Assembly: GCA_030691625.1 (NCBI GenBank) | Contig: JAUYDX010000078.1 | Coordinates: 1 to 63,525, forward strand | Source: Candidatus Omnitrophota bacterium | Lineage (GTDB): Bacteria; Omnitrophota; Gorgyraeia; Gorgyraeales; Gorgyraeaceae | Length of the DNA stretch: 63,525 nt | Direction of reading: 5' to 3' | Shown here: piece by piece, positions 1-63,525 of the stretch | Layout of the letters: each line of letters begins with the position of its first letter | Position numbering within the stretch: the stretch's first letter is position 1 | The notes under the pieces: generated by a model | Told to the model about the DNA's origin: nothing | What the model saw: the letters and a program-made list of their open reading frames with translations, nothing else | Database searches by the model: none | Program-made: the position numbers and the translations under genes

Positions 1-1272
1 TACAAAGTTTTTGGAGGGTTCGAGCCACCCGCCACTCCCTTTCTCTATCTCGCCCAATTTTTCCTTGAGTAACTGCTTATCATTGAGTATTTTTACTTTC
101 TTAATCTTATAATCTTCTTCTGATATTTCCTGTTCTACGAATAAATCAATAAGCCGCTCCATCTTTTTATCAAATTCAGATATTTTATCCTGCACCTGGC
201 GAGATAGAGAAAGAGAGGATTTACTTTCTTCATGCGCCAATAGCTCAAACCTATTAATCATTTTATTTTTAGTATCTTCATCTATAGATACTTTTGAGAT
301 TATTTTATCTATTTGAGAAAGTAAATCCTCTTCTCTCAGAAACTTTTTGCTTTCGCAAGAGCCAAGCTTTTTAGTGCAGTGGTAATAGGTATGGCCTTTC
401 TGCGTCTCGGCAGTAATACTTGCTCCACAGCTTTTACACTTCATAAGCCCGATAAAGGTAAATTTTATTACACCTTTTTTCATTGGCTTGCCTCGATTCT
501 CTAATGTTTCCTGGACAGTGGCAAAAAGTTTCTGAGAGATGAGTGGCGGGTGGCTCGCTTCATGCAGTTCGCCTTTTACAAGCATCATGCCATAGTAGAA
601 TGGGTTTCTTAAAATTCTTGCGAGTTCGCTTTTCCGGACAGGCTTGCCCCTTTTACCTATGAGCCCCAAGCGGTCTGTAACTTTCTTTAGTTCATCTAAC
701 GAATAATCTCCGTTCACATATAGCTCGAAGATTTTCTTAATAAATGGCGCCTTGTCAGGGTCTATGGCTATACTGTGATTTTTAATGTCATTTGTATATC
801 CAAGCGGCGCAAAGCCAGGATATTCTCCGCGCCTAATCTTCTGGCGGAAACCTCGTTTTACATTTTCAGAGAGATTATCTATGTAGTACTTACTCTGTCC
901 AAATGCGATAGATAGCATAAACTTACCTTGTGCGCTGTTGTCGAAGCGATAGGTAGGGAATCGTAGATCTACTAACTTGCCGGTATCCACTAGATAGATT
1001 ATCTTACCGCCATCCATAGAATTACGGGCAAGCCTGTCCGGGTGCCATGCCAAAATACCGCTTGTCCCATTTGACTCTATTTGTTTGATCATCAAATTAA
1101 ATATAGTTCGTCCTGGCTTTTTTGCTGTCTTAGCTTCTATAAATTCACCAGCTATCTCTAAGCCTTCACGCTTAGCATACTCATGTAGTTCGTTTAGCTG
1201 TGATTCAAGAGAGAGGACCTGGCGGTCTTCTTCATCAGTGGACTTGCGCGTATAAAGATAGTATTTTGGCAT
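1..1272 (-). CDS. large serine recombinase (resolvase-type catalytic domain + recombinase domain + Zn-ribbon); C-terminal end lies outside the window
   Basis: Not in the supplied ORF track because there is no stop inside the window. Manual minus-strand translation from ATG (1272..1270) gives MPKYYLYTRKSTDEEDRQVLSLESQ...ILAWHPDRLARNSMDG...FRQKIRRGEYPGFAPLGY...ELHEASHPPLISQKLF...CKSCGASITAETQKGHTYYHCTK...GSGGWLEPSKNFV, open through position 1. GGAGG lies 8 nt upstream of the ATG. Confidence 0.85.
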   Translation of the reverse strand, partial: MPKYYLYTRKSTDEEDRQVLSLESQLNELHEYAKREGLEIAGEFIEAKTAKKPGRTIFNLMIKQIESNGTSGILAWHPDRLARNSMDGGKIIYLVDTGKLVDLRFPTYRFDNSAQGKFMLSIAFGQSKYYIDNLSENVKRGFRQKIRRGEYPGFAPLGYTNDIKNHSIAIDPDKAPFIKKIFELYVNGDYSLDELKKVTDRLGLIGKRGKPVRKSELARILRNPFYYGMMLVKGELHEASHPPLISQKLFATVQETLENRGKPMKKGVIKFTFIGLMKCKSCGASITAETQKGHTYYHCTKKLGSCESKKFLREEDLLSQIDKIISKVSIDEDTKNKMINRFELLAHEESKSSLSLSRQVQDKISEFDKKMERLIDLFVEQEISEEDYKIKKVKILNDKQLLKEKLGEIEKGSGGWLEPSKNFV

Positions 1273-1313
1273 GGCACAACCCTCCAAAAACTTTTATGTC
1301 GCTCGGCAAAATA

Positions 1314-1347
1314 ATCTTTTTGAGATCCCGATATATCTCAAAAAGAT
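1314..1347. repeat. 13-bp perfect inverted repeat (ATCTTTTTGAGAT / ATCTCAAAAAGAT, 8-nt spacer) about 40 nt upstream of the recombinase start
   Basis: Read directly: 1314-1326 is the exact reverse complement of 1335-1347. Confidence 0.8.
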
Positions 1348-1501
1348 TTATTTATTCGCCTTTGGCGAATAGGAAACGCCTGCGGCTAAAAGAGACTTTT
1401 TAAAAATTATCGGCTCGAACTTTTTATTATTTGACCGAACCCTTTTTATTTCTTACAGTTATCCCTACCGATTTATCGCCGAAACAGACCCGACCGGAAA
1501 T

Positions 1502-1579
1502 TGGGGTGGATGAGGGGATTTGAACCCCCGGCCACTAGATCCACAATCTAGTGCTCTATCCAACTGAGCTACACCCACC
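1502..1579 (-). tRNA. tRNA-His (anticodon GTG), with extra G(-1) and encoded CCA
   Basis: The minus strand reads G-GTGGGTG-TA-GCTC-AGTTGGATA-GAGC-A-CTAGA-TTGTGGA-TCTAG-...-TTCAAAT-...-CATCCAC-C-CCA. This is a cloverleaf with anticodon loop TT-GTG-GA, and G-1 pairs with C73. Confidence 0.93.
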
Positions 1580-1587
1580 GCAAAAGG

Positions 1588-2520
1588 TCAGGATTTGCTG
1601 AGAAGTAAACTAAGTAAATTAGTCTGTAGATTATTAATGCTTATTGCTTTATCTTCGAAGTCAAAACCTACAATAAAACTCGCTATCAAAGGCATTGACA
1701 GTTTGCTGCCAGTGTCTTTTAATATTATATCATTAATCCTGCAAAAGCAATCAGCTTTTAGATCATTTCCAGAAACCAGGATTTTGCTGTTAAAGTTAAG
1801 GCTCCCTTTTTCAATATTTTGCCCCAGGTATTTCTGATACACAGGCCCGAGCGCTACCAGGCCTATGTCCTCAGCCTGAAGCTTTGCCTTTACAGTAAAA
1901 TCTCCGTTCACCCAGCCTTTTACGCGTAAAAGCGAAAGCGTATCTGAATTTTTATTTTTAAGAAACCCCTCCGCGCTGAATTTCAAAAGCCTGCCTGCTA
2001 TAAGATACGCGTAAGGGCTTTTAACATGGGCGTTTATTTTAACAAGCTCTATACCTGACCCGTCTTCTCCCTCGTAGATAACAGCGGCGTTCTCCACATC
2101 TATCCTGGAAACATAAAATACAGCCTTTGAATCCTTTTGAGACTGGTTTCGTTTTCCCTCAAGCTGCTTAAATCCGGCGAAACTATCATAGTGGCCTTTT
2201 TTTATTTTTATAACAGGTTCGAACACTTTTATGCTGGAGAATATGAACGTCTTTTTAAAAAATGCCGAAGCTGGACTCGGGTAAATATATACCTTGGCTA
2301 TGGTTATGGTGTCATTTATCTTTACGTCTTTCAGCTGGAGGCAAAGCGGAAAGCTTATCCTCATGTGGGCTATGGAAAGCCTAGCCCCGAAATTCTTTTC
2401 AAGCGCGTCTGCGACAAACGACTTCAGGTTCCTGGCTGTATAATCATAGCCGGCGAAAACCAGGTATATTATAAGAAATATACCTGCTAGAGATATAGTT
2501 TTTTTGAATAAGGGCTTCAT
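1588..2520 (-). CDS. hypothetical membrane-anchored protein (possibly AsmA-like)
   Basis: 310-aa ORF with an N-terminal hydrophobic anchor (ISLAGIFLIIYLVFAG) followed by beta-rich sequence. The AsmA-like call is an impression only and is not profile-verified. Confidence 0.55.
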   Translation of the reverse strand: MKPLFKKTISLAGIFLIIYLVFAGYDYTARNLKSFVADALEKNFGARLSIAHMRISFPLCLQLKDVKINDTITIAKVYIYPSPASAFFKKTFIFSSIKVFEPVIKIKKGHYDSFAGFKQLEGKRNQSQKDSKAVFYVSRIDVENAAVIYEGEDGSGIELVKINAHVKSPYAYLIAGRLLKFSAEGFLKNKNSDTLSLLRVKGWVNGDFTVKAKLQAEDIGLVALGPVYQKYLGQNIEKGSLNFNSKILVSGNDLKADCFCRINDIILKDTGSKLSMPLIASFIVGFDFEDKAISINNLQTNLLSLLLSKS

Positions 2521-2530
2521 TGATTAAATT

Positions 2531-2607
<77 letters not shown>

Positions 2608-2683
2608 GTTTCAATAATATAATGGTTTACCATGAACCCGAGCGAAAACTCTACCCCTTGCGGATAGCTTAGCGAGTGGTTCA

Positions 2684-2761
2684 TGGTCGGGGCGGCTGGA
2701 CTCGAACCAGCGGCCCCCTGCTCCCAAAGCAGGTGCTCTAAGCCAACTGAGCCACGCCCCG
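2684..2761 (-). tRNA. tRNA-Pro (anticodon TGG), CCA encoded
   Basis: The minus strand reads CGGGGCG-TG-GCTC-AGTTGGCTTA-GAGC-A-CCTGC-TTTGGGA-GCAGG-...-GCTGG-TTCGAGT-CCAGC-CGCCCCG-A-CCA. Confidence 0.93.
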
Positions 2762-2856
2762 CGCCAAAATCTTTTTGTAATTCTTAATTTTACCAGACTA
2801 TATATAAAAAAGCAATATATTTGGGTTGAATAATAGGCTATATATGATATATAATA

Positions 2857-4206
2857 TTGCCTATGCACAGAAAAAAACTACTGCTTAACCTGGTTATAAT
2901 AATCGCCTGCCTGGCAGTTGTATTGTTCTCTTTATCAAATATCTTCCTGCGCGTAAAAGCAAAGCCCATTCTGCAGGAAAAACTCACAGCTACCCTCAAA
3001 AGAAAAACAGAGATAGGCGCCCTGAAATTCAGCTTAAGAGGTATAGTCATAAGGAACCTGGTGATATGGAATGTTAAAAATGAACACCCCTTATATCATT
3101 TCAAGGAGCTGAGGATAAGGCCTTCTATCAGCGCGCTTATATTTGAAAAGAAGTTAAAATTCCGGAGCGAGCTCTCCCCCACTAAAAATTTCAAGGCCCA
3201 GATAGACGCCACCGGCAGTTATAATTTCAAGACCAGCGACCTTTTTATAAAGTACAGGCTGAGAAACTTACCATACGTAGGAGACCTGGGGACGCTCTAC
3301 GGCACTGTAAGGCTATACAAAAAATTAAAACTGGAACAGGGCGAATCCCCCACGGATTTGCTTGACATCACCATAACTTCTCCGCAGGTCCTCCTGGTGG
3401 CAAAATCAAGCATAATAAATAACCAGGGCAAGACAGAGATACGCGGGAAAATCTTCGCGCCCTTTATAAAAACGGATAAATATCAATTCCTCAATATCTA
3501 TTCTGACGCGGCGCTCGCGGGAGATAAGCTTTATTTCTACCATTTAGGCGCGCATCTTTATAAAGGCGCTTTCAGCATGGACTGCTACATAGACCTGGAC
3601 AATCCGATACCTCCTTTTACCATCAACGCCAATATCCATAATATGGATGTCCTTGATTTTTCCGCTAATTCCACGTTGGTGGACAGGGATATTAGCGGCG
3701 ACTGCAACGCAAATATAAAACTTAAAGGCGCTATAGGCGTGACAAACTCTATTTATGGAAAATCATGGGTGGAGATAAAGAACGCGAACCTGTGGGAAAC
3801 AGAACTTTTCAGAGGCGTTGCGAATGTATTATTTATTCCAAAATTACAGGAGGTGGTTTTCACAGACGCATTTGGCGCGATTCAGATAAAAAACAGCCGC
3901 TTCTACACTGATAATTTCAAACTGGTCAGCAAGGAAATGGAACTGGCTATAAAGGGAAGCCTTGGGTTTGATGACACTGTGGACGCAAGTTTTAAGATAC
4001 GTTTAAAAAAGGAACTGATACAGGAATCAGAGTGGTTCGCGAAGCTATCCAGCCTTTTATTAGAAAGCGCCGGCTGGTTCATGGGAAGCGTGAAAATATC
4101 CGGCACAACAAGAGATCCTGTCTACACGATCACGCCTGTAGGCGTAGGCAATATCCTCAATAAGGTTAAAAAAACTATAGACAAGGTGAAAGATATGCTG
4201 CAATGA
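2857..4206 (+). CDS. hypothetical membrane-anchored protein (possibly AsmA-like)
   Basis: 449-aa ORF and one of only two plus-strand genes. It has an N-terminal TM segment (LLLNLVIIIACLAVVLFSL) followed by a long beta-rich region. Confidence 0.55.
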   Translation: MPMHRKKLLLNLVIIIACLAVVLFSLSNIFLRVKAKPILQEKLTATLKRKTEIGALKFSLRGIVIRNLVIWNVKNEHPLYHFKELRIRPSISALIFEKKLKFRSELSPTKNFKAQIDATGSYNFKTSDLFIKYRLRNLPYVGDLGTLYGTVRLYKKLKLEQGESPTDLLDITITSPQVLLVAKSSIINNQGKTEIRGKIFAPFIKTDKYQFLNIYSDAALAGDKLYFYHLGAHLYKGAFSMDCYIDLDNPIPPFTINANIHNMDVLDFSANSTLVDRDISGDCNANIKLKGAIGVTNSIYGKSWVEIKNANLWETELFRGVANVLFIPKLQEVVFTDAFGAIQIKNSRFYTDNFKLVSKEMELAIKGSLGFDDTVDASFKIRLKKELIQESEWFAKLSSLLLESAGWFMGSVKISGTTRDPVYTITPVGVGNILNKVKKTIDKVKDMLQ

Positions 4207-4777
4207 TCTTGCGCGCCTGAGCAAGGGCCATTGACCTGTGGCTGATTTTATTTTTTTCGCCAGGCCCCATTTCCGCAAAGGTCTTTTTATAACCAGCCGG
4301 CGTGAATACAGGGTCATATCCGAAACCATTCTCGCCTTTAGATTCAAGCCCTATCTTTCCCTCGCATTTACCCTCAGCCACTCCTATGACCTTACCTTTA
4401 TCAGCTACGGCTATCACGCACTTAAAGCAGGCATTTCTTTTTTCAGGAGGGGCGTTTTTCAAAAGATTCAGGAGTTTTTCGTTGTTGCTTTTATAGGTGG
4501 CGTTTTTTCCTGAAAATCTTGCGGAGTAAACGCCTGGTTCGCCGTTTAGATATTCCACTTCAAGGCCGGAATCGTCAGCCACTGCAAGGCATTTTAAAAA
4601 CTTAGAGACCTCTATGGCTTTTTTTACAGCATTGTCCTTAAGGGTCTTTCCGTCCTCTATCACTTCGGGCGCGTCCTTAAACGAATCCAGGGAAAATACA
4701 TCTACCTTAAGCCCTTTAAGAAGCTCTTTTATCTCTCTTAGCTTATCTTTATTCCTGGTAGCTGCGACTAATTCCAT
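4175..4777 (-). CDS. rdgB: non-canonical purine NTP pyrophosphatase (RdgB/HAM1 family)
   Basis: 200 aa with ATRNKDKLREI at the N-terminus and a GFGYDPVF motif. Confidence 0.9.
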   Translation of the reverse strand: MELVAATRNKDKLREIKELLKGLKVDVFSLDSFKDAPEVIEDGKTLKDNAVKKAIEVSKFLKCLAVADDSGLEVEYLNGEPGVYSARFSGKNATYKSNNEKLLNLLKNAPPEKRNACFKCVIAVADKGKVIGVAEGKCEGKIGLESKGENGFGYDPVFTPAGYKKTFAEMGPGEKNKISHRSMALAQARKIIAAYLSPCL

Positions 4778-4778
4778 A

Positions 4779-5495
4779 TTATATTTTGATTAATTTTTTC
4801 TGCAGGCTTATAAGGTCGTCTATCCCGCCCTTCGCGAGGCCGACAAGATCGTTAAGGTCTTTTAAAGAAAAAGGATTTTTTTCAGCTGTGCCCTGGACTT
4901 CCACCATTTTGCCTGAGCCTGTCATAATGATATTCATATCCACTTCAGCGCCGGAATCCTCTTCATAATTAAGGTCCAGGCATTTTTCGCCTTTAACTAT
5001 GCCAACGCTCACAGCGGCCACATAATCTGACAGGGGCATAGAGGTAATCTTTTTCTGATCCTTTAGTTTTGCCAGGGCATCTGCCAGGGCTATAAAACTT
5101 CCCGTGATGCTGGCTGTCCTGGTTCCGCCATCTCCCTGTATGACGTCGCAGTCTATCCAAATAGTCCTCTCTCCCAGCTTTTTTAATTCAGCGATTGAGC
5201 GCATGCTCCTTCCTATGAGACGTTGTATCTCCTGTGTCCTGCCGCTCTGTTTTCCGCGCGAGGCTTCCCTGTCTATCCTGGACTGGCAGGAGCGCGGGAG
5301 CATGCCGTATTCTGCCGTGATCCAGCCAGAGCCAGTGTCTCTTAAAAAATGGGGGACTTTATCCTCCACAGATGCGCTGCATATAACCCTGGTGTTGCCC
5401 ATTTCAATCATGCAGGAGCCTTCCGCGAATTTCAGGACATTTCTTTTTATCTTAACTTTTCTCAGCTCGTCAAATTTCCTTTTATCGCTTCTCAT
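4779..5495 (-). CDS. rph: ribonuclease PH
   Basis: 238 aa with [13 protein letters not shown] and [18 protein letters not shown] motifs. Confidence 0.92.
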
Positions 5496-5989
5496 AATAC
5501 CTCCGTTATTACAGGAAAATATTTTAATTCCAGTCTATATATTGCCTCAGGGCCTAGATCTTTATACGCTACGATTTTTGCCGACTTTACTTTTTCAGAC
5601 AGATACGCGCCTGCACCGCCTATTGTAATAAAATAAACCGCTTTATGTTTTTTTATGGCCTGGTTAACGTCTTTTGAGCGCTCGCCTTTACCTATCATGG
5701 CAATGAGGCCGTGTTTTAATAATAACGGTGTAAATGGGTCCATCCTGGCGCTCGTTGTAGGGCCGCACGAACCAATTATCTCTCCGGGCCTCGGAGGCGT
5801 AGGTCCTACATAATAAAGAGTCTCGCCTTTTAGGGAAACAGGGATTTTCTTCCCTGATTTCAAAGCCTCGAAAAGCCTTTTATGCGCGGCGTCCCTGGCA
5901 GTTAAAACCGGGCCGCTCAATAAAACCATTTCTCCTGATTTTAGCGTCTTTACTGCATCTTTTGTAAGAGGTAGAAATATATTTCTCAT
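5492..5989 (-). CDS. class I fumarate hydratase / Fe-S hydro-lyase, beta subunit
   Basis: Track ORF 5492..6166 trimmed to the Met at 5989 ([13 protein letters not shown]...). The 59 upstream codons only read through palindromic element P1. Motifs [14 protein letters not shown] and GPTTSARMD are present. Confidence 0.85.
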
Positions 5990-5998
5990 ATTGTACCT

Positions 5999-6053
5999 CT
6001 GTCCAACTTCGCAAGTTGCCCAAACGAAACGGGCAACTTGCGAAGTTGGACAG
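5999..6053. repeat. palindromic element family P1 (CTGTCCAACTTCGCAAGTTGCCC ... GGGCAACTTGCGAAGTTGGACAG)
   Basis: 23-bp arms 5999-6021 / 6031-6053 with a 9-nt loop. It lies between the fumarase alpha stop and the beta start. Confidence 0.9.
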
Positions 6054-6054
6054 G

Positions 6055-6897
6055 TCATATTGTAGCTTCTGCGGTGCGGGTAGCGTGGCAACTTATATTC
6101 ACAGCTACTGGCAGGCCTGCTATATGCGTAGGGTAGGTGAGAACGCTGACGCCTAAAGCTGTGCATTTGCCTCCCATGCCCATTGGCCCTACCTTGAGCC
6201 TGTTTATTTTCTCGAGCAGGCTTTTCTCAAGCCTCGCGATATGCGCATTCTTACTGTGCTTCCCCAGAGGCCTGAATATAGCCTCCTTTGAAAGTAAAAC
6301 AGCTTTATCAAGAGTGCCGCCCATACCTATACCTAGATATACAGGAGGACAGGGCCTGGAACCAGCCTCCTTCACGGAGTTGACAACAAAGTCTTCTATG
6401 CTTGAAACAGGATCAGTGGGCCTGAACATCCTGGTTTTACTTACGTTTTCGCATCCAAAGCCTTTTACCGCAACCTTTATAGCGATCTTATTCCCAGGCG
6501 CTATATCAGTATAAATAATCGGCGGCAGGTTTGTCCCGGTGTTTTCTCTTATGAGCGGGTCATTAACCACTGAGCTCCTGAAATAACCCTCTTTATAAGC
6601 AAGCTCAACGCCTTTACTGACAGCCTTTTTAAGGTCTCCTTTTATCATCAGGGACTGGCCTATTCTCAGATATACAACAGCCATACCTGTGTCCTGGCAT
6701 ATGGCGAGCATCTTTTTTCTGGCGATAAACGCGTTCTTAATGATCACGTCCAGCGCGTATCTGGATTTTTTCCCAGACTCTTTCTTTCTGGCGTCCTTGA
6801 GGCCTTTAAGCAGATCAGGCCTTAAAGACGTATTCGCCTTTATGAACAAATCCCTTACTGTATCCTTTATTGATCCTGAATCCACTATTCTTATCAT
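6055..6897 (-). CDS. class I fumarate hydratase / Fe-S hydro-lyase, alpha subunit
   Basis: 280 aa with the CQDTGMAVVYL motif typical of FumA/TtdA-type alpha subunits. Confidence 0.88.
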   Translation of the reverse strand: MIRIVDSGSIKDTVRDLFIKANTSLRPDLLKGLKDARKKESGKKSRYALDVIIKNAFIARKKMLAICQDTGMAVVYLRIGQSLMIKGDLKKAVSKGVELAYKEGYFRSSVVNDPLIRENTGTNLPPIIYTDIAPGNKIAIKVAVKGFGCENVSKTRMFRPTDPVSSIEDFVVNSVKEAGSRPCPPVYLGIGMGGTLDKAVLLSKEAIFRPLGKHSKNAHIARLEKSLLEKINRLKVGPMGMGGKCTALGVSVLTYPTHIAGLPVAVNISCHATRTAEATI

Positions 6898-7565
6898 TTT
6901 ACACCTAATATTTTATGCGCCTGGGGTATGAATCTTACGTTATCCAGTTTAGCGCCTGATTCTTCCATAAACCTTTTATACGATTTTATTTTCTGTATTT
7001 TATCGCCAATCGTAACCGGCTGGAGTATAAAAAATATTCTCTTATTAACCCCTGCTATTATAGCTACTGCCTTTTTTATGTCCTGGAGCAGCGTATCTTT
7101 AGCTATAACTGACTTTACAAATACCTCTTTTTTCGCGGCCTCCTTAAGAAAATCCCTGTGCTCTTTCCATAAGGGCCTGTCTTTTGTGGAAGAAGGGAGC
7201 TTTATGTCCATGCTTATTATATCTAAAAAATCCATAATCTCCAAAAGTTTATTTTTTAACGTGCCATTGGTCTCGAGGTATATGACAAAACCCTTCTTTT
7301 TCAATTCAGGCAAAACCTGTTTTAAAAAATCCGCGTATAATAGCGGCTCCCCGCCTGTGAAAGAGACTACTTTATTTTTTTTCTTTATAACCGCCGTTAC
7401 GAGCTCGCCGGCTGAATATTCTTCAAATCTTTTTTTCTTCTGCTCGTCGCAGAACGCGCAGTTTAGATTGCACCCGTAAAACCTGACAAATGTCTGGGCC
7501 TGGCCAAGATAAGACCCTTCCCCCTGAATCGAACTGAATATCTCTACGATCTTAGCCTTTAACAT
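6894..7565 (-). CDS. queE: 7-carboxy-7-deazaguanine synthase (radical SAM)
   Basis: IFSSIQGEG and CNLNCAFCD (CxxxCxxC) motifs. Start trimmed to MLKAKIV (7565), preceded by GAGGTGG. Confidence 0.88.
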   Translation of the reverse strand: MLKAKIVEIFSSIQGEGSYLGQAQTFVRFYGCNLNCAFCDEQKKKRFEEYSAGELVTAVIKKKNKVVSFTGGEPLLYADFLKQVLPELKKKGFVIYLETNGTLKNKLLEIMDFLDIISMDIKLPSSTKDRPLWKEHRDFLKEAAKKEVFVKSVIAKDTLLQDIKKAVAIIAGVNKRIFFILQPVTIGDKIQKIKSYKRFMEESGAKLDNVRFIPQAHKILGVK

Positions 7566-7575
7566 AAACCACCTC

Positions 7576-7619
7576 AACCTCGTAGGTTGCGGCGGTGCTG
7601 CGCCGCAACCTACGAGGTT
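7576..7619. repeat. palindromic element family P4 (AACCTCGTAGGTTGC ... GCAACCTACGAGGTT)
   Basis: 19-bp perfect arms 7576-7594 / 7601-7619 with a 6-nt loop. It contains the queC stop codon and abuts the queE Shine-Dalgarno. Confidence 0.9.
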
Positions 7620-8239
7620 TTAAAGCCTTTGGAGCGGAGACGGCAGGCGTCGCATACGCCGCACGGCTTCTTACCGCCCTTATAACACGACCACGTAAGA
7701 TTAAAATCCACTCCTAAACTTCTGCCAAGACGCGCAATTTCCTTTTTTGTCTTGTATAATAACGGCGCGATTATCTTTATACCTTTTAGTTTTGTCGCCT
7801 TCCCAAACAGCTCATTAAACGCTTTGTAATACCCGGGCCTGCAGTCAGGATAGCCTGAAAAATCTACGGCGTTAGCTCCGATAAAAACAGCTTTCGCGCC
7901 GATTGCCTCTGCGTAAGACAAAGCGAAACTTAGAAAAATAGTGTTTCTGGCAGGCACGTACGTAGGAGGTATTTTCTCTTTTCCTGAAAGTCTTCTATTT
8001 TCAGGGACCTTTATATTTTTATCCAAAAGCGCGCTATTTTTCCAGGGTAAAGATATTTTTAAAACAACGCATGGGGCTTTTACGCTCCCGGCTATTTTCT
8101 TCGCGAATGATATTTCTTTTTTATGGCGCTGGCCGTAATCAAACGCAAGACAGTAAGGCGCATAGCCTTTCTGCTTCGCAATATAAAGAGTAACGGCTGA
8201 ATCCATTCCGCCGGAAAGTAAAACAATTGCTTTTTTCAT
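7610..8239 (-). CDS. queC: 7-cyano-7-deazaguanine synthase
   Basis: 209 aa with the SGGMDS PP-loop and a C-terminal CxxC...CGVCDAC zinc site. Confidence 0.92.
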   Translation of the reverse strand: MKKAIVLLSGGMDSAVTLYIAKQKGYAPYCLAFDYGQRHKKEISFAKKIAGSVKAPCVVLKISLPWKNSALLDKNIKVPENRRLSGKEKIPPTYVPARNTIFLSFALSYAEAIGAKAVFIGANAVDFSGYPDCRPGYYKAFNELFGKATKLKGIKIIAPLLYKTKKEIARLGRSLGVDFNLTWSCYKGGKKPCGVCDACRLRSKGFKTS

Positions 8240-8251
8240 ATTATATTTTAC

Positions 8252-8321
8252 TTCTCGATTCGTCCGCCTGCGGCGGACTCACTCGAAGAATATTGTTCGA
8301 GCGAGCGAAGCGAGTCGAGAA
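8252..8321. repeat. composite palindromic element family P3 (TTCTCGA ... CGAGCGAAGCGAGTCGAGAA)
   Basis: Terminal TTCTCGA/TCGAGAA plus internal hairpins GTCCGCC-TGC-GGCGGAC and CTCGAA-N8-TTCGAG. It lies between the queC start and the xerC stop. Confidence 0.85.
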
Positions 8322-8323
8322 CA

Positions 8324-9199
8324 TTAAGCCCTGGGATGAACCTTATCGTAAATAGATTTTAACCTGTCTGTAGTGACATGCGTGTATATCTGCGTGGTGG
8401 AAAGATTGGCATGGCCTAAAAGTTCCTGCACGCTCCTGAGATCCGCTCCCCTATCCAGCATATGAGTGGCAAAAGAATGCCTTAATGAATGAGGAGAGAT
8501 ATTTTCATTGAGACTGGCCCTGTGAATATATTTATCCACTATGCGCCTCACAGCCCTGTCGCTCACGCGGCGCTTGCTTTTATTAAGAAATACCGGCTTG
8601 CTCTCATTAATCTCGCTCACGCCTATCTTCTCAAAATACGCCCTTATGGCCCTGAGCGCCTTGTCTCCCACAGGCACCAGCCTTTCTTTTTTGCCTTTTC
8701 CGTATACCTTTAATACGCCGCTTATAAAATCAATATCGTCTTTATTAAGGCCCACGAGCTCGCTGACCCTTATGCCTGTTGAATAAAGCGTTTCCAGTAT
8801 AGCCCTGTCGCGTAAACCAATGTGATCAGACGGATCAGGGGATTCAAGTAATTTTACAATATCGTCTGTATTTAAAAATAGCGGGAGTTTCTTTTCTATC
8901 TTGGGCGTCAGGAGGCTCGCGCTGGGATTTGTCTTTATAAGCCCTTCCCTGTACAGGAATTTGAAAAAACTCCTGATGCACGCCATTTTCCTGGCTACAG
9001 ACCTCTTTGAAAAATTCCTCTCTTTCATCCTGGCCAGGAAAAGCCTCACGTCAAGGTGGTTCACCTGCTCGATGGGCTTATCTTTTATTGATTCGCTGAA
9101 TTCCCTGAGGTCTATTTTATAGTTGGTAACTGTATGAGGCGAGTAATTCTTTTCAATCTCAAGATAATTTATGAACTTATGGATAAATCTATCAAGCAT
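8324..9199 (-). CDS. xerC: site-specific tyrosine recombinase XerC/XerD family
   Basis: 291 aa with LRHSFATHML...LGHANLSTTQIYTHV (the R-H-R-Y catalytic set). Confidence 0.88.
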   Translation of the reverse strand: MLDRFIHKFINYLEIEKNYSPHTVTNYKIDLREFSESIKDKPIEQVNHLDVRLFLARMKERNFSKRSVARKMACIRSFFKFLYREGLIKTNPSASLLTPKIEKKLPLFLNTDDIVKLLESPDPSDHIGLRDRAILETLYSTGIRVSELVGLNKDDIDFISGVLKVYGKGKKERLVPVGDKALRAIRAYFEKIGVSEINESKPVFLNKSKRRVSDRAVRRIVDKYIHRASLNENISPHSLRHSFATHMLDRGADLRSVQELLGHANLSTTQIYTHVTTDRLKSIYDKVHPRA

Positions 9200-11201
9200 C
9201 TTCTCCCTCTACTACTGCGCTATCCTCGTTATCCTGGGAAGGCAGCCTGCGCGATATGTGGTGGCAGTTAGGGTAATTGGAACAGCCGTAAAAATGCCTG
9301 CCTCTTTTGGAGCGCCTCTCAACCAGCATACCGCCGCATCCGGGCTCAGGGCATTTAACGCCTGTGGGTATGGCCTTCGCAAACCTGCAGTTCGGAAAAT
9401 CAGAACAACTAAGGAACCTGCCGAGCCTTCCCCATTTTATGACCATGGGCTTGCCGCATTTTTCGCAGATCTCTGACGTCTTCACGGCCTCGCCTTTAAC
9501 CTTGCGCATGTTGACCTTGGCGTGCTCCACGTCTTTTTCAAAAGGCGTATAGAATCTTTTAAGGACATCCTCACTTTTTTCGCGGCCCTCTTCTATCTCG
9601 TCCAGCTCCTCTTCCATTTTGGCTGTAAATTCCAGGTCCAGGATTTTAGGGAAGCTTTTCTTTAAGAGGTCAGTAACCACCATGCCGAGTTCAGACGGGG
9701 TAAAATATCCCTCTTTTCTTTTCACGTAATTCCGGAAAATAATAGTCTGGATAATCGGGGCGTAGGTGCTGGGGCGTCCTATGCCGTCTTCTTCGAGCGC
9801 CTTTACCAACGATGCGTCCGAATACCTGGGAGGAGACTTTGTAAAATGCTGGCTCGGGTTTAATTTTAAAAGGTCGAGCAATTCTCCTGCTTCCAGAGAA
9901 GGGAGCAGTTTTTCTTCATCTTTCACATCCTCGTTCTCCTCGTACACAACGCTGAAACCCTGGAAAACCTTCTGCGACCCTACAGCCTTAAAAATGCACC
10001 TTCCTGCCTTTATTTCCACGCTAACCACATTGAACACAGCAGGCGTCATCTGGCTGGATATAAAGCGATTCCATATAAGGGTGTAAAGTTTATATTGATC
10101 CGCTGTAAGAAATTCTCTTACGCTGGCTGGTTCCCTGAGCGGCAATGCAGGCCTTATTGCCTCGTGCGCCTCCTGCGCAGATTTTTTTGATTTATAGACA
10201 TTCGGCGCGCTTGGCACAAACTCCGCGCCGTATTTTTCCAGTATATATTTTCTCGCTAAATCCTGGGACTCTTTTGAAACCCTGACAGCGTCTGTGCGCA
10301 TGTAGGTTATGAGACCCACGTTGCCTTCGCTTCCGAGCGGCAAACCTTCGTATAACTGCTGCGCCACCTTCATTGTCTTATACGCCTGGAACCTGAGCTT
10401 ATAAAACGCCTCCTGCTGGAGCTTGGATGTGGTAAAAGGCGATGAGGCGTATTTACGTTTTTCCTTTTTATCAACGGACGCGACTGTGAACTGCGCCTTT
10501 TGAAGCTCTGTTACAAGATTATCGGTATCGTCTTTTTTCTTAAGGTCTATCTTTTTATCTTCTATCCTGTCAAGCTTGGCTATGAATCTTGAATTCTCTA
10601 AGTTTTTCTTTTTGAGCTCAGCTTCTATCTCCCAATATTCTTCAGGCACGAACATCCTGATCTCGTTTTCCCTGTCCACGATAAGCCTTACAGCCACTGA
10701 CTGCACCCTTCCTGCTGAAAGGCCTTTGCCGACCTTTCTCCACAAAAGCGGGCTTATGCTGTAGCCCACTAATCTATCCAGGACGCGCCTCGCCTGCTGG
10801 GCATCCACCATGTTTTTATCGATTTTACCGGGCTTGGTAATAGCTGCCTCTATGGCAGTCCTATTGATTTCATGAAACGCTATTCTATAAATATTTTTCT
10901 TTTTGCCCAAAAGCTTTGCCAGATGCCAGCTTATTGCCTCGCCTTCTCTGTCAGGGTCTGTGGCAAGATATATGTTATCTTTACCCTCGGCTGCTTTTTT
11001 CAAAGCATCCACTATCTTCTTCTTACCGGGTATCATGATATACTCAGGCTCAAAATCATTTTTAATATCAATGCCCATCTTGGATTTAGGAAGGTCCATT
11101 ACATGGCCCATTGAAGAAGATACAGTGAAGTTTTTTCCGAGTATCTTATTTATAGTGCTCGCCTTAGCGGGCGATTCAACAATTACTAGCGACTTTGCCA
11201 T
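9192..11201 (-). CDS. topA: DNA topoisomerase I
   Basis: 669 aa with a Toprim N-terminus (LVIVESPAKA...DPDREGE) and C-terminal C4 zinc ribbons. Confidence 0.93.
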   Translation of the reverse strand: MAKSLVIVESPAKASTINKILGKNFTVSSSMGHVMDLPKSKMGIDIKNDFEPEYIMIPGKKKIVDALKKAAEGKDNIYLATDPDREGEAISWHLAKLLGKKKNIYRIAFHEINRTAIEAAITKPGKIDKNMVDAQQARRVLDRLVGYSISPLLWRKVGKGLSAGRVQSVAVRLIVDRENEIRMFVPEEYWEIEAELKKKNLENSRFIAKLDRIEDKKIDLKKKDDTDNLVTELQKAQFTVASVDKKEKRKYASSPFTTSKLQQEAFYKLRFQAYKTMKVAQQLYEGLPLGSEGNVGLITYMRTDAVRVSKESQDLARKYILEKYGAEFVPSAPNVYKSKKSAQEAHEAIRPALPLREPASVREFLTADQYKLYTLIWNRFISSQMTPAVFNVVSVEIKAGRCIFKAVGSQKVFQGFSVVYEENEDVKDEEKLLPSLEAGELLDLLKLNPSQHFTKSPPRYSDASLVKALEEDGIGRPSTYAPIIQTIIFRNYVKRKEGYFTPSELGMVVTDLLKKSFPKILDLEFTAKMEEELDEIEEGREKSEDVLKRFYTPFEKDVEHAKVNMRKVKGEAVKTSEICEKCGKPMVIKWGRLGRFLSCSDFPNCRFAKAIPTGVKCPEPGCGGMLVERRSKRGRHFYGCSNYPNCHHISRRLPSQDNEDSAVVEGEDA

Positions 11202-11215
11202 TCTCTTTCTCCGTT

Positions 11216-12313
11216 CTATATTTTAACAAAATTCTTTCCGGGCAGCTGTTTCGCGAATTTTTTTATCTCAAGGCTCAGGAGCATACCTGAAATCCTGCCA
11301 AGCTCCATACCTGATTCCCTGCATATATCATCTATATGTATAGGATCGCTGGATAATAAAGTATATACTAAACTTTCATTTTTGTCCAATTTTGTATCTT
11401 CTGTCCAACTTCGCAAGTTGCCAAGATGGCAACTTGCGAAGTTGGACAGGTTAAGTTCTTCAAGGATATCTTCTACCCCCTGGGCTAATTTAGCACCCTG
11501 TTTTATAAGCTTGTTTGTACCTTTAGAGGTATTTGAATCCACTTTACCAGGCACTGCGAAGACATCCCTTCCCTGTTCCAACGCGCAGTCGCATGTGATA
11601 AGCGCTCCGCTTCTTTCAGCTGCCTCCACGCATACCACGCCCAGGGAAAGCCCGCTTATGATCCTGTTTCTTTTAGGGAAATTTCCCCTGTCAGGTATAG
11701 TCTCCATTGGGAATTCGCTGATGACAGCGCCTGAGGCTGAAATTTTTCCAGCTAAGGCTCTGTTTTCCTCAGGATAGATATTGGCCAGGCCTGAACCTAA
11801 AATAGCTATTGTCCTTGCCTTTGCCTTTAACGCGCCTTTATGGCTGGCTGAATCAATGCCCCTTGCAAGGCCTGATACCACAGTGACTCCGTGCGAAGCC
11901 AATTCAAAACCTAATCTCTCGGCTGTCTGAAGCCCATAAAACGAGGCGAGCCTGGAACCGACGATGGCAATGGCTGTATTGTCCTCAGGCAAGATTTCAC
12001 CCTTTACATATAAAACCACTGGCGGGTCATAGATATTCTTTAAATTTTCAGGATAATCTTCGTCCAGAAATGTAATAACCTTTACCCCATACTTTTTTAT
12101 TAAACTCATTTCTTTTTTTAGATCAATATCTTTGATCGCCTGGGGCACCCTGGCGCCTATTATCGGCCCGATCTCTTTTACCCCGGAAATTTCACCGGCA
12201 TCTGCCTTAAAAACCTTTTCGAATGACCCAAAATCTCTTAGTAGCGCCCGCGTCCTAACGCTCCCTATATCCTCCACCATATTAAGCGCAATCAATCTCT
12301 CAGTATCGTTCAT
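11216..12313 (-). CDS. dprA: DNA-processing protein DprA, carrying an in-frame palindromic-element insertion in the linker
   Basis: 365 aa with the GLARGIDSASHKGAL Rossmann-like core and a C-terminal winged-helix-like tail (LLSLEIKKFAKQLPGKNF). Residues 289-305 (LSNFASCHLGNLRSWTE) are encoded by element P1. Confidence 0.9.
   Translation of the reverse strand: MNDTERLIALNMVEDIGSVRTRALLRDFGSFEKVFKADAGEISGVKEIGPIIGARVPQAIKDIDLKKEMSLIKKYGVKVITFLDEDYPENLKNIYDPPVVLYVKGEILPEDNTAIAIVGSRLASFYGLQTAERLGFELASHGVTVVSGLARGIDSASHKGALKAKARTIAILGSGLANIYPEENRALAGKISASGAVISEFPMETIPDRGNFPKRNRIISGLSLGVVCVEAAERSGALITCDCALEQGRDVFAVPGKVDSNTSKGTNKLIKQGAKLAQGVEDILEELNLSNFASCHLGNLRSWTEDTKLDKNESLVYTLLSSDPIHIDDICRESGMELGRISGMLLSLEIKKFAKQLPGKNFVKI
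11401..11449. repeat. palindromic element family P1, located inside the dprA coding sequence
   Basis: 23-bp perfect arms 11401-11423 / 11427-11449 with a 3-nt loop. Confidence 0.9.
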
Positions 12314-12410
12314 AATAGTTCACCCTCCCTATTATATAATACACATGTCGGGTCTATTTTCTTTCAAATTTTTTTAGAATTTTTTAAAGGCGGAGAAGGT
12401 TATCCACAAT

Positions 12411-12436
12411 GTAGGGGACACTTAAGTGTCCCCTAC
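12411..12436. repeat. palindromic element family P5 (GTAGGGGACACTT/AAGTGTCCCCTAC)
   Basis: 26-nt perfect palindrome. A related copy is at 58707-58735. Confidence 0.8.
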
Positions 12437-12510
12437 TGCTGCGGGTATAAAACCGCGCCTATCAGCGTAAATATCAATGTTATATTTATTATTTTATTTA
12501 TCTTTGCCAT
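12433..12510 (-). pseudogene. 5' fragment (25 codons) of a paralogue of the exported NDK-fusion gene at 18342..19676
   Basis: The minus strand encodes MAKINKIINITLIFTLIGAVLYPQQ*, versus MKQINKIINIALIFTLIGAFLTPQH... at 19676. Long identical nucleotide runs are shared (ATAAATAAAATAATAAATATA; ATATTTACGCTGATAGGCGCG). The copy is cut off exactly where palindrome P5 begins. Confidence 0.75.
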
Positions 12511-12519
12511 AACCATATC

Positions 12520-12569
12520 TTCTCGACTTCGCTCCCTTAATGAGCTTGTGTGACCGCTCGAAGAATATT
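12520..12569. repeat. partial copy of element family P3 (left half with an internal 21-bp insertion)
   Basis: TTCTCGACTTCGCTC...GCTCGAAGAATATT, compared with the full copy at 34225-34279. Confidence 0.7.
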
Positions 12570-12572
12570 AAA

Positions 12573-12609
12573 CAACTTTACATTGTGACAATGTCAGAGT
12601 GTAAAGTTG
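12573..12609. repeat. degenerate copy of palindromic element family P2
   Basis: CAACTTTACA...TGTAAAGTTG outer stem with a mostly paired inner stem, directly downstream of the stop of the 1354-aa gene. Confidence 0.65.
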
Positions 12610-12619
12610 ATTAGAGGAG

Positions 12620-15600
12620 TTAAAGCGCAGAACCGGACGTTAGCGCCTGGTTCTCTTTGTCCATCTCTTCTAAGATTTCCTTTAAGCTCTTTTGCCTCAG
12701 CCATTTTATCTTAAAATCTATCAATGCCTCCCCGAATTCATCTATTGAGGCATAATAAAATCTGGAGCGCATAACGCCGTCTAAAATAAATTCATCAAGA
12801 GCCAGTTTTAATTCCTTGCTGCCGTCTATCTCTCCTTGATAGTTAACCATTTCATAATAGTCGCCGGAACCGCCCAACTCTCTGAATTTGAAAGAATCTC
12901 TGATAAAATACACTATCCTGGATATATCCTGCCATAGGGCCTCTTCTCTTTCGGCTTTATTATCAGGATTAAATGATAAATATCCGCTATTTACCACAAG
13001 GATAGGAGAATTTTCCGTGTTATTTGCAAAAAATATAGAATCCTCTTCAAAACGCATAAGGCTGATGCCTTTTTTGTGCAGTTCCCTTAATGCGTCGCAA
13101 ATGCCTATCAACGCATCAAAGACCGCATCCAGATGTTTTTTGCGCGAAAGCCAGTTATCTAAAGATCTTAGATATCTGCCTAAATTTTCGCCGGATATTC
13201 TCTTTCCATCAGATGTTATAAGACTATGCGTAAAAGGATAGTTATCCTGTCTTTCCACTCTTCCAAAAACAGTACCTGTTATTTTTATATTGCCTGCCGC
13301 GATGCCTCCTTCCCGCAGGCCATTACTAAGAGCATATGGTCCACTGCCTTTTATGGAGCAGAATACCCTATGGCCATACGCATGCCCAAAATAAGGCATT
13401 TCATTATCTATCCATCTATGATGCGGTGAAAAACGCGACATATCATAAGAATATTTAGCCAGATAATGTATCGGGTCATCATCCTCTATGATATTTACCA
13501 ATGGCTCAAATTTCCCTCTTAGAGGAAAGGATTCATGGGCATCTATATATATCATGCCCCCTTCAGGATTAGCCATTCTTAAGATCCCGCTAATGACCCT
13601 GGCGCTTACTTTGCGCTGGATAATATTGCCCATATCTAAAAAATAATCCCTATCGTTAATGCCATATTTATCAAACTTGGCTTTAATCAGCCCCATTATA
13701 TAAGAACACATGACCTCGCTTATCTGGTCATACGCCTTTTCCATAATAACCACATCCGCATAGCCCTCAGGAAATACATACTGAGGGTCAAATAACCAAA
13801 CCTCTTCATCATTCTCTAGCAGGTTAACCGTCTCTTCAATCGCTTTTTCAAAAGTCGGAGATGATTCTATGGCATCTTTTATTTTTTCTATGGCCCTGGG
13901 GCGCATCCAGTTAATGTTTAAAAGAAGTAAGTATGTGGAGCTTTTAAGATCTTCGGGCATCCCATACCACGCTTTTTCCAGAGACTCCTTGTTCAGATCA
14001 GCCAATATTATCCGCCTGATGCCTTTTATGCCTTCAAGCGCCTTATAATCAATCCTCCCTGCGCAAAGCACTACAATGGTCTCTTTTTTAGGGGCAGATG
14101 AGACAGCCCAGTTTATATCGCAGTCTCTTTTTAATTTCGCTGATTTATCTTGTGTGCAGGTTTGAGATCCGTATGAATGACTGAGAAAATCCTTTGGAAA
14201 CCCCTTTGCGCCATTAATCACCTTTCCCCTTGATGGCCGTTTGAGATAAGGCTTTAATAAACTGCCTAAATCGCTACCCGAGGCTTCTATAGATGCGAAT
14301 TTTGGCAGGCCATCTTCCTGTAATGCCTGCTTAATACCGCTTTCTATCTTGCCTTTTTGTAAAAACTTTTCTCTCTGCATTAAAACATCCTGCAGTCTGC
14401 TTTCCCCGGAAGGTGTTATCTCAAACATATTATCCTGATTTTTCCTTATAAGACCTGATGCCTCCAGTATCTCAAATGTTTTATTCCAATGCCTTCTTGA
14501 AAAATCAATCAGACCTCTGGATGCATCATGCCTGGGGCGGCCAGGGTCAGGAATCGCCTTAAATACAGTGTCAAAAACAAGTTTCAGCATGGTTTTAACA
14601 TCCTGGTTCCCGGAATGCTTAATTGTATTAAGTAAAAAATTTATCTGAAATTCCTGGGGTATGCCGCTATTAACGCTATCCTTTACATAAAGCGGCTTAT
14701 CCATACCTATAAGCAGGTCTCTTATGCAATAAAGAAATTGATAATCATCCGGTTCCACAAGAAGGTTCAGATTATTCCACAGACCCAGCGGAATCGCATT
14801 GCTCAGACAAAGCGCTATTGCGTCCCGCCTCATGAATTCCCTGATTACCCGCTTTCTTTCCTCAATGAGATCTGTGTATTTTATGGATAATACTGGATTA
14901 GCCCTACTCCTGAAATCTCCTTTAAGCCTCGCCTCCATAGCCTTCCATTCAGGAGAATGCGTCATTTCAAGAAAAAACATATCCTCCTCGTGGCCATTGT
15001 TTCTAGTAAGTTCCCACTGTCTGCCTTCTGGCATCTCGAAAACATGCAGAAAATCATAGTCAGGCAGATCTCTTCTAAGAAACGTCTCTTCATTTATTTC
15101 TCCGCGCACTAGCTGCATAAAAGCCAGAAATCTTCTACTGACAGGGTCATACATATCAACATAAAACTGCCCTGCCGGAAGGACAGCGCTTATAAACGAC
15201 GCATTAGCAAGATAATCAGTAGCTATCTGATTGGAATCCATTATAAGCCTCTCTCTAAATGATTCGTCCTTCATTTGTTCATAAAAATGATTTACTTTCC
15301 GGAAAACAGAATAGCCGTAAGGCGTGAGGACATGAGACGCCAGCTTTAAAAGAATCCCCCTTGCCTCTTTTTCGTCAACGCTTCCGCTCTCTGGAAAACC
15401 GCTCATTAAATCCTTTTCTATTTCCACTGCCCTTCTCTTTAATCCCTCCATGCCGCCTGCAGTCTCCATTGATGCGAGGCTGGATTTGCCAGGCGCAAGC
15501 GGGAGAGAGATAGTAAGCGTAGTACCTTTCCCAGGCTCTGATTCAACATTAATTGTACCGTTATTTCTCTCAATTATAGCTCTTACTGTCCTGAGGCCGC

Positions 15601-16684
15601 GGCCTCCGCCAAGCTCTTTGCTTGAAAAAGACGTTTTATTTTTAAATGCCTCCAATGCCTCCTGCGGCATGCCTGGGCCAGTATCGCTTATTTTCACTAC
15701 CACATGATTATCCTGAAGAAAAGCCTTAATATCTATGGTTCCTTTAAAACCGCGCCTTGCTGTCCTGTCATCAATGCTAATTTTATTCCTATCTCTTTCC
15801 ATAGCTTCTACTGCGTTACGGATTAGATTTAAAAATGCCCTGAAAATTTCCCCTTCGCGGGCAAAGATATATCTTGATTCCTCTTCACAATCAAAATGTA
15901 GCGTATAAAAATGGCTGTTAACCTCTGTATATCTTATGATTTCAAATATTCTTTCAAGGTCTACATTTTTCGTTATGTCCTGGCCTATAAAACTTTTATA
16001 GAAAAGACGCAGGTAGTCTATTGTGATTCTTAACTCATTGCTTCTTTTATAATCTAACTCTTGGCATAATACGCTTACAAAGTCGTCGGTAATAGTATTT
16101 TTAAATTCAGCGAATGTCTTTCTAAAAGCTTCTTCCCATTCAATTCCTTCTTTATCGCTATCAATGCTATCGCCAAGCTTATTTATTATTGAAAACAGTG
16201 CCTTTTTTGCCTCATTGAATTCTTTTGAGTATCTACCTTCTAGTTCTAGCATAAAATATAACTGCGTATAAATATTTCTCATATCGTGTCGTATAGCTCT
16301 CTTTAAATCAATTCCCGGAGAACCGTCTGGCACAAAAAAGATGTCTTTGTCTTCATTACCTTCCAGAGCCTGCCTGTATCTATCCTGATTTTGGATTGGC
16401 AGATACCTGAATATCTCAGCTGTATTAAGTTTCCCCAGAGTGACTCCTGTGCCGCCATGGCCAAATGGATATTGGTGAGTAAACCCCATATACTCAAATA
16501 TATTTTGCAGTGACTTTCCTGAATCAATGTCCTGCCCTATTATTCCATTGTTAGTCTTTAATATTTCACATGCCCGCTTTATGCCAAGCGCCACTATAGT
16601 AGGCCCAAAAACCCTGTTACGATAGTCTTTATGGACTACGAGGCTAGAATTTACAGGACAGATGGCCTGGCCTAAGCCTCTCAT
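12620..16684 (-). CDS. 1354-aa cytoplasmic multidomain protein: GNAT-like stub, complete histidine-kinase core, long unknown middle, Rossmann/SAM-methyltransferase-like segment, degenerate protein-kinase-like C-terminus
   Basis: H-box AIRHDMRNIYTQL; N-box LNLIRNAVEAM; G1 DTGPGMP; G2 GGGRGL; IVVLCAGRID...RIILADLN...ADVVIMEKAY...NPEGGMIYID; LRELHKKGISLMRFEEDSIFF...VVNSGYL. No N-terminal hydrophobic segment. The ATG overlaps the upstream stop (ATGA). Confidence 0.8.
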   Translation of the reverse strand: MRGLGQAICPVNSSLVVHKDYRNRVFGPTIVALGIKRACEILKTNNGIIGQDIDSGKSLQNIFEYMGFTHQYPFGHGGTGVTLGKLNTAEIFRYLPIQNQDRYRQALEGNEDKDIFFVPDGSPGIDLKRAIRHDMRNIYTQLYFMLELEGRYSKEFNEAKKALFSIINKLGDSIDSDKEGIEWEEAFRKTFAEFKNTITDDFVSVLCQELDYKRSNELRITIDYLRLFYKSFIGQDITKNVDLERIFEIIRYTEVNSHFYTLHFDCEEESRYIFAREGEIFRAFLNLIRNAVEAMERDRNKISIDDRTARRGFKGTIDIKAFLQDNHVVVKISDTGPGMPQEALEAFKNKTSFSSKELGGGRGLRTVRAIIERNNGTINVESEPGKGTTLTISLPLAPGKSSLASMETAGGMEGLKRRAVEIEKDLMSGFPESGSVDEKEARGILLKLASHVLTPYGYSVFRKVNHFYEQMKDESFRERLIMDSNQIATDYLANASFISAVLPAGQFYVDMYDPVSRRFLAFMQLVRGEINEETFLRRDLPDYDFLHVFEMPEGRQWELTRNNGHEEDMFFLEMTHSPEWKAMEARLKGDFRSRANPVLSIKYTDLIEERKRVIREFMRRDAIALCLSNAIPLGLWNNLNLLVEPDDYQFLYCIRDLLIGMDKPLYVKDSVNSGIPQEFQINFLLNTIKHSGNQDVKTMLKLVFDTVFKAIPDPGRPRHDASRGLIDFSRRHWNKTFEILEASGLIRKNQDNMFEITPSGESRLQDVLMQREKFLQKGKIESGIKQALQEDGLPKFASIEASGSDLGSLLKPYLKRPSRGKVINGAKGFPKDFLSHSYGSQTCTQDKSAKLKRDCDINWAVSSAPKKETIVVLCAGRIDYKALEGIKGIRRIILADLNKESLEKAWYGMPEDLKSSTYLLLLNINWMRPRAIEKIKDAIESSPTFEKAIEETVNLLENDEEVWLFDPQYVFPEGYADVVIMEKAYDQISEVMCSYIMGLIKAKFDKYGINDRDYFLDMGNIIQRKVSARVISGILRMANPEGGMIYIDAHESFPLRGKFEPLVNIIEDDDPIHYLAKYSYDMSRFSPHHRWIDNEMPYFGHAYGHRVFCSIKGSGPYALSNGLREGGIAAGNIKITGTVFGRVERQDNYPFTHSLITSDGKRISGENLGRYLRSLDNWLSRKKHLDAVFDALIGICDALRELHKKGISLMRFEEDSIFFANNTENSPILVVNSGYLSFNPDNKAEREEALWQDISRIVYFIRDSFKFRELGGSGDYYEMVNYQGEIDGSKELKLALDEFILDGVMRSRFYYASIDEFGEALIDFKIKWLRQKSLKEILEEMDKENQALTSGSAL

Positions 16685-18297
16685 GTCATGCGCACAGATC
16701 TTATTATTTCCGGGTTTTTCTCATATTGAAAACAAAGCATTAATGCGGAGATAACGATGTTTTTTTCCGGATCAACCAGAAGCAGGATTTCATATACCCT
16801 TTTCATTTCTTCTGACTCTAATTCGAGCCGTGAGGCAAGTCTGTCAGGCGTCTTACAGCCAAGAGTAACAAGCATAAAAGGTTCGTTATGAATAGTGGTT
16901 AACTCGCAAGTTTTAAGGACTTTATACGCGCCTGAATCATGTATCCTATCAGCATATTCTAAAAGCATATCTTTAATAGGTTCGATCAGGCCGGGCAAAA
17001 GTCTTTTTGTGGCGTGCAGGACAATCTTTTGCTTATCGCCTTTAAATACCTTTGTATCCTCAGGGGCCTCTTGCCTGAGTCTCTCGTAATACACAGGGAT
17101 ATATTCTGGCGCATAATAAAGATATTCAAATGCCAAAGGCTGCCACCATACACCTGCAAACCAGTTATCACTTTCCAGGATATTTTCAGTGCCAACAGTC
17201 TCCATTTTGGGCTGGCTAGGCGCAAGCGGCAGCCAGACAGTAAACGTAGCGCCTCTTTCAGTTCTATCAGACGGGGAAATCTGCCTTGTTTCCAATTTAT
17301 CGTCAAAGGTTAATTTCCAGGCATCAGCTGATTCGGTTTTAGAATCTACCTGGATCTTGCCGCCTTTCAATTTAAGATACTCCAGAGTCAGGTAAAGGCC
17401 CTGTCCTACTTTCTCTCCCTCTTCAAGCTCTTTTGTGGTAAATCCTTCTTCGAATATGTGAGGTAAAATCTCTTTAGGAATCCCAGGCCCTTTATCAGAA
17501 ACCTTTATTTTAGCCCATCTGCCTTCTTTGGAAGTTTCTATTGTAACCTGGGATGAATATCTTGAAGATCTTAAAGCATTTCCTATAAAATTATCAATGA
17601 TACCGATGATAATCAATGACTCCTCGTCTATGGTCTTGTCAAAGACTAAATCCTCCTGACATAAGGTTAACTTCGAATGCTCTTTATTAGGTCTGGGTAG
17701 AATTCTATTGTAAAAAATTTCAATAATTCTATTCATATCATTGGTGGAAAATAAAATTTGCATAGATTCCGCTAAACCCGAAAGCGTTCTCATGTCTTCT
17801 GTTATAATAGCCTCTATCTCATCAATAATAGACTTTTGTGCCTTACTATTGAACAATCCCCTTGCTTCTTCTATGATTGAGTTGGTTAAACTAATAAGTT
17901 TTTCTATTTTTTCGGAAATTGTACGTAATCTCTCAAAATCCAAATTTGACTCTACACTATTAAACCACCCTTGTAATTGAGATTGGCTTTTCTTGTGCCA
18001 ATTATTAATAGCCTCATTTTCCCGCCATGGTGATTCTAATTCGTTTTTTGCAGAATTAAGACTTTCATACATTGAATATACGCGACCATTAAAAATATGT
18101 AAAATATGTCCCTGCATCAATTGTTTTATTCTATTTCTAAACGAGGTCATTTGTTGAGATTGTATATTTTCTTTCACAAAGCTTCCCTGCATCGGCGGCC
18201 TTAAGGCAGAATCCAAGCCTGAAGCGCAAAATCCCGCGCTTTGGCACAGGAAAATCACTATCAATAATAAACTAAGCGCCTTTTTGTTCTTTGTCAT
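16681..18297 (-). CDS. exported or membrane-anchored histidine-kinase-like ATPase with a degenerate H-box
   Basis: 538 aa with an N-terminal signal or anchor (ALSLLLIVIFLCQSAGFCASG). GHKL motifs are IDNFIGNALRSS, VSDKGPGIP and GQGLYL. The H-box position reads ITEDMRTLSGL, with Glu in place of His. A roughly 170-aa unknown C-terminal region follows. Confidence 0.78.
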   Translation of the reverse strand: MTKNKKALSLLLIVIFLCQSAGFCASGLDSALRPPMQGSFVKENIQSQQMTSFRNRIKQLMQGHILHIFNGRVYSMYESLNSAKNELESPWRENEAINNWHKKSQSQLQGWFNSVESNLDFERLRTISEKIEKLISLTNSIIEEARGLFNSKAQKSIIDEIEAIITEDMRTLSGLAESMQILFSTNDMNRIIEIFYNRILPRPNKEHSKLTLCQEDLVFDKTIDEESLIIIGIIDNFIGNALRSSRYSSQVTIETSKEGRWAKIKVSDKGPGIPKEILPHIFEEGFTTKELEEGEKVGQGLYLTLEYLKLKGGKIQVDSKTESADAWKLTFDDKLETRQISPSDRTERGATFTVWLPLAPSQPKMETVGTENILESDNWFAGVWWQPLAFEYLYYAPEYIPVYYERLRQEAPEDTKVFKGDKQKIVLHATKRLLPGLIEPIKDMLLEYADRIHDSGAYKVLKTCELTTIHNEPFMLVTLGCKTPDRLASRLELESEEMKRVYEILLLVDPEKNIVISALMLCFQYEKNPEIIRSVRMT

Positions 18298-18341
18298 AAA
18301 TTCGTCCGCCTAATCCGGCAAATCTAACCAGGTTATAATAT

Positions 18342-19676
18342 TTAATTTGCTGTCCTGACAGCTTTTAGAGATTCTACATTTACTACGTCAGCGTCTCCTG
18401 ACTCTAGAGCGGCTAAAATACGCTTTAGTCTTTCAGTCTGAATTTTTATATGACTTAGATAGTCATTCATCATACTTGCTAACTTTGCTCTAAGCTCAGG
18501 GTTCTTTATAGCCTCGGCTAACCTCTTTCTATTAGCATCTTCGCTATTAGATAGTATAACCGCATAATCCAAAAGACTCTTTTCCTGAGAATATACAGAG
18601 ACCACATTTGTTAATATTTCCAGATGCTCCATTGCGTTTCTGCAATATAGCAGTATCTCAGGAACTGCCAATCTTCCTTCTTTTGACAGCATTACTGCCA
18701 AGCTTGACCAGCTTCTTGCTTCAACAACGTCTTTGCCAAAAACATGTTCGAATATAGTTACTGCAGATATTGGAAAAAACCTCTGAAGGTCTTGACGAAT
18801 ATGAGATAGGAAAAAATCAATTATACCTTGCACCTCTGCATCAAACTCTTTCAATAAAACCTGCTGGCGTTCTGTCAGGCCGTAAGGAGAAAAATGGACA
18901 ATGCCCTTCAATAACCCTGCCTCATCCTTAAGCGGCGCAGAGCCCAATAAATTATCTATAGTGACCCTGTTTTTTAATATCTCTTCTTCCAATCCGGATA
19001 GTTTATTTTTTATTACTGAATACAGATCATCGTCAAAGATAGCCTCGAGCTCTTCATCTGTAAAAATAATGCTGATCTCGCGCAAGGCCTCTGCCATGGA
19101 ACCCGAGGCATGTATCTTGTTATGCTGCAGATTTATCCCAGAACCACTAGGAACCAGTTGAGTCCTCCTATATCTCAAAGTGCCGGGTTCTGTGCCGTTA
19201 GATTCTCCGGCTAATTTTTTAAACTCCTCTACTGCGTTTTTGGAATCTGTCTTTTGCAAAATCAGAGGCACTGATTCCCCTGATATCAGATATTGAACAA
19301 GCGGATTATAGTATGGCTTATTTTTATGCCTCTCGTCATGTTCCGCATAATGCCTCCTTGCATTCTCTTGTGTATATCGTCTGGGGTTTCCAATATAGAC
19401 TATCTTAAAACCTTTGTCTTTTATCTCGTCTAATATCTCTTTTTGTATATCTTCCCCGGCATCCGGTTTGAACATCGCGAATGTAAAATTCTGGCTCTGT
19501 AAATCTGATAATGTTATAAAAAATGCCTTATCTTTTTTTTCTTGAACTTTTACGGTTTCTTTGGCTAAACTGCCTTGCATCAGCGGCCTCAGAGCATATC
19601 CATGCTGCGGCGTCAAAAACGCGCCTATCAGCGTAAATATTAAAGCTATATTTATTATTTTATTTATCTGTTTCAT
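18342..19676 (-). CDS. exported or membrane-anchored nucleoside-diphosphate-kinase-fold protein fused to a ~230-aa unknown helical domain
   Basis: 444 aa with the signal-like N-terminus MKQINKIINIALIFTLIGAFL. NDK motifs are FAMFKPDA, GFKIVY, ARRHYAEHD, SGESVPLIL, NAVEEFKKLAG, PGTLR, and NKIHASGS...ALREISIIF, with the catalytic His retained. Confidence 0.82.
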   Translation of the reverse strand: MKQINKIINIALIFTLIGAFLTPQHGYALRPLMQGSLAKETVKVQEKKDKAFFITLSDLQSQNFTFAMFKPDAGEDIQKEILDEIKDKGFKIVYIGNPRRYTQENARRHYAEHDERHKNKPYYNPLVQYLISGESVPLILQKTDSKNAVEEFKKLAGESNGTEPGTLRYRRTQLVPSGSGINLQHNKIHASGSMAEALREISIIFTDEELEAIFDDDLYSVIKNKLSGLEEEILKNRVTIDNLLGSAPLKDEAGLLKGIVHFSPYGLTERQQVLLKEFDAEVQGIIDFFLSHIRQDLQRFFPISAVTIFEHVFGKDVVEARSWSSLAVMLSKEGRLAVPEILLYCRNAMEHLEILTNVVSVYSQEKSLLDYAVILSNSEDANRKRLAEAIKNPELRAKLASMMNDYLSHIKIQTERLKRILAALESGDADVVNVESLKAVRTAN

Positions 19677-19687
19677 CGAACCACCCC

Positions 19688-19722
19688 AACCACGTAGGAT
19701 GCCTACGGCAACCTACGTGGTT
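19688..19722. repeat. variant of palindromic element family P4 (AACCACGTAGG ... CCTACGTGGTT)
   Basis: 11-bp arms 19688-19698 / 19712-19722. It sits immediately upstream of the GGGGTGG Shine-Dalgarno and the ATG of the NDK-fusion gene. Confidence 0.75.
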
Positions 19723-19760
19723 TACCATACCTCTTTATAAAGCTCTTCATATCGCTGGAC

Positions 19761-19787
19761 AGAAAAAGGCCATGTTCCCATGGCCTG
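19761..19787 (-). terminator. Rho-independent terminator downstream of aroK
   Basis: The minus strand reads AGGCCATG-GGAA-CATGGCCT followed by TTTTTC: an 8-bp GC-rich stem plus a T-tract, about 57 nt after the aroK stop. Confidence 0.75.
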
Positions 19788-19843
19788 CTTTGAATTGTTA
19801 CTTATTGAATCTATTGAGGTTGTATTATATCAGATTTGATATA

Positions 19844-20344
19844 TTACGTCAATATTTTTATTATTTCCTCTGCAACCTGGTCTATGGTAAGATTATTTGT
19901 ATTTACGCTGAAATCCGCCTTATTGTAATACGGCTCTCTTTTCTTAAGAAGTTCCCCTATCTGCTTTTTAGGGTCAGGGACATTGAGGAGCGGCCTGGTT
20001 TTAATGTTTTTAGTCCTTTTAAGGATAGTGTCAGGAGACGCCTTGAGGCAGATAATGATACCGCTGCTTTTAAGATTCTTGAAATTCTCTTCGTCAATTA
20101 TCGCTCCGCCGCCTGCGGATATAACAGTGTTCTTACGTAAACTTGCCTCTTTAACAACCTCTTTCTCAACTGACCTGAAATGCGGCTCTCCCTTTTTCTC
20201 GAATATATCCTTAATGGACATCTTTTCCCTTGCCTCTATAGCTTCGTCCAGCTCTAAAAAATCCTTCTTGAGCTTCTTTGCCAATAGTTTTCCCACAACG
20301 CTCTTACCCGTACCCATAAAACCCACTAGGATTATATTATTCAT
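19844..20344 (-). CDS. aroK: shikimate kinase
   Basis: 166 aa with the GFMGTGKS P-loop. Confidence 0.9.
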   Translation of the reverse strand: MNNIILVGFMGTGKSVVGKLLAKKLKKDFLELDEAIEAREKMSIKDIFEKKGEPHFRSVEKEVVKEASLRKNTVISAGGGAIIDEENFKNLKSSGIIICLKASPDTILKRTKNIKTRPLLNVPDPKKQIGELLKKREPYYNKADFSVNTNNLTIDQVAEEIIKILT

Positions 20345-20360
20345 ACTGCTATAATATCCA

Positions 20361-20397
20361 AAGTTGACACTTCTGTCAATGACAGAAGTGTCAACTT
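20361..20397. repeat. variant of palindromic element family P2 (AAGTTGACACTTCTGTC-AAT-GACAGAAGTGTCAACTT)
   Basis: 17-bp perfect arms with a 3-nt loop, in the divergent gap between aroK and the plus-strand gene. Confidence 0.85.
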
Positions 20398-20413
20398 GGT
20401 CTTGTATTATTAA

Positions 20414-21031
20414 ATGCTATATGATATACTCTATTCTCAAATGAAAAGATTTTCTGCCGCAACTTTCATATTTACGTTTATTGTCTTTTCAGGCTATGCG
20501 TGGTGCGCTGATTTTAAAGACAAAAACAGCACGCTATGGGATATAAGAAATAAAGACAACTCCATATATCTGAACCGCTTTTCCGCTTCAAAGGACCTTA
20601 CCAGATACGACATAAAAACCTCTCTTTTCGGAGAATCGCAGTGGAATTTCGGTACTTCCAGATGGGATAAGGTGACAGCCGGGCTGGAGGCAAAGAAAAT
20701 CGTTCTGAAATATGTTTATTTAGGAGAATCTATCCAGTTTATTTACGGCGATCTGCTGGATTATATGACATTTGATCCTGGAAATCTTTCTTATGAAACA
20801 ACTGTGAAACTCGGTTTTATATTCCCCTTGTCCAAAAAACTTTCCTTCAGGATATGGAATGAATATTCCTACAACCTGGAACAAGGCGCCGCAGGGCTTA
20901 ATGAGGTCTTAATAGAGATACCTTACAAGGTGAACGAGAATCTGGATGTCGGGATAGGATGGCGCCACACTGACAGGATTCACACCTTTGATTCAGATTA
21001 CGCTACTACTTCGGTTGTCCTACATTTTTAA
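20414..21031 (+). CDS. hypothetical exported protein, possible small outer-membrane beta-barrel
   Basis: 205 aa. The likely true start is MKRFSAATFIFTFIVFSGYAWC (20441). The sequence has alternating aromatic/hydrophilic beta-like segments and ends in ...VVLHF (C-terminal Phe). Confidence 0.55.
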   Translation: MLYDILYSQMKRFSAATFIFTFIVFSGYAWCADFKDKNSTLWDIRNKDNSIYLNRFSASKDLTRYDIKTSLFGESQWNFGTSRWDKVTAGLEAKKIVLKYVYLGESIQFIYGDLLDYMTFDPGNLSYETTVKLGFIFPLSKKLSFRIWNEYSYNLEQGAAGLNEVLIEIPYKVNENLDVGIGWRHTDRIHTFDSDYATTSVVLHF

Positions 21032-22063
21032 TCCGGCTGCGTAACCTTTATAATTTCTTTTTACTTCGCTGATACTGTCTCCGCCGAATTTTTCCAGAAA
21101 TACTTTCGCTATAACAAAAGCTGTTACTGCCTCGCCTGCCACGCCAGCCGCGCTGACAGCGCACACATCAGATCTTTCAGTAGAGGCCTTTACCTGTTTT
21201 TTTGTATTAATATCCACGGTATTTAAGCCGTCCATGAGAGTGCTTATAGGTTTCATGAATGCGCGCGCTACTATGTCTTCTCCATTAGAAATGCCGCCTT
21301 CTATGCCGCCGGCATTATTGGTATTCCTGTAAACGCCTTTTTCTTTGGAATAAAAGATCTCGTCGTGGACCTTTGAGCCTGGTTTTCCAGCGGATTCAAT
21401 GGCATTTCCTATTTCAACTGCCTTGATAGCGGGTATGGACATCAGCGCCTGAGCGAGACTGGCGTCCAAACGCCTATCCCAGTGCGCACAGCTTCCTAAA
21501 CCAGGGACCACACCTTTAACCATTACCTCGAATACTCCGCCGAGGGTGTCTTTTGATTTTTTCGCCTCGTCTATTTTTTCTTTCATGGAGCTTTCTGTCT
21601 TAGCTCCGCCTATCATTAAAACCCTGCTTAGGATTTTAATGTCGAATTCCGCAAGTAGGATTTTACATATGGCTCCAATACCTACTCTGGCAGCTGTTTC
21701 TCTTGCAGAAGCTCTTTCCAGTACACACCTGGCATCCTTAAACCCATACTTAAGAATCCCTGCCATATCTGCGTGGCCTGGCCTGGGATTAGTAACAGCT
21801 GGCAGGTTATCTATGCAAAAATCCTTGTTCTCTATCATCAGGGCTATAGGGCTTCCTATTGTAACACCTCTCATAAGGCCTGATAATATATTAGCGCTGT
21901 CATTTTCTATCTGCATCCTGGCGCCTCTCCCGTATCCCTCCTGCCGCCTTTTGAGGTCTTTGTCTATATCCTTAATATCTATCTTAAGGCCTGCCGGCAT
22001 GCCTTCCAATATGCCTATAAGGGCCTTTCCATGCGATTCTCCTGCGGTCAAAAATCTCAACAT
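21020..22063 (-). CDS. aroC: chorismate synthase
   Basis: 347 aa with TAGESHGKAL and RPGHADMAG motifs. Confidence 0.92.
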   Translation of the reverse strand: MLRFLTAGESHGKALIGILEGMPAGLKIDIKDIDKDLKRRQEGYGRGARMQIENDSANILSGLMRGVTIGSPIALMIENKDFCIDNLPAVTNPRPGHADMAGILKYGFKDARCVLERASARETAARVGIGAICKILLAEFDIKILSRVLMIGGAKTESSMKEKIDEAKKSKDTLGGVFEVMVKGVVPGLGSCAHWDRRLDASLAQALMSIPAIKAVEIGNAIESAGKPGSKVHDEIFYSKEKGVYRNTNNAGGIEGGISNGEDIVARAFMKPISTLMDGLNTVDINTKKQVKASTERSDVCAVSAAGVAGEAVTAFVIAKVFLEKFGGDSISEVKRNYKGYAAGLKM

Positions 22064-22090
22064 TTTCTCCTCCTTTTCAACATCTCCCCT

Positions 22091-22139
22091 CTAAACAACT
22101 TTACACTTGTGACAATGTTTGTAGTGTCAAGTTGTTTAG
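22091..22139. repeat. palindromic element family P2, asymmetric-centre copy (left flank of pilD)
   Basis: CTAAACAACTTTACACTTGTGACAATGTTTGTAGTGTCAAGTTGTTTAG. Its reverse complement matches 22911-22956 at 45 of 46 aligned positions. Confidence 0.88.
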
Positions 22140-22903
22140 AGTAAGAATAGGCTCAAAATTTTGTGGCCCCAAACCATTACCACGAAACTCGCTATGGAAA
22201 TATACGGGCCATAAGGTATTATATCCTGTTTTTTCACAAATTTCATGTAAATACCAATGGGCGCCCCGAAAAAAGGCGCCAGGAAAAAAATCAATATCGC
22301 CATCTTCCAGCCTAAAAACGCTCCCAGCATTGCCATAAGCTTTACATCGCCTCCGCCCATGCTCTCTTTTTTAAACGCGAGCTGGCCCAAAACGCCTGTC
22401 AGGTAAATCAAGCCTCCACCCGCGATAATCCCTAATATTGAATTTAAAAGAGCTCTCTGCCATGTAAATGAGCCCTGGAGCCCTGGAAAAATTACGCTCA
22501 ATATAACGCCTAAAAAAATACCTACAATACTGATCCTGTCAGGTATTATCTGAAATTCCAAGTCAATAAATGTGACCGCTATCAGGCTGAATGTAAGTAA
22601 ACTGTAAATCCAGAATACATAATGAAATTTGAAATTGGCATATAAAATAAGGAAACACAAAGCGCTTATTAATTCTACAAGAAAATAGCGCGGAGAAATC
22701 TTTGCCTTGCAAAACCTGCATTTACCAGCCAGCGCAATATAACTGAATATCGGGATATTGTCGTACCAGTTTATGGGCTTTTTGCAGGATACGCACCTTG
22801 AACCAGGGGTAACAATAGATTCTTTGCGCGGGATCCTGTAAATGCACACGTTCAGAAAACTGCCTATCACTAAACCGAATATAAAAATTATCAGTAACGC
22901 CAT
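22136..22903 (-). CDS. pilD: prepilin peptidase (A24 family)
   Basis: CVSCKKPINWYDNIP...CRFCKAKIS zinc motif and GGGDVKLMAMLGAFLGW. Start trimmed from the TTG at 22918 to the ATG at 22903 (MALLIIF...). Confidence 0.88.
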   Translation of the reverse strand: MALLIIFIFGLVIGSFLNVCIYRIPRKESIVTPGSRCVSCKKPINWYDNIPIFSYIALAGKCRFCKAKISPRYFLVELISALCFLILYANFKFHYVFWIYSLLTFSLIAVTFIDLEFQIIPDRISIVGIFLGVILSVIFPGLQGSFTWQRALLNSILGIIAGGGLIYLTGVLGQLAFKKESMGGGDVKLMAMLGAFLGWKMAILIFFLAPFFGAPIGIYMKFVKKQDIIPYGPYISIASFVVMVWGHKILSLFLL

Positions 22904-22910
22904 ATCCCGC

Positions 22911-22956
22911 CTAAACAACTTGACACTACAAACATTGTCACAAGTGTCAAGTTGTT
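22911..22956. repeat. palindromic element family P2, asymmetric-centre copy (right flank of pilD, inverted relative to 22091-22139)
   Basis: CTAAACAACTTGACACTACAAACATTGTCACAAGTGTCAAGTTGTT. Confidence 0.88.
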
Positions 22957-22957
22957 G

Positions 22958-23821
22958 CTATTTAAGGGCTGAACTTAATGCCTTTCTCATAATTTCAACC
23001 GGGGCTTTTTTGCCTGTCCAGAGAGAAAAACTAAAAGCGCCTTGGGCTGCAAGCATCCCTTTACCATTTATAACAGGGGATCCTAATGCGGATGCCTCCT
23101 TAAACAATCTTGTTTCTCTATTATACACTAGATCAAAAACATATAATTCCTTATGAAGCAAATCCTTAGGCACCGCCAAGCGATCATCCCCTTCTTCCAT
23201 ACCCACGGGAGAAGCGTTAACTAATAAATCAATCTCGTTTTTCAATTCAAGTATCTCCTTGGCGTCATATATAAATTTTATTTTATTTTCTAAATTGGAG
23301 TAATATTTTTTTGCAGAATCAATTGCTTCTTTGCTTATATCATATATATATATATTTCTTATATACTGACCAGATTCGGTAAGATCTGCAACAACAGCTC
23401 TACTTGCCCCTCCGCATCCGATAATTAGTACTTTTTTCCCTGTGGTTTTAAATTTTAAACCATCACCTAATGCAAAATTAAAACCAATTGGATCAGTATT
23501 GCAATATTCCAAATCTTCGCCATTCCTCTTTACTGTATTCACTGCGCCCGACATCTTATCATAATGCGTATATGGAATTGGGCTATTTTTAACTACATGA
23601 AATTTTTTCTGAAGAATTTCTCTTGCCTTGATCTTATGCGGAATGGTTATATTGAACCCGACTACATCTTTTCTGTTAAGCAAAAAATCTTCCAAGTCTT
23701 CAGGCTTTACCTCAAATAATTTATATTCCGCATTGATGCCGAGCGCCTTGAAGGCGGCATTGTGCATCGCGGGCGATAAACTATGTTTTATTGGCCAGCC
23801 GATAACACCGTAGATATCCAT
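22958..23821 (-). CDS. aroE: shikimate dehydrogenase
   Basis: 287 aa with GVIGWPIKHSLSPAMHN and the GCGGASRAV Rossmann motif. Confidence 0.9.
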   Translation of the reverse strand: MDIYGVIGWPIKHSLSPAMHNAAFKALGINAEYKLFEVKPEDLEDFLLNRKDVVGFNITIPHKIKAREILQKKFHVVKNSPIPYTHYDKMSGAVNTVKRNGEDLEYCNTDPIGFNFALGDGLKFKTTGKKVLIIGCGGASRAVVADLTESGQYIRNIYIYDISKEAIDSAKKYYSNLENKIKFIYDAKEILELKNEIDLLVNASPVGMEEGDDRLAVPKDLLHKELYVFDLVYNRETRLFKEASALGSPVINGKGMLAAQGAFSFSLWTGKKAPVEIMRKALSSALK

Positions 23822-23825
23822 CAGT

Positions 23826-25370
23826 TTATAGTTTTAATTTTGCGGATCCAGGCCTGGTTTTGCGCGAACGGCTGTATATGAGTTTATTTACCGCGTTCAC
23901 ATACGCCTTTGCGCTGGCCTCTATGATGTCTGTGGAGGTGCCCCTGCCGGAAACCTCGTCTTTATTAGACCTTATCCTGACAGTGACCTCTCCCAGGGCA
24001 TCCTTGCCGCTGGTGATAGATTTCAGGGAATAATCCAGGAGCTTGGATTTTAAACCTGTTATGGAGTCTATTGCCTTATAGCAGGCATCTACAGGCCCGT
24101 CTCCGGAAGACGCGCCTTTTAAAATCCTGGCGCCTTTTTTAAGCCCTATAGCAGCCTTAGGCGTTATTTTATTGCCGCTTACAATATTCAGATCCTCCAG
24201 CCTGTAGGTTTCAGGGATAGACACTATGCCGTCTTCCACTATTGAAAAGATGTCTTCGTCAAATATCTCTTTTTTCTTATCAGCGAGCGCCTTAAAATTC
24301 TCAAATGCCTTTAATAATTCCTTTTCATTCAGCTCAAACCCGAGCTTTATCAGCCTGTCGTTAAACGCGTGCCGGCCCGAGTGTTTTCCCAGTACAAGTT
24401 TTGTAGCGCCGAACCCCACGTCCTCTGGCTTTATTATCTCGTAGGTAGAGCGTTTTTTCAAAACCCCGTCCTGATGGATGCCTGCTTCATGGCTGAACGC
24501 GTTTTGGCCCACTATGGCCTTATTCGGCTGGACCACTATGCCTGTGAGCTTACTTACAAGACGGCTGGTTTTACAAAGCTCCCTTTTATTTATTGAGGTT
24601 GTTACGTCGAATATGTCCTTACGCGTATCAATGGCCATTACTATTTCTTCGAGAGATGCGTTTCCTGCCCGCTCGCCTATACCGTTAATAGTGCACTCCA
24701 CCTGTTCCGCGCCATTTTCTATGGCGGAAAGTGAATTGCTGACTCCCAGGCCCAGATCATTGTGGCAATGCACGCTGATAATAGCTTTATCTATATTAGG
24801 GACTCGTGTCTTTATATCTCTTATAAGAGAACCGAACTCTACTGGAATCGCGTAGCCCACTGTGTCAGGGATATTCACGGTCTTCGCGCCTGCTTTTATA
24901 ACAGACTCCACCACCCTGCACAAAAAATCCCTGTCTGAACGCGACGCGTCTTCAGGAGAGAATTCCACATCGTCGCAGAATTTACGCGCGTATCCCACAG
25001 CCCATTCAGCGAGTTTTACTATTTCGGATTCTGCTTTTTTGAGCTTATATTGCATGTGGATCTTTGAGGTGGCCAGAAACACATGTATCCTGGGACGTCT
25101 CGCGGACTTTACTGCCTTTGCGCATGCCTCGATATCAGCTTTTATAGACCGCGCAAGGCCGCAGACAGAAACACTCTTCACAACCCTGGCTACCTTGCTT
25201 ACAGCGTCAAAATCGCCTTTTGAGGCAATAGGAAATCCTGCCTCAATGACGTCCACACCCAGCCTCTCAAGCTGTCTGGCAATCTCTATTTTAGAGTGGC
25301 TGTCCAGGCTCGCGCCTGGAGATTGCTCGCCGTCTCTCAGTGTTGTGTCAAAAATTATAATGCGTTTCAT
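23826..25370 (-). CDS. leuA: 2-isopropylmalate synthase
   Basis: 514 aa with [11 protein letters not shown] and [10 protein letters not shown] motifs. Confidence 0.93.
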
Positions 25371-25378
25371 AAATTAGA

Positions 25379-25432
25379 CCATGTCCAACTTCGCAAGTTG
25401 CCCAGATGGGCAACTTGCGAAGTTGGACATGG
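25379..25432. repeat. palindromic element family P1
   Basis: 54-nt near-perfect palindrome CCATGTCCAACTTCGCAAGTTGCCCA-GA-TGGGCAACTTGCGAAGTTGGACATGG, between the leuA start and the ilvC stop. Confidence 0.9.
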
Positions 25433-25441
25433 TAAACATAT

Positions 25442-26434
25442 CTACTTTTTCATCCAAGGCATCATTTCTCTCAATTTCTTCCCCACTGCCTCTATCTGAT
25501 GCTCATCGCCTTCTTTCAATAATTTATTGAAATTGGGCCTGCCAGCCTCGTTCTCCCTGATCCACTCCCTGGCAAATCTTCCTTTCTGCACCTCTTTTAA
25601 AATTTTCTTCATCTCTTTTCTGGTTCTTTCTGTGATAACCCTTTTGCCGCGAGTCAGGTCTCCGTAGCACGCTGTATTAGAAACCTTTCTTCTCATTCCG
25701 GATATTCCATGCTCCTGGATAAGGTCTGTGATAAGTTTTAATTCGTGAAGCACCTCAAAATACGCGATCTCAGGCTGGTAGCCTGCTTCTACTAACGTGT
25801 CAAATCCAGCTTTTATCAGCTCGCTGACTCCTCCGCATAAAACAGCCTGCTCTCCGAAAAGGTCTGTTTCTGTTTCTTCCTTGAACGTTGTTTCTATTAC
25901 GCCTGCTTTGCTAGCGCCAAGGCCTTTAGCATAAGCCAGGGCTAATTTCAAAGCGTTGCCTGTGGCATCCTGATGTATGGCGACTAAAGAAGGGACGCCT
26001 TTACCTTCTTCGTACATCTTTCTCACTAATGCCCCAGGGCCTTTTGGCGCTACCATAAATACATCCACATTCTTTGAAGGCTTTATCTGCTTAAAGTGGA
26101 TATTAAATCCATGAGAGAAGCACAATGCCTTTCCTTTTTTCAAATTCGGCTTTATATATTCCTTATACACCTTTGCCTGCACATGATCCTGGGTCAAGAT
26201 CTGTATTATATCGCCTAACTTAGCGGCCTCATCCACTGGAACAGGTTTAAAACCGTCCGCTACAGCAAGTTTATAATTTTCCGTTCCCTCTAATTCGCTC
26301 ACAACAACCTCTACCCCGCTATCTCTAAGGTTCAAGGCCTGGCCCCTGCCCTGGATCCCGTATCCTATGATAGCTACTTTCTTGCCTTTAAGAATGCTTA
26401 AATCAGCATCCTTGTCATAATAAATCTTCAACAT
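25442..26434 (-). CDS. ilvC: ketol-acid reductoisomerase
   Basis: [17 protein letters not shown] motif. Start trimmed to [12 protein letters not shown] (26434). Confidence 0.92.
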
Positions 26435-26464
26435 TTTGCAACCCCTTTCTTTTTTAACCACCTC

Positions 26465-26499
26465 AACCTCGTAGGTTGCCAAAGGCAACCTACGAGGTT
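26465..26499. repeat. palindromic element family P4
   Basis: 16-bp perfect arms AACCTCGTAGGTTGCC / GGCAACCTACGAGGTT with a 3-nt loop. It shares the flanking ACCACCTC with the copy at 7576-7619. Confidence 0.9.
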
Positions 26500-26500
26500 T

Positions 26501-26974
26501 CTATTTAGAAATTGCGATTCTTCCGCTTCTGACAAGCTCTTTTATGCCGAACTGTTTTAAGCTGTCCAAAAGCGCCTTGATCTCAGTCTGGTCGCCAAGC
26601 ATCTCAATAATAACAAAGCCCGCAGTTTTCTGGACTATCTTAGCCCCGGTTTTAGCGATAGAGTTTTCAAACTTAGCTTTATCTTTCTGGGAATAGCTGA
26701 CCTTAGCGAGCACCAGCTCTCTGTCCACGTGAGCTTTTTTAGTGAAATCAGTAACGCTGATAATATCTATAAGCTTATTGAGCTGTTTTTTTATCTGCTC
26801 CAGTATCTTCTCGTCCTCTGCCTCCACCACCATTGTCATGTACGATATAGTCGGGTCCATGGTCTCTGACACAGCGAGCGAAGCGATATTGTAACCGCGC
26901 GCGCTGAAAAGACCAGCTATTCTCGCCAGCACCCCGAACCTGTTTTCAACTAAAACTGATATTGTATGCCTCAT
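26501..26974 (-). CDS. ilvN: acetolactate synthase small (regulatory) subunit
   Basis: 157 aa with the ACT domain HTISVLVENRFGVLARIAGLFSARGYNI. Confidence 0.9.
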   Translation of the reverse strand: MRHTISVLVENRFGVLARIAGLFSARGYNIASLAVSETMDPTISYMTMVVEAEDEKILEQIKKQLNKLIDIISVTDFTKKAHVDRELVLAKVSYSQKDKAKFENSIAKTGAKIVQKTAGFVIIEMLGDQTEIKALLDSLKQFGIKELVRSGRIAISK

Positions 26975-28656
26975 TACGCAAGCCCCTCTATCATCCTGTT
27001 CAATGCCTCGCCCGCAGGCACCATGGGATACACGTTTTCCTCTTCCTCTACCTTAAAATCTATAAACACGGTATTATCTATGGATATGGCTTTTTCAATC
27101 GCTTTACGGACATCTTCTTTTTTAGTGACTCGTATTCCCACTGCGCCGTAAGCCTCAGCCAGTTTCACAAAATCAGGGTTCACGAGAGTAGTATGAGAAT
27201 ATCTCTTTTTATAAAATAATTCCTGCCACTGCCTCACCATGCCGAGATAGCCGTTATTGAGTATCGCGACCTTCACATGTATCTTATTGCACACGCAAGT
27301 GGCAAGTTCCTGTATATTCATCTGTATTGACCCATCTCCTGCTATGTCAAAAACTATCGCGTCCGGCTTTCCTACCTTTGCTCCCATTGCCGCAGGAAGA
27401 CCAAACCCCATGGTGCCCAGCCCTCCCGACGATAAAAAGGTGCGCGGATAATCATATTTATACCACTGGGCAGCCCACATCTGGTTCTGGCCCACCTCTG
27501 TGGTGATGATAGCGTTTCCTTTAGTGGCCTCATAAATCTGTTCCACCACATACTGCGGTTTTATTACGTCTTTTTTGTCCTGGTATTTAAGCGGGTATTT
27601 TTTCTTCCAGGCCTCAATAGTCTTCAGCCACTCGGATGTATCAGGAAGTTTATCTATATCCTCCAACAGCTGGCCTAAAATGTTTTTCGCGTCGCCCACA
27701 ACAGGTATATCCACTCTGACATTTTTACTTATGGAAGTGGGATCGATGTCAATATGTATGACCTTGGCGTAAGGAGCGAATTTATCCAGGCGGCCAGTAA
27801 CCCTGTCGTCAAACCTGGCGCCCACAGCAATAATAAGGTCGGATTCCATGATAGCGTGATTCGCGTAGGCTGTGCCGTGCATGCCGAGCATACCGAGAGA
27901 AAGTTTATGCGTGGCTGGAAAGCACCCTATTCCCATTAGCGTCCATGTAACAGGCGCGTTGAGTTTTTCAGCAAGTTTCCTTAATTCGCGGTAGGCCTCT
28001 GATGTTATGACTCCGCCCCCAGCGTAAATCAGGGGTTTTTTGGAAGAGGCAATGAGTTTGGCTGCCTTTTTAATCTGACCTGGATGTCCAAACGAGGTCG
28101 GCTTGTAACTTCTGATAGAGACCTCTTCTGGCCATATGAATTCTGTTTCCTGCTGTTGGATATCGGATGGGATATCTATCAGGACTGGGCCAGGACGGCC
28201 GCTAGAAGCTATATAAAAAGCCTCGCGGATAGTCTTTGCCAGTTCCTTTACATCTTTAACAAGAAAATTATGTTTTGTTATAGACCGCGTAACGCCTGTG
28301 ACATCCGCTTCCTGGAACGCGTCGTTACCGATCAGAAAACTTTTAACCTGGCCTGTGATAGCTACCATGGGTATAGAGTCCATATACGCGTTGGCAATGC
28401 CCGTGGTAAGATTTGTGGCGCCTGGCCCTGATGTGGCAAGGCACACACCCACCTTTCCTGTGGCGCGGCTGTATCCGTCCGCAGCGTGGGCAGCTCCCTG
28501 CTCGTGCCTGGGCAGGATAAACTTTATATCAGCGTCGTATAAGGCATCAAATATGGGCAGGACCTGACCCCCGGGATAGCCGAATATAACCTCGACTCCC
28601 TCTTTTTTAAGCGATTCTATTAATATTTTCGCGCCGTTTAATTTCATAATATTCAT
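26974..28656 (-). CDS. ilvB: acetolactate synthase large subunit
   Basis: 560 aa with the ThDP motif [12 protein letters not shown]...NNGYLGMV. Confidence 0.93.
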
Positions 28657-28662
28657 TGCATG

Positions 28663-28741
28663 TTCTCGACTCGTCCCGATACATCGGGACTCGCTCGAAC
28701 AATATTCTTCGAGCGAACGAGCGAAGCGAGTGAGTCGAGAA
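28663..28741. repeat. composite palindromic element family P3
   Basis: TTCTCGACTCGTCCCGATACATCGGGACTCGCTCGAACAATATTCTTCGAGCGAACGAGCGAAGCGAGTGAGTCGAGAA, between the ilvB start and the ilvD stop. Confidence 0.85.
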
Positions 28742-28747
28742 GTCTAA

Positions 28748-30400
28748 TTACTCCAACACCGCGCCTTTGGACGCGGACGACACCATGCGGCTGTATCTTG
28801 AAAGCCATCCGGCTGTAACCCTGGGCCTTGGCGCCTTCCATTTTTTAAGGCGGTTCTCTATTTCAGATTTTGGCAGATCAACATCCATGCGCCTGTTTTT
28901 TATATCTATCGTAATTACGTCATTATCCCTGATAACAGCTATTGGCCCGCCTTTACTTGCCTCCGGAGAAACATGGCCTATGCACGGCCCGCGCGTGCCT
29001 CCTGAAAATCTTCCGTCTGTCACGAGCGCCACGTCATTTGCCAGGCCCATGCCCACTATCGCAGACGTAGGAGAAAGCATCTCCCGCATGCCAGGGCCGC
29101 CTGCAGGGCCCTCGTATCTGATAACAACCACATTACCTGTTTTTATCTTGCCGCCGAGTATCGCGGACATCGCCTCTTCTTCTGAATCAAAGACCTTTGC
29201 AGAGCCCTGGAAAAACATTGCCTCTTCGCTCACCGCGCCCTGCTTCACCACGCTTCCTTCAGGCGCGATATTGCCTTTTAATATGGCAATGCCGCCTTCT
29301 GCCTTGTAAGGATTATCCAGAGGCCTTATTACTTCTTCGTCGCTGACCTTGCTGAACCTCGCTATCTCTTTTATTGAAAGTCCGCTGACAGTGGGATTAT
29401 CATTTAATTTTGTTTCCAGCTGTTTTAAGACGCCCGGGATGCCGCCTGCAACTTCAAGGTCCTCGAGAAAATATTCTCCTCCAGGCCTTAAATCACATAT
29501 CTTAGGCGTAACCCTGCTGATCTTATCGAAAACATCCAAGGGAAGCACTATTCCCGCGTCTCTAGCTATTGCCGTAAGATGTAAAACAGTATTTGTGGAT
29601 CCGCCAAGAGCCATATCCACCATTATAGCGTTCAAGAACGCCTTTTTATTCATGATAGAGCGCGGCTTCACGTTTTTTGAGACAAGCTCCACTATCCTTT
29701 TACCGCTCTCAAACGCTATCCTCATTTTTTTACTGGACACTGCCAGAGACGAGGCGCATCCTATTAAAGACATGCCCATTGTCTCTGTGAGACAGCTCAT
29801 TGTATTGGCTGTGAAAAGCCCCTGGCACGAACCAGGCCCTGGGCAGGCGTTCATCTCAAGCTCGTCCATATCTTCCTTTGATATCTCGCCCTTTTTGAAT
29901 TTTCCAACAGCTTCAAAAGTGTCCCTCACCAGGTCCAGGCGTCTTCCTTTATAATTACCTGTTAACATAGGGCCGGCTGTAACAACAATAGTGGGTATAT
30001 TCATCCTGGCGCATGCCATTAGCATACCGGGAGTGATCTTATCGCAATTCGTCAGAAGCACGAGGCCGTCCAGCGAATACGCGCCCGCAATAGTCTCCAC
30101 CATGTCAGCTATAAGCTCCCTTGAGGCAAGAGAATACCTCATGCCTGCGTGGCCCATTGCAATACCGTCGCAGATTCCTGGTATGCCGAAAACAAAAGGC
30201 TTTCCCCCGCCCGCGTAGACACCGTTTTCAATGGAACGCTCCAGGGTCCGCATATGCATATGGCCGGGTATCAGGTCAGTAAAGCTTGACGCTACGCCAA
30301 TAAAAGGTTTTTTAAGATCGCTGCAGCACGCGCCCAGCGCGTATAAAAGCGCCCTGTTGCCTGCCTTTGAAATGCCTTTCCTGATAATATCGCTCCTCAT
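28748..30400 (-). CDS. ilvD: dihydroxy-acid dehydratase
   Basis: 550 aa with [11 protein letters not shown] and [11 protein letters not shown] motifs. Confidence 0.93.
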
Positions 30401-30409
30401 ACAGCACCC

Positions 30410-31384
30410 CTACATAATTTCTATCTTTGCGTTTTTCTTAAGGGATTCTACGGTTTTATTTATCGCGTCCCTTTTCTGCTTATTCAGCAGGAATTGCCCT
30501 ATGTCATTCGAAACCTCTTCATACGTCAGGGTATGGGCCGCTTTTTTATCAGTTACCTTTATTATATGGTACCCGAACTGCGTCTCAACCACCGGGCTGA
30601 GCTGGTCTTTTTCCAGTCCAAACGCAGCGTCTTCAAAAGCCTTTGCCATATCGCCTCTCCCGAAAAAATCCAGGTCGCCTCCGTTCTGCGCTGAGCCGTC
30701 TTCTGAATTTTCCTTTGCCAGCTTCGCGAAATCCTCGCCTGACATGATCTTTGCCCTTATGGAATCTATTTTCTCTCTTGCGATTTTCTTCTGTTCAGGC
30801 GTAGCCTTCTCATCGAACTTTATAAGTATGTGGCTCGCCCTCACCTGTTCCGGTATATTTAACTTATCCTTATTGGCGTCGTATTCCTTTTTCTTCTCAT
30901 CTTCCGGCACAGGAGGCAATTTAGAAAACACGTCCTTCTGCAGGTACGCGTTTATATAAACGCCTTTTTTTACGTCTTCTTTCAGGTCATTGATGTTTAT
31001 ACCCTTGTCCTTAAGGGTCTTCTGAAATTCCTCTTCAGAGCCAAAGCCTTTCTTGATGTTCTCCATCTGAGCATCCACATCCTTTGTCAGGTTTCCCAAC
31101 CCTGCCTTCTGGCTCGTCTGATATAATACTTCAGCGGAAATAAGCTCATTTAAGATGTCTTTTCTCAATTTATCCTTGTCCTCGTCCTTTACAGCCTGGC
31201 CGAACATCTTCTGGTTCTCTATAAAATTATTAAGCGCTGTGTCGAGCGTTGCTGCCTTTATAGCCACGCCGTTCACCTTTGCCGCAAGTCCGTCCTTTTT
31301 AGGGGCTGCATTACAAGATACAACGCAGATTAACCCAATCGCCGCTACTACTACTGCCGCCAACCAGCTATTCCTGATACGCAT
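30410..31384 (-). CDS. parvulin-type peptidyl-prolyl isomerase (SurA/PrsA-like), probable lipoprotein
   Basis: 324 aa with a signal sequence and lipobox-like VVSC. The parvulin core is ASHILIKF...FGYHIIKV. Confidence 0.8.
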   Translation of the reverse strand: MRIRNSWLAAVVVAAIGLICVVSCNAAPKKDGLAAKVNGVAIKAATLDTALNNFIENQKMFGQAVKDEDKDKLRKDILNELISAEVLYQTSQKAGLGNLTKDVDAQMENIKKGFGSEEEFQKTLKDKGININDLKEDVKKGVYINAYLQKDVFSKLPPVPEDEKKKEYDANKDKLNIPEQVRASHILIKFDEKATPEQKKIAREKIDSIRAKIMSGEDFAKLAKENSEDGSAQNGGDLDFFGRGDMAKAFEDAAFGLEKDQLSPVVETQFGYHIIKVTDKKAAHTLTYEEVSNDIGQFLLNKQKRDAINKTVESLKKNAKIEIM

Positions 31385-31483
31385 GATATCACCCTTTCTA
31401 TGGCCGGTTTAATATCTTTGGCCATTAGTGTTTTATTATCCCATTTTAAGAGATAAAATTCAATACAATTTTTCCCCGCTCTC

Positions 31484-31526
31484 AACAACTTGACACTTGT
31501 AACAATGTTACAAGTGTCAAGTTGTT
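31484..31526. repeat. palindromic element family P2 (AACAACTTGACACTTGTAAC-AAT-GTTACAAGTGTCAAGTTGTT)
   Basis: 20-bp perfect arms with a 3-nt loop, upstream of the PPIase gene and downstream of greA. Confidence 0.9.
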
Positions 31527-31533
31527 TGAAGAG

Positions 31534-32010
31534 TTATTGCCTAGAGATGGCTATTATCTTGTATTTCAGCGCGCCCGCTGGCACCTTTATATTGACTATG
31601 TCCCCTATCTTGCACCCAAGAAGCGCCCTGCCCACAGGAGACGAGATAGAAATCTTACCCTGGGCATAGTCAGCCTCATCCTCCGTAACCAGCATATACT
31701 GAATTTCTTCTTTGGAGTCAATATCTACAAGTTTCAATGTAGCTCCTATATATGCCTTATCCGAAGATATGTTCTCGTTATCCAGTATCCTGGCTGTCAG
31801 TATCTTCTGCTCCAGTTCTCTGATCCTTTTCTCATTTATCGCCTGGGACTGTTTGGCGGAATCGTATTCAGCGTTCTCGCTAAGGTCTCCCATCTGCCTG
31901 GCCTTTTCAAGCGCTACGGCTATCTCTTTACGCTTTACAGTCTTAAGCGTTTTCAATTCATCCTTGAGCTTGTCGCACCCATCTCTTGTTAAAAAAGTGC
32001 CTTCAGACAT
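31534..32010 (-). CDS. greA: transcription elongation factor GreA
   Basis: 158 aa with the GDLSENAEYD motif. Confidence 0.92.
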   Translation of the reverse strand: MSEGTFLTRDGCDKLKDELKTLKTVKRKEIAVALEKARQMGDLSENAEYDSAKQSQAINEKRIRELEQKILTARILDNENISSDKAYIGATLKLVDIDSKEEIQYMLVTEDEADYAQGKISISSPVGRALLGCKIGDIVNIKVPAGALKYKIIAISRQ

Positions 32011-32022
32011 GCTGACCCCTTT

Positions 32023-33135
32023 CTATTTATATATCCTTGGGACGCGGCGGCCTATATTGCACAATATCTCATATGATATGGTCTTTATAAGCCTTGCCAG
32101 CTCTTCTGCCCTTATTATCTCATTTCCCTGACTGCCTATAAGGACCACCTCATCCCCTACTTTCACATCCTTTAAGCGGCTCACGTCCACCATGCACATA
32201 TCCATGCATACCCTGCCGATTATCGGGCATCTTCTACCGCTCACCAAGACGCTTGCCCTATTAGAAAAGTGCCTTGAATATCCGTCGCCGTAACCAACCG
32301 GTATTGTGGCGATCTTTGTAGGCCTGGAAGTTACGTAAGTCATGCCGTAACTTATAGTGCGGCCTTTTGGCGCTGATTTCAGATAAGTAATCTTTGTTTT
32401 CAGGGCCAGCGCAGGCCTCAAAAGTATGTTTTTCATAAGGCTCGGCTTAGGGTATATACCATACATCATGAGGCCGGGCCTCACCATATTCATATGACTG
32501 TCCTTAAAATCAATGAGCGCCATGCTGTTTGCAGTGTGCTTCACGGGTATGCGTATGTTATTATCCCGCAGGCCTTCTGCGAGGCGCTTAAAATTCCTTA
32601 TCTGGTTGTATGTGAATACCCTGTCTGCCTCGGCATTTGGAAAATGCGTGAATATCCCGTCTATAATAATATTCTTAAGCCTGGATATTTTTTTTATAAA
32701 CCCTATTGCCTCTTCGTGCCAGAACCCCAGGCGGCCCATGCCCGTATCCACCTTTATATGCACCCTGACCTTTTTATTTTTCGACTGAGCCAGCCTGGAA
32801 AGCCTGAGAGGTATGTCCAGGTCTGAAACTGTCTGGATCGTATTTAATTTCAGCACGCCTTCTATTTCTTCGGGCAGGATAGCTCCTATAACAAGCACGG
32901 GTTTTTTTATGCCTATCTGGCGCAAGATAGCTGCCTCGTCAAGGGAAGCAACCCCAAAATAATCCACGTAGTCGCTGATGGCCTTTGAAACCTCCCGCAT
33001 GCCATGGCCATAAGCATCCGCCTTTACCACCCCGAGTATCTTTGTATCTCCCTTAACAATATGGCTGACTATCTCCAGATTGTGGCGAATAGCTTCCAGA
33101 TCTATTTCCGCAAATGTAGGCCTGTAAAATCTCAT
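32023..33135 (-). CDS. alr: alanine racemase
   Basis: 370 aa with the VVKADAYGHG PLP-lysine motif. Confidence 0.92.
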   Translation of the reverse strand: MRFYRPTFAEIDLEAIRHNLEIVSHIVKGDTKILGVVKADAYGHGMREVSKAISDYVDYFGVASLDEAAILRQIGIKKPVLVIGAILPEEIEGVLKLNTIQTVSDLDIPLRLSRLAQSKNKKVRVHIKVDTGMGRLGFWHEEAIGFIKKISRLKNIIIDGIFTHFPNAEADRVFTYNQIRNFKRLAEGLRDNNIRIPVKHTANSMALIDFKDSHMNMVRPGLMMYGIYPKPSLMKNILLRPALALKTKITYLKSAPKGRTISYGMTYVTSRPTKIATIPVGYGDGYSRHFSNRASVLVSGRRCPIIGRVCMDMCMVDVSRLKDVKVGDEVVLIGSQGNEIIRAEELARLIKTISYEILCNIGRRVPRIYK

Positions 33136-33809
33136 GGCTTTTTCACCTGACAGTCTTCAGGATAGAGGTACAAAGGAACAAGCTTAGCCAGATCCGGTTT
33201 TTTGGCTTTCTTAATTTTTGACAGCCCGAGTTTTATAAGATTCCCCGCGCATGGATACCAATATTTATCTTCCAGAAAAACAGCTTCCTTATTAAGGCTT
33301 TTTATTTTATCTTTATAAAGGACAAGGCCATCGCCTAAAAAAACAGCCCGGCCTTTTACCTTTTTCATTAATTTCTCCACGGATAATAAAAGATACTCTG
33401 TTTTTCTTTCAAGACGTCCGCCTTTTTTACAATAAATAGCGGCGTACACCTGTTCTCTTTTCGCGTCTATCACGGGGATAATAGCAACGCCATCTTTAAC
33501 AGCATTAAGCGCGATCGCATCAATACTCGCTACGCCAATGCACGGCTTTCCGGTAGCTATGCCGAAACCTTTTACCGCGCTCACGCCTATTCTAAGTCCC
33601 GTAAAAGACCCTGGCCCAAGCCCTATCACAAATGCGTCTATCTTTTTTACCAGTACCCTGGACCTTTTCAGGAGTTCTTTTATCTTTGGCACAAGTTCGC
33701 TGGAATGCGTCCTGTCCAGTAGAAAAGATTCTTCTTTTATTATATCGCTGTCTTCTGCCAGGGCTATATTAAGAAATTTCGAGCTTGTGTCAATCCCTAA
33801 TATCTTCAA
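33132..33809 (-). CDS. tsaB: tRNA t6A37 biosynthesis protein TsaB
   Basis: 225 aa with ILGIDTSS and GPGSFTGLRIG motifs. Confidence 0.88.
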   Translation of the reverse strand: MKILGIDTSSKFLNIALAEDSDIIKEESFLLDRTHSSELVPKIKELLKRSRVLVKKIDAFVIGLGPGSFTGLRIGVSAVKGFGIATGKPCIGVASIDAIALNAVKDGVAIIPVIDAKREQVYAAIYCKKGGRLERKTEYLLLSVEKLMKKVKGRAVFLGDGLVLYKDKIKSLNKEAVFLEDKYWYPCAGNLIKLGLSKIKKAKKPDLAKLVPLYLYPEDCQVKKP

Positions 33810-34209
33810 TCACTACCTCTCTCTTGTCTCCGCTTTTCAGCTTCAGCTTTACGGAGATGCGCTTTTCAGGAAGAAGACATTCCATTTTCTCAGCCCATTC
33901 TATTACTGTAACCCAGTCTCCGTATATATATTCCTCTATTGCCAGGTCTTCTATATCCTTTAAGTCATCCAGCCTGTAAAGATCAATGTGGCACACCGGA
34001 ACCCTGCCCCTGTATTCTTTTATAAGCACAAAAGTAGGGCTATTTATACGCGACGGGTCCTTTACGCCAAGGCCCCTGCCAATGCCTTTAGTAAATGTGG
34101 TCTTGCCGCTCCCGAGATTTCCGTAAAGCGCCACCACGTCTCCCGGCATCAGCTTCTTAGCCAGCTTTTCTCCAATCGCCATTGTCTCTTCCGCGCTATT
34201 TGTTATCAT
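33790..34209 (-). CDS. tsaE: tRNA t6A37 biosynthesis ATPase TsaE
   Basis: 139 aa with the GNLGSGKTTF P-loop. Confidence 0.88.
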   Translation of the reverse strand: MITNSAEETMAIGEKLAKKLMPGDVVALYGNLGSGKTTFTKGIGRGLGVKDPSRINSPTFVLIKEYRGRVPVCHIDLYRLDDLKDIEDLAIEEYIYGDWVTVIEWAEKMECLLPEKRISVKLKLKSGDKREVVIEDIRD

Positions 34210-34224
34210 ACTTCAATATTATTC

Positions 34225-34279
34225 TTCTCGACTTCGCTCGAAGAATAATATTGTTCGAGCGAGCGAAGCGAGTCGAGAA
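34225..34279. repeat. composite palindromic element family P3 (short form)
   Basis: TTCTCGACTTCGCTCGAAGAATAATATTGTTCGAGCGAGCGAAGCGAGTCGAGAA, between the tsaE start and the thiL stop. Confidence 0.85.
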
Positions 34280-34282
34280 CTG

Positions 34283-35194
34283 TTAGAAATGAGTAAAGCC
34301 AATGGGTTCAACCCGCTCTGATTTGCCGTTCTTTCTTATAAGATAAAAGCCTCTGCGCTTATTTAATATTGTACCGATCCTGGAAAGCCTTGTTTTAAAA
34401 GGCCATTTATCCTCTAACCTAGCCGCATGCCTTTCAGGCAATGTAAAAATAAGCTCAAAATCCTCTCCATCCCTGACGCCTGAATCAAACCCTTTAGTAG
34501 CTTTAGAAATAGGCACGCTGTTTTCCAATATCATTGCGCCTTTACTACTCTCCTGGAGTATGTGCCCCAGGTCAGCCAGAAGCCCGTCAGATACATCTAT
34601 CATTGAATTTATCTTGAAGTTCTTTACTAAAAATCTCGCCTCTTTAATACGCGGTGTAAAATTAAGGTGCTTTCCTTTTATTGAACCGCCTATGCAGCCT
34701 GTGACAAATATGGCGTCGTTTTCTTTTGCCCCGCTTCTTAATACTAAATTTTCTTTTTCCACCTCTCCTATAAGCGCGATATTTATAACTATCTTTTCTG
34801 AGCTGACAGTGTCGCCTCCCACTAAATCAATTCCAAACATTCTAGCGGCTCTTTTTATGCCTCTATATAATCCATCAGCATATCTTAAATCCAGACCGCC
34901 TGGCATGCCTATTGAAATTACGCTGAACTTAGGCGTTCCGCCCATTGCGGCAATGTCGCTTATATTAGAAGATAGCGCCTTTTCTCCCACTGATTCCGGC
35001 CTGGAGCTTCTGTAAAAATGCGCTCCCTCAACCAGCATATCAGTTGTAAAAAGCAGGAACTTATCTTTTTTGTATTTCAAAACAGCTGCGTCGTCGCCAA
35101 TGCCCTTTATAACCCTGGAAGACAATCTAATATCCTTCCCGATCCTCTCTATGAATTTAAATTCGCCTAAATCTTTTAATTTCATAAACTCCAT
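34283..35194 (-). CDS. thiL: thiamine-monophosphate kinase
   Basis: 303 aa with GIGDDAAVL and an AIR-synthase-like fold pattern. The start may be the MKLKDL Met at 35185. Confidence 0.85.
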   Translation of the reverse strand: MEFMKLKDLGEFKFIERIGKDIRLSSRVIKGIGDDAAVLKYKKDKFLLFTTDMLVEGAHFYRSSRPESVGEKALSSNISDIAAMGGTPKFSVISIGMPGGLDLRYADGLYRGIKRAARMFGIDLVGGDTVSSEKIVINIALIGEVEKENLVLRSGAKENDAIFVTGCIGGSIKGKHLNFTPRIKEARFLVKNFKINSMIDVSDGLLADLGHILQESSKGAMILENSVPISKATKGFDSGVRDGEDFELIFTLPERHAARLEDKWPFKTRLSRIGTILNKRRGFYLIRKNGKSERVEPIGFTHF

Positions 35195-36194
35195 TTTCAG
35201 TTATTATCGCGGTTATCAATTCGGCTGGCGTAACATCAAACGCAGGATTATATACCTTTGCATTAACCGGCGCTGTCTGTTTTGAGCCCGTATAAATAAC
35301 CTCTTCCTTTTTTCTTTCCTCTATCGGGATATCTTTCCCTGATCTTATATTTTTATCTATGGTGGAGCTCGGGGCCGCTATATAAAAAGGGATGCCATGA
35401 TGTCTTGCCAGGACCGCGAGTCCGTAAGTCCCTATTTTATTCGCGGCGTCTCCGTTCCTGGCGATCCTGTCAGCGCCCACTATGATCTTTGTAACGCCTT
35501 TATTTTTTATGGCGCTCGCGGCCATACAATCGCATATAAGCGTGGCGTCTATCCCATTCTGCATAAGCTCCCACATAGTAAGTCTCGACCCTTGCATAAG
35601 AGGCCTGGTCTCGTCGCTAAAAACCTTGAATCTTTTGCCCTGCTTATTAGCTTCGTAGATTATGGAAAGCGCGGTGCCCTGGCCTGCTGTGGCTAAAATG
35701 CCCGCGTTACAGTGAGTAAGGATAATATCTCCATTTTTTATCAGCCTGGCCCCGTTTTTGCCGATACTGACGCACATTCTCTTATCTTCTTTCAAAATAC
35801 TAAGCGCCTCTTGTAAAATTATTTTTTTAACCCTGTACAACTTCGCAAGTTGCCCAGCTGGGCAACTTGCGAAGTTGTACAAAACATCCTCCATTCTTTT
35901 AAGCGCCCAGAATAGATTAACCGCAGTAGGCCTTGTAGCCCTTAATTTCTTAGAGGCCGCGCTTAGATCCTTTTTAAGGCCCGCAAATGTTTTTTCTTTT
36001 GAATTGACCGCGGCCAGGGCGTAACCCATGGCCACTGCCACACCTATTAAAGGAGCGCCGCGCACCTCAAGTTTTTTTATTGCCTCGCAAAGCCTGTCAA
36101 CATCACCGCACCTTGCATATTTAAGCCTTTCCGGCAATTTTGTCTGGTCAATAAAAATTATTTTGTTATTTTTCCATTTAATAGGCTCTATCAT
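35157..36194 (-). CDS. mtnA: S-methyl-5-thioribose-1-phosphate isomerase (eIF-2B-like family), carrying an in-frame palindromic-element insertion
   Basis: Start trimmed to MIEPIKWKNNKIIFIDQTKLP (36194, ATGA overlap with the upstream gene). Motifs RPTAVNLFWAL and IVGADRIARNGDAANKIGTYGLAVLA are present. The segment LYNFASCPAGQLAKLY is encoded by element P1. Confidence 0.85.
   Translation of the reverse strand: MIEPIKWKNNKIIFIDQTKLPERLKYARCGDVDRLCEAIKKLEVRGAPLIGVAVAMGYALAAVNSKEKTFAGLKKDLSAASKKLRATRPTAVNLFWALKRMEDVLYNFASCPAGQLAKLYRVKKIILQEALSILKEDKRMCVSIGKNGARLIKNGDIILTHCNAGILATAGQGTALSIIYEANKQGKRFKVFSDETRPLMQGSRLTMWELMQNGIDATLICDCMAASAIKNKGVTKIIVGADRIARNGDAANKIGTYGLAVLARHHGIPFYIAAPSSTIDKNIRSGKDIPIEERKKEEVIYTGSKQTAPVNAKVYNPAFDVTPAELITAIITENGVYEIKRFRRI
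35834..35881. repeat. palindromic element family P1 (variant GTACAAC... arms), inside the mtnA coding sequence
   Basis: 48-nt perfect palindrome TGTACAACTTCGCAAGTTGCCCAG/CTGGGCAACTTGCGAAGTTGTACA. Confidence 0.9.
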
Positions 36195-37294
36195 AGTCCG
36201 AACCCCTTCGCTAAAAAATTGCGTTTCAATTCCACTGCCTTGTAAGGGCACACCTCATGGCAGCACATGCACCTGATGCATTTTTTTAAATCCACCTTGG
36301 ATCTTTCAGAATTTATTGTTATAGCTGACACAGGACAGGTATCCCTGCATATCATGCACTTCCTGCAGAGCCTTTCATTTATGCTTGGCCCGAATTTTAC
36401 AAACCCTGCGGCAAATTTAGCCAGAGGCCCGAGAGTCCGTATAAGTCCCGGTCCCCCAGGTAACTGAAAATCATCTATAAGGTTTTCGCTTATGCCTTCT
36501 CCCGATACCTCTATATTATCTAAATCAGCCTCCCCGAGCTTTCTGATATACGCCTCTTTTGTGGTAAATACATCCAGGGGTTTTATGCCTATAAGCGCGG
36601 CAAAAACAGCGTCTATTGCCACGCTGTCCTGGCCTGCTATTAAAAGCTCAAAATCTCTCACCCTGCCTGCGCTTGGCCCTGCCTGATCCATACCAGTTAT
36701 CCCGTCCATCAAAACCAGGCTGGGTTTTCGTATCTCAAAAACATCCACCACAGCCCTTGCGAATTCCTCAGGGGATGGGAATCTTTTATGAAGTTCTGCC
36801 TTATAAAGCCCTGCGCACGCTCCAAACATATTTTTAACAGCGCCTGTAAGGCCCATCAGGCTGTGTGTTTTCATCTTCGGCAGGTTTATGATCTTATCGC
36901 ATTCAAAAAAATAACCTGCCACAGGGATTCCCTTGACTACCTTTATATCCTTTGCCTCTTTTAATTCTACGCCTTCTCCCTTTGCCAGAGATGTAAGGCC
37001 TGAACCTTCATACGCCTTGGCCGGGGTCATTGAACCGCCAGGGTTATCGCCTATAAATGGCAAAGCCCCGCATTCCTTTACTATCCTCGCGACCTGCCTT
37101 ATAACCTCCAGATGAGTACAAACCCCGTCTTCGGGCAGGCGGCCTGAAAGTATATTAGGTTTTATCAGAACCCTGTCGCCTTTTTTTATAAAGAGGTCTA
37201 CCCCGCCCAAAAGATCAAATGCCTTTTTTATTGCCTCTTTAACCCTGGCCCTGTCGTAATCCCTGCATTTTACAATCGCAACCCTTGTTCCCAT
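36191..37294 (-). CDS. DUF362-type protein with a C-terminal 2x[4Fe-4S] ferredoxin motif
   Basis: Start trimmed to MGTRVAIVKCRDYD (37294). Motifs RVLIKPNI and CRKCMICRDTCP...CIRCMCCHEVCP are present. Confidence 0.8.
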   Translation of the reverse strand: MGTRVAIVKCRDYDRARVKEAIKKAFDLLGGVDLFIKKGDRVLIKPNILSGRLPEDGVCTHLEVIRQVARIVKECGALPFIGDNPGGSMTPAKAYEGSGLTSLAKGEGVELKEAKDIKVVKGIPVAGYFFECDKIINLPKMKTHSLMGLTGAVKNMFGACAGLYKAELHKRFPSPEEFARAVVDVFEIRKPSLVLMDGITGMDQAGPSAGRVRDFELLIAGQDSVAIDAVFAALIGIKPLDVFTTKEAYIRKLGEADLDNIEVSGEGISENLIDDFQLPGGPGLIRTLGPLAKFAAGFVKFGPSINERLCRKCMICRDTCPVSAITINSERSKVDLKKCIRCMCCHEVCPYKAVELKRNFLAKGFGL

Positions 37295-37302
37295 GTCCTC
37301 AA

Positions 37303-37345
37303 AACAACTTGACACTTGTAACAATGTCACAAGTGTCAAGTTGTT
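37303..37345. repeat. palindromic element family P2
   Basis: AACAACTTGACACTTGTAACAATGTCACAAGTGTCAAGTTGTT, identical to the copy at 50853-50895. Confidence 0.9.
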
Positions 37346-38366
37346 AGCGTATAATCTCCTTTATGAAAAATATAAACCCCACGATAATTGAGTTATGCAA
37401 TATATGGACAGATGCTGAAGCTACAAGCGAACCTGTCACCTCGTAAATAAAGGCCATTAAGGCCCCAAGTATCATTATGGGCAGAAAACCAGCCAGGTTA
37501 GCATGCAGGCTGCTGAATAAAGCCCCGCTCAATAAAACCCCCGTAAAAACCCCGAAACGCTTCCTTATCGCGCTGTATAAAAACCCCCTAAAGAATAGCT
37601 CTTCCATAATAGGCCCGGCTACGGAAACAAAAATTGTAAAAAATAAAATCGCGCTGCCCCTCTTTTCCTCTAAGAGCACATCAAATACAGGTTGAGACGG
37701 CGCCTTATAACCTATGGCCTCCAGAAATAGTATGGAGATAATAAGGCTGGCTATTAAAAGAGGCAGTATAAAAATATAAGCTGTGATGCCGGATATAACA
37801 TTTTTATAAAAATTCGAAAACACTATGCCCAGGCTGGACAGATTTTCCCTGTATTTAAAAAGCGCGAGATAAATTATCGCGGCGCCCGCGATTATATCTA
37901 TTAACAATGTAGCGAGCATAAGTTTCAGATTCGTATCTATATTAAAATGCAGTGATTTTAATACAGCTCCTCCTGCCGCGCTCAACACATAACCTGAAAA
38001 CACCGTTATAATAACAACCCTGACTATGTCCGACATATCCCATGATACAGGCCTTTTCTGCGCATTCGCTCCTGACATTATCTCCTTTTTACCAAGAAAA
38101 AATAAAAGGTTCATGGCAATGCCCAGCATGAGCATGAAGAATCCTATAAAAAAGCCGTATTTGAAAAATAGCGCGCTGGGCCTTCCGGATTCGAAAAATG
38201 ACTTTACCTTTGCCTCTGTGATACCCATGTCCTTAAAGGTCATTGAAGAAATGGTTTTTTTATCGGGGGCATCTTTTTTATGCGGATGAGCCGGGCCAAG
38301 CAGATTGACGCCAAGTATAAAAATCACCATCCAGATATATATAAATTCGCGTCTGATAAAATTCAT
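37344..38366 (-). CDS. CPBP-family intramembrane metalloprotease (CAAX protease-like)
   Basis: 340 aa, multi-TM, with MEELFFRGFLY and FSSLHAN motifs. Confidence 0.8.
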   Translation of the reverse strand: MNFIRREFIYIWMVIFILGVNLLGPAHPHKKDAPDKKTISSMTFKDMGITEAKVKSFFESGRPSALFFKYGFFIGFFMLMLGIAMNLLFFLGKKEIMSGANAQKRPVSWDMSDIVRVVIITVFSGYVLSAAGGAVLKSLHFNIDTNLKLMLATLLIDIIAGAAIIYLALFKYRENLSSLGIVFSNFYKNVISGITAYIFILPLLIASLIISILFLEAIGYKAPSQPVFDVLLEEKRGSAILFFTIFVSVAGPIMEELFFRGFLYSAIRKRFGVFTGVLLSGALFSSLHANLAGFLPIMILGALMAFIYEVTGSLVASASVHILHNSIIVGFIFFIKEIIR

Positions 38367-39133
38367 TGCCCTAATTTAAACAATACCTTTGCGTTGTCTG
38401 TTGTAATTCTTGCGACTTCTTCGAAACTCAAACCCTTTATCCTGGCGATCTCTTCTGCCGCATATTTCACGCGCATAGGCTCGTTTCTCTTTCCCCTGAA
38501 TTCCTGCGGGGCAAGGAACGGCGCGTCTGTCTCAAGTAACAGCCTATCCATAGGGACTGATTTCGCGACCCCCCTAAGCCTTTCAGCGTTTTTATAAGTA
38601 ATATTGCATGTAAATGATATAAAAAGCCCCATATCCAGGCATTCCTTAAGAAACGCCTCGTCTCCTGAGAAGCAGTGCATTACTCCGGATGCGCGTTTTC
38701 CGATAACTTCTTTCAAAATATTCATCATGTCGCTATTGGCGTCGCGGTTATGTATTATTAAAGGCAGTCCCGCGCCTTTCGCGATCTCAAGAAGCCTTCT
38801 GAATAATTTCCTTTGATTCTCGCCAGACGAAATATTTTTATAATAATCCAGCCCTATCTCTCCCAGCGCCACAACCTTTGGCTTTTCAAGAAATCCCTGG
38901 AAAACCTTTATATCGTTTTCGCTGACGCGGTCAGCCTCGTGAGGGTGGATGCCTATGGCGGCGTAGATAGATTCATTATCCCCGGCAAGCTGGACAGAGC
39001 GGGCTGTCCCTTCCATGCTGGATCCGACGTTGATGATAAACCCCACGCCGTTATCCCTGGAGCGTTTTAAAACAATATCCCTGTCGCTATCAAAGTCTTT
39101 AAAGTCCAGATGGCAATGTGTATCTATCAGCAT
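38363..39133 (-). CDS. tatD: TatD-family metal-dependent hydrolase
   Basis: 256 aa with an IDTHCHLDF N-terminus. Confidence 0.9.
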   Translation of the reverse strand: MLIDTHCHLDFKDFDSDRDIVLKRSRDNGVGFIINVGSSMEGTARSVQLAGDNESIYAAIGIHPHEADRVSENDIKVFQGFLEKPKVVALGEIGLDYYKNISSGENQRKLFRRLLEIAKGAGLPLIIHNRDANSDMMNILKEVIGKRASGVMHCFSGDEAFLKECLDMGLFISFTCNITYKNAERLRGVAKSVPMDRLLLETDAPFLAPQEFRGKRNEPMRVKYAAEEIARIKGLSFEEVARITTDNAKVLFKLGQ

Positions 39134-40284
39134 AGAGGAGACATCTTCCTGAGCCGTTCTATTATAGGCGGGATTTCAGCCAGGCAATAATCCACATCCT
39201 CTTCTGTATTCTCGTAACCAAAAGAAAACCTCACAGACCCCTGAGCCATTTCAGGCGGCACAGCCATCGCTGTCAATACATGCGACGGATCCAGAGAACC
39301 TGATGTGCAGGCAGAGCCTGTTGAAGCGGATATACCTTTCATATCGAAATTCAATACCATTGACTCGCCCTCGATATATCTGAAACTGATATTCAGCGTG
39401 TTCGAAATCCTGTTTTCCGGATGGCCGTTAATATATATCTCTTTAAGCTGTTTATTGAGGCCGTCCCACATCTTTTTTGTAAGCCTCTTCATACAGGCAT
39501 CATTCTTTTGCATGTCCCTTTGGGCTATCTCAATAGCCTTTGCAAAACCCACGATCCCCGGGACATTCTCAGTGCCTGCCCTTTTGTTTCTTTCGTGGTG
39601 GCCGCCGTGCTGAAAAGGCGTTATCTTAACGCCCTTTCTAAGATACAGGGCGCCTATGCCTTTCGGGCCGTAGACTTTATGGCCTGAAAAAGAACACGCG
39701 TCAATCCCCAACTCTTCCACATCTATGGGCATCTTCCCCAGGGCCTGCACAGCGTCTGTATGAAAATATATCTTATTCTCGCGCGCTATTTTAGCGATTT
39801 CCTTTACAGGCTGCAGCGTCCCAGTCTCGTTATTGGCGAACATTATGGATATGAGAACCGTATCCTTTCTTATGGAATCCTTTAATTTATTTAAGTCTAT
39901 TACGCCGTATTTATCCACAGGCAGATATGTAGCATCAAAACCCAATTCTTTCTCTATGAACCTGCACGGCCCTAAAACAGCTAAATGCTCCACGCTGGAT
40001 GTTATCACGTGCCTGCCTTTACTGAGGTTCGCCATTGCAATGCCTTTTATAGCGAAATTATCACTCTCTGTGCCGCCAGAGGTGAATATGATATCAGCGG
40101 CCTCTGTGCCAAGCGCGTTTCCCACAACCTCTCTTGCTTCTTCCACTGCATGCCGCGCCTTCTGGCCCATGGAATATACGCTCGAGGCATTGCCGTATTC
40201 TTCTGAAAAATAAGGCGTCATGGCGTCCAGGACCTCTTTTCTGACAGGCGTTGTAGCGTTATGGTCAAGATATATCTGTTTCAT
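39127..40284 (-). CDS. cysteine desulfurase (NifS/IscS class)
   Basis: 385 aa with the SGHKVYGPKG PLP-lysine and GSACTSG catalytic-Cys loop. Confidence 0.9.
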   Translation of the reverse strand: MKQIYLDHNATTPVRKEVLDAMTPYFSEEYGNASSVYSMGQKARHAVEEAREVVGNALGTEAADIIFTSGGTESDNFAIKGIAMANLSKGRHVITSSVEHLAVLGPCRFIEKELGFDATYLPVDKYGVIDLNKLKDSIRKDTVLISIMFANNETGTLQPVKEIAKIARENKIYFHTDAVQALGKMPIDVEELGIDACSFSGHKVYGPKGIGALYLRKGVKITPFQHGGHHERNKRAGTENVPGIVGFAKAIEIAQRDMQKNDACMKRLTKKMWDGLNKQLKEIYINGHPENRISNTLNISFRYIEGESMVLNFDMKGISASTGSACTSGSLDPSHVLTAMAVPPEMAQGSVRFSFGYENTEEDVDYCLAEIPPIIERLRKMSPLC

Positions 40285-40300
40285 ATCCTTACTCCTTCTT

Positions 40301-41839
40301 TTACTTTATTTCGATTCTGGGGAATAACGGGGCAAGCTTGTTTATCCTTATGCCGGGTTTCAGCAATCCCCATTTAAGCTCGCTGAAATCCCTTTTTTCA
40401 ACCGGCTTAAGCCCTAACTGGATAGCTATATTATTAGAGGTATCCGGCATAAACGGGGTCAATGCCAGAGACACCATCCTCAATATCTCGCACAGGTCAT
40501 ACATCATGTCCTTTAATTCTTCTAACTTTTTTTCCTTTGACAGTTTCCACGGCGCCTTCTGTTCGATAAACTTATTCGCGACGCTTATGACAGTCCATAT
40601 GCTGTCGAGGGAATAGCTGAAATCTATATTGTCCAAGCCTTTTTTGATTTCAGAACTTAAGGTCCCCGCCTTATCAATAAGCGCCTTTGTGATCTCATCT
40701 GAATATTTTAAATCCCTTCTTTCCGGAACAATGCCTGAAAAATATTTCTCCACCATAGAAAGGGCCCTGTGCAAAAGATTTCCCAGGTCATTCGCGAGGT
40801 CGCTATTGATCCTGGTCACAAGCGCCTCTTCTGAAAATGACCCATCCGCGCCGAACTGAACCTCTCTTAAAAGAAAATACCTATAGGCATCCACCCCATA
40901 CTTATCCACCATCTCAATGGGGTTCACGACATTGCCTTTGGACTTGGACATCTTGTCCCCGCCAATCTTCCACCATCCATGCGCAAAGATCGTTTGCGGC
41001 ATCTCTAACCCTGCGGCGTGAAGCATGATAGGCCAGTTAACCGCGTGCATCCTCAGTATATCCTTGCCTATAACATGCGCGTCAGCAGGCCAGTATTTTT
41101 TGAACTTTTCAGCATCGCTCGCGTACCCGCACACGCTTATATAATTCAACAGCGCGTCAAACCACACGTAGGTAACATGGTCGCTGCTAAAGGGTATTTC
41201 TATTCCCCATGAAAGCCGGGATTTAGGCCTGGACACGCACAGGTCATTCAAGGGATTTTTCAAAAAACCCAGGATCTCGTTACGCCGCATCGCAGGCAAT
41301 ATAAAATTTTCGTGGGAATTTATGTAATCTATAAGCCAGGCCTGGTATTTGGAAAGCCTGAAAAAGAAATTTTTTTCCTTTATGCGCTCTACCTTCCTCT
41401 GGCAGTCAGGGCAATTGCCCTCCACGAGCTGAGACTCTATCCAGAAACTCTCGCAGGGCGTGCAATACCATCCGCTGTATTCGCCCTCGTACAGGTCACC
41501 GTTCTTATGAAGCATTTCCAGTATTTCTTTCACCACCTTTTCGTGCCGCGGCTCTGTGGTGCGTATAAAATCAGTGTAATCTATTTTGAGCTTCTTCCAC
41601 AGGCCCAGGAATACAGGCACTATCTCGTCGACAAACTGTTTAGGTTCCATGCCTTTTAGCTCTGCCGCGTCTTTTATTTTCTGGCCATGCTCGTCCGTGC
41701 CTGTGGTAAATAACACCTCGTATCCCATGAGTCTCTTGTATCTGGCCAGGGTATCGCAGGCAATATTCGTATAGGAATGCCCTATGTGCGGGGCGCTATT
41801 CACGTAATATAACGGGGTAGTAATATAAAATTTGGGCAT
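40301..41839 (-). CDS. metG: methionine--tRNA ligase
   Basis: 512 aa with PHIGHSY (HIGH), KMSKSKGN (KMSKS) and a CxxC...CPDC zinc knuckle. Confidence 0.94.
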   Translation of the reverse strand: MPKFYITTPLYYVNSAPHIGHSYTNIACDTLARYKRLMGYEVLFTTGTDEHGQKIKDAAELKGMEPKQFVDEIVPVFLGLWKKLKIDYTDFIRTTEPRHEKVVKEILEMLHKNGDLYEGEYSGWYCTPCESFWIESQLVEGNCPDCQRKVERIKEKNFFFRLSKYQAWLIDYINSHENFILPAMRRNEILGFLKNPLNDLCVSRPKSRLSWGIEIPFSSDHVTYVWFDALLNYISVCGYASDAEKFKKYWPADAHVIGKDILRMHAVNWPIMLHAAGLEMPQTIFAHGWWKIGGDKMSKSKGNVVNPIEMVDKYGVDAYRYFLLREVQFGADGSFSEEALVTRINSDLANDLGNLLHRALSMVEKYFSGIVPERRDLKYSDEITKALIDKAGTLSSEIKKGLDNIDFSYSLDSIWTVISVANKFIEQKAPWKLSKEKKLEELKDMMYDLCEILRMVSLALTPFMPDTSNNIAIQLGLKPVEKRDFSELKWGLLKPGIRINKLAPLFPRIEIK

Positions 41840-41841
41840 AA

Positions 41842-42630
41842 TTATTTATTACTATAATCCAATTCTATCTGTTTTCCCTCTTCCAGTTCCACAAGCACCT
41901 TGCGCTTGAGCGCGTTAACGCTTATGACCTTGGCCTTTCCTTCAGGGATCGTTATCTTCTCGCCTTCCCTTGGCAGGCCTTTGAGATATTTCTTGTAATT
42001 CTCGTATTCATAAGAAAGGCAGCACATGAGCCTGCCGCAAACCCCTGAGATCTTCGTGGGATTCAGAGAAAGGTTTTGCTCCTTTGCCATCCTTATGGTA
42101 ACAGCGTCGAAACCCTTTAAGAAACTGGCGCAGCATAAAGCCCTGCCGCAATGACCGAACCCGCCCAGCATCCTGGCCTCATCCCTCACGCCTATCTGTT
42201 TCAGCTCTATGCGTACCTTGAAGATATGCGCCAGGTCCTTGACCAGCTCCCTGAAATCCACCCTGTCCTCTGAGGTAAAATAAAAAATAAGCTTTGTGCC
42301 GTCAAACGAATATTCCGCGTCAATGAGTTTCATCTCGAGCTTTCGCTCCTGGATCTTTTTCACGCATATCTGAAACGCCTCTTTAGTGCGCTTCTTGTTT
42401 TCATTTATCTGCTTTATGTCATCCTGAGTAGCCACCCTTATAATCTTCTTTAAGGGTTTCTTAAGTTCCTCCTCAGATACCTTCTCCGGTATGCCTATGA
42501 CCTGTGCATAATCCTGGCCCCGCTCAGCGTCTATTATTACATAATCTCCCGCCTTTGCCACAAGGCCGTTCGCGTCATATATCGCTATATTGCCTGATTC
42601 TCTTATCCTCAGCTCTATTATCCCTTGCAT
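41842..42630 (-). CDS. PSP1-domain protein (YaaT/RicT-like)
   Basis: 262 aa with Cys-rich motifs GHCGRALCCASFL and CGRLMCCLSYE. Confidence 0.82.
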   Translation of the reverse strand: MQGIIELRIRESGNIAIYDANGLVAKAGDYVIIDAERGQDYAQVIGIPEKVSEEELKKPLKKIIRVATQDDIKQINENKKRTKEAFQICVKKIQERKLEMKLIDAEYSFDGTKLIFYFTSEDRVDFRELVKDLAHIFKVRIELKQIGVRDEARMLGGFGHCGRALCCASFLKGFDAVTIRMAKEQNLSLNPTKISGVCGRLMCCLSYEYENYKKYLKGLPREGEKITIPEGKAKVISVNALKRKVLVELEEGKQIELDYSNK

Positions 42631-42633
42631 ATA

Positions 42634-43602
42634 TTACCTTTCTAATTCAAGCGCCATGTTGAAAAGCGCCATCTTTGGATTTACGTTCCTATTTATATAA
42701 TTTATCGTCTTCATAATGCTGGAGATATCCCTTTCGAGTTTGTCCGCTGAAAACCTGGACGCGTAAGACAGTATCTCCTGCGACCTGTCCGCGTTCAGGA
42801 AAATACCAGCGTCCTCTGTGAATTTAGATACCAGTAGATCCCTGTACCAGGATAAAAGCATCTTCAAGGATTCCTCTATGTCAGGATATTTCTTATCGTC
42901 GCATACCTCTTCCCTGAATATAGCCCTTTTCCTCAGGAAAAAATCGTTCAGCATCCTGTCGCGCTCCTTTAACTCGTCTTTTTCCTTAAAGGCGATTGCC
43001 CTGCCAGGGCTCCCGAGCGACATGCGGGAGAATAGATCAGCCTCGTCTTCTGTGAAACCATGCCTATCAATAAGTATCTCCTTTATCCTATCCTGGCCAA
43101 GAAGATTCAGCTTCACCAGCTTGCACCTGGATAAAACCGTGGATAGAAGCCCTGATATGCGCGAAGTGGTCAGTATGAACACCTGATTATCCCTGGGTTC
43201 TTCCAGGATCTTTAGGAGCGCGTTCTGCGACTCCTCATTCATGTCCTCTGCCTCGGTTATTATGAAAATCTTTTTTCTGGCTTCATACGGCTTGAGGCTC
43301 GCCTGATAAATTATATCCCTGATCTTATCTATTTTTATGAAACTCGAATCCTCGTCCTTCGCAATGATAGACACATCAGGGTGGTTCATGGAATTAACCT
43401 TCCTGCAGGAGACACACTCCTCGCACGAGTCCAGTCCCTGTTTTTCGCAATTAAGGGCCTTTGCGTATTCCAGGGCCAGTATCTTTTTACCCACGCCTTT
43501 AGGCCCTGTAAATATATAAGAGCCCAGGACCTCATTTCTTGTTATCATAGCCTGAAGTAACGCCACTGCCCTGTCTTGTCCTATTATATTCGCGAATGAC
43601 AT
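42634..43602 (-). CDS. holB: DNA polymerase III delta-prime subunit
   Basis: 322 aa with GPKGVGKK, a Cys zinc module and the SRC motif (VLSRCKLV). Confidence 0.85.
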   Translation of the reverse strand: MSFANIIGQDRAVALLQAMITRNEVLGSYIFTGPKGVGKKILALEYAKALNCEKQGLDSCEECVSCRKVNSMNHPDVSIIAKDEDSSFIKIDKIRDIIYQASLKPYEARKKIFIITEAEDMNEESQNALLKILEEPRDNQVFILTTSRISGLLSTVLSRCKLVKLNLLGQDRIKEILIDRHGFTEDEADLFSRMSLGSPGRAIAFKEKDELKERDRMLNDFFLRKRAIFREEVCDDKKYPDIEESLKMLLSWYRDLLVSKFTEDAGIFLNADRSQEILSYASRFSADKLERDISSIMKTINYINRNVNPKMALFNMALELER

Positions 43603-44213
43603 ATTTTTAAAACAGCCTTTCTGATTCTTTCCTGCGTCTCTTCTATCTTGCCTGTAGCGGATATGACTTTTACCCTGCCTGGTTCTTTTCCCGCGATATC
43701 AAGGTATCCATTTCTAACCTTATTATGATAAAGGATTGATTTCCTCTCCATCCTGTCCTTTGATTTACCTGCCCTTAAAAGCCCTGCCTTAGCGTCTATA
43801 TCCAGTAAAAATGTGATGTCAGGCTTCAGGCCTTTTGTGACAATACTGGCAATGCTGTTTATAACCTCTAATTTCATACCCCCTGCGTATCCCTGGTAAG
43901 CGAGGGTGGCGTCTGTAAAACGGTCGCATACTACGATCTTTCCTTTTTTAAGCGAGGGCAGGATCTTTTCCTTTACTATCTGGGCCCTGGCAGCCATATA
44001 CAGGAGCATTTCGCACGCCACATCCATTTCTTTATTTTTCGGATCCAAGAGGATCTTGCGTATCTTTTCGCTGATGAGCGTGCCGCCTGGTTCGCGGGTA
44101 TGAAGCACCTTGTAACCCTCTTTTTTTAAAAAATCACAGAGCAACCTGGAATGCGTGGTCTTCCCGCTTCCTTCAGGCCCTTCAAATGTTATGAATAATC
44201 CGCGTCTTAACAT
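43584..44213 (-). CDS. tmk: dTMP kinase
   Basis: 209 aa with the FEGPEGSGKTT P-loop. Confidence 0.92.
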   Translation of the reverse strand: MLRRGLFITFEGPEGSGKTTHSRLLCDFLKKEGYKVLHTREPGGTLISEKIRKILLDPKNKEMDVACEMLLYMAARAQIVKEKILPSLKKGKIVVCDRFTDATLAYQGYAGGMKLEVINSIASIVTKGLKPDITFLLDIDAKAGLLRAGKSKDRMERKSILYHNKVRNGYLDIAGKEPGRVKVISATGKIEETQERIRKAVLKICHSRI

Positions 44214-44220
44214 AGATATC

Positions 44221-45570
44221 TTATTCTCCTAAAATCATTTTTTCGACTTTTTGCTTTGCTTCTTCCAGTAATTCTTTTGCCTTTTTTCTGGCCTCGTGAG
44301 ATTTAGAGACTAAATCAGCGATTTTTTGCTGGGTAGATTTAGGTAAAATAGGGATTTGCAATTTCTTAATCTGTTCAGGCTTCCAATGAGAAATAATAGA
44401 ACCTCCTGCATCGCGTTCAATTTGCATTTGACATATAATAGAATTAATGCAAAGCGCTATATATTCTGCGTCTATATCTTCTTTTATTTTTAGCCGCATT
44501 ATACCGCTTGCGATAATACCTTCTATAGATTCTTTTAATACATAAGCGACGCCAGGCGTTGCATCTTTAGTAAGCAAAATCTCGCCTTTTTTAGGTTCAA
44601 AGTTATTTTTCAATTTACTGTATAATTCATCGCTGATATATTTTTGATCTTTATCTATTAAGCCATTTTTAGAAATACTGCTGACTCTTAAGAAAAGCTT
44701 GCCATTATCCTGATATTCATCGCTTCCTGGCTCAAAACCCTTTTTCATTGATACTAACTCGCCTAATGATTTTAAGTCATATTTTTTAATCTTTTCTATT
44801 ATCCTTTCATATTTTGGCTGGAAATATTCAGCATCAATACGATGGACAGATTTTATATCAGAAAGATTGACTATGCAGGACAAATCTTCTTCTGCTTTAA
44901 AATCTTTGAGTCTTAATTCTTGCAAAAGCAAATCTTCGGCTTGAGAGTATAAATCATAAGCGTTTGAGAAAAACATATATGCATCTTTGTTATATCTTCC
45001 TATTATGTCTTGAAATTTCGAATTCGGTAAAAATATTTTTAATTGCTCAAGTTTATCTATACCAAATTTTGGCTGAGCTGTTCCTACCGTTAATCTCCTT
45101 ATCTGATCTTGCCCATATTTAGAAGCAAGATATACTGCCAGATAATAAGGCGAAACATTTTTAGTAATAATTTTTGCACAATTCTCGGTTAAATTACAAG
45201 GCGTTACATCGCTAAGCATAAATCCTATAAGACCGATTGTATTTCCAACTATTACAACAGCGATTTCCTCTTTTTTTATCTGATATCTATTCAGCCTTTC
45301 ATGTAAATCTAAAGCGATTTTCTCAGCATTAGTCAAATCTACATAAAAATCTTGCATGTCTACCACTCTAATATAAGGAACTCCTTCCTTTGAAAATGTT
45401 TCACCAAGAGGCAATCTCTTGCCACCTCTAATTTCAGCAATATCTGACAATCTTTCAGAACGATCTAAAAGTAATTTATCAACTGTTAAATATTCTGGTT
45501 GATAATACTCCGCATCCAATCGATACGCGCCTTCAAGCTGGGATTTTTGGATAATGGAATAGTTAATCAT
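44221..45570 (-). CDS. hsdS: type I restriction-modification specificity subunit (two target-recognition domains)
   Basis: 449 aa with an internal duplication signature (RLDAEYYQPEY at the N-terminus and RIDAEYFQPKY mid-protein) and coiled conserved regions after each half. Confidence 0.85.
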   Translation of the reverse strand: MINYSIIQKSQLEGAYRLDAEYYQPEYLTVDKLLLDRSERLSDIAEIRGGKRLPLGETFSKEGVPYIRVVDMQDFYVDLTNAEKIALDLHERLNRYQIKKEEIAVVIVGNTIGLIGFMLSDVTPCNLTENCAKIITKNVSPYYLAVYLASKYGQDQIRRLTVGTAQPKFGIDKLEQLKIFLPNSKFQDIIGRYNKDAYMFFSNAYDLYSQAEDLLLQELRLKDFKAEEDLSCIVNLSDIKSVHRIDAEYFQPKYERIIEKIKKYDLKSLGELVSMKKGFEPGSDEYQDNGKLFLRVSSISKNGLIDKDQKYISDELYSKLKNNFEPKKGEILLTKDATPGVAYVLKESIEGIIASGIMRLKIKEDIDAEYIALCINSIICQMQIERDAGGSIISHWKPEQIKKLQIPILPKSTQQKIADLVSKSHEARKKAKELLEEAKQKVEKMILGE

Positions 45571-46019
45571 AAAGTATTATTTAAATTTTCTTTAAGGTCA
45601 TCTAAAATCTCTAGAGATTCTTTTTGTAATTTCTCCCATTTACCATCAAGTTCTTTAACTTTTGTAGAATCGCTAGTTGCAACTGTTAATAAATCTAAGT
45701 CTACAAAGAATTGACTGATCTTTCTATCTAATTTTTTATCATTAATCATCAACCTAGCTCGTGCGCTATTAGCAAAATTCTCAAATACTGTTATAGATAA
45801 CTTATTATGCAAAGAAAAACCTATTATATTTCTTGTTAACTGATCAAATGCTTCTATTTTTTCTTTAAATAAAAATTTCTTTTTATCTAGTTTATACTGC
45901 ACAACTTTTTCAATTATGGCCCATATGCCACTTCCTAGTCCAAATGCTCCTATCATTTGCAGTGTCATTTGCCACGGTGTAATTGTAATTACGTTATTCA
46001 TATAGATCACCTCCGCCAC
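45567..46019 (-). CDS. hypothetical small membrane protein embedded in the hsdM-hsdS operon
   Basis: 150 aa with one hydrophobic helix (QMTLQMIGAFGLGSGIWAII) followed by a charged helical tail. It overlaps the hsdS start by 4 nt and the hsdM stop by 13 nt; the alternative Met at 46001 removes the latter overlap. Confidence 0.65.
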   Translation of the reverse strand: MAEVIYMNNVITITPWQMTLQMIGAFGLGSGIWAIIEKVVQYKLDKKKFLFKEKIEAFDQLTRNIIGFSLHNKLSITVFENFANSARARLMINDKKLDRKISQFFVDLDLLTVATSDSTKVKELDGKWEKLQKESLEILDDLKENLNNTL

Positions 46020-48001
46020 TCAAATTTCTCTTTCTTCGAAAATTTTACAAATTCCTCTGCTATTTTCTCTAAATCATCGTCAAGCCTGCCTGTTTCTTCA
46101 AAAATGCCGCCTTCTGATTTAATTCTATGCCCGTTTTCATTAAGATAAACATATTCTCCTGAATTATCCTTGCCTGATTTTTTGGAAACCGCCATAAATA
46201 TAGAGTAATCCTTTAAAGGTTTCTGGTCTTCGTCCCATTTCTGTAAAAATAATACTGATGTCTTTGTGCCTGTGCCTTTAGCAGGAGCAGGAAGTTTAAA
46301 GGTATTGCCTTCTAAACCGACTACCGCCAGGATGCGCGCTTTTTCAAAAAACCATTCACGTATCCATTCCATATTGGTATTATTAAAAATGCCCTGGGGT
46401 AAAACAATCGCCATTCTTCCGCCAGGCCTAAGCGCATCTAATGACCTTTCAATAAAAAGTAAATGTCGCTCTATTTTCGGTTTCAATTTTCCGTTTTTCT
46501 TCGCAAATTCATATTGACGAAGTAAGCCTGAATCAGTAATTTCTCCTGCAAAAGGCGGATTAGTCATTAAGATATCAAATTTAAGATACCGATATGTCTT
46601 GCGATTCTCTTCGTTTTGGTTAGCCAGTAATGATTTTAAAGACGTCCTTGCTTCTTCTGCCTGCTCTCCGAACCAATCCCTGGCGTCCAATGAGTTGCGT
46701 TTAAATATATTATGTCTTCCGTCCCCGGCAATAAGCATCAATGCCTGTGATATGCGGCGCATATTATCATCAAAATCAATGCCATATAGATATCTAGCGG
46801 CGTATTTACGCTTTGCCTCTTGAGAGGCTGATTTTAAATAATCATCCCATACCCAATACATTGTATGAAGCAAAAATCCTCCAGAGCCGCAGGCAGGATC
46901 AATAATATATTCATTATCTTTTGGATTTAACATTCTTACGCACATTTTTATTACATTGCGAGGGGTAAAATACTGCCCTTTTTGGCCTTTAGAGACCTCG
47001 GCTATTAAATGTTCAAAAGCCCTGTCAATAATTACTAACTCTTCCCTTCCGGAACCGAAGAATTTATTTTTTTCTAAAAATGGAACGCATATCTGTAATT
47101 GTTCAGGCGTTAGTTCTATTTTATCTGTAGGTTTAAAAATATCAGGCCATTCCTTGATTGCTCCTTTAAAAAGTTCATCATTAATAACAGCGTATGTTCT
47201 TTTTGGCTCTTTATACTGCCTGAAATAAACCTCTTTTTTTGGCCTGATGTTCTTTGCCTGATCCTCATCATAAAGCTTGGCATATATTAACTTAAAAACT
47301 TCTTCAAACACATTCACGCCTGCCTGGGCTAAAACCATTTCTTCTAAACGCGAAATAATAAAAGATAGATCAAATTTTTCCTCTAAGTCATCATAGGTCT
47401 TCTTTACTTCAAAAAGGTCATCCCATGTTTGATTTACGTTTGGGATATCAGACAGGGTGGTCGTATATTCTTTTGGATATGGTCTATACAAGATAATCCT
47501 ATGCTCTATCTTTCCATTGGACCAGACCCCGCCTTCTGCGCCTTCAGCGCTCAAATACGATTTTAACTGTTCTTCTGCTTTCTTAGCATTCGGCTCTTTG
47601 AGTTCAAAGATTATATAAGGGGTAATTTTATCTTCTTTATATAACACTATATCGGCCGCTTTAGAATGTACTTCTCTGCCAAACTGCACTGACTTTTCAA
47701 CCTCAATTCTTTCTATGGGATATTTATATTCCTGGGTTAATTTTAAAAGCCAGAGCTGGCGTATGATTTCTTCCGGCTTGCCTTTCTTTTTGTTTTCGTC
47801 ATATATAAAAATATCTGCCTGTCTTTTCAGGCAGCGTACATAGAACCTCCCTTGTTCTTTTTCAAAAGCATTAATTTTTTTAAAAATCTCTTCGGAAAAT
47901 TCTTTCAGTTTATTTTCTATGGCACAATCCTTAAAAACAGAATCGAAAATTTTGCTTCTGCCTATTTTTTCTTTTGAGGGCTTATATGCAAACTTGCTCA
48001 T
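46007..48001 (-). CDS. hsdM: N6-adenine DNA methyltransferase (type I HsdM-like) with an N-terminal PD-(D/E)xK (HsdR_N-like) domain
   Basis: 664 aa with motif I IIDPACGSGGFLL and motif IV NPPFAG. The N-terminal AADIVLY...IIFELKEP matches a D...ExK nuclease-fold signature. Confidence 0.85.
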   Translation of the reverse strand: MSKFAYKPSKEKIGRSKIFDSVFKDCAIENKLKEFSEEIFKKINAFEKEQGRFYVRCLKRQADIFIYDENKKKGKPEEIIRQLWLLKLTQEYKYPIERIEVEKSVQFGREVHSKAADIVLYKEDKITPYIIFELKEPNAKKAEEQLKSYLSAEGAEGGVWSNGKIEHRIILYRPYPKEYTTTLSDIPNVNQTWDDLFEVKKTYDDLEEKFDLSFIISRLEEMVLAQAGVNVFEEVFKLIYAKLYDEDQAKNIRPKKEVYFRQYKEPKRTYAVINDELFKGAIKEWPDIFKPTDKIELTPEQLQICVPFLEKNKFFGSGREELVIIDRAFEHLIAEVSKGQKGQYFTPRNVIKMCVRMLNPKDNEYIIDPACGSGGFLLHTMYWVWDDYLKSASQEAKRKYAARYLYGIDFDDNMRRISQALMLIAGDGRHNIFKRNSLDARDWFGEQAEEARTSLKSLLANQNEENRKTYRYLKFDILMTNPPFAGEITDSGLLRQYEFAKKNGKLKPKIERHLLFIERSLDALRPGGRMAIVLPQGIFNNTNMEWIREWFFEKARILAVVGLEGNTFKLPAPAKGTGTKTSVLFLQKWDEDQKPLKDYSIFMAVSKKSGKDNSGEYVYLNENGHRIKSEGGIFEETGRLDDDLEKIAEEFVKFSKKEKFEWRR

Positions 48002-48018
48002 AAAATATTCTCCCTATC

Positions 48019-48786
48019 TTACACCCCGCTTAATTGACGGTTGAGTTCATTAACTAAATTATTTTTAAAATCCCTGATAATAGCTTGTTGATCCTGCGGT
48101 AAAAATACGGACAGTTCAGCGTAGAAATCTACTTTTTCGGAGCTTTTTATGATCTCGTCTTTCTTTCCATTCAATTGCGCCTTCTGTTCAGCGGAAAGAA
48201 GCCCCTTTCTCATAATGAAATACAAATCGTAAAAATCGCGGGCTTTACCGCGGCGCAAGAGCGCATCAAATACCTTCTCATCAACTAACAATTCCTGGGA
48301 AAGGTGAAAAATATTATAGGTTGAAACGAAATCGTTCGCTACGCTGTCTACTTCTCCTTTAACATCACGGCCATTCCGCGCGGAGATATTTATTGAGACC
48401 GAAATGGGCTGGTAATCATAGTTGTTTATATGAAATGTCGCGTCGCCATAATAACCTTCGGCTGTTGCCCCCGGCTTTGGACCGAGCTCTACTTTAATCC
48501 CTGTCTTTTCAATTTCCGCTAATACTGAAGCGAATAAATCTTCTATAAATTCTTTTTGGACATACTGCTCTACGCGGAAAATTGAAAAATCCAGATCTTC
48601 CGAGAATCTCGGACTGCCGTAGATAATCCGCAGGGCCGTGCCGCCTTTAAAAAGGAGATTATCTGACTTCTCAAGCCTGTATAACTGCGAAAGGAAAAGG
48701 TGCTGGAAATATTCCCGGACTATATTCGGGAATTCGCTTGTGCGGTACTGAACTGCTAATTTTTTAACGGTGTCCTGCGTAATCAT
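48019..48786 (-). CDS. abiEii: AbiEii/AbiGii-family nucleotidyltransferase toxin
   Basis: 255 aa with LLFKGGTALRIIYGSPRFSEDLDFS, characteristic of the family. Confidence 0.85.
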   Translation of the reverse strand: MITQDTVKKLAVQYRTSEFPNIVREYFQHLFLSQLYRLEKSDNLLFKGGTALRIIYGSPRFSEDLDFSIFRVEQYVQKEFIEDLFASVLAEIEKTGIKVELGPKPGATAEGYYGDATFHINNYDYQPISVSINISARNGRDVKGEVDSVANDFVSTYNIFHLSQELLVDEKVFDALLRRGKARDFYDLYFIMRKGLLSAEQKAQLNGKKDEIIKSSEKVDFYAELSVFLPQDQQAIIRDFKNNLVNELNRQLSGV

Positions 48787-49382
48787 CGAAGTGACGTTGT
48801 TATAACGCTGATAAGTTTTTCGTTATTAAATAATTTAGCGTAGCGTAACGCTTTCGCGGGATTAATTTTTTCCTTATAAAAACGGCTCAGTAATTTTTTC
48901 CTTTTCCTCAATCGTAAATAAGTAATATCAACAAACGCTTTTTCAGGCTCGGCAATCAATGCGCTGATATCCCGTTGACGATGGACAGTATAGCCGGTAA
49001 AAGCCTCTTTCTTTATACGATGATAAGAAAACGTTTTCCCCAATGCGTTAAATTGCCTTGTCGGCTTCGTGCTTACCGAGGTAATTTCATATACAGTTTC
49101 GGGAATAACACGATGAAAAGATAACGCAAACTCCAATGAAACATAGGACGGTTCATATAACTTATTCGCGAGGTAGATGTCAGGGACTGATGTGTCATAA
49201 AGCGTATACATGCCTCTCTTGAGGCGCTTGGTAAACCCCTTTTTTGTGTAGCGGTGGATCAGAAATGTCGCAGCTATCTTGCTGACGCCAAAAATCCGCC
49301 TTATATCTAAAGGCGAAAATATAATCAGGCCTTTTTCCTTTAATTTTCTCTCAAATATATACCAATTCACTAATTTAGCCAT
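48783..49382 (-). CDS. abiEi: AbiEi-family antitoxin (winged-helix N-terminus)
   Basis: 199 aa with a 4-nt overlap with the toxin gene and ...RYTKKGFTKRLKRGMYTL, typical of AbiEi. Confidence 0.75.
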   Translation of the reverse strand: MAKLVNWYIFERKLKEKGLIIFSPLDIRRIFGVSKIAATFLIHRYTKKGFTKRLKRGMYTLYDTSVPDIYLANKLYEPSYVSLEFALSFHRVIPETVYEITSVSTKPTRQFNALGKTFSYHRIKKEAFTGYTVHRQRDISALIAEPEKAFVDITYLRLRKRKKLLSRFYKEKINPAKALRYAKLFNNEKLISVITTSLR

Positions 49383-49445
49383 ATTGCTAATTTACCAAAA
49401 AAATCATATAAAGTCAAGCTATTTATAACATTACAACAATACGGT

Positions 49446-50849
49446 CTATGACCGCTTTCGCCAGGTAGTCCCGTCTTTAGTATCTTCTAAGACAATGCCT
49501 TTTTCTTCTAATTCTTTTCTTATCTTATCGGCTGTTTTAAAATTTTTATTCTTGCGCGCTTCGTTCCTTAAGCTTACCAGTTTTTCTATCTCTGACTTTT
49601 TAGAAGAATCTACTCCAGAGGCGCTGGATTCGCCCTTCTCAAATAACCCCAGCGCGTTTCCCAGCTGCATCAGGATATTTTTCGCGAGACTTGATCCCTG
49701 CAGATTTTTATTTATATGAGTGACGAGGTCGAATAAAACCGCAAGCGCCTCTGCGGTATTGAAATCGTCGTCCATAGCGGCTTCAAAGCGTTCTTTAAAG
49801 GATTTCATATCTGGATCTTCCTTTGCGCCAGCCTTAGAACCAGCCTTGTCTAATTTTTCAAATAATATATAAAATCTCTCCAGCGCTTTTTTAGCCTCGT
49901 CCATTTTCTCCCAGGAGAAATCCACAGGGTGGGAATAGTGGGTCTGCAGGAATAGTATTTTAAGGACATCCGCAGGGTATTTAGACAATATGTCCTCTAT
50001 GGTGATAAAATTCCCGAGCGACTTGGCCATTTTTTCTTTGTTGATAGTAAGGAGGCCGTTATGTATCCAGTAGCGGGCAAATCTTTTTCCAGCGCCTTCT
50101 GACTGGGCAATCTCGTTTTCATGATGCGGAAATATGAGATCTATCCCGCCTCCATGTATGTCAAACTCCCCTCCCAGTATGTCAGAGCTCATGACAGAGC
50201 ATTCTATGTGCCAGCCAGGCCTGCCGTTTCCCCACGGGCTGGGCCAGGACGGTTCATCAGGCTTCGCTGCCTTCCACAGGGCAAAATCCAGGGCGTCTTT
50301 TTTATTCTCTCCCGGCGCCACCCTCGCGCCTGATTTCAGCATCTCAAAACTCTGATTTGAAAGCTTGCCATACTTGTCAGATTTTCTGACGTCAAAATAC
50401 ACATCGCCTCCTGCTGCGTAGGCAGAGCCGCGGTCGATCAGTATCTTTATAAACGCTATCATCTTCTCTATGTATTCAGTGGCCTTTGGCTCTTTGTCAG
50501 GACGCATGATACCGAGCTTTTCCATATAATCGTGGTAGGCCTTGAGATACTTATCAGAAACTTTTTTGACAGAGCTGTTTAAATCCTCTCCTTTAAATTC
50601 CTCTTTTGCTTTATTGATTATTTTGTCGTCTACGTCTGTTACGTTCCTGACAAATTTTACCTTATAACCCCTGTACATAAGATAACGCCGTATAACATCA
50701 AAAGCAAAAGCACTCCTGGCGTGGCCTATGTGCGGCGCGTCATAGACAGTGGGACCGCATACATACATCCCGACCTCGCCTTCTTTTATAGGAGTGAAAT
50801 CTTCTTTTTGTCTTGTAAGGGTATTATAGATCTTCATAATCAAATCCAC
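49446..50849 (-). CDS. cysS: cysteine--tRNA ligase
   Basis: PHIGHARS (HIGH) and KMAKSLGN (KMSKS). The likely start is MKIYNTLT (50837). Confidence 0.94.
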   Translation of the reverse strand: MDLIMKIYNTLTRQKEDFTPIKEGEVGMYVCGPTVYDAPHIGHARSAFAFDVIRRYLMYRGYKVKFVRNVTDVDDKIINKAKEEFKGEDLNSSVKKVSDKYLKAYHDYMEKLGIMRPDKEPKATEYIEKMIAFIKILIDRGSAYAAGGDVYFDVRKSDKYGKLSNQSFEMLKSGARVAPGENKKDALDFALWKAAKPDEPSWPSPWGNGRPGWHIECSVMSSDILGGEFDIHGGGIDLIFPHHENEIAQSEGAGKRFARYWIHNGLLTINKEKMAKSLGNFITIEDILSKYPADVLKILFLQTHYSHPVDFSWEKMDEAKKALERFYILFEKLDKAGSKAGAKEDPDMKSFKERFEAAMDDDFNTAEALAVLFDLVTHINKNLQGSSLAKNILMQLGNALGLFEKGESSASGVDSSKKSEIEKLVSLRNEARKNKNFKTADKIRKELEEKGIVLEDTKDGTTWRKRS

Positions 50850-50852
50850 CCT

Positions 50853-50895
50853 AACAACTTGACACTTGTAACAATGTCACAAGTGTCAAGTTGTT
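50853..50895. repeat. palindromic element family P2
   Basis: Identical to 37303-37345. It lies between the cysS start and the ispF stop. Confidence 0.9.
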
Positions 50896-51363
50896 TTAGG
50901 TTAGGCACACGACTGCGTACGCGGCAAGCGCCTCGCCTCTTCCGATAGCGCCGATGCCTTCCTGAGTAGTGGCCTTTACGCTCACGCTATCCATTCCTAT
51001 GCCAAGCCCATTAGCGATCTCCATCCTCATCCTGTCCTTAAAAGGCGCTATCTTTGGTTCTTCCAGTATGATCACAGAGTCTATATATTCTATCCTGAAA
51101 CCTTTCTCTTTTACCTTTTCCAGAACCTCTCTTAAAAGTTCGCAGCTGGATATATTGAGATACCTGTCATCGTTCACAGGAAACTGGTGGCCTATGTCAT
51201 TAAGCCCTGCGGCGCCCAAACAGGCGTCGCATATCGCGTGAAGAAGCGCGTCTCCGTCAGAATGGCCTTCCAGGCCTTTTATGTGCGGGATCTCCACGCC
51301 TCCAAGCATTAAAGGCCTTCCGTCCACGAACCTGTGTATATCGTAACCTATCCCGACTCGCAT
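50896..51363 (-). CDS. ispF: 2-C-methyl-D-erythritol 2,4-cyclodiphosphate synthase
   Basis: 155 aa with GIGYDIHRF and HSDGDALLHA motifs. Confidence 0.93.
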   Translation of the reverse strand: MRVGIGYDIHRFVDGRPLMLGGVEIPHIKGLEGHSDGDALLHAICDACLGAAGLNDIGHQFPVNDDRYLNISSCELLREVLEKVKEKGFRIEYIDSVIILEEPKIAPFKDRMRMEIANGLGIGMDSVSVKATTQEGIGAIGRGEALAAYAVVCLT

Positions 51364-51372
51364 AAAATCTCC

Positions 51373-52059
51373 TTACATATTCTTTTTAAGAATTATTTTC
51401 GCCAGCTCCAGGTCCTCTTTTGTCGTGATCTTAATATTGCTGTATGAGCCCAAAACGATCTTTGGCTTAACGCCTAATCTCTCCACAAGCATGGAGTCAT
51501 CAGTCGCCTTAATCTTTTTCCTTCTGGCGATCCTGTATGCCCTGTCTATCATATCCCTTTTAAAAACCTGCGGGGTCTGCGCCTCCCAGTAATACTCTCT
51601 CGGGGGAGTGCCTTTAATAAAACCATTTTCGCCAACAAGCTTTAAAGTGGGCTTCACAGGGACCGCGGCTATTGCCGCGCCATGCCTGGATGCCTCCCTT
51701 AATAAACCCCGGATAAGGCCGTCTGTGACAAAAGGCCTTATGCCGTCATGGATCAATACATAATCCATATCTTTGGACACAGCCTTCAGGGCATTAAAAA
51801 CAGAATCGCCGCGCTCTTTGCCGCCGATTACCAGTCTCGCTTTTTTAATATTGTATTTTTGTATTATTTCTTTCCGGGCCTTGTCTAATTTACTTTTTCC
51901 TACGCTGACGAGTATCTCTTTTATATCCTTATTTTTGGAGAGGGCTAATAGTGTACGGCTGAGTATGGGCTTATTGCCAATTTTGATATAAGGTTTCTCT
52001 GTCCTGGATTTGAGTCTCGTGCCTGCGCCTGCCGCAGGGATAATGGCAGCTACTCTCAT
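51373..52059 (-). CDS. ispD: 2-C-methyl-D-erythritol 4-phosphate cytidylyltransferase
   Basis: 228 aa with an AIIPAAGAGTRL N-terminus. Confidence 0.92.
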   Translation of the reverse strand: MRVAAIIPAAGAGTRLKSRTEKPYIKIGNKPILSRTLLALSKNKDIKEILVSVGKSKLDKARKEIIQKYNIKKARLVIGGKERGDSVFNALKAVSKDMDYVLIHDGIRPFVTDGLIRGLLREASRHGAAIAAVPVKPTLKLVGENGFIKGTPPREYYWEAQTPQVFKRDMIDRAYRIARRKKIKATDDSMLVERLGVKPKIVLGSYSNIKITTKEDLELAKIILKKNM

Positions 52060-53072
52060 TTATTATTTCTCTTGTTATCATCCTGCAATTTCGCAAAGAT
52101 CATCCTGCCCGCCGCTGTCTGGAGCACGCTGGCCACTACTACGTTCACGTTCTGGCCTATGGATCGCCTGCCGTTGTCCACCACCACCATTGTGCCGTCC
52201 TCGAGATATCCCACGCCCTGGTTATATTCCTTCCCTTCTTTTATAAGCCGCGTCTCAAAGATCTCTCCCGGGAGCACCACCGGCCTCAGGGAATTTGCCA
52301 GTTCGTTCACGTTCAGGACCCTTATGCCCTGTATCTCCGAAACCTTGTTCAGGTTATAGTCATTAGTGAATATCTTCGCGCTGAGCACCTTTGCCAGTCT
52401 TATCAGCTTAAGATCCACCTCTTTTACGTCGTTAAAATCCTCGTTGTGTATCTTAACGTCTATGTTCGGGTTTTTCTGGAGTTTACCCAGTATATCCAGC
52501 CCCCTTCTCCCGCGCTCGCGCTTCAGGGAATCAGACGAATCAGCTATCTGCTGCAATTCCTTTAACACAAAACGCGGCACTATAAATTTACCGTCTAAGA
52601 AACCTGTCTTGCATATGTCCGCGATCCTGCCGTCTATAATGACGCTCGTGTCCAGGAGTATCATCTCGTCCTTCTGGTCCTGCCTTGAAAATTTAACATA
52701 CGGGACTATTATATTGAACTCGTCCCTCCCGCGTATCGCCATAATCATGCCCAGGTAACAGAATACAAGAGTGAGCACCACGCGCAGAGAATATACCAGA
52801 TTTTTATCCAGGGAGATAAGCGCCAGCGTGTCAGAAACCAGTTTCGCCATTATAAGGCCGAATATAAGCCCGAAGACAGCTGATGAGAGGCCTCTCACAG
52901 ATACCCGTCTCATAGTAAATTCCATGATAATTATGACTAGCGCCAATAAAAATCCGAGTAATCCGCCCAGCATGCTGAAATCAGAACTGCCCATCTGAAC
53001 AAAAGATCCTATCTGAAAACCTATTATCACGCTGAGCGCCACGAAAAAAACACGTATGAAAATTAGCGTCAT
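52056..53072 (-). CDS. membrane-anchored PIN/TRAM-domain protein (YacL-like)
   Basis: 338 aa with N-terminal TM helices, a PIN-like ILLDTSVIIDGRI segment and a C-terminal TRAM-like beta domain. Confidence 0.78.
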   Translation of the reverse strand: MTLIFIRVFFVALSVIIGFQIGSFVQMGSSDFSMLGGLLGFLLALVIIIMEFTMRRVSVRGLSSAVFGLIFGLIMAKLVSDTLALISLDKNLVYSLRVVLTLVFCYLGMIMAIRGRDEFNIIVPYVKFSRQDQKDEMILLDTSVIIDGRIADICKTGFLDGKFIVPRFVLKELQQIADSSDSLKRERGRRGLDILGKLQKNPNIDVKIHNEDFNDVKEVDLKLIRLAKVLSAKIFTNDYNLNKVSEIQGIRVLNVNELANSLRPVVLPGEIFETRLIKEGKEYNQGVGYLEDGTMVVVDNGRRSIGQNVNVVVASVLQTAAGRMIFAKLQDDNKRNNK

Positions 53073-53081
53073 CCATCCCTC

Positions 53082-53819
53082 CTATTTCTTTTTCTTATTC
53101 TCTTTCGGTTCCGGCGGTTTGAATAAAAGTTTCCACGGATGCGCTTTTATGTCCAGGATCATCTCATCAATATGATTATACAGCGTGTCATCAGACATGA
53201 GCCGGCCTATAGTGCCTTTGCCCTGCCTGGCATTTGATAAAAAATCCCTCAGGTCTCCGCTAAGCGCCTCCATATTAGCAACTGTATTTTTAAGAGATAT
53301 CCTCATTTCTTCATCCCCCGCGATTTTATTGACCGAATCAGTGAGGGTACCTATCTTCTCCACCAGTTCCTTTGTAGACCTGGCGATCTCTTCCGTGGAC
53401 ACAGGGTCCATGCCTCTTAAGGTATTCCCTTTCTGCAGAAGCCTGGTGTCTCTGGTGCCAGGGGTTATCTCCAGGTATTTCTCTCCCAAAAGCCCCAGCG
53501 TATTTATGGATGCCTTTGCGTTTTCATTGATCCATGTATTCTGAGCCACCCATATGGACAGGTTCACAAGGGGCTTGTTTTCCTTTTCGTCAAAATACAC
53601 CCTGATCTCCTGTACCTCTCCCACCTGCACGCCTGAATAGCGCACGGGCGCGCCTATGCCTATACCGTTAGCGAAACTAAAGACGACATTAAGGGTATAG
53701 CCGCTTTTGACGCTATAAAAATTCCCTATGGAAAATATGATTACGGAAAGTATCACTATGCCTATGAATATAAATATGCCCACCTTTAATTCAAAATTCA
53801 TTCTTGTAAACATTGACAC
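53082..53819 (-). CDS. mlaD: MlaD/MCE-domain protein
   Basis: 245 aa with a single N-terminal TM followed by an MCE beta-barrel pattern (GIGIGAPVRYSGVQVGEV). Confidence 0.82.
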   Translation of the reverse strand: MSMFTRMNFELKVGIFIFIGIVILSVIIFSIGNFYSVKSGYTLNVVFSFANGIGIGAPVRYSGVQVGEVQEIRVYFDEKENKPLVNLSIWVAQNTWINENAKASINTLGLLGEKYLEITPGTRDTRLLQKGNTLRGMDPVSTEEIARSTKELVEKIGTLTDSVNKIAGDEEMRISLKNTVANMEALSGDLRDFLSNARQGKGTIGRLMSDDTLYNHIDEMILDIKAHPWKLLFKPPEPKENKKKK

Positions 53820-53831
53820 CTCCGCTTTGTA

Positions 53832-54581
53832 TTATTCCAGATCAGTTATAGGGCCTTTTGCGGCTCCTGTTATAAACTGTTTCACTGTGGCGTCTTTTGT
53901 ATTTTTAATCTCATCCGGGGTCCCGATCGCCACGATCCTTCCTTTATACAGCATGGCTATCCTGTCAGCTATCTTATAAGCGCTTACCATGTCATGCGTG
54001 ACTACTATGGAAGTCACATGCAGTTTACTGTTTAAGTCTATAATAAGGTCATTAATAGCGTCCGCCATTATCGGGTCCAGCCCCGTAGTAGGTTCGTCGT
54101 ACAATATGATCTTGGGATTATTGCATATCGCGCGCGCGAGCCCCACCCTTTTTTTCATGCCTCCTGAAAGTTCGCTGGGCATGAGTTTTTCTATGCCCTT
54201 TAATCCCACGAGCTCCAGGGAATTCGCGACCCTATCGCGCACCTGGTTTTCAGGCGTCGAAGTATGCTCCCTGAGCGTGAATCCCACATTTTCGCCTACA
54301 GTCATTGAATCAAAAAGCGCGGCGCCCTGAAAGAGCATGCCAAAAGAGAGCCTGATTTTGTCCATCTCATGCTCTTCCAACATAGTTATTTCGCTTCCGT
54401 CCACAATCACCTGGCCCAGATCAGGGCTCATAAGCCCTATTATGTGTTTTAAAAGCACGCTCTTGCCGCAGCCGGAGCGGCCTATTATAACAATGACCTC
54501 TCCTGAATTTATAACAAGGTTCAGGTTATCCAGGACCTTGGCGTTATTGAATGATTTTGAGAGATTGATGATTTCGATCAT
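53832..54581 (-). CDS. mlaF: ABC transporter ATP-binding protein (MlaF-like)
   Basis: Walker A GRSGCGKS, signature LSGGMKKR, Walker B ILYDEP. Confidence 0.85.
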   Translation of the reverse strand: MIEIINLSKSFNNAKVLDNLNLVINSGEVIVIIGRSGCGKSVLLKHIIGLMSPDLGQVIVDGSEITMLEEHEMDKIRLSFGMLFQGAALFDSMTVGENVGFTLREHTSTPENQVRDRVANSLELVGLKGIEKLMPSELSGGMKKRVGLARAICNNPKIILYDEPTTGLDPIMADAINDLIIDLNSKLHVTSIVVTHDMVSAYKIADRIAMLYKGRIVAIGTPDEIKNTKDATVKQFITGAAKGPITDLE

Positions 54582-54585
54582 AATG

Positions 54586-55626
54586 TCAGAACATTTCCTT
54601 TTGCGACTCTTTTTTATACGGCACCTTCAGGTGATCGTACGCCAGTTTTGTAACTTCTCTGCCTCTCGGAGTCCGCTTAAGAAAACCTATCTTGAGCAAA
54701 AACGGCTCCACCACATCTACTATGGTGTCACTTTCCTCGTTCAACGTGGCTGCCAGGGATTCTATGCCTACCGGCCCGCCGTTATAAAAATCTATTATGG
54801 CCTTCATGACCTTTCTGTCTATCTCGTCTAGGCCCGCGGAATCTATCCTGTGGGAAGAAAGGCCGGCAATCGCGATTTCTTTATCGATCTTTTTATTGCC
54901 TTTTACCTCGCTGTAATCCCTGACCCGCCTTAAAAGCCTGTTTGCCACGCGCGGTGTGCCGCGCGAACGGCTGGCGATCTCTATGGCCGCGTCCTTATCA
55001 AGCGGTATGCTTAAAAGTTCCGCGGAACGCTCTATTATCTTTACCAGGTCATCCGGTTCGTAGAAATCAAGGTGATAGAACATCCCGAACCTGCCTCTTA
55101 ATGGCGCGCTCAATAATCCCGCTCTTGTAGTAGCGCCGATAAGCGTAAATCTCTTCAGGTTAAACTTTATGGTCTTCGCGTACGGCCCCTTATCTATAAG
55201 AAAATCTATCTGATAATTTTCCATAGCAGGATATATAAATTCTTCCACGACCTTTGAAAGCCTGTGTATCTCGTCTATAAAAAGTATGTCGCCCTCCCCG
55301 AGATTCGTAAGGATGCCTATCAGGTCGCCCGCCCTTTCTATGGCAGGGCCTGAGGTGGCAGTGATCTTGGAGCACATCTCGTGGCTTATAATATGCGCTA
55401 AGGTAGTCTTACCTAAACCCGGCGGCCCTGAAAGTAATATATGCTCAAGGCCTTCCTTCCTTTTTTTCGCTGCCTTTATAGCTATGTTTATATTCTCGAT
55501 TACGCTTCTTTGGCCTACAAAATTCTTCAGGCTCTCAGGCCGGAGCGATATATTGAATACCGCCTCTTCCTCTGCCTCCTGGCCTGTAATCAACCGTTCC
55601 CGATCGTCGTTCTGCTTCATATCCAT
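54586..55626 (-). CDS. ruvB: Holliday junction branch-migration helicase RuvB
   Basis: 346 aa with GPPGLGKTT and IDEIHRL motifs. Confidence 0.94.
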   Translation of the reverse strand: MDMKQNDDRERLITGQEAEEEAVFNISLRPESLKNFVGQRSVIENINIAIKAAKKRKEGLEHILLSGPPGLGKTTLAHIISHEMCSKITATSGPAIERAGDLIGILTNLGEGDILFIDEIHRLSKVVEEFIYPAMENYQIDFLIDKGPYAKTIKFNLKRFTLIGATTRAGLLSAPLRGRFGMFYHLDFYEPDDLVKIIERSAELLSIPLDKDAAIEIASRSRGTPRVANRLLRRVRDYSEVKGNKKIDKEIAIAGLSSHRIDSAGLDEIDRKVMKAIIDFYNGGPVGIESLAATLNEESDTIVDVVEPFLLKIGFLKRTPRGREVTKLAYDHLKVPYKKESQKEMF

Positions 55627-55656
55627 AAAAGGACATATCCTTCCGTATCATTTCTC

Positions 55657-55699
55657 AACAACTTGACACTTGTGACATTGTTTGAAGTGTCAAGTTGTT
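55657..55699. repeat. palindromic element family P2 (asymmetric centre)
   Basis: AACAACTTGACACTTGTGACATTGTTTGAAGTGTCAAGTTGTT, between the ruvB start and the ruvA stop. Confidence 0.88.
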
Positions 55700-55708
55700 T
55701 GGCTGCCT

Positions 55709-56338
55709 CTATTTTTTAATCTTTTGTTTATAGACCTCGTTCAAAAGGTCCTCAGCTGTTTTGATAGCTGGGTTACGCTTCAATGCCTCGTCCAGCATAA
55801 CTTTCGCCTCGAATTTTTTATATTCGAGCTGTAATAATACCCCCATTGCCTCTTCCTGTATATCGCGTTTTTCGGTGAACGCTTCGGCGCTGGTACCGCT
55901 ATCCTGTATAAGCCCGAATTTCCCGACCTTACCCTGGAGTTTGGCCACGATCTCCCTGGCCCTCTGCTCGCCTATGCCAGGCAGGGACTTTAAGAAAGGC
56001 ACATCTGCCATATCTATTGCCCTGGCGATCATTGATATGGGCATTTTCAGCGCCCTTACTGCAGCCTTCGGCCCTATGCCAGACACGGTTATAAATTTTT
56101 CAAAGAATTCCTTTTCTATCTCGTTCAAAAATCCTATAAGGCACTGGAATCCCTTTGACGGTTCCAGCTGAAAATAATGGAACGTAATAAGAGAAATAGC
56201 GCCGTCCGGCTGAATACTATGGTCCAGGCACTGCATGACAGCGCCAGGGATAAAGACCTCGTAACATATGCCGTTCACGTCTAATATCACTGAATCCTCT
56301 TTTTTCTCCACTAATTTACCTGAAATCCTTGAAATCAT
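55709..56338 (-). CDS. ruvA: Holliday junction DNA-binding protein RuvA
   Basis: Start trimmed to MISRISGKLVEK (56338). HhH motif LKSLPGIGEQRAREI. Confidence 0.9.
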   Translation of the reverse strand: MISRISGKLVEKKEDSVILDVNGICYEVFIPGAVMQCLDHSIQPDGAISLITFHYFQLEPSKGFQCLIGFLNEIEKEFFEKFITVSGIGPKAAVRALKMPISMIARAIDMADVPFLKSLPGIGEQRAREIVAKLQGKVGKFGLIQDSGTSAEAFTEKRDIQEEAMGVLLQLEYKKFEAKVMLDEALKRNPAIKTAEDLLNEVYKQKIKK

Positions 56339-56816
56339 TTCTGTGTCCCCATATATTAGCGTGCGTGATGGCAAGCGCCAGCGCATCTGTGATATCAACA
56401 GGTTCAGGAGGTTTCTTAAGCCCCAGGAGGCTCGTGACTGTCCTCTGCATCTGTTCCTTTGACGCCCTGCCTCTTCCCGTGATGGCCTTTTTTATCTTAG
56501 TGGTCGGGTAATTCACGAGCGTTACATCCTGATGTTCCACTGCCAGGCATATGGCGCCCCGCGCGTGCCCCATAAGTATAGAGGTCTTTGGATGCTTGTA
56601 ATGCGAATACACTTCTTCCAGGACCACTGCCTCAGGCACGGTATCTTTTATCAGGCTTATTATCTTTTTATAGATGCTTGCCAGGCGTTTTTCCATTTTG
56701 TCTTTTGCGCTTGACCGTATAATGCCAGCCTCTATCAGCCTGACGCTGTTCCCTTGCGCGTCTATAAGCCCGTAACCTGTAATCCCCAACCCTGGATCTA
56801 TACCCAGTATCTTCAT
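56316..56816 (-). CDS. ruvC: crossover junction endodeoxyribonuclease RuvC
   Basis: Start trimmed to MKILGIDPGLGITGYG (56816). The track's extra 11 codons read into element P1. Confidence 0.9.
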   Translation of the reverse strand: MKILGIDPGLGITGYGLIDAQGNSVRLIEAGIIRSSAKDKMEKRLASIYKKIISLIKDTVPEAVVLEEVYSHYKHPKTSILMGHARGAICLAVEHQDVTLVNYPTTKIKKAITGRGRASKEQMQRTVTSLLGLKKPPEPVDITDALALAITHANIWGHRNDFKDFR

Positions 56817-56824
56817 TATTTCCT

Positions 56825-56872
56825 TTGTCCAACTTCGCAAGTTGCCCAACTGGGCAACTTGCGAAGTTGGAC
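56825..56872. repeat. palindromic element family P1
   Basis: TGTCCAACTTCGCAAGTTGCCCA-AC-TGGGCAACTTGCGAAGTTGGACA, between the mlaE stop and the ruvC start. Confidence 0.9.
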
Positions 56873-56882
56873 AGGTTACGAA

Positions 56883-57665
56883 TTATGGAAATATAAAGTA
56901 AAACAAAGCTGTGAATAGACAGTCAGCGGCGATTATTAAAATAAATGATATGACAACAGAACGGGTGGTGGCCTTGCCCACGCCTTCTGCCCCGCCCTCT
57001 GTGATAAAACCTTCATAGCACGAGACTATGCATATGATTATAGCGAATATAAATGACTTAAAAAGGCCTGTGAAAAGGTCCTTGAACGCGAGCGTGTCAA
57101 AGGTCATCTTCCAGTATATGGTGGAGCCTATGAGAAGCTTGTACACGCCTATTATGTAACCGCCGACTATGCCTACGAAGTCAGCGTAAGCAGTGAGAAG
57201 CGGGAGCATGATGCAGAGCGCCAGGAATCTGGGCACAACAAGATATTTCACGGGATTCGCGGCCAGTGTCCTTAACGCGTCTATCTGCTCGCTCACTTTC
57301 ATTGTCCCCAGTTCCGCTGTGATGCTGGCCCCTACCCTGCCCGCGATTACAAGGGCTGTCAGCACAGGGCCGAGTTCCCTTAACATGGAAAGCGCCACGA
57401 GGCTGGATATATACATCTGCGCGTTCATCTTGGTCAATTGATACGCGCTCTGAAGCGCAAGCACCATACCCGTGAAAAACGCCACTAAGAAAACTATAGG
57501 AAAACTCAAAACACCTACCTTGTACATCTGTATGACCCATTCTTTTTTGCGGAACGGCAGGACAAATACCTGGAATATAGTGCTTACCATCAGGTTAAAG
57601 GTGCCGCCTATATAAATAAAAAAATTCAGGGCCTTTATGCCAAGTCCGCTTATCCACTCTCTCAT
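56883..57665 (-). CDS. mlaE: ABC transporter permease (MlaE-like)
   Basis: 260 aa, multi-TM, with LRELGPVLTALVIAGRVGASITAELGTMKVSEQIDAL typical of MlaE/YrbE. Confidence 0.85.
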   Translation of the reverse strand: MREWISGLGIKALNFFIYIGGTFNLMVSTIFQVFVLPFRKKEWVIQMYKVGVLSFPIVFLVAFFTGMVLALQSAYQLTKMNAQMYISSLVALSMLRELGPVLTALVIAGRVGASITAELGTMKVSEQIDALRTLAANPVKYLVVPRFLALCIMLPLLTAYADFVGIVGGYIIGVYKLLIGSTIYWKMTFDTLAFKDLFTGLFKSFIFAIIICIVSCYEGFITEGGAEGVGKATTRSVVISFILIIAADCLFTALFYFIFP

Positions 57666-57674
57666 AACCGCCTC

Positions 57675-58667
57675 TTAGAATTTCCTTTTATGCTCAACCC
57701 CGAAAAATTCCTCGTTTTCCTTCAGCTTCATCTGAAAAGCATGGTTCTCGCCGTCCAGTTTATATTCCACGCTCATCTCGTCCTCTTTATCCCTTTTCTG
57801 ATAAGGCGGGAGTTCTTCCCTGGCAAACGTCTTGAACCCCACGCTCATATTATCGCCTATGCCTTTAACCATCTTCATGCTGTCTGCTCCGTCTTTTTCT
57901 ATATCCCATCCGTCCCACACTATTGTCTTCATGTCAGATTTCATTTTTAGATACCTCATCGGGTCTGAACTCGCTATTGTCCTGAGGTCCACATACCCTT
58001 CAAGCGTGAACGTGGCCTTTTCCTGTTTTATCCTGGATTCCACTATGTTTATTATCGGGCCGCGCCCCTCGATCTTTATCTCGGCGCTGTCATACCATAT
58101 AGGGCCTATCTTCCCCTGCCTCCCTCCGATAAAACCGCTCGACTGGAGATTATCAAGCGGGCCTGTTATTTTTAACAGCCCATTCATAACACCTGTCACC
58201 ACATCCGGCTTTTTCGCGTTTGTTACTATCGCGATATCCCGCAGATTAGCCCTGAGTATCTCAAAATATATATCTGTCTCGAAAGGCCTTTTCAATCCCA
58301 CTGTGCCGCTTAAACAATAGGATTTCCCAAATCTCAATGAATATATCCTTACGGTGCCGCCTGTGAGCTTAAAAAATATCTTCAGATCCGGCAGGGCCTT
58401 TGAATTCAGCGTCATATTCGCTGAATCAAGCTTGCCGAACAGCCCCTTATTTTTCAGCACCTTGGCTTTTAAAATAATATTTCCTGAAAGAGCAGCGCCT
58501 TTGATATCCAGGTTGTCTATCCTTAATTCTGAAACTATCCTTTTGGCGTCGGAAAAATAAAAATTTAAAGAGATTGCCTTGTCAATCCCGAAATCCATGG
58601 CAGGCGCGCTAATCGCGGCTGCCAGGATAAAAACCACAATCGAGGCTATAATTTTTATGTACTTCAT
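57675..58667 (-). CDS. hypothetical exported or membrane-anchored beta-rich protein (possible AsmA/TamB-like)
   Basis: Start trimmed to MKYIKIIASIVVFILAAAISAPA (58667). Upstream codons of the track ORF run into palindrome P5. Confidence 0.55.
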   Translation of the reverse strand: MKYIKIIASIVVFILAAAISAPAMDFGIDKAISLNFYFSDAKRIVSELRIDNLDIKGAALSGNIILKAKVLKNKGLFGKLDSANMTLNSKALPDLKIFFKLTGGTVRIYSLRFGKSYCLSGTVGLKRPFETDIYFEILRANLRDIAIVTNAKKPDVVTGVMNGLLKITGPLDNLQSSGFIGGRQGKIGPIWYDSAEIKIEGRGPIINIVESRIKQEKATFTLEGYVDLRTIASSDPMRYLKMKSDMKTIVWDGWDIEKDGADSMKMVKGIGDNMSVGFKTFAREELPPYQKRDKEDEMSVEYKLDGENHAFQMKLKENEEFFGVEHKRKF

Positions 58668-58706
58668 TCTATGTTTATGTTCCGCGTAGATTCCGCGATT
58701 GTTTTT

Positions 58707-58735
58707 GTAGGGACAGGACATTGTCCTGTCCCTAC
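58707..58735. repeat. palindromic element family P5-like (GTAGGGACAGGAC-ATT-GTCCTGTCCCTAC) bracketed by an imperfect 20-bp direct repeat
   Basis: 13-bp perfect arms. The direct repeat is 58681-58700 versus 58737-58756 (16 of 20 identical, the last 10 TTCCGCGATT identical). Confidence 0.8.
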
Positions 58736-58754
58736 ATCCGTGTTAGTTCCGCGA

Positions 58755-61217
58755 TTACTTAAACACCAGCCTGCCGTTTTCAGCGCTCACCTTTATTGGT
58801 TTTCCTTTTTCAGCGCGTTTTGAAATAATCTCCTCTGCCAGCGGGTCTTCCATAAGCCTTTGTATGGTACGTTTCAGAGGCCTGGCCCCAAAAACAGGAT
58901 CAAACCCATTTTCTATCAGAATGTCTTTAGCGGACTGATCAACATCTATCGTCACTCCCTGCTCCTTCAGCCTTTTCATAACCTCTTCCAGTTCTATCTC
59001 TATAATCTTGTAAAGGTCTTCTTTAGTAAGCGAATGAAACACTATTGTGTCGTCTATCCTGTTCAGGAATTCAGGTTTGAACGTCTTCTTGACCTGTTCG
59101 AGGAGCCTTTCCTTCGTATCTTTGTAAGTCATCTCGTGGCTCTCTGATTTAAAACCAAGCGAACCATGTTTCCTGAATATCTCCGCGCCTACATTGGACG
59201 TCATGATAAGTACCGTATTCCTGAAATCCACCTTCCTGCCAAAACTGTCTGTGAGACGGCCGTCTTCCAGGACCTGGAGTAATATATTGAACACATCCGG
59301 ATGGGCTTTTTCTATCTCGTCCAGAAGCACCACTGAATAAGGCCTGCGCCTGACTTTTTCCGTAAGCTGTCCGCCCTCTTCATAGCCCACGTATCCAGGA
59401 GGAGCGCCTACGAGTCTCGACACATTAAATTTCTCCATGTATTCAGACATATCAAGCTGTATGAGGGCATTTTCATCTCCGAACATAAACTCCGCGAGCA
59501 CCCTTCCCAGATGGGTCTTGCCCACGCCTGTGGGCCCCAGGAATATAAATGAGCCGATGGGCCTCTTGGGATTTTTTATTCCAGCGCGCGAGCGCCTTAC
59601 CGCGTGCGCGATGGCAGCCAGTGCCTCGTCCTGGCCTATAATCCTATTGTGCAGAACCTCCTCCATTTTCATAAGCCTCTCGGACTCTTTTTCCTCAAGC
59701 CTGAAAATAGGTATGCCTGTCCATTTTGAAACTATATTGGCGATCATCTCTTCGTCTACCCTGGGCCTGGCCTCCATCCTGCTCTTTTTCCATTCCTCCC
59801 GCGTCTTATCAAGCTTTATCCTGGAATTCTTTTCCTCGTCCCTGAGATTCGCGGCCTTTTCAAAGTCCTGGTTTTTTATCGCGGAGTCTTTCTCTTTATG
59901 GATATTCTCTATCTCGCTCTCCATGTCTTTTATTTCTTTAGGGGCTGTCATGATAGAGAGCCTGGCCTTCGCGCCAGCCTCGTCCATAAGGTCTATTGCC
60001 TTATCAGGCAGAAATCTTCCCGCGATATACCTGTCTGAAAATTTCGCGGCCGCCTCCAGCGCGGAATCCGTAATCTCAACCCTGTGATGCGCCTCGTACC
60101 TGTCCCTCAGGCCTTTTAATATTTCTATTGTCTCGTCAACGCTGGGCGGGTCAACCATGATGGTCTGAAAACGCCTTTCAAGAGCGGCGTCTTTTTCTAT
60201 GTGTTTCCTGTACTCATCGAGCGTGGTGGCTCCGATGCACTGTATCTCGCCCCTTGAAAGCGCCGGCTTCAATATATTTGAGGCGTCTATCGCGCCCTCC
60301 GCGCCTCCCGCGCCGACAAGCGTGTGAAGCTCGTCTATAAATATAATCACATTTTCAGATCTCTTGATCTCGTCCATCACCGCCTTTATTCTTTCCTCAA
60401 ACTGTCCCCTGTATTTTGTCCCAGCCACCATAAGCGCGAGGTCCAGGATTATCACCCTTTTATCCTTTAATACCTCAGGCACATCCCCTTTTACTATCTT
60501 CTGCGCAAGGCCTTCCACTATGGCTGTCTTTCCCACGCCTGCCTCGCCCAAAAGAACAGGATTATTTTTCGTGCGCCTTGAAAGTATCTGAATAACCCTT
60601 TCTATCTCGTTCTCCCTTCCGATAACAGGGTCTAATTTATTGTCGCGCGCGAGCTGGGTAAGATTCCTGCCAAACGCGTCAAGCGCAGGGGTCTTGGAAC
60701 TGGTCCTCTGCTGAGATGCCTGACCCTGCCCGGCCTGCCCATGTCCTGGCGAAGGCGGAGCGCCAAAACCAGACTGCATGCTGGAACCCAGGAGCTCTGC
60801 TATTTCTTCCCTCACCTTATTAAGGTCCAGTCCAAGATTCATCAGTACCTGCGACGCCACTCCTTCGCCTTCCCTTATAAGGCCCAGGAGTATATGCTCT
60901 GTGCCTATATAGTTATGGCCCAGAGACCTGGCCTCTTCGCTTGAAAGCTCCACCACCTTTTTAGCTGTAGGCGTAAACGGTATGTCTCCGGATACAACCA
61001 TTGGCGGGCCGGGCTTGACAATCTTTTCTATCTCCATGCGTATCTGCTGAAGATTCAAACCCATCTTCTGCAGGACAACCGCGGCCACGCCCTCTCCCTC
61101 TCTTAAAAGCCCAAGCAGTATATGCTCTGTGCCTATATAATCGTGGTTAAATCTTTTTGCCTCTTCTTTTGCCAGCAGTATTACCTTTCTCGCGCGTTCA
61201 GTGAACCTGTTGAACAT
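58755..61217 (-). CDS. clpC: ATP-dependent Clp protease ATP-binding subunit ClpC
   Basis: 820 aa with Clp_N repeats and two AAA+ modules ([16 protein letters not shown]). Confidence 0.93.
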
Positions 61218-61233
61218 AAAACAATCCTCCTGT

Positions 61234-62286
61234 CTATTGTTTTCCGAATTTATCCCTGATAATCTCCGCCCTTTTCACATCCCTCTGATTCGGGCCGAGT
61301 TTCTTTTTCTCCAGTTTCTGCAGATGGGCAGGCTGGGTGATCACAAAAAGCTCGTTTATCAGAGTCCTGTCCGCCTGCTTTATGACTCCCAGGTCAACCC
61401 CGAGCCTCACGAGCGAAAGCAGGTCTATTGTCTCGGTGCTTGTTATAATGTGGGCGCTCTTCAATGTGCCGTACGCCCGCCAGATCCTGTCTTCAAGGGC
61501 TTCCCTTGTCTGGGAAAAAAGCGTTTCTCTCGCGCTCTGCTCGTGGTCAACTATCTGCTTTATGATCCTCTCTATATTATCTATTATCTCTTCCTCTTTG
61601 TGGCCCAGCGAAACCTGATTAGAGATCTGGAAAAAATTACCGCTCGCCTCTGTGCCTTCCCCGTACAGGCCGCGCGCTGTCAGGCTAAGCTTCGTGATTG
61701 CCTGAAGCACTTTCCCGATCTGTTTTGTCATGACAAGCGAAGGCAGGTGCAGCATCACAGACGCCCTCATGCCTGTGCCTGTATTCGTGGGGCAGGCTGT
61801 CAGATACCCCAGGTCCGCGGAATACGCGAAATCCAGGGAATTTCCCAAATCATTATCCACCTCGTCTATTATCTGCCACGCCTCTTTAAGGTTAAACCCT
61901 GATTTCATGACCTGGATGCGCATGTGGTCTTCTTCGTTTATCATTATACTTATGACCTCGTCCTTGCCCACGCACAGCCCCTTGTTCTCTGAATCTATCA
62001 TGTGTTCCTTGCTCATCAGGTGCCTCTCCACAAGGAATTGTTTGTCTATCGGGTCCAGCTTCCCTATCTCTACGAACATGGAATCCTTCAGGCTCTTGAC
62101 CTTCCCTATGCTTTCTCTGGAAAGGGCCATGACAGTTTCCTGTTCCTTCTTGCTGGCCCAGTGCGAAAAAGGGTACTCCGCGAGATTTCTTGCCAGCCTC
62201 ACGCGCGAAGACATCACGATATCGCACAAAGGGCCTGTGCACCTGATCCATTCGCCGGTATTGTTCAAGAGATCATCTAAAGTCAT
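61234..62286 (-). CDS. mcsB: protein arginine kinase
   Basis: 350 aa with NEEDHMRIQ and [12 protein letters not shown] (guanido kinase signature). Confidence 0.9.
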
Positions 62287-62297
62287 GCCTTCTCCTC

Positions 62298-62807
62298 TTA
62301 TTTATTATTCTTCTTCTCCTGCTCCTTTATTTTATCGCGGAGCTTCGCTGCCTCTTCAAAATCCTCTTTCTGTATCGCCTTCTGAAGCCTGTCTTTCAGT
62401 TCCTGCAGGTCGTTCTTCGCCTTTACTACCTTGGCCATCTTTTTAGGGGATTTGCCATAATGCTGGGTTGACCCGTGTATCCTTTTTAATAGAGGCACAA
62501 GCGCCTCTCTGAAGGCATTGTAGCATTCCCCGCAGCCGAGCCTTCCGACCTTTTTGAAGTCCTCATATGTAAGGCCGCACTTGGGGCATTTGAGTTTACT
62601 GGTTTCTGTCTTTGTCTTAGGGCTGTTAAACTGCGTTCCGAGATCAGCCAGGCCTGCCAAAAGGTCGCTGAGCCCGAAATGGCTCTCCATCTGAGCGCCT
62701 TTTTTCTGGGCGCATTCCTCGCACAGGTGAAGTTCTGTTATCTGTTCGTCTATGATCTCTGTGAGATGCACTGTAGCCTGATTCTTGCCGCAGATGTTGC
62801 AAACCAT
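62298..62807 (-). CDS. mcsA: McsA-like activator (Zn-finger plus UVR-domain protein)
   Basis: 169 aa with N-terminal CxxC pairs and a C-terminal UVR motif FEEAAKLRDKIKE. Confidence 0.85.
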   Translation of the reverse strand: MVCNICGKNQATVHLTEIIDEQITELHLCEECAQKKGAQMESHFGLSDLLAGLADLGTQFNSPKTKTETSKLKCPKCGLTYEDFKKVGRLGCGECYNAFREALVPLLKRIHGSTQHYGKSPKKMAKVVKAKNDLQELKDRLQKAIQKEDFEEAAKLRDKIKEQEKKNNK

Positions 62808-62819
62808 ACACCCCTCCGG

Positions 62820-63525
62820 TTAGTATTTCACCCCGTCTGTCTTTGTCAGTTTCCTGAATTCCTTCATCAGGCTTAACGTGACCTTGCCCGGCTTTCCGGT
62901 TCCTATCATCCTCTTGTCAACGCGGATAACAGGTATAATCTCAGCCGCAGTGCCTGTAAGAAAACATTCATCCGCCGTATAGATGTTATGCCTTGTGATG
63001 ACTTCTTCCTTTACTGTCATGTCCTGCTTACCGGCAATGTCCATAACGCCTGCTCTGGTAATCCCCTTAAGTATACCGAGATAAGCCGGAGGAGTCACCA
63101 GTTCATCGCCTCTTATAATAAAAATATTGTCTCCGGTGCATTCCGCCACATATCCCTGAGCAGTAAACATCAACGCCTCTTCACATCCTGAATTTATCGC
63201 CTCTATCTTCGCTAGGATATTATTCAGGTAATTCAGGGATTTTATCTGAGGATTCAGCGCCTCCGGAATATTCCTGGGCGTGGGCACCGTAATAATGCTC
63301 AAACCTTCTTTATACAATGATTCAGGGTAAAGCTTGATGCTGTCTGTTATGATGATAATAGACGCGTTCTTGCATTTCCTTGGATCGAGCCCGAGATCCC
63401 CTATGCCTCTTGTCACGATAAGCCTGATATAAGCGTTATCCAGATTATTCAGCTTGAGCGTATCCACCACAGCTTTGACCATCTCTTCTTTTGTAAGAGA
63501 GATATTCAGCATGATCCCGTGAGCT
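62820..63525 (-). CDS. ilvE: branched-chain amino-acid aminotransferase (class IV), N-terminus outside the window
   Basis: The frame stays open upstream of the track's Met (..AHGI-MLNISLTKEE..). YIRLIVTRG and TGTAAEIIPV motifs are present. Confidence 0.88.
   Translation of the reverse strand, partial: AHGIMLNISLTKEEMVKAVVDTLKLNNLDNAYIRLIVTRGIGDLGLDPRKCKNASIIIITDSIKLYPESLYKEGLSIITVPTPRNIPEALNPQIKSLNYLNNILAKIEAINSGCEEALMFTAQGYVAECTGDNIFIIRGDELVTPPAYLGILKGITRAGVMDIAGKQDMTVKEEVITRHNIYTADECFLTGTAAEIIPVIRVDKRMIGTGKPGKVTLSLMKEFRKLTKTDGVKY

What the first reader, a model, noticed from the sequence alone, without database searches (positions are those of the whole stretch)
12620..19676. Self-contained three-gene operon: exported NDK-fusion, exported degenerate HK-like ATPase and a 1354-aa multidomain histidine kinase, with no response regulator
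The three co-directional genes are separated by a 44-nt gap and then an ATGA overlap, and they form their own unit. A hairpin plus T-tract terminator (19761-19787) ends aroK just upstream. The downstream side (12314-12619) is a patchwork of repeat fragments. Spot G+C counts are lower than next door: 20/60 at 18001 and 19/60 at 13441, against 31/60 in dprA at 11821. Gene 1 has a signal-like N-terminus, a clear nucleoside-diphosphate-kinase fold with the catalytic His retained, and an unknown ~230-aa domain. Gene 2 has a signal-like N-terminus and a GHKL ATPase whose H-box reads TEDMRT instead of RHDMRN. Gene 3 has no signal. It contains a GNAT-like stub, a complete HK core, about 450 aa I cannot assign, a Rossmann/SAM-MTase-like stretch, and a kinase-like C-terminus lacking HRD/DFG. 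There is no receiver domain, DNA-binding output or transporter in the locus. NDK and HK both work through phospho-histidine, so a dedicated NDK-to-HK (or NTP-supply) module with two apparently extracytoplasmic components and one giant cytoplasmic integrator is a plausible arrangement that I do not recognise as a described system. The paralogue stub at 12433-12510 suggests the cassette family is duplicated and dynamic.
Basis: partly seen in the sequence, partly recalled or inferred. Interest (0 to 1): 0.85.

Follow-up and report, generated by a model that had tools for sequence, protein, structure and literature searches.

The report
Split mosaic exported-enzyme genes in Omnitrophota
The supposed three-gene NDK-to-histidine-kinase operon is really two neighbouring genes, one cut in two by a 5-base duplication, plus a remnant of a third; all belong to a little-known Omnitrophota family that places shuffled enzyme modules behind one shared export-type leader.

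Summary
The three ORFs, the NDK domain, both GHKL ATPase domains, the aroK terminator, the leader stub and the lower G+C are all real. The interpretation mostly fails.

- **Gene 2 and gene 3 are one gene.** Gene 2's C-terminus and gene 3's N-terminus are halves of a single ~280-aa GNAT-like domain. That domain is continuous in two relatives. A 5-nt duplication (ATGAC|ATGAG) split a ~1,890-aa ORF and created the ATGA overlap. An independent assembly shows the same junction.
- **Gene 2's H-box is not degenerate.** The family-invariant His is H67, not the "TEDMRT" site.
- **Shared leader.** Genes 1 and 2, the stub and their relatives share a Sec-like signal followed by an L-R-x-P motif. Many also end in [S/T]-x-hydrophobic.
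- **Variable cargo.** Behind the leader sit NDK, HK-like ATPase, GT2, methyltransferase, the GNAT-like domain and two unannotated modules. Some of these modules also occur inside proteins of 1,500 to 6,300 aa.
- **Clustering, not pairing.** Leader genes sit in tandem clusters elsewhere. NDK relatives mostly lack HK neighbours, and HK relatives lack NDK neighbours.

The window is from Omnitrophota, whose long SP/TM proteins rich in HATPase, methyltransferase and GNAT domains are already described. I read this as a new variant of that kind. The proteins are probably exported, and their function is untested.

The parts
19767..19786 (-). Intrinsic-terminator-like hairpin plus T-tract ending aroK, at the upstream boundary of the island
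   Evidence: 8-bp stem with 5 GC pairs, followed by TTTTCTG
19688..19722 (-). Strong hairpin in the gene 1 5' UTR, immediately upstream of the GGGGTGG Shine-Dalgarno-like site
   Evidence: MFE -34.5 kcal/mol for 19670-19766, z = -3.6; no Rfam match
18342..19676 (-). Gene 1 (444 aa): leader (aa 1-35, 19572-19676), NDK domain (aa 65-209, 19050-19484) and an orphan ~195-aa C-terminal region (18345-18929) with no relatives
16681..18297 (-). Gene 2 (538 aa), the N-terminal piece of the split gene: leader with L32-R33-P-P35 (18190-18297), family-invariant His67 (18097-18099), HATPase_c (aa 232-359, 17221-17604) and the N-terminal half of GNAT-like domain X (aa ~375-538, 16684-17175)
16681..16689 (-). 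Fission junction ATGACATGA. A 5-nt near-duplicate (ATGAC before ATGAG) creates the gene 2 stop and the gene 3 start. Deleting 5 nt restores ...IRSVRM-RGLGQA..., collinear with relatives
   Evidence: identical in an independent assembly
12620..16684 (-). Gene 3 (1354 aa), the C-terminal piece: C-terminal half of domain X (aa 1-~100, 16385-16684), second HK core (H133 in RHDMRN at 16286-16288, HATPase_c aa 279-397 at 15494-15850), module A (aa ~411-785, 14330-15454, ending in a winged helix), module B (Rossmann-like, aa ~803-1130, 13295-14278) and a C-terminal region (aa 1131-1354, 12623-13294) that ends with the family-type tail GSAL
12569..12613 (-). AT-rich 22-nt-arm hairpin directly after the gene 3 stop, followed by T-rich sequence. 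Probable terminator
   Evidence: (I4)
12433..12510 (-). Leader-only stub: 25 codons (MAKINKIINITLIFTLIGAVLYPQQ) plus a stop. 85% nt identity to the first 74 nt of gene 1
   Evidence: D1; 2 matches, 0 expected
12411..12436 (.). Perfect 13+13-nt palindrome overlapping the stub's stop codon. Single copy in the window
   Evidence: (z = -7)

Best explanation
The locus is a low-G+C accessory island in an Omnitrophota genome. It sits between the dprA-topA-xerC/D block and the aroK-aroC block.

It holds members of a lineage-specific family of mosaic proteins built as follows:
- a conserved Sec-type leader (basic n-region, ~15-residue hydrophobic core, small-x-small site);
- an L-R-x-P motif within about 10 residues of that site;
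- a variable string of nucleotide- or cofactor-using enzyme modules;
- often a C-terminal [S/T]-x-hydrophobic tail.

Gene 1 is leader + NDK + an orphan C-terminal region.

Genes 2 and 3 are one ancestral ~1,890-aa gene: leader, HK core 1, GNAT-like domain X, HK core 2, module A with a winged helix, Rossmann-like module B, C-terminal region, GSAL tail. A 5-nt duplication inside domain X cut it and produced a stop/start ATGA overlap.

The 25-codon stub downstream is the remnant of a third family gene.

The NDK-HK adjacency reflects tandem clustering and recombination of leader-bearing genes, not a dedicated phosphorelay.

**Shown:** the anatomy, the split, the family, the module shuffling and the taxon.

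**Inferred:**
- The leader directs Sec export, so the products act outside the cytoplasm. That could be the periplasm, the cell surface or a host/prey cell, as proposed for Omnitrophota long proteins.
- After the split, gene 3 is made by termination-reinitiation without a leader. It is therefore mislocalised or inactive relative to its ancestor.
For: **Split**
- P0095 and P0006 run uninterrupted through '...IRSVRMSGLGQASCPVNSS...'. The window has '...IRSVRMT*' followed by 'MRGLGQAICPVNSS...'.
- The DNA reads cgcATGACATGAgag.
- The Logan assembly of SRR13727536 is 100% identical across 16035-20387.

**Leader**
- L32, R33 and P35 are invariant in the gene 2 family.
- The same leader is on the NDK relatives, on P0170, P0171 and others, and on neighbours of gene 2 relatives in L008-L010.
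- In the window only genes 1 and 2 and the stub carry it.

**Module shuffling**
- Each relative shares only one module with the fused protein, and at a different position.
- Module A also occurs as leaderless ~370-aa proteins and inside a 6,273-aa protein.

**Tail**
- 16 of 30 family members end [ST]-x-hydrophobic, against 6 of 156 generic HKs.
- Gene 3 keeps the tail (GSAL) although it has no leader.

**Taxon and precedent**
- The window's ClpC clusters at >=90% identity with Candidatus Omnitrophota proteins. P0098 is named Omnitrophota.
- Omnitrophota long proteins are 94% SP/TM. Their largest Pfam co-occurrence module is methyltransferase + HATPase_c + GNAT + HAD (10.64898/2026.06.07.730766).
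- Most detected domains of the giant proteins are predicted extracellular, and HATPase_c is among the 20 most frequent domains (10.1101/2023.11.21.568195).

**Context**
- Housekeeping genes lie on both sides and G+C is lower in the island.
Against: - Export is inferred only from hydropathy and the -3/-1 rule. No SignalP or DeepTMHMM run and no experiment supports it.
- NDK, GHKL ATPases and GNAT- or MTase-like modules need ATP, acetyl-CoA or SAM. These are not expected outside the cytoplasm, so a membrane-anchor or other topology remains possible.
- The GNAT assignment of domain X is weak (model pLDDT 56, best Foldseek E 2e-3).
- The family is small and rare in the databases: 3 NDK relatives and 6 gene 2 relatives. 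Scans of 185k species genomes and of JGI metagenomes found no further close members. Generalisations rest on few, related sequences.
- The split may be functional fission rather than damage.
- One additional NDK-HK adjacency (L007) keeps a functional link possible.
- The tail motif was noticed post hoc.
Confidence: 0.6

Rival explanations
1. One reading: a dedicated NDK-to-HK module. The NDK phospho-histidine feeds the HK H-box directly, or regenerates ATP for the HK-like ATPases in the same, possibly extracytoplasmic, compartment.
For: - NDK and HK-like genes are adjacent here and in L007.
- Both carry the same leader, so both would reach the same compartment.
- The NDK catalytic His and most active-site residues are intact.
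- Both HK cores keep an H-box His and the N/G1/G2 ATP-binding motifs.
- An NDK could supply ATP where ATP is scarce (inference).
Against: - Eight of the nine further contigs that carry a leader-NDK have no HK neighbour. L001-L005 and L012 show cupin, MFS/Rnf or NTase-HEPN genes, and L006 carries only the NDK gene. Only L007 has an HK neighbour.
- Four loci with gene 2 relatives have no NDK.
- The 'three components' are really two genes.
- hhalign gives no support for a DHp-like domain in gene 1's C-terminus (probability 0.2).
- No response regulator or other output is present.
Confidence: 0.12
2. Membrane-anchored cytoplasmic signalling proteins. The N-terminal hydrophobic segment is an uncleaved anchor and the enzyme modules face the cytoplasm. 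The proteins would be orphan or hybrid sensor kinases and nucleotide-metabolism enzymes tethered to the inner membrane, signalling to regulators encoded elsewhere.
For: - Every cargo domain is normally cytoplasmic and cofactor-dependent.
- The 2026 Omnitrophota preprint reads nearly half of the long proteins as inner-membrane-anchored with cytoplasmic domains, and calls the HATPase/MTase/GNAT module compatible with that reading.
- Module A also exists as leaderless, presumably cytoplasmic, proteins.
Against: - The h-region is short (~15 residues).
- It is preceded by 2-3 Lys and followed by a small-x-small site (GYA|L, CAS|G). That is the pattern of a cleavable Sec signal with the N-terminus inside.
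- The positive-inside rule would place the cargo outside.
- The conserved L-R-x-P just after the putative cleavage site is hard to explain for a simple anchor.
Confidence: 0.2
3. A decaying island. The frameshift in gene 2/3 and the truncated leader stub are steps of pseudogenisation, and the locus no longer has a function.
For: - A 5-nt frameshift lies inside a domain.
- The third gene is reduced to 25 codons and is interrupted at a palindrome.
- Gene 1 carries an orphan C-terminal extension with no relatives and ends RTAN rather than the family-type hydrophobic residue.
- There is no Shine-Dalgarno site before gene 3.
Against: - Both pieces remain fully open (538 and 1,354 codons) and every catalytic motif is intact.
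- The duplication creates a perfect stop/start ATGA overlap, which favours reinitiation, and no residue is lost.
- No second lesion is visible.
Confidence: 0.15
4. The gene 2/gene 3 split is a sequencing or assembly error, and the organism encodes an intact ~1,890-aa protein.
For: - The fused reading is perfectly collinear with relatives.
- MAG assemblies can carry indels.
Against: - A contig assembled by a different pipeline (Logan, SRR13727536) has the identical ATGACATGA.
- A 5-nt insertion is not a typical short-read error.
- Whether the two assemblies used the same reads is unknown.
Confidence: 0.05

Closest known systems
Omnitrophota long/giant multidomain proteins (West-Roberts et al. 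2023, bioRxiv 10.1101/2023.11.21.568195; 2026 preprint 10.64898/2026.06.07.730766), 'Module 1' architecture
   Same: - Same phylum.
- N-terminal signal peptide or TM segment.
- Strings of normally cytoplasmic enzyme domains dominated by HATPase_c, methyltransferase and GNAT.
- Modules A and B of gene 3 recur inside proteins of 1,500-6,273 aa.
- Domains are highly divergent from the Pfam models.
   Different: - Much shorter: 444 aa and about 1,890 aa.
- No internal TM helices.
- No SecA-DEAD, C39 or S8 domains.
- My term searches of both preprints returned no mention of nucleoside diphosphate kinase or NDK. The word 'motif' does not occur in the 2026 preprint. To that extent the L-R-x-P motif, the C-terminal tail, the NDK cargo and the tandem leader-gene clusters appear undescribed.
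Secreted or host-targeted nucleoside diphosphate kinases of host-associated bacteria, e.g. Waddlia chondrophila WcNdk2 (PMC13318545)
   Same: - An extra NDK with conserved kinase motifs that is thought to act outside the bacterial cytoplasm.
- Waddlia belongs to the Chlamydiota.
   Different: - Gene 1 has a classical Sec-like leader and a 195-aa orphan extension.
- It carries insertions in the Kpn-loop region.
- It scores far below the NCBIfam equivalog cut-offs (77 against 155 bits).
- Neither localisation nor activity has been tested.
Two-component sensor histidine kinases (HisKA/DHp + HATPase_c)
   Same: - HATPase_c with intact N, G1 and G2 boxes.
- A conserved His in a helical region upstream (g2 H67, g3 H133).
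   Different: - No Pfam HisKA match.
- The His-to-N-box spacing is about 160-180 residues instead of about 110.
- Two cores sit in one polypeptide.
- The sensor-less cores lie behind a signal peptide.
- There is no partner regulator nearby.
Polymorphic toxin/effector loci (conserved N-terminal delivery region, variable C-terminal cargo, orphan fragments)
   Same: - A conserved N-terminal targeting region, including nucleotide-level identity between paralogues.
- Interchangeable cargo.
- Tandem arrays.
- A truncated remnant next to full-length genes.
   Different: - The remnant is an N-terminal leader stub, not a C-terminal orphan toxin.
- No immunity genes are present.
- The cargo is kinase- or transferase-like, not a recognised toxin.
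- This is an analogy only.

Membership tests
Nucleoside diphosphate kinase (Pfam PF00334) | Profile match above the Pfam gathering score | tested here: met
   82.7 bits against a cut-off of 27, residues 65-209, profile positions 3-134 of 135
Nucleoside diphosphate kinase (Pfam PF00334) | Catalytic His in the N-x-x-H-[GA]-S motif, plus the Lys, Tyr, Arg and Glu ligands | tested here: met
   NKIHASGS aligns with NVIHASDS of 3vvt. FKPD Lys, HYAEH Tyr, GTLR Arg and REIS Glu are present. There is an 8-residue insertion in the Kpn-loop region
Housekeeping Ndk (NCBIfam equivalogs, e.g. NF001908) | Score above the curated equivalog cut-off | tested here: not met
   best score 77.2 bits against a cut-off of 155
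Two-component histidine kinase | HATPase_c catalytic domain | tested here: met
   gene 2 scores 67.7 bits and gene 3 scores 71.4 bits (cut-off 26.4)
Two-component histidine kinase | HisKA/DHp domain with a phospho-accepting His | tested here: inconclusive
   No HisKA family matches at E <= 1. However, His67 is invariant across 5 gene 2 relatives in an H-x-[LIF]-x-N motif, and gene 3 has RHDMRN
Two-component histidine kinase | Cognate response regulator or receiver domain | tested here: not met
   no receiver in the three proteins; a CheY phmmer search of all window ORFs >= 80 aa found nothing. The rest of the genome was not available
GNAT acetyltransferase (domain X, split across genes 2 and 3) | Profile match or a confident GNAT fold | tested here: inconclusive
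   No Pfam or PDB-sequence hit. The AF2 model has pLDDT 56, and the top Foldseek hits are HAT1 and other GNATs at E 2e-3 to 0.4 with TM ~0.2. The motif-A-like stretch 'YRNRVFGP' was seen by eye only
Class I SAM-dependent methyltransferase (module B) | Profile match | tested here: not met
   best E-value is 0.07-0.13 in 1-2 of 7 members; only a ~45-residue Rossmann beta-alpha-beta similarity to dehydrogenases and MTases (E 0.016-1)
Protein kinase-like fold (gene 3 C-terminus) | Pkinase or kinase-like profile or structure match | tested here: not met
   no kinase family or PDB chain matches. The region matches only P0169. Its structure was not predicted
Sec (SPase I) signal peptide | Basic n-region, 10-15-residue h-region, small residues at -3 and -1 | tested here: met
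   KD19 maxima of 1.84 and 2.25 at the N-termini only, with candidate sites GYA|L (g1) and CAS|G (g2). This is a heuristic only, because SignalP and DeepTMHMM were not available
Omnitrophota long-protein 'Module 1' architecture | Omnitrophota origin, SP/TM segment, and co-occurring HATPase_c, methyltransferase and GNAT domains | tested here: inconclusive
   Origin is met, as are SP and HATPase_c. The GNAT and MTase assignments are only fold- or motif-level. The proteins are far shorter than the catalogued long proteins

The most novel reading that the evidence does not exclude
The conserved Sec-like leader with its L-R-x-P motif, together with the [S/T]-x-hydrophobic C-terminal tail, marks a dedicated sorting or secretion route. 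Ultra-small, host-dependent Omnitrophota would use it to export a recombining arsenal of nucleotide-using enzymes (NDK, HK-like ATPases, acyl-, methyl- and glycosyl-transferases, the unannotated module A) onto or into host or prey cells. The leader-coding DNA would serve as the recombination handle that swaps cargo. The NDK would be the first nucleotide-pool effector of this kind.
Probability: 0.22. Interest if true: 0.75.

Novelty: new variant of a known kind. Interest (0 to 1): 0.45.

Why it matters
- **Annotation.** A tempting 'new signalling system' turns out to be a split gene plus a neighbour. The case shows how an ATGA overlap can hide a frameshift inside a domain.
- **A handle on Omnitrophota long proteins.** Their modules are hard to study because the proteins are enormous. 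Here the same modules appear in small, tractable proteins behind one recognisable leader. The leader motif, the C-terminal tail and the 370-aa module A could be tested directly for export, processing and activity. Module A has a confident model and no structural match beyond its winged helix.
- **The open puzzle.** Both preprints note that ATP-, SAM- and acetyl-CoA-dependent domains are predicted to lie outside the cell. If the leader really drives export, these small proteins are a way to address that.

Tried and rejected
- **g1 C-terminus as a DHp-like domain.** I suspected this from 'FFLSHIRQDL'. hhalign against the HK family alignment gave probability 0.2. The region has no relatives. Dropped, and kept only as a weak lead.
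- **TEDMRT as gene 2's H-box.** Rejected on the family alignment, which shows His67 invariant. NCBIfam alignment registers also place residue ~165 downstream of the H-box.
- **Genome scan (185k species) with the leader-NDK alignment.** It returned only ordinary NDKs at <=36% identity.
- **JGI metagenome scan with the gene 2 family.** It returned only generic HATPase matches. Both scans gave no new neighbourhoods.
- **Defence-system reading.** PADLOC gave only a weak HATPase hit to PDC-M43B for gene 2. Rejected.
- **Riboswitch or other known RNA in the UTRs.** No Rfam match.
- **Programmed frameshifting at the junction.** There is no slippery heptamer in cgcatgacatgag. Rejected by inspection.
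- **Foldseek of module A against PDB and BFVD.** Only the winged-helix tail matched. The nucleotidyltransferase-like G...DxD pattern remains an unconfirmed inference.
- **Contexts of P0171 and P0175.** Uninformative: a single-gene contig, and an RND efflux neighbourhood.

Full report
**1. What is at the coordinates**

The minus strand carries three ORFs:
- gene 1, 18342-19676, 444 aa;
- gene 2, 16681-18297, 538 aa;
- gene 3, 12620-16684, 1354 aa.

The spacing is a 44-nt gap and then an ATGA overlap. Upstream, aroK ends with a hairpin plus T-tract at 19767-19786.

Pfam confirms NDK in gene 1 (residues 65-209, 82.7 bits). It confirms HATPase_c in gene 2 (232-359) and gene 3 (279-397). Nothing else matches at E <= 1. 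Gene 1 aligns with solved NDKs, including the catalytic His (NKIHASGS). It has an 8-residue insertion in the Kpn-loop region. It scores far below the NCBIfam housekeeping-Ndk cut-offs.

The region is moderately G+C-poor: 39.9% against 44.3%, with GC3 36-39% against 44-53% in the neighbours. It is not the lowest stretch in the window.

Both flanks are housekeeping: xerC/D, topA and dprA on one side; aroK, aroC, a prepilin peptidase, aroE, leuA and the ilv genes on the other. The window's ClpC falls in a >=90% identity cluster with proteins named Candidatus Omnitrophota bacterium. One gene 2 relative carries the same label. The organism is therefore an Omnitrophota.

**2. Genes 2 and 3 are one gene**

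Two relatives of gene 2 also match the start of gene 3: P0095 (334 aa) and P0006 (857 aa, with a GT2 domain). In the alignment both run uninterrupted through '...NIVISGLMLGFEY..SPQRIRSVRMSGLGQASCPVNSSLVVH.DYR.R.FGPTIIALGIKRACEI...'.

The window has '...IRSVRMT*' at the end of gene 2 and 'MRGLGQAICPVNSS...' at the start of gene 3. So gene 2 residues ~375-538 and gene 3 residues 1-~100 are the two halves of one ~280-aa domain, which I call X.

The DNA reads cgc ATG AC ATG AGA GGC. Removing five bases (ATGAC, a near-copy of the following ATGAG) gives R-M-R-G-L-G. This is collinear with R-M-S-G-L-G in the relatives, with no residue gained or lost. The ATGA overlap is therefore the scar of a 5-nt duplication that split a ~1,890-aa ORF.

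A contig from a different assembly pipeline (Logan, run SRR13727536) is 100% identical over window 16035-20387, junction included. An assembler-specific error is therefore unlikely. I could not check the reads.

There is no slippery site for programmed frameshifting and no Shine-Dalgarno site before gene 3. Any gene 3 product would have to come from termination-reinitiation.

**3. Domain X**

X has no Pfam or PDB sequence match. An AlphaFold2 model of P0095, built from only four sequences, is of low confidence (pLDDT 56). Its best Foldseek hits are HAT1 and other GNAT acyltransferases, and they are weak (E 2e-3 to 0.4, TM ~0.2).

It is not a stub, because the other half of the domain ends gene 2.

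**4. The H-boxes**

An alignment of gene 2 with four relatives shows one invariant His, H67, in 'GHILHIFNG'. The relatives read HKLRN, HELRN or HKLAN at that position. 'TEDMRT' lies at residues 174-179, about 60 residues before the N-box. It is not conserved in the family.

Gene 2 is therefore not obviously degenerate. Gene 3 has RHDMRN at H133. Neither protein matches Pfam HisKA, and the His-to-N-box spacing (160-180 residues) is unusually long. The two HK cores are paralogous only in the ATPase domain. BLAST finds 27% identity there, and a 54-nt DNA repeat links the two domain ends.

**5. A shared leader defines the family**

The leader has this form: M-[KR]-K-I-N-K-I-x-N-I-A-L-I-F-x-L-I-G-x-F..., then a Y/W flanked by small residues, then L-R-[PVI]-P within 0-10 residues. 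It is carried by:
- gene 1, gene 2 and the downstream stub;
- all three NDK relatives and all six gene 2 relatives;
- more distant members, in looser form with L-[ASG]-P-P.

In the window only genes 1 and 2 and the stub have it. Hydropathy and the -3/-1 rule fit a cleavable Sec signal. Gene 3 has no hydrophobic segment at all.

The stub at 12437-12510 encodes MAKINKIINITLIFTLIGAVLYPQQ and then stops. It is 85% identical at the nucleotide level to the start of gene 1. Its stop codon lies inside a perfect 26-nt palindrome.

A second shared feature is the C-terminus. Sixteen of 30 family proteins end [S/T]-x-hydrophobic (RTAL, RTSL, KSSL, GSAL...), against 6 of 156 unrelated histidine kinases. 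This pattern was noticed post hoc and the sequences are related. Gene 3 ends GSAL. That fits a protein that once ran from the gene 2 leader to the gene 3 tail.

**6. Cargo is modular and shuffled**

A full HMMER search with gene 3 residues 400-1354 resolved two separable modules.

*Module A (gene 3 ~411-785)*
- It occurs alone behind the leader (P0170).
- It occurs alone without a leader (P0174, P0176, P0177).
- It occurs inside proteins of 1,292 to 6,273 aa that also carry GNAT, PPDK_N, HTH or sigma-70 regions.
- Its AlphaFold2 model is confident (pLDDT 90.8, 17 sequences). Foldseek matched only the C-terminal winged helix, in both PDB and BFVD.
- Invariant G106, P142-D143-x-D145 and D248 sit on a strand / G / helix / DxD-strand arrangement. 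This recalls Pol-beta-type nucleotidyltransferases. That is my inference, and it is unconfirmed.

*Module B (~803-1130)*
- It is a Rossmann-like domain, found in P0169, P0175, P0183, P0184, P0189 (4,042 aa) and P0192.
- Matches to methyltransferases and dehydrogenases are only sub-threshold.

*The last ~220 residues of gene 3*
- They match only P0169. The 'kinase-like' idea has no support.

Each relative shares just one module with the repaired gene 2/3 protein, and at a different position. Gene 1's C-terminal ~195 residues have no relatives at all.

**7. Neighbourhoods**

| Loci | Content |
|---|---|
| L001-L005, L012 | Leader-NDK between a cupin gene and MFS/Rnf genes, or an NTase-HEPN pair |
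| L006 | Leader-NDK only (954-nt contig) |
| L007 | NDK directly after an HK gene that ends GSAL |
| L008-L011 | Gene 2 relatives with no NDK nearby |

The neighbours of gene 2 relatives are themselves leader + L-R-x-P genes: a 1,049-aa unknown, a 454-aa unknown, a 497-aa methyltransferase and a 438-aa unknown. Leader genes therefore come in tandem clusters with varied cargo.

The window's arrangement (NDK gene, HK-rich mosaic gene, leader stub) is one such cluster. HK-like modules are the commonest cargo, so an NDK-HK adjacency seen twice is weak evidence for a dedicated pair.

**8. Relation to what is known**

Two preprints describe Omnitrophota long and giant proteins.
- In the first, most detected domains are predicted extracellular, and HATPase_c is among the top 20 domains. 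The authors themselves call some of these localisations unlikely (10.1101/2023.11.21.568195).
- In the second, 94% of 916 long proteins carry a signal peptide or TM helices. The largest Pfam co-occurrence module is methyltransferase + HATPase_c + GNAT + HAD (10.64898/2026.06.07.730766).

The present genes look like small relatives of that class and share modules with it. My term searches returned no occurrence of nucleoside diphosphate kinase or NDK in either preprint. The word 'motif' does not occur in the 2026 preprint. NCBIfam did not match the leader region.

Host-directed NDKs exist in other host-associated bacteria, for example WcNdk2 of Waddlia (PMC13318545). This is an analogy only.

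**9. How it most likely works**

*Shown:* anatomy, split, family, shuffling and taxon.

*Inferred, with moderate confidence:* the leader sends these proteins through Sec. Mature proteins would then begin a few residues before L-R-x-P. That motif and the C-terminal tail may serve further sorting or processing. The leader-coding DNA, conserved at the nucleotide level between paralogues, is a likely recombination site. That would explain both the cargo swapping and the leader-only remnant.

*Inferred, with low confidence:* the enzymes act on or in a partner cell, where ATP, SAM and acetyl-CoA are available. After the split, gene 2 yields an exported HK core with half a GNAT domain. Gene 3, if translated, yields a leaderless remainder. 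This is either a recent lesion or a tolerated fission.

The main rivals are a membrane anchor with cytoplasmic enzymes, a genuine NDK-HK functional pair, and plain decay.

**10. Verdict**

The locus is a new variant of a known kind. Three things are of moderate interest:
- the clean one-gene-in-two result;
- a recognisable leader and tail signature on a shuffled enzyme repertoire;
- a confidently modelled module with no structural match beyond its winged helix.

None of the functional claims has been tested.

Noticed in passing
window 14330-15454 (gene 3 aa ~411-785); P0170, P0174, P0176, P0177: Module A is a ~370-aa domain. It occurs as a stand-alone protein and inside proteins of up to 6,273 aa. 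Its AF2 model has pLDDT 90.8, but only the C-terminal winged helix finds structural matches in PDB or BFVD. Invariant G106, P142-D143-x-D145 and D248 suggest a Pol-beta-nucleotidyltransferase-like core. This is unconfirmed.
   Followed up: partly
C-termini of g3 (12623-12631) and of family proteins P0006, P0094-P0098, L007-L010 genes, P0170 and others: Family proteins tend to end [S/T]-x-hydrophobic, which resembles a class-I PDZ-ligand pattern: 16 of 30 against 6 of 156 generic HKs. Gene 1 ends RTAN instead. This may be a processing or sorting signal. The pattern was noticed post hoc.
   Followed up: partly
window 19688-19722 (-): An 11-bp-stem hairpin lies in the gene 1 5' UTR, right before the Shine-Dalgarno-like GGGGTGG (z = -3.6). 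It has no Rfam match and could regulate translation.
   Followed up: partly
window 12411-12436: A perfect 26-nt palindrome (GTAGGGGACACTT/AAGTGTCCCCTAC, z = -7) overlaps the stop codon of the leader stub. It is a single copy in the window and has no T-tract. It may mark the deletion or insertion that truncated a third family gene.
   Followed up: partly
window 11401-11449: A perfect 23-nt inverted repeat with a 3-nt spacer lies inside the dprA coding sequence (I2).
   Followed up: no
window 20361-20397 and ORF 20414-21031 (+): A 17-bp perfect hairpin lies between aroK and a divergent 205-aa ORF. That ORF has a hydrophobic N-terminus, no Pfam match and a C-terminal ...VVLHF. It may be a small outer-membrane beta-barrel protein.
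   Followed up: no
L012 1445-2394; L008 6225-7226: A leader-NDK relative sits next to a nucleotidyltransferase/HEPN pair, which looks like a toxin-antitoxin system. A gene 2 relative's cluster is followed by a Fic/RhuM-domain gene. These neighbourhoods contain accessory or mobile-type genes.
   Followed up: no
window 22136-22918 (-): A prepilin (type IV leader) peptidase gene is embedded between aroC and aroE. It shows that type IV pilus or T2SS-type machinery exists in this genome. No link to the leader family was tested.
   Followed up: no
window 15481-15534 and 17208-17261: A 54-nt direct repeat (74% identity) covers the ends of the two HATPase domains (...LPLAP...MET.G linkers). It shows that the two HK cores are paralogous, and it could be a module junction used in recombination.
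   Followed up: partly
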